Part shown: piece after piece, positions 1-18,301 of the stretch
Layout: each line of letters begins with the position of its first letter
Numbering within the stretch: position 1 is the first letter of the stretch
Assembly (NCBI GenBank): GCA_000388065.2
Contig: KB932206.1
Length of the DNA: 18,301 nucleotides
Reading direction: 5' to 3' (one strand)
Origin: Fonticula alba ATCC 38817
Taxonomy: Eukaryota; Protista; Nucleariida
Made by a program: the position numbers and the translations under genes
Notes under the pieces: model-generated
What the model saw: the letters and a program-made list of their open reading frames with translations, nothing else
Told to the model about the DNA's origin: nothing
Database searches by the model: none

Positions 1-87
1 CCCCCCCCCCCCCCAGGGCCTGACCGTGTGACATCCCCTTGACGTCGGTATCGCGCCGGACACACCACCACCGCCACCCAAACCCAG

Positions 88-786
88 GGGCCATGCCATC
101 GCCCGTGGGACTGACTCCGGCACCGAGCTGCCGACCCTGGACCTTGAGACTGCCAGCGAGCCGCTGGACATCTGTGACGCCTCGCACACGGCCATGCTGT
201 CCATCGACCCGGTGGAGGCCTCCAAGCCCGGCGGGCCGAACTCCATCACGGACGGCCGGACCCTCTCGGTCCTTCTCCAGCCGGTGGTCCTGATCGGCGA
301 GATCGAGTCCACCTGCTGCGCCATCACCGAGGGCCTCATCAAGAAGGAGTATGTCTGCCTGTTCCTCCCTCCCGTGCCCCCCCCCCCCCTTGCGGGCGTC
401 CCTCTGCCTTGCCCCAAGGCCCGGCTGCATGCCCCGGCCATGTCTCCCTCCTCTCCTGCCTTCCACACACACGCACACACATACACACACACACATGCAT
501 ACACACGCCTCACTCCACTGACCGCCCTCCCCCTCCCCAAGCCGCGAGCTCTCCAACAAGCTGGTTGAGGCGGCCTACAACTACGCCAAGAGCGTCACCC
601 CCTCGCCGCCGGACAACTACGACCCGACGGTCAACTTCCTGATTGCCCTGATCGCCCAGCAGATTTCCTCCATCGTCATGGTTGCTGATGCCGATGCTGC
701 CCGCCTGCGCGGTACGCCCTCCCTCTCTCTCTCTCTCTCTTCCCCCCGATCATCCACACGCCCGCACATGCCCCATTCAAGTCCCC

Positions 787-875
<89 letters not shown>

Positions 876-1664
876 NNNNNNNNNNNNNNNNNNNNNNNNN
901 NNNNNNNNNNNNNNNNNNNNNNNNNNNNNNNNNNNNNNNNNNNNNNNNNNNNNNNNNNNNNNNNNNNNNNNNNNNNNNNNNNNNNNNNNNNNNNNNNNNN
1001 NNNNNNNNNNNNNNNNNNNNNNNNNNNNNNNNNNNNNNNNNNNNNNNNNNNNNNNNNNNNNNNNNNNNNNNNNNNNNNNNNNNNNNNNNNNNNNNNNNNN
1101 NNNNNNNNNNNNNNNNNNNNNNNNNNNNNNNNNNNNNNNNNNNNNNNNNNNNNNNNNNNNNNNNNNNNNNNNNNNNNNNNNNNNNNNNNNNNNNNNNNNN
1201 NNNNNNNNNNNNNNNNNNNNNNNNNNNNNNNNNNNNNNNNNNNNNNNNNNNNNNNNNNNNNNNNNNNNNNNNNNNNNNNNNNNNNNNNNNNNNNNNNNNN
1301 NNNNNNNNNNNNNNNNNNNNNNNNNNNNNNNNNNNNNNNNNNNNNNNNNNNNNNNNNNNNNNNNNNNNNNNNNNNNNNNNNNNNNNNNNNNNNNNNNNNN
1401 NNNNNNNNNNNNNNNNNNNNNNNNNNNNNNNNNNNNNNNNNNNNNNNNNNNNNNNNNNNNNNNNNNNNNNNNNNNNNNNNNNNNNNNNNNNNNNNNNNNN
1501 NNNNNNNNNNNNNNNNNNNNNNNNNNNNNNNNNNNNNNNNNNNNNNNNNNNNNNNNNNNNNNNNNNNNNNNNNNNNNNNNNNNNNNNNNNNNNNNNNNNN
1601 NNNNNNNNNNNNNNNNNNNNNNNNNNNNNNNNNNNNNNNNNNNNNNNNNNNNNNNNNNNNNNNN

Positions 1665-1698
<34 letters not shown>

Positions 1699-3406
1699 CA
1701 CCCGCGCCCCCTGTGCACCCTGCCCGCACTCACCTTCGCCACGATGCAGACCACCGGGGCACTCCCACCAACCGGGTCCGGCTGCACTTGATCCGGGCGG
1801 CGGTCATTCGCGAGATCACCAACATGGTGAAGCTGGTGATCGAGGCCCTGGAGCAGGGCCGCATCAAGGCCCCGATCATCGGTGTCCAGGACAGCCGCCT
1901 GCCCTTGGTCTCGGTGCAGACCGCCGGCCACCAGGGCCCCCGGCCGTACATGGAAGATCGCTCGGTGGTGGCCCTTTTCGCCGATCAGCTCCCGGTGGAT
2001 GAGCTCCTGCTCCAGGCCCGGACGGAGGAGCTTGCCGCGGCCGAGGCCGCGGTCGAAGCCGCCGCCGCCGCCGCCACCGCCGAGGCCGCCGCCAAGGCCC
2101 ATGCCGAGGCCGGCGACGACGCCGACCCCGCCAAGGCCGAGGATGCCACCGGCGAGGATGACGCCCCTGACGCCGCGCCCGCCAACAAGGCGGACGCCCC
2201 TGCCGACCCTGAGCCAGTGGCTGCCCCTCCCTCGGAGGAGCCGCTGGCCGCTGGCGGTCCGGCTCCCGATGAGCCGGTCTCCGAGCTGTACCGCCCGCAG
2301 GCCCCGGCCAAGGCCACCAAGGTCATCCTGATCGACGAGCTGGAGCAGCCGGGCGCCGGGCCATACCTCGGCCTGTCGGTCGTGCGCCAGGCCAAGTCCC
2401 TGCATCCGACCTCGGTGGTGTCCATCTACGATGGCCACGGCGGCATCAGCGTCTGCGAGTACATCGCGCGGAACTTGCACCTGGATTTGATGGCGGCCGA
2501 GGCCTTCCGCCAGCCGACGGACTTCCCTCCCAACATGGACCCCAGCATTTCCCCCATCGAAACCACGGAGACCTTCGACGAGGAGGACCCGATCGCGGCG
2601 TCCATCTTCGCCACCTTCGTCGGGACCAATGCCAACCTCTTCGATGGCCCGGAGCGCCGGCCCTATGTCGAGACATCCGGCTCGACGGCCGTCGTGTCGG
2701 TCATCCACAACAAGCGCGTTTGGATTGCCTGGGCCGGCGATTCGGAGGCCGTGCTTTGCCGGCGCAATGACTCCGGCACGGCCGGGCCGCTCCATGCCCA
2801 GGTCATCACCGAGCCCACGCACAAGCCCGGCGACCCGGTTGAGGCTGAGCGCGTGCGCCGCATGGGCGGCGAGGTGTACGGCCGCACCACCAACATGCCC
2901 CGTGTGGCTGGCATCCTGGCCGTGTCGCGTGCCTTCGGCAATGGGTGCGTGTATTTTGCTCCTGCGGATGTAGATGGCCACCGGGGGGGGNNNNNNNNNN
3001 GGGGGGGCAGGGACAGCAGACCGGGCGGGGCTCCACACCTTCCGGCTTGCCTCGGCTCTTGTCCGTGGCACCCCGCTGCACTTCCTACTGACTCTTTGCG
3101 TGTGCTCCTCCCCCGCCCTCTGCGCCGCATGCGCATTCGCCCGGCAGCCGCTTCTCCCAGTATGTCAAGCCCGAGCCGACGATCAAGTCCTTCGGCCTGA
3201 ATGGCTCGGAGCTCTTCATCATCCTGGCCTGTGATGGCCTGTGGGATGTGATCACCGGCGATGAGGCCTGCAACTTTGTCTACGCCAACCTCGAGCACCG
3301 GAGCCTCATCGTGCCGAACCTCATCCGCCTGGCCCGCCGCCTTGGCTCCACGGACAACATCACCATCTCCATCGTTTTCTTCGATGCCCACATCAACAAG
3401 GTCTAG
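88..3406 (+). CDS. PP2C/PPM-family Ser/Thr protein phosphatase, 5'-partial, spliced
   Basis: Exons 88-348, 542-711, 1750-2944, 3148-3406 (TAG 3404-3406); intron phases 2/1/2 are compatible and the joined frame has no stop. PP2C motifs occur in order: GPRPYMED, IYDGHGG, SGSTAVV, AWAGDS, HKP, LAVSRAFGN, LACDGLWDV, STDNIT. Acceptor at 87 chosen because it is the first AG after a CTGAC branch motif (20-24). Extra exons could lie in gap 876-1664; ATG 194 is an alternative start. Confidence 0.9.
788..875 (+). repeat. poly-C homopolymer (88 nt) abutting an assembly gap; 33 more C at 1665-1697
   Basis: Read directly; lies in PP2C intron 712-1749. Confidence 0.9.
876..1664. other. assembly gap (N run)
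   Basis: Run of N. Confidence 1.
2991..3000. other. assembly gap (10 N) within PP2C intron 2945-3147
   Basis: Run of N flanked by G runs. Confidence 1.
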
Positions 3407-4152
3407 TGTGCCAGTAACAGCCCGTGCATCCACACTTGCATGCGTGCGTGAGATGACGTGCCACGCGGTTGGCTGTCGGGCGGACACACACACTCCGTGC
3501 TGTCTCGTTCTCCCTCCCCCGGGCGCCTGTCCTTCCCTCCTCCCCCCTTGCACTTGCTTTCCTCTCGGCAGCCTGCCTGCCGCCGCTTTGCCTACCCTCT
3601 TTCCCTCCTCCCCACTCTGCCCTCCCTGCTCTCTCTCTCTCTCTCCCTCTCTCCTGGACATTGCGCGTTCCCCGTAGTCTAGGAAGGAAGGCGCGGGAAA
3701 AAAAAAAAAAGCTAAAATCATACAAAATTCTTCCATCCCTCCTGGCCTCACTCCCTGCGGCGATGTATGCGATTGGGGCGGGCTGCCGGGCTGCCGGGCT
3801 TGGTCTTTGGGGGATGCACGCATGCCTGATCGATCCTGGCGTGTCGTTGACGGGAGAAAGAGATGATTGGTCTATTGTTGGGGGGGGGGGGGTAGTGGTG
3901 GTGGTGGAGGTGTTGGAGGGGAGAGTATCCGCAGATGCTTGATAGGGAGAGAGAGAGAGGCGGAGGGTTCCTCGAGTGCTTGCTTTTCTTTTTCCTGTCC
4001 CTTCCCCTTCCCTCGAGGGCAGAGCGCAATCACCGCCTCGGCCCCACCAGAGGAGCAAGGGCGACATGCCATGCAGACAAGGCACGCGGGCGGGCCCGCC
4101 CAAAGCAGGGGGACCGTGCCCGCACGTGCAATGCAGCGGGCGGCGAGCGCGC

Positions 4153-5846
4153 TCAGAGACTGTAGTCCTGGAAGTCATACTGCTCCGCGAGGAGGCGGTA
4201 AACGTAGGATGGGGAGTGATCACCACTGAGGGGGGGGGGAGAGAGAGAGAGCGCTAGGCATGTCAGACAGGGGAGACGAGGCCCGGGAGTCGCGGCAAGG
4301 GGCGGAGGAGGATTTGCGCACTCGTTGGTCACGAAGAGGTTGATCATCTCGGGAGGAACGTAGTCGAACTGGGGGTTGAGGTTCTGCACATCCGGGTGGA
4401 GGTCTGGGGAGTCGCCGCAGGGCTGGCGGTCAGTGATCGGCTGGCCGTGGCCGAAGGGACGGTCCCACGAAAGGGGGGGCGGGGCGGGGAAGAAAAAAAG
4501 GCGCACCATCCTCATAGTTGGCCACATCCGAGGCATTCAGCAGGATGTTCTGGATTTGCGGGTGGAAAGAATACAGGGGGGAAAGGTTGTACAGCCCAGC
4601 CAGGACCACCACCGGGGTTGAGTAGTGGTGGGCCGCCTGGAGGAGGAGGTTCGTGCCGGCCTGAGCGATGATCCCGCCATTGGCCAGGACTGGGGGCAAG
4701 GGGAGAGGGAAGATGCGGGAGACGAGAGACAGCAGGGAGGGCCTATGTTAAGACCCGGGTGAAGGGGGGGGGGGGGGGGCGACGGGCGCAAGACGGCCGG
4801 GGCAGCGTACCAGCATGGGCGCTGATGACAACCTTGTTGACGCGGGCCATCAGGGCAAAGATGGACGTATCATACACGAGGGTGGTGTTGATGTCCTTCT
4901 CGGACAGGCGCTTGGCGGTCTCCTGGGACTCGGCACTGGGCGGGGAAGACAGGGCAGGACCGGGAGGAAGAGGGAGGAGCAACGCGCATGTGTCAGCCAC
5001 GGACCACAAAACATGCAGCCGGGAGTGCCAGTTCGCCAAGGCGATCGATACCTGAAGGTGCTGTCGGCGATGAGGACCTGGAAGGTACGCTTGCGGGCGG
5101 CCTCCAGGAAGAACGCCTCGCAGGTGGGCGACGCGCCGTACGTCATGAGGACCTCATTCATGTGGATGTGCTGGAGGGCCTGGCGAGAAATGTTCTTCTG
5201 GGTGTCGGTCAGATCGTTGATGATGCCGTCGACGATTTCGTGGGCCATGCTGGCAATGGCGTGGTGGCGCTTCTCTGGAAGACCGAGGCACCGGGAGGGG
5301 GGGCAAATCCCAAAAAGACATGAGTCAGCCGGATCATGGCGACAGAGAGATGCATGGAAAGGGCCGCCAGCAAAGGCGGGCCACCGTGGCCAACGCACGC
5401 TTATCCAGGGACAGCTGCTCGGCACCGTCGAAGCTTGACCGCCGGGACACCGCCTGCGACGGGGGCAACGAGGCCGACCCATCATCGAGCAGGGTGAACA
5501 TCGAGTGCGATGGGCGCTCCATGGACGAGTCACACCGGACCGTGTGCAGGAAACGCCGGATAATATTGCCGGAGGAGAGCTCTACAAATAGGTGCCATCA
5601 GCGGGGGCGGGGGGGGGGGGAGGGTGAGGAAGAAGCGGTCTCGAGACCGGGGGCGAATGGGAGTGGCAGGGAGCGGGCGCAAAGCAGGGCCCCGACGAAC
5701 CAAGGGGCTGGGCCACGACAAGGCGCGCGCCGAGGGCCCGAACCAGGTCAATCAGCTGGGGGTAGGAGTCGAAGGTGGAGAAAGAAATGAACTCCCGCAG
5801 CAGGACCGACGTGTGCAGGGCCACAGAGAAGGCGCCGCAGACCTGG
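4153..5846 (-). CDS. EIF2B2: translation initiation factor eIF2B beta subunit (EIF2B2/GCD7 type); N-terminal exon missing, probably in gap 5859-6348
   Basis: Exons (minus) 5846-5701, 5581-5399, 5274-5052, 4935-4811, 4689-4507, 4403-4322, 4225-4153 (TGA); all phases compatible, about 337 aa. Recognised beta-subunit segments: QVCGAFSVALHT, QPLELSSGNIIRR, HIHMNEVLMTYG, FLEAARKRTFQV, IFALMARVNKVVI, VLANGG, FDYVPPEMINLFVTN, HSPSYVYRLLAEQY. Confidence 0.93.
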
Positions 5847-5858
5847 CTGCAGGGGGGA

Positions 5859-6348
5859 NNNNNNNNNNNNNNNNNNNNNNNNNNNNNNNNNNNNNNNNNN
5901 NNNNNNNNNNNNNNNNNNNNNNNNNNNNNNNNNNNNNNNNNNNNNNNNNNNNNNNNNNNNNNNNNNNNNNNNNNNNNNNNNNNNNNNNNNNNNNNNNNNN
6001 NNNNNNNNNNNNNNNNNNNNNNNNNNNNNNNNNNNNNNNNNNNNNNNNNNNNNNNNNNNNNNNNNNNNNNNNNNNNNNNNNNNNNNNNNNNNNNNNNNNN
6101 NNNNNNNNNNNNNNNNNNNNNNNNNNNNNNNNNNNNNNNNNNNNNNNNNNNNNNNNNNNNNNNNNNNNNNNNNNNNNNNNNNNNNNNNNNNNNNNNNNNN
6201 NNNNNNNNNNNNNNNNNNNNNNNNNNNNNNNNNNNNNNNNNNNNNNNNNNNNNNNNNNNNNNNNNNNNNNNNNNNNNNNNNNNNNNNNNNNNNNNNNNNN
6301 NNNNNNNNNNNNNNNNNNNNNNNNNNNNNNNNNNNNNNNNNNNNNNNN
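5859..6348. other. assembly gap, probably containing the first coding exon of eIF2B beta
   Basis: Run of N directly upstream (minus sense) of the acceptor at 5847; only a short N-terminus is missing from the protein. Confidence 0.85.
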
Positions 6349-6937
6349 GGGGGGGGGGAAGGAAGAGGGGAGTTGCCCACGGCCACCGCGGGCACCCCCC
6401 GGTCGGGGGACACTTCTAGCTGTGAATTGCCCCGGGCAAGAGAGCGTGGTCCCCACGAGCCGGACGTGTCCGGGCTCTGTCCGGTCGCGCACGGAACGGC
6501 CTCTCCGTGTGCCCTGTCCCGCCTCCCTGTGTGTCTCCCCCCCTCTCATGGCGCGCAGGAGCACCCACGCCCAAGTGCATGGGCCGGTGTCCGGGGCGGT
6601 TGGCAACCGGATCCCCCCTGCCCTCCCCTCGCCGGCGCGGCCGGCGGCTTGCCCGCGATTCGGCCAGGCAGGCACCGGGGTGTGTGCAACCAGGCTCTGC
6701 CCATGATCTGACCGGATGATTGACGCATGTGATCATTCCTGGCGCTCCATGGACACCTGAAAACAGGCCCCAGCCGCACTTCGAGGCGGGGGAGAGAGGG
6801 GCGCCCGCAGCGCCTCGGCTCCCAGCGTGAATGAGAGCCGGACTGATAGCCCTCCTCCCCGGGCCAGGCGCGATCCGCCATCTCGGGCAGCCCCAACAAC
6901 CGCCTTTTCCCCCAACGCCTGAGCCCCCCCCCCCACC

Positions 6938-7039
6938 NNNNNNNNNNNNNNNNNNNNNNNNNNNNNNNNNNNNNNNNNNNNNNNNNNNNNNNNNNNNNNN
7001 NNNNNNNNNNNNNNNNNNNNNNNNNNNNNNNNNNNNNNN
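6938..7039. other. assembly gap (N run)
   Basis: Run of N. Confidence 1.
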
Positions 7040-7074
7040 ACTCCACCTCCACCCCCTCTGGCCCCCTGCGGCCC

Positions 7075-8755
7075 ATGTTCCACACCAGCCCGTTTACTGT
7101 GCGTCCTCCGACTTCCGCTTGCTGTGTATGGCGCACCTCCCCAACTGACGGCCGCCCTCTCACCGCCCATGCTCCCCCCTGACGGCCACACAAACACACA
7201 CATGCGCACGCATGCACGCACGCATCCTGGCCCCGATCGTCGGCCCAGATTCGCCAATATGTTATCGATGGGGATATTGACATGATCCGGTCCCTGGCCG
7301 AGACCGGGGCCCTCACGCCAACCTCCCTGCGGAATATCAACCCCGACAACGGCTGGTACGGCCGCCCCCCCCCCCCCCCCCTTCCCTCCCGCCCTGGCCC
7401 TCCCTGCAGGGTGTCCGCCCTTTGCAGCTGTCGTCTCACCTGGTGGCACGTCCATCCAATCTTCGGCCCCCTGCCCTTCCGGTCCCCGAACAGGTCCTCC
7501 CTTCATTATGCCATCTGCTTCGGGCACTTCTCCCTGGTGGAGCTCCTGCTGGAGCAGGGCCACGAGTCGGAGTTTGTCTCGAAGGACATCCAGCTCCGCA
7601 CGCCTCTCATGTTCGCTTGCATGTATGGCTTTCCAGATGTGCGTGCCTCGCCAACCTTGCACCGGTGGCCCCCCTCCCCTGCGGGCATCCCCGCCCCTCC
7701 TGTCTTGCTGCCCGATGGCGGGCGCGCGCGGCCTCTGACATCCCGCCTCTTGGCATCCGCCACTGCCCGTGTGCAGATCTTCAACCTGATCATGAAGTTC
7801 TCCCCGCACTCGCTGTGCATGGTCGATCACTCCGGCCACAATTGCCTTTTCTATGCCGCAATCTACAAGCAGCCGGCGGCCCTGCGGCTGGCCCTATCGA
7901 CGCCCGATCTGAATGCACAGTTGCAAGATCAATCCGGCAACACGGCCCTGCACTATGCCTCATCCCATGGTTTTGTCGAAGTGCGACCCTTGATGCCCCC
8001 CACCCTCCGGACCCGCGCTGCCTGACGAAGCAGGAAAGACACATTCTTTGCATCTTAACCCCCCCCCCCACACACACACATATACACATACACACACCTC
8101 CCGCTCTTGCCCCGGTCACTGTCGCGCCTCCCCACCAAAGGGCGTCGAGCTCCTCATCTCGGCCGGGCTCTCCTTCGACCAGCCGAACCTGCGTGGGTCC
8201 AGCCCGCGCGACTGGTTTGCCTACACCCCGGACCAGGTCTTGGCCGCATTTCCCCACCTGGACTTGCCGCACCTTCGCGGGTTAATCCCCGGCCTGTCTC
8301 CTCCGGCCGGGGGGGAAGAAGGTCGACCGGCCGGCGCGACCAGGCCCGGCAGCATGCCTCGTTCGGCGGGGGGTCCTTCGGCGTCGGGAGCCACCCATCG
8401 CGGGAGCCCTCCAGCCGGATTTCTTAGCCCGACTGCCGCCACCTCCACTGTCACTCCTGCACCCGCTCCCGCCAGCGGGTCTTCTTCTTCCTCCTCCTCC
8501 TCCTCCTCCTCTTCGGGAAGTAAGTTCCGTCAGTTTATTCGCCTTGACAACAGCCTCATTGGCCGGGTTCTTGGGCCCAGCATTGGCGGTACGGCATCCC
8601 TGGCTGGCACTTCACATGCCTCAGCCCCGGGGGCTGGCGGTGGCAGCAGCGGCGGCAGTGGGTCACCCAGCGGCGCCGGAGATCCCCATCGATTGCCGGC
8701 CGAGCCACCAGCCGGAGATCTCCCCGCTGGGACATATGTTTTCCCCAATAAATAA
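7075..8755 (+). CDS. AVO2: ankyrin-repeat protein, Avo2-like (putative TORC2 subunit), 364 aa
   Basis: Exons 7075-7098, 7249-7355, 7494-7638, 7777-7980, 8141-8755 (TAA). Ankyrin repeats: NGWSSLHYAICFGHFSLVELLLEQG, RTPLMFACMYGFPDIFNLIM, HNCLFYAAIY, GNTALHYASSHGFVEGVELLISAG, then an S/G/P-rich tail. NINPDNGWSSLHYA...GHE resembles, from memory, yeast Avo2 NIDSENGWSSLHYA...GHD. The ankyrin call is firm; Avo2 orthology is less certain. Confidence 0.72.
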
Positions 8756-8783
8756 ACCCCATTTCGTGGTGAAGGAAATATGT

Positions 8784-8785
<2 letters not shown>

Positions 8786-8841
<56 letters not shown>
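8786..8841 (+). repeat. (AG)28 microsatellite just downstream of the Avo2-like stop
   Basis: Read directly. Confidence 0.95.
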
Positions 8842-8844
<3 letters not shown>

Positions 8845-8996
8845 CCGCCGTGGTCCATTCAGACAGGCACATGCCGCACGCGCGACCCCTCCCTCGCAGG
8901 GGTGCCCTCTTCTCGCTCGAACCCATGCGCCAAGAGGAGGGGGAACAAGAGGAAGGAAGCGCCGGGGCCCACTCTTGAACTTGAATCTCTTCTGCT

Positions 8997-9027
8997 TTTT
9001 ATTTTGGAGATCTCCATTGAAATAAAA
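8997..9027. terminator. putative bidirectional polyadenylation element between convergent genes 3 and 4
   Basis: AATAAA on + at 9021-9026 and on - at 9003-8998, around the palindrome TGGAGATCTCCA (9005-9016), in an AT-rich island. Function is inferred. Confidence 0.4.
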
Positions 9028-9345
9028 CTACAAAGTGTGGAGGGTGGACAGATACATGGAGAGGAGGGGAGAGAGGACACTCGGGCTGTGTGTGTGTGTG
9101 TGTATGGGGGGGGGGGGGGGGAGATACCCCGCTGGCCCCCTGCAAGGAAAGCAAGTATCAAATGGGGGGAAGAAAAGACGCGGACATTCGCGCGGCATTA
9201 GATGGCCTCTCTCGTGCCGGAGCTCTTGCTCCGGGCAGCTGTGGTGAGAGAGGGGGAGGGGGGAGGGGATGGAGCAGGACGAGGATGAGCGCGAGGGGGA
9301 GGGCGAAATGTACAGACACACAGATACCCACTCGTTTATGCCTGC

Positions 9346-11692
9346 CTAGTTGGCGGCGAGGAGGGAAGGTGCGGGGCCCGCCCCGGCGGCCTTCCCCCCG
9401 GGAGTGATGGTGGTGGTAGTGGTGGTGGTGGTGGTGGTGGTATCAGCAGCGGCAACGGCCGACCGGTGAACCCGATGGATTTGCGCAAAGTACAGGCAGA
9501 GAGCCATGCACACCTCAAAGAGGAGCTCGGCGGCGGCGACGATGTACGTCAGCGGCGTGGTCAAACGCAGGGAGATGAAGATGTCCAGAGCCAGCAGGGG
9601 AAAGGAGAAGCTGTCGGCAAGGGTGATCGGGCATTCGACGATCTCGGCCGGGAAGAAGAAGAGCCGCGCCGGGGCGGGCTTCTGAGACGCCGGCGACAGC
9701 ATCGTGGAGGACGATGCCGACGGATCGGCCGCCAACGACTGGGAGGGACGCCGCGGCGGCAGGGCAACCAACGGAGCAGCTCCCGAGGCCGAGGCCGAGG
9801 CCGAGGCCGCGGGGGCCACCAGCAGCCGGGTCGCCGACGGGGCGCTGGCCGAGGTCACGGCCGCACGAGGCATGCCATGCCGACCCCGAGCCAGGAAGAG
9901 GACGATCGAGCCGACACTCTCCAGGAGCAGGGTGAAAAACACCAAAAACTGGGCCCACGGCGGCAAGGGCAAGGTACAGGCCAGGGCCAGGGACCCATCG
10001 GCCAACAGCGAGCCGGAAACCGAGGCGCCAAAGCGTCTGAGGAAGTACAGATGAATGACCGCCAGCAGCCTCAGGGGGAAGGACACCATGCGAAGAGACC
10101 GGATGGCTGGCCGCAGGGACCCGGAGAAGGTCGACCTGACCGCCAGCAGGCCGGCCGGCAGGAAACGCACGATCGGCCGCGGCGATGAGGGGGCGGCAGC
10201 CGTGGCAATCGAGGCGGCATGGCGGGTGATGGGGACGACGGGGGTGGGCATCCTTTCGGGGGCCTCCTCGTCGTGAGGCGGGCTGGTGATCACCGAGGCA
10301 GCGGCATCGGAAGAAGCCCCACCCGGCAGGACGGATGGACAGGCGGCCAGCACATCGGGGGTGTCGCCGCCATCGACAGGGGTGGCGGTGGCGATGGCGG
10401 TGGCAACAGCGCTGACAGCCACCACCGCCGGGGCAATGCCCGGTGCCTCGCCCGGTGCCTCGCCCGGGCACGGAGGCACGGCAAGTACTGCGACATCACG
10501 CGCCGGGGCACCGGGCATCAGGCTGCCCGCCGCCCGAGACGGGGAGGCAGCCATGGAGACACCGGCGGCCGGGGTCGGCGTCGGCAGGGAACCGGACAGC
10601 TCCTTGGCGGGGGGAGACGCGTGGCCGAGTGCCACGGTTGCTGCCATGGCGGCGCCCTGGTGTTCGACCGGGCGACGCGAGTGAAGCTGCTGATGCAGGA
10701 GATGCCGCTGCATCTTGGCCTGCCGGTGACTCAGGGGCGCATTGCAGGAGGCGGCAGGCGCCGAGATCGTGGCACTCGCTGGCATGCCCGGCGCCGGCGC
10801 CGAGGCAAAGAAGCCCGACCGGGGCGACACGGAGCTGCTGCTGCTGCTGCTGCTGCCGCCGCCGCCACCGCCGCCGCCGCCGCTGGCCAGGGGCGACAGC
10901 TGCGGCGGCGTCAGGCAGAACCCACGCGACGATCCGCCGACAAAAGTAAACCCATCGAGCGGGGAGGTGGTCGAATGGAGGGCCGCCGAGCTGCCAGGAG
11001 CGGCTGCTGCCCCGCCGCCGGAGGCAGCTCGATGGTCACTGGAGGCCACCGGGGAACCGGCCTCAGTCGCTGTCGAGGTGGTCGCCATTAATCCTGCCCC
11101 CGGGCCGCTTCCGTGGAGACGACGAAAAAGGGCATCAACCTGCTGCATGGAGGGCGAAGGGCCGCGAGCCTGCAGGTCCGGCGTCGGCGGCCCGGCCGAC
11201 GCAGGCGCCGCCGATGGGGACAGGGAATGCACCTTGCCGGCGGGCGAGGCCCCCTTGCCCGGCGGCTGGTCAGCCAGGTCCTTGCTGCCGGTGATGGCGC
11301 CACTGGCCGCCGCCAGGAGGGCCCCCTCCGCCGGGGGGAGGCGCTTGATGTACTGGTCAATCCCACTGACCAGCAGCTGCAGCGGGTCCGACATGTCCAG
11401 CGTCGCCGAGGCCGAGGCCGAAGCCGAAACCGAAGCCGAGGCGGTGGCCAGCCCCGCCAAGCCATCAGTCGCGGGTCCAGACGCCGCCATCGCCAGGGAA
11501 GTCGCAGAGCCGGGCCCGGAAGGGGGAGGCGAAGGAGGAGCCGGCGAGGCGGCCTCCCCCTCGGTGGGGCTTGTCAGCATGGTCGTCGGGCTGGTCATCA
11601 GGGAGGTGGGATCGGTGCGCGCCGGCGAGTCGATGGTCGTCGATGACAGGCCGGGGACCGAGTGAAGTGCACGGCCGGGAGCTACTTCGCCC

Positions 11693-11726
<34 letters not shown>

Positions 11727-13074
11727 AGAGGGTGATGATAGACGGAGAGAGGCAGAGGGTCAGCAAGTGAACATGGGGCACACACCCGGACGAAAAAAGA
11801 GCCGAAGGGAGGGGCACACGCACCGGTGCCAGCAGAGGAGGTGGCGACCGAAGGGCTGTCCATTTGCGCCATGACAACGTCCTCGGTGTCGCGGCTGGAG
11901 ATCAACGACAGCAAATACTGGAGGTTGCGGATATTCTGCCCGGAAGGGGAGGCGGAAGAGGTGCCTGGCTGCTGGGGGGCGGCAGCCGGGGACTCATCGG
12001 TCGAAGCAGCGCCAAACATGAGCTGGCCGCCAATGTGCGGGGGCCCGGCGGAGTCAGCGCGCAAAGCCGGCACCGGAGCCGGCGACGACCCGACTGGAGT
12101 GGGGACAGTGCCGGCCGGGGTCGAGGCCGGGGCCAGAGTCCGGAGGATGTCCTGGAACTTGTCCGGCGTCAGGGTCCCGGTGCTGAGGGAGTTCGAGAGG
12201 CTCGACAGCTGCGAGCGAATGCTCATATTGGTGGGGGTGTTGCTGTTGCCGCCGCCGGTGCCGGATGTAGCCGGGCCCGGAGCCGAGCCGCTGGCATTGG
12301 TGGTGGCAAAGGAAAACTGGTCCGGCGAGGGGTCCACCACCATGCGGGACGGCTGGACCGATGGCGACAGTTCGACCGGGAGGCCTGCTGCCAGGACAAC
12401 ACCGGCCCCGGGCCGATGATCGACACCCGATCGAGTGGCAGGACCGGCGAAGGAGGCCCCCTGAGCCGGGCTGCCCTGCTGCTGAGCCTGCTGCTGAGCC
12501 TGCTGCTGAGCCTGCTGGAGAAGTTGCAACGCCTGGATGCTGTCCAGGGGGATCTGCTGGCCGCCGACGTTCAGGGAGGGGCCCATAGCAAGACCGAGCC
12601 CGGGCGGGACAGTCGTCATCCCCCGGGCCAGGGACTCGATGGACATCTTGGTGGCTGACAGAGGATCCGCCTGAGGAGCCTGCATGCCGAGGAGCCCAGA
12701 CGACCCCGTGTAGGGAGACATGCCACCGCCATTGCCGGCGCCAGTGCCGCTGGCGCTACCGACACCATTGCCCGTGCCGGTGGAGCTGATGCTCCCCTGG
12801 TTGATGGTGAAAGTGGCCGACGGAGTGTTGGCCAGGAAGCCGGACTTCAAGGCCGACAGCGAGTCGACCTGCCCCCGCCCGGCCTGCTGCAACAGAGCAT
12901 GCTGCTGCTGCTGCTGGGGCTGACTTAGAAAGGGCTGTCCTCCGGACATTGAGGGCAGAAGTTGGCTAAAGGGCAGCAGCTGAGCGGGATCAGTTGCCGT
13001 CGCGGCCGGCGTTGGCAAGGTCCCCGGTGCCTGGACTCCAGCTTGAAGACGGTCGTTGAGCTGCTGCTGGACCG

Positions 13075-13109
<35 letters not shown>

Positions 13110-14176
13110 GGGGGAGGTGGAGTACATGTGGAAGTGTCAGGAGGGCGCGTGGCTCAATGGTGGGTGGGTGCATGGGAGGGGTGGAGGAAGGGCAGCTCCA
13201 GATGTCGACAAATGGATTGGAGAGGAGGAGAAGGAGGAGAAGGAGGAGGAGAAGGAGGAGGAGAAGGAGGAGGAGAAGGAGGAGGAGGAGGAGGAGGAGG
13301 AGGAAGAGAGGGGAGGCCGTACCAAGCTCGACAGGAGGTTTGTGTTGCCATTGGCCGTGGCCGAGGAGGAGTCGCCCACGCCCAGACGAAGCGCCGCGGA
13401 CACAATCTCCTGAAGGGTGGCCTGCAGCTGCGGCGACAGCGGCTCGGCGGTGGTATTGCCCGAGTGACTGTCAATGGCCTGGGCCAGCGCCCGGAGTGAA
13501 GAAGAAAGATCCTGGTGCGAGGATCCGCCGCCTGCGCATGGCCGTTTCAGGCATGCCAGTCAGTAAAGAAAGCAAACAAAGCAGAGGGAGGCGAGGGGGG
13601 GGAGGGGGGGGGGGGGCCAAGCCAGGGGACGGCAGAAGTGGAAGAGGGGCGGCATTCGTACCAAATGCAGGGCTAGACTCGGTTGGCAGGCCGGTCTTGG
13701 ACACGGGAAGCCCAGTCGAGGCCGCCCCGGGGGTCCCCTGGCCCAGATCGGTTGACAGGGCATGTTGCTGGAAGGAATTATGCACATCGGGCCGGGGGAG
13801 AGTCACGGTGGCCAGAGATGGCAGATTGCCATTGGCGGCCGAGGCGGTGGAGAGGATGTCCATCGATAGATGCTGTCCAAGACCAACCGAGTCGTGGCGG
13901 TCATTGGACGCCGGGAGCTGGGCCTGCTGCTGCTGCTGCTGCTGGGCTTGGAGCTGCTGCTGCTGCTGGGCTTGGAGCTGCTGCTGCTGCTGGGCCTGGA
14001 GCTGCTGCTGAAGCTGCTGGGCCTGGAGCTGCTGGAGCTGCTGCTGGAGCTGCTGCTGGAGCTGGGCCTGCTGCTGCTGGGTCGATTGGGAGGGAGATGC
14101 ATGGAAGGCAGTGCCGGCCATCGGGCTGGTCTGAAGCTGCTGCTGCTGCTGCTGTTGTTGTTGTTGCTGCTGCTGC

Positions 14177-14235
<59 letters not shown>

Positions 14236-14281
14236 AGCAAGTTGCTGAAGGAGAAGCTGCTGCTGCTGCTGCATTAGAAGT

Positions 14282-14347
<66 letters not shown>

Positions 14348-14368
14348 GGCTGCTGCTGCTGCTGCTGG

Positions 14369-14401
<33 letters not shown>

Positions 14402-14404
14402 GAC

Positions 14405-14453
<49 letters not shown>

Positions 14454-15656
14454 GCTGCTGTTGAGCCTGAAGGTGCTGCTGGACCTTCTGCTGGTGCAGT
14501 TGGGCCTGCTGATGCTGCGCCTGCTGCCGCTGAGCCTGCTTCTGAACCTGCTGCTGGAGCCGCACGAGGAGATGGGAAGTGTTCTTCATCAGCGGCGATC
14601 CCTGCGTAGGTAGGGCGAGCATGGGCGAGATGCCGGTTCGGGAGAAGTCGGTGGCGGCCGCAGCGGCAGCCGCCGCCGCCGCCGCCGCAGCCGCCTGCGG
14701 CAGATCCTGCAGAGGAGTGCCCGACCCCGAGGCATTGAGGTGTGCGGAGGAGGCCAGCAATGAGGCAAAGATCGCCGACGCGTGATTGACCGGCATCGAG
14801 GCGCTCAGCGTTCCCGGCGGAACCGGGACGGAGATGCTGCGCGATGAGCGTGCCGCAGCGGACATCATCCGGTTGGCCTTCATGGCGCCAGGGTAGCGCG
14901 GAGGCGTGAAGGCCGCGGTGCCGGCTGGCCGAAGCGCAACAGGAGCCCCCCGCCGAGAAGAGGGAAGGGTGAGTTGTGTTGGCATTACCGCCTTCAGGGG
15001 GAAAGGGGCGAGAGGAGAAAGATCGGGATGCGAGGCACGGAGCAGCGAAACATACAGGAACCAAGGTTGCCGCCGGCGCCGGCGCCGGAGGACGCCGAGG
15101 AGGAAGCCGCGGCCGAGGAGGTGGTGGAGGCACCACTGCCGATGACATTGGCCAGGGCCGTGTCACCGGACACAAGGGCCAGGTCGGTCACCTGGCCCGG
15201 GTCGGTCCAGGAGCCGTGATGGTTCTTCTTGCGGAAGTGCATGAGCAGGGCCTGGCGACGGCTGACGCGCGCACCACAGGCATTGCACTGGTAACGCTTG
15301 TAGTGGTGGTGCCGGACCATGTGAGACTCGTACTTGTAGAAGGAGTCGAAGCTCTCATTGCACAATAGCCCGGACGAGGGCTCGACCCACTGCGAGTGGA
15401 CAGGGAACAACCGGTCGTGAGGTCAGACTGAGAGGCGCGCGGGAGGCCGGGGCAGGGAGCATCGAGGAAGGGGGGAAGGGGGGAGGGGGGGGGGGGACGC
15501 ACATAGCAGACCTTGACACCGCGACCGCGCTGGAAAATGTCGTGCTGGAGCGTCATATGGCGAAAAAGCTGGCCAGCAGAAAAAGGGGGGGGGGAGGGGA
15601 ACAACAACGAGGGGGCGCGGTCAGAGGACGTGGACGTGATATATGGCCCGGGGCGG

Positions 15657-15695
<39 letters not shown>

Positions 15696-15968
15696 CCATA
15701 CCTCGAAGGACGAAGGGAAGGACACGCCGCAGGGCGAGGGGATGATGGGTTTGGCGTCGGTCGAGGTGTCGTCCTCGGTCGACTGGTCGGCCGACTGCGA
15801 GAAGGAATGCATATAGCACACATGGTTCGACGCGAAGGAGGAGTGCGGCTGCGGGGACTGCGAGGGCGAAGACTGGGGCGAGGTCGAGGGCTGGCCGCTG
15901 CCCGAGGCGGGGGACAGGACACTTGGCCGGCCGGCTCGTGGCGAGAAGGCCGACTCCACAGGGAGGCT
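9346..15968 (-). CDS. large C2H2 zinc-finger protein with polyQ/low-complexity region and C-terminal hydrophobic (putative transmembrane) helices; 5'-partial
   Basis: Exons (minus) >=15968-15702, 15568-15503, 15389-15056, 14924-13662, 13531-13323, 13105-11824, 11681-9346 (TAG); phases 0/0/1/1/0/1 compatible, no stops, at least 1918 aa. Fingers: C-x28-C-x12-H-x4-H, C-x10-C-x12-H-x3-H, C-x2-C-x12-H-x5-H. The start lies in or beyond gap 15970-16715. Confidence 0.75.
9405..9441 (-). repeat. (ACC)n coding repeat, poly-Thr near the C-terminus of gene 4
   Basis: + strand (GGT)n run; translates as DTTTTTTTTTTIT. Confidence 0.85.
9481..10089 (-). other. four hydrophobic helices (putative membrane domain) of gene 4
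   Basis: Segments 10089-10039 (MVSFPLRLLAVIHLYFL), 9960-9886 (PWAQFLVFFTLLLESVGSIVLFLAR), 9609-9562 (FSFPLLALDIFISLRL), 9555-9481 (PLTYIVAAAELLFEVCMALCLYFAQ), judged by eye; no predictor was run. Confidence 0.6.
11693..11717 (+). repeat. (GA)n microsatellite, i.e. the (CT)n pyrimidine tract of gene 4 last intron
   Basis: Read directly; sits just before the acceptor at 11682-11687 in minus sense. Confidence 0.9.
13076..13108 (-). repeat. (CAG)11 spanning an intron/exon boundary of gene 4
   Basis: + strand (CTG)11; the first CAG is the splice acceptor and the rest encode Q10. Confidence 0.85.
13221..13310 (+). repeat. intronic polypurine GAG/AAG repeat (12-nt period, then (GAG)n)
   Basis: Read directly; inside intron 13322-13106. 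Confidence 0.9.
13922..14556 (-). repeat. CAG/CAA polyglutamine-coding region, including an uninterrupted Q33 (14235-14137) and about three 24-nt LQAQQQQQ units (~13942-14013)
   Basis: + strand CTG/TTG runs, in frame with exon 14924-13662. Confidence 0.93.
15219..15811 (-). other. three-finger C2H2 domain of gene 4, split by two phase-0 introns
   Basis: Spliced peptide HVCYMH...PSPCGVSFPSSFE|LFRHMTLQH...KVCY|WVEPSSGLLCNESFDSFYKYESHMVRH..YQCNACGARVSRRQALLMHFRKKNH. The 12-residue Cys-to-His spacing in fingers 1 and 2 is only restored by the proposed splices. Boundaries approximate. Confidence 0.82.
15661..15693 (+). repeat. (CAG)11 on +, i.e. intronic (CUG)11 in gene 4 pre-mRNA
   Basis: Read directly; begins a few nt after the donor at 15701. 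Confidence 0.92.
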
Positions 15969-15969
15969 G

Positions 15970-16715
15970 NNNNNNNNNNNNNNNNNNNNNNNNNNNNNNN
16001 NNNNNNNNNNNNNNNNNNNNNNNNNNNNNNNNNNNNNNNNNNNNNNNNNNNNNNNNNNNNNNNNNNNNNNNNNNNNNNNNNNNNNNNNNNNNNNNNNNNN
16101 NNNNNNNNNNNNNNNNNNNNNNNNNNNNNNNNNNNNNNNNNNNNNNNNNNNNNNNNNNNNNNNNNNNNNNNNNNNNNNNNNNNNNNNNNNNNNNNNNNNN
16201 NNNNNNNNNNNNNNNNNNNNNNNNNNNNNNNNNNNNNNNNNNNNNNNNNNNNNNNNNNNNNNNNNNNNNNNNNNNNNNNNNNNNNNNNNNNNNNNNNNNN
16301 NNNNNNNNNNNNNNNNNNNNNNNNNNNNNNNNNNNNNNNNNNNNNNNNNNNNNNNNNNNNNNNNNNNNNNNNNNNNNNNNNNNNNNNNNNNNNNNNNNNN
16401 NNNNNNNNNNNNNNNNNNNNNNNNNNNNNNNNNNNNNNNNNNNNNNNNNNNNNNNNNNNNNNNNNNNNNNNNNNNNNNNNNNNNNNNNNNNNNNNNNNNN
16501 NNNNNNNNNNNNNNNNNNNNNNNNNNNNNNNNNNNNNNNNNNNNNNNNNNNNNNNNNNNNNNNNNNNNNNNNNNNNNNNNNNNNNNNNNNNNNNNNNNNN
16601 NNNNNNNNNNNNNNNNNNNNNNNNNNNNNNNNNNNNNNNNNNNNNNNNNNNNNNNNNNNNNNNNNNNNNNNNNNNNNNNNNNNNNNNNNNNNNNNNNNNN
16701 NNNNNNNNNNNNNNN
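15970..16715. other. assembly gap hiding the 5' part of gene 4
   Basis: Run of N; the coding frame is open up to the gap edge. Confidence 0.95.
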
Positions 16716-16879
16716 TTCGTTCGCCTGTGGGCCAGGCCTCCGCCCCCCCCCCCCCGCTCTCCCGCTCTCCCCGCTTGGCCCGCACCTCCAGGCGCGGCCG
16801 CCCCGTCCGTGTGAGGGCAGGGGAAGCCGGGGGAGTGCCTCGCCACTCTTGCGCCCGGTCGGCCCGGCGGCTGGCATGC

Positions 16880-16880
16880 T

Positions 16881-16915
<35 letters not shown>
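16880..16915 (+). repeat. (GCTG)n tetranucleotide repeat
   Basis: Read directly: gctggctggctggctg... Confidence 0.9.
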
Positions 16916-16918
<3 letters not shown>

Positions 16919-17836
16919 TGGACCGGGGAGTCTGACCCGGAAGGGGGAGGGGGGCTTGCCATTTCCTGCGGTCGGTTCCCAACCCCCTGCCCAACACCCC
17001 CCAACCAAGGTTGCCAGCCGGGCCGTCCCAGCCCGGGCGCTCGCCGCCCCCCCGGGCCGCATCCGGGCAAGCAGGCCAACCAGCCCACTCAGGAAGGGCA
17101 GAGGGAAGCCGCGCCCGGCAGGGCTGGCACACCACCCCGTGTGCACCTGACGGAGCAAGTGAGGGAGCGGGGGGGGGTGTTGGCCCGGGCGAAATCGCCG
17201 CGCCCCGGCGCCCGGGGGCCGCATCGAGGCGATGGGGGGTGGGCGCACGGCCATCGAAGCGCGCCGCCCCGCCCGGGCTGGGCGTTTCCTCACCCGCCTG
17301 GCCGGACTCGGAGCCTGCCGGTCCCCCGGGTGGCCTGAGGTGTCGAATCATATTGGAAGATGAAACAACATCCCTCATAGGCGCAGGGGCCCTCTGCGGG
17401 CGGACGCGCGCGCGCGCTCGCGCCCACCTGAGAGCCCTCCTTGGGCGGAAGAGGATGGTGGATTTCCCGGTCCCCTGCCCATCACCCAACCCGGTCGGGG
17501 TCGGCGTGAGCGCGAGCGATGGGGCGCCGCGCCGGGGGGGGGGGGGAGAGGCGGGCGCGGAACGCGGGAAACGCGGGAAGGCCCGGCCGCCGGCGCCGGC
17601 GGTCTAGGGCCGGGCGCGCCTCCGGCGCCGGCGCCCCGGGCACTGACCTCCCAACACACAGGGGCCCACGCTCGGCGGGGGGGGGGGGAGGGCATTTTTG
17701 TGTGCCTCCTCCCGGGGTGTTTCCTCCATCGGCCGCCGGTCGCCATTGACCCGGCGCCTCGGCCGCCGGAGGGCCGCCAATGGGCCAGCACAAATGCGTC
17801 CAGACCGCGCGCGCGCGCCTGGGCTCCAGAATACTG

Positions 17837-17978
17837 GGAAAGGGCCTTCCGACGAATTAATAAGACCCTGCCCTCGCGGGCTCCCGGTCCCCCCCCCCCC
17901 CGTTGCGGAAAGGGCCTTCCGACGAATTAATAAGACCCTGCCCTCGCGGGCTCCCGGTCCCCCCCCCCCCCGTTGCGG
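17837..17978 (+). repeat. exact 70-bp tandem duplication (2 copies)
   Basis: GGAAAGGGCCTTCCGACGAATTAATAAGACCCTGCCCTCGCGGGCTCCCGGT-C13-GTTGC at 17837-17906 and 17907-17976, followed by GG. Confidence 0.92.
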
Positions 17979-18264
17979 TTGCCGCGCCGCTGCCGCCGGC
18001 TCCACACCCTACCAGCGGCGAGCCCAAGCGGGGGGGGGGGACGAGGGGTACACGCCGTGAGCCAAGCCAGCGGAGAGCCCAGCCCCGCCCCCGTCCGCTC
18101 CGGGGGGCCCAATATCCTGCAAATGAGCGAGCCGTGAGGGCAGCTGGGGTCTTTCTCGCGCCCGCCGCCCTTCCCGAGCCCGGGGCGCAGCCATTGGCCG
18201 GTGGCGCGCCGGCGCGGACCGGGAGCCCGTGAAAAAGGCGGCCGCGGGCCTGCGCCAGCCGCGC

Positions 18265-18267
<3 letters not shown>

Positions 18268-18301
<34 letters not shown>
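18268..18301 (+). repeat. poly-C run at window end
   Basis: Read directly. Confidence 0.9.

Follow-up and report, generated by a model that had tools for sequence, protein, structure and literature searches.

The window analysed here is a stretch of 18,301 nucleotides of the Fonticula alba ATCC 38817 nuclear genome (contig KB932206.1 of assembly GCA_000388065.2). On its minus strand we predict a gene of seven exons, running from 15968 to 9349, joined by six introns and ending in a TAG stop codon at 9346–9348. An assembly gap of 746 N (15970–16715) removes the 5' end of the gene, including the start codon and any additional domain at the N-terminus. When the exons were concatenated and scanned for stops, the chain ran for 1919 (or 1918) codons without one. 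A preliminary description of this DNA had proposed a product of at least 1918 aa in a single stop-free frame through six consensus introns, and we reproduced this. In silico, then, it holds that zinc fingers, a long body and a hydrophobic tail lie on one predicted product, and presumably all of these parts are carried on a single mRNA. The downstream neighbor is an ankyrin gene on the plus strand. It is convergent with the predicted gene, so the tail cannot be part of a downstream minus-strand gene.

All six introns are GT..AG, between 113 and 217 nt in length, with a C+T content of 0.67–0.82 compared to 0.51–0.63 in the exons. Their bodies are pyrimidine-rich and they have the donor pattern GTRYGN in common, with the exact donor GTGCGT used by intron 2 (at 15502) and intron 6 (at 11823). 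Intron 6 (11685–11823) is CT-rich and has an AAG/TAG acceptor, where the other five introns have CAG. We tried some other boundaries and rejected them. For the end of exon 2, a GTCTGC donor at 15511 was set aside for the GTGCGT at 15502, because the latter agrees with the other donors and yields the first cysteine of finger 2. An acceptor for intron 3 at 14992 opens into the polyalanine frame of the CAG tract, and that reading of the tract was itself rejected, as GCA is never the alanine codon in the training genes and the frame has a stop at 13901.

The zinc-finger head is spread over the first three exons. The partial exon 1 (15702–15968, 89 codons) has both cysteines of finger 1, exon 2 (15503–15568, 22 codons) completes finger 1 with its two histidines and begins finger 2 with its first cysteine, and exon 3 (15056–15389) has the remainder of finger 2 (to 15309), then finger 3 and a tail rich in serine and alanine. 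Finger 3 (15287–15219) is canonical, with C-x2-C, x12 and H-x5-H fitting the classical C2H2 pattern C-x2-4-C-x3-F-x5-L-x2-H-x3-5-H. Fingers 1 and 2 are atypical, and the canonical spacing of two to four residues between cysteines does not hold in either of them. Finger 1, which intron 1 interrupts, has a loop of 28 residues between the cysteines encoded at 15818 and 15731; in finger 2 the loop is 10 residues, with C-Y at the end of exon 2 and W opening exon 3. In both, the x12 spacing is retained, as are the histidines and the hydrophobic core positions, and the linker between them is 11 residues. For the Pfam and homology searches we queried exons one at a time, with Pfam run on five exons. 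Exon 3 alone scored 24.9 bits for zf-C2H2_4 (cut-off 27) and 18.6 bits for zf-C2H2 (cut-off 25.2), while phmmer matched fingers 2 and 3 to solved C2H2 chains in the PDB with an E-value of 2e-7, and many chains fell between 2e-7 and 1e-5. Three N-terminal C2H2 fingers had been suggested for this gene; the second and third stand on these matches, and the first is a candidate from a pattern check.

Between the fingers and the tail there are about 1500 aa that are predicted to be disordered, first Q-rich and then S/A/G/P-rich, with scattered short helical motifs. The Q-rich region is in exon 4 (13662–14924), where CAG-rich tracts lie at approximately 14451–13924. Glutamine makes up 163 residues in a block of 420 aa, and 73% of the 206 aa ending at 13924. 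Exon 5 (13323–13531, about 70 codons) is not low-complexity and resembles a short helical segment. Exon 6 (11824–13105, 427 codons) is rich in Q, S, A, G and P, and there is strong support for its frame. Exon 7 (9349–11684, or from 11681; about 778 codons) starts with about 500 aa of S/A/G/P-rich sequence and ends with 260 aa that are hydrophobic. The composition of this body, both the large Q-rich region and the S/A/G/P-rich stretch, is as first described.

The frames of exons 1, 3, 4 and 6 and of the hydrophobic C-terminus are backed by GC3 and synonymous-codon profiles. In the hydrophobic region GC3 is 0.80–0.88 compared to a GC2 of 0.38–0.5, and the frame is that of the preceding 500 aa. 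The last exon sits in an open frame of 843 codons, well beyond chance at the local GC; by our own arithmetic, 777 stop-free codons have a probability of about 2e-6 at this GC. A codon-usage model trained on HSP70 genes seemed to favor another frame in several stretches. We rejected that frame because it has stops and because its third position coincides with position two of A/S/T/P codons, where the base is always C.

The C-terminus has no detectable relatives in the searches we made. HMMER returned no match for the last 294 aa, not even a self-match, among 1.84 billion representative proteins. The parent collection of these representatives contains an F. alba protein from this same assembly, so the public annotation apparently does not have this C-terminus. 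A search of the F. alba genome returned only the tail itself and no paralogue, Pfam found no family in the C-terminus, and the ESM Atlas gave no usable look-alike. Word searches found no annotated product of 235–1360 aa covering exon 6 or exon 7, in a length window of 0.55–1.75x, which leaves out products as long as about 1900 aa. From these searches, the gene appears to be unannotated and its protein appears to have no detectable relatives.

There are several ways to explain such a locus. A somewhat unlikely one, which we take seriously, is that the gene model is an artefact and that the zinc-finger/polyQ part and the tail are on separate products, whether from retention of intron 6, from two tandem minus-strand units or from an alternative 3' end. 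The exon-6 frame is open through intron 6 to a stop at 11465, so if the intron were retained the hydrophobic tail would come off the zinc-finger product. The unusual acceptor of intron 6 and the two apparent gaps in the public annotation, for the C-terminus and for exons 6 and 7, are consistent with this explanation, and many frames in this GC-rich DNA have open stretches of 300 aa. However, intron 6 shares its donor with intron 2 and resembles the rest of the introns in its (CT)n body, and where the exon-6 frame keeps a codon signal past 11680, the second-position C of the A/S/T/P codons in the exon-7 frame accounts for it. The 843-codon frame with its GC3 periodicity is not a UTR. We also found no GC dip of the intergenic type between 15000 and 9500, and no stretch within the locus like the intergenic-looking DNA at 8760–9345 and 16716–18301.

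The hydrophobic tail has four predicted helices. The first (h1, 10039–10089) is 17 aa with an arginine and a histidine, and the third (h3, 9562–9609) is 16 aa with an aspartate and an arginine; both have a KD19 of 1.53, which is weakly hydrophobic and makes them ambiguous as spans. The second (h2, 9889–9957) is 23 aa with one glutamate, and its KD19 of 2.36 and crude insertion sum of -0.5 are transmembrane-grade. The fourth (h4, 9478–9552) is 25 aa with two glutamates, where a KD of 2.08 is transmembrane-grade but the crude insertion sum of +2.1 is marginal. We calibrated hydrophobicity on the rhomboid, SPP and HSP70 proteins of F. alba itself. Values like those of h2 and h4 were found only in real membrane spans of the rhomboid and SPP proteins and are above all HSP70 segments, while h1 and h3 score no higher than segments of the soluble HSP70. 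The earlier proposal of four hydrophobic helices therefore stands for h2 and h4 as transmembrane-grade segments and is ambiguous for h1 and h3. By our count about 75% of the residues in the helices are apolar, and the helices have low hydrophobic moments, so they are without a polar face. Basic residues follow h2 (R-G-R-H) and h4 (H-R-V-H-R). AlphaFold, run on the single sequence, places a helix at all four sites with low confidence (pLDDT 47) and gives no fold that is reliable enough for a structure search, and BLAST found no internal repeat between the two helix pairs.

These values also bear on a second explanation, in which there is one gene, but its product is a soluble nuclear C2H2 factor and the helices form a small hydrophobic domain, such as an oligomerisation or partner-binding bundle. 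Every helix has one or two charged residues, the insertion sum is favorable for only one of the four, and the likeness of h1 and h3 to soluble HSP70 segments would be expected. In addition, in silico calls of "membrane-bound" are made for about 4% of plant transcription factors, and very few of these have been verified (PMC5694209). Against this, h2 and h4 score higher than any segment in three soluble F. alba chaperones, helices that are mostly apolar and of low moment differ from the amphipathic ones in soluble bundles, and the basic residues beside h2 and h4 are on the predicted cytosolic side. On balance we consider a soluble factor unlikely.

The best single reading is one product that is a membrane-anchored C2H2 protein, and we hold it tentatively, at a little less than an even chance. 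The hydrophobic cluster of about 230 aa would most likely anchor the protein in the membrane of the ER or the nuclear envelope, with the fingers on the cytosolic or nucleoplasmic side. If the helices do insert, the anchor could be made of two to four of them, arranged as one or two hairpins. The N-in/C-in topology that we suggest agrees with the basic residues that follow h2 and h4.

An anchored protein of this kind would likeliest serve as a latent transcription factor that proteolysis sets free, in the manner of SREBP, ATF6 or Mga2. The F. alba genome does encode rhomboids and SPP-type proteases, and it has a weak S2P-like match. Regulated proteolytic release as a whole is something we infer by analogy, and we consider it doubtful. 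Within the anchored reading, the protein may instead be a permanent resident of the inner nuclear membrane or ER, never released, whose fingers tether DNA or RNA to the membrane in the way of Heh1, Lem2 or Bqt4. A nucleic-acid-binding head, a very long disordered linker and C-terminal membrane helices is a layout known among inner-nuclear-membrane proteins, and exon-wise Pfam searches identified no protease site or sensing domain; however, they also found no LEM/HeH, APSES or MSC domain, and polyQ tracts with short helical motifs would be typical of the activation regions of transcription factors. We consider a permanent tether quite improbable.

We compared the anchored reading with known membrane-tethered factors. 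In SREBP/Sre1 and ATF6, as here, the DNA-binding domain is N-terminal and C-terminal helices could form a hairpin with both ends cytosolic, and intramembrane proteases are encoded in the F. alba genome as well. The DNA-binding domain in those factors is bHLH-zip or bZIP rather than C2H2, the anchor here may have four helices, and there is no sequence relationship. Pfam searches of the exons found no HLH, SCAP-binding or luminal sensing domain, and no other family at E-values up to 1. Spt23/Mga2 and MYRF, which are released by proteasomal or self-cleavage, are also large latent factors with a C-terminal helix anchor, but the F. alba exons have no IPT/TIG, ankyrin, Ndt80 or peptidase S74 domain according to Pfam.

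Experimentally known membrane-tethered transcription factors are of the bHLH, bZIP, NAC, IPT and Ndt80 types. The preliminary description had recognized no version that combines C2H2 fingers with a four-helix membrane anchor. In the literature searched we found no description of an experimentally shown C2H2 membrane-tethered factor, but predicted ones exist: 70 C2H2 factors that have transmembrane segments appear in a plant survey (PMC5694209). These are similar in having a C2H2 domain and transmembrane segments predicted from sequence alone. They differ in having mostly one or two spans (71.5% and 21.1%, respectively, of the predicted membrane-bound factors of all families in that survey; PMC5694209), and there is no homology evidence. 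In the literature searched we found no plant C2H2 membrane-bound factor with demonstrated release. It is improbable, in our judgment, that every part of the fullest version is right, namely that this is the first C2H2-class factor with a true membrane tether, that the anchor is a double hairpin of four helices, and that the protein is freed by proteolysis, specific to Fonticula and missing from public annotation.

If the anchored reading is true, the most common eukaryotic DNA-binding fold would join the short list of membrane-tethered transcription factors, and a large gene would be absent from the Fonticula alba reference annotation. Fonticula is a slime mould of a sister lineage of fungi, in which aggregative multicellularity evolved independently. 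At present this is a hypothesis drawn from sequence only, about an orphan protein, and it makes a well-defined, cheap test case for RNA-seq junction mapping and transmembrane prediction.

The fingers themselves resemble those of PacC/Rim101, Zic, Gli and Zap1, in that there are three at the N-terminal side, the first two have extra sequence between the cysteines and the linker is long. PacC is activated through loss of its C-terminal part, and differs in that it is without membrane helices. GLI, ZIC and Zap1 structures were absent from the best 60 PDB matches listed. Tandem CWCH2 fingers are defined by a tryptophan between the cysteines of both adjacent fingers, along with extra inter-cysteine sequence and a longer linker (PMC2837044). 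The loops and linker of fingers 1 and 2 agree with that class, but the tryptophan is present only in finger 2 (C-Y-W), and finger 1 has C-Y-M, with methionine in place of the class-defining residue. A finger that is more PacC/Gli-like, with C-K-W-G-D-C, occurs at another F. alba locus.

The exon chain was rebuilt from the minus-strand sequence and then checked by script. It consists of E1 (15968-15702), E2 (15568-15503), E3 (15389-15056), E4 (14924-13662), E5 (13531-13323), E6 (13105-11824) and E7, which begins at 11684 (or 11681) and ends at 9349, and it is followed by a stop codon at 9346-9348. The chain has 1919 codons and no stops, or 1918 codons if the TAG acceptor is used for intron 6, and so reproduces the stop-free frame of 1918 aa across six introns that had been proposed in the preliminary description. 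All six introns (113-217 nt) start with GT[A/G][C/T]G and end with AG, which is CAG in five of them and AAG/TAG in intron 6. Their C+T content is 0.67-0.82, compared with 0.51-0.63 in the exons.

GC3 backs the proposed frame in E1, E3, E4, E6 and the hydrophobic C-terminus, where it is 0.80-0.88 versus a GC2 of 0.38-0.5. Over most of the locus the same frame is favored by a synonymous-codon score for which three F. alba HSP70-family genes served as the training set. In A/S/T/P-rich stretches the score favored an alternative frame because the third position of that frame is the invariant second-position C of the A/S/T/P codons; the alternative frame contains stops, and we rejected this preference as an artefact. 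The open frame containing E7 has 843 codons, and the chance of 777 stop-free codons is ~2e-6 (at 72% GC, ~1.7% of random codons are stops). Open frames alone are weak evidence in this genome: several frames stay open through a long (TCC/CTC)n tract in intron 5 (13135-13320).

There might still be an artefact in the gene model, with intron 6 retained and the finger protein ending at 11465, or with two transcription units in place of one. We think this unlikely, although it is slightly the stronger of two alternatives. Against it, the donor of intron 6 is also that of intron 2 and its body is CT-rich like those of the other introns, no stretch within the locus looks intergenic, and a 2-kb periodic open frame is implausible as UTR. 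In addition, the next gene downstream, an ankyrin-repeat gene (7282-8022, plus strand), is convergent on the 3' end.

Three C2H2 fingers had been described at the N-terminus. Fingers 2 and 3 match solved C2H2 chains, while finger 1 was examined by pattern only because intron 1 splits it. Exon 3, which spans canonical finger 3 and most of finger 2, gave many matches to solved chains (E 2e-7 to 1e-5) and, searched alone, matches slightly below thresholds to several Pfam C2H2 families. The first cysteine of finger 2 is supplied by exon 2, and this requires the donor GTGCGT at 15502, the form also used by intron 6. With this donor, the pattern of finger 2 is C-Y-W, a ten-residue loop, C, x12, H, x3, H. 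In finger 1, 28 residues separate the two cysteines and the second is followed by x12, H, x4, H; its core Phe and Leu are present. In tandem-CWCH2 fingers (Zic, Gli, PacC, Zap1), the loop between the cysteines and the linker between fingers are both long, and a Trp follows the first cysteine (PMC2837044). Finger 1 instead has Met at the position of this defining Trp, and we therefore kept the module out of the tandem-CWCH2 class. Another F. alba locus (L002, G000:C2:3453474-3456650, minus strand), a long low-complexity frame open for 1468 aa, has a finger that begins C-K-W-G-D-C and is more Gli/PacC-like than those of the present gene. The locus is a candidate for the PacC/Gli class; the 408-aa piece that was scanned had no Pfam match.

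The body of the protein is as it had been described. Exon 4 is the large Q-rich region (163 Gln in 420 residues), and S/A/G/P-rich sequence makes up exon 6 and extends over the first 520 residues of exon 7. Exon 6 and early exon 7 carry a few short, non-repetitive helical motifs, which may be of the kind common in activation regions.

Of the four hydrophobic helices proposed for the tail (h1-h4), two fared better than the others. In a Kyte-Doolittle (KD) scan with a 19-residue window and a cut-off of 1.6, only h2 (9889-9957, 2.36) and h4 (9478-9552, 2.08) exceeded the cut-off. Crude summation of Hessa biological-scale values gave -0.5 for h2 and +2.1 for h4, while h1 (10039-10089) and h3 (9562-9609) each exceeded +5. 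We calibrated both measures on F. alba's own rhomboid, SPP-type protease and HSP70s. True spans of the two membrane proteases vary from strong (KD 2.1-2.9) to weak (KD 1.3-1.6), and the soluble HSP70s reach 1.55. Judged by this calibration, h2 and h4 are transmembrane-grade, but h1 and h3 sit where weak true spans overlap with soluble segments. A single soluble product is only slightly less probable than an artefact in the gene model, and we consider it unlikely.

AlphaFold, run on the single sequence, placed a helix at each of the four sites, although at a mean pLDDT of only 47, and the hydrophobic moments of the helices are low. In a four-span, N-in/C-in arrangement, the basic residues that follow h2 and h4 would be cytosolic. 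A strongly hydrophobic segment also lies upstream of the HSP70 match in an Hsp110/Grp170-like open frame elsewhere in the genome (L013, G000:C1:2762496-2767265), and is possibly the signal peptide of an ER-resident form.

Our preferred reading, held tentatively and at somewhat less than even chances, is one membrane-anchored product. We divide this about equally between a releasable latent factor and a permanent membrane tether. Release machinery is conceivable because the genome encodes rhomboids and SPP-type proteases and has a weak S2P-like match; we found no link between these proteases and the zinc-finger protein.

SREBP, ATF6, NAC, Spt23/Mga2 and MYRF are established examples of membrane-bound transcription factors. 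The gene differs from these in having none of their defining domains (Pfam, exons searched singly). The combination of C2H2 fingers with four membrane helices had been called unrecognized, and we found no experimentally shown C2H2 membrane-bound factor in the literature searched. An in-silico survey of 14 plant species lists 70 C2H2 factors for which transmembrane segments are predicted (PMC5694209). If real, the anchored protein would add a C2H2 variant to this established type.

Exons were used singly as search queries and were concatenated only for counting stops. The last 294 residues had no match among 1.84 billion representative proteins, self included, and none in the ESM Atlas; the tail has no paralogue in the F. 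alba genome and no internal repeat. Neither exon 7 nor exon 6 gave a match in word searches, with products of >1360 and >747 residues, respectively, outside the length window. Since the public collection includes the F. alba proteome (XP_009495687.1 is the product of an intronless HSP70 gene of the same assembly) and there was no self-match, the public protein set apparently lacks a product bearing this C-terminus. From sequence, the gene is an orphan model that is apparently unannotated.

The window is eukaryotic, with a GC of ~0.65 and five N gaps. The DNA belongs to F. alba, as the HSP70 match shows, and is not of human origin. The adjoining genes are of ordinary types: besides the ankyrin-repeat gene there are a PP2C phosphatase (1665-2990, plus strand, 80 bits) and an eIF2B-family subunit (4153-5533, minus strand), which is split by introns and a gap. 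Long homopolymer G/C runs at 18268-18301, 690-875 and 1665-1700 adjoin N gaps and the window end, and are probably the cause of assembly breaks; listed open frames translate them as poly-Gly or poly-Pro.

The 5' end of the gene runs into a gap of 746 N (15970-16715), and the 1.6 kb past it looks non-coding. An (AGCC)n microsatellite at 16878-16925 lies directly upstream of an ATG, before the gap, in a region that may be either 5' UTR or first coding exon. Further upstream of the gap, at 17850-17985 (read on the minus strand), a non-coding unit of ~60 nt occurs in two near-identical tandem copies, each holding a G-run followed by 'accgggagcccgcgagggcagggtcttattaattcgtcgg...', and this repeat may represent a promoter element or a duplication introduced in assembly.
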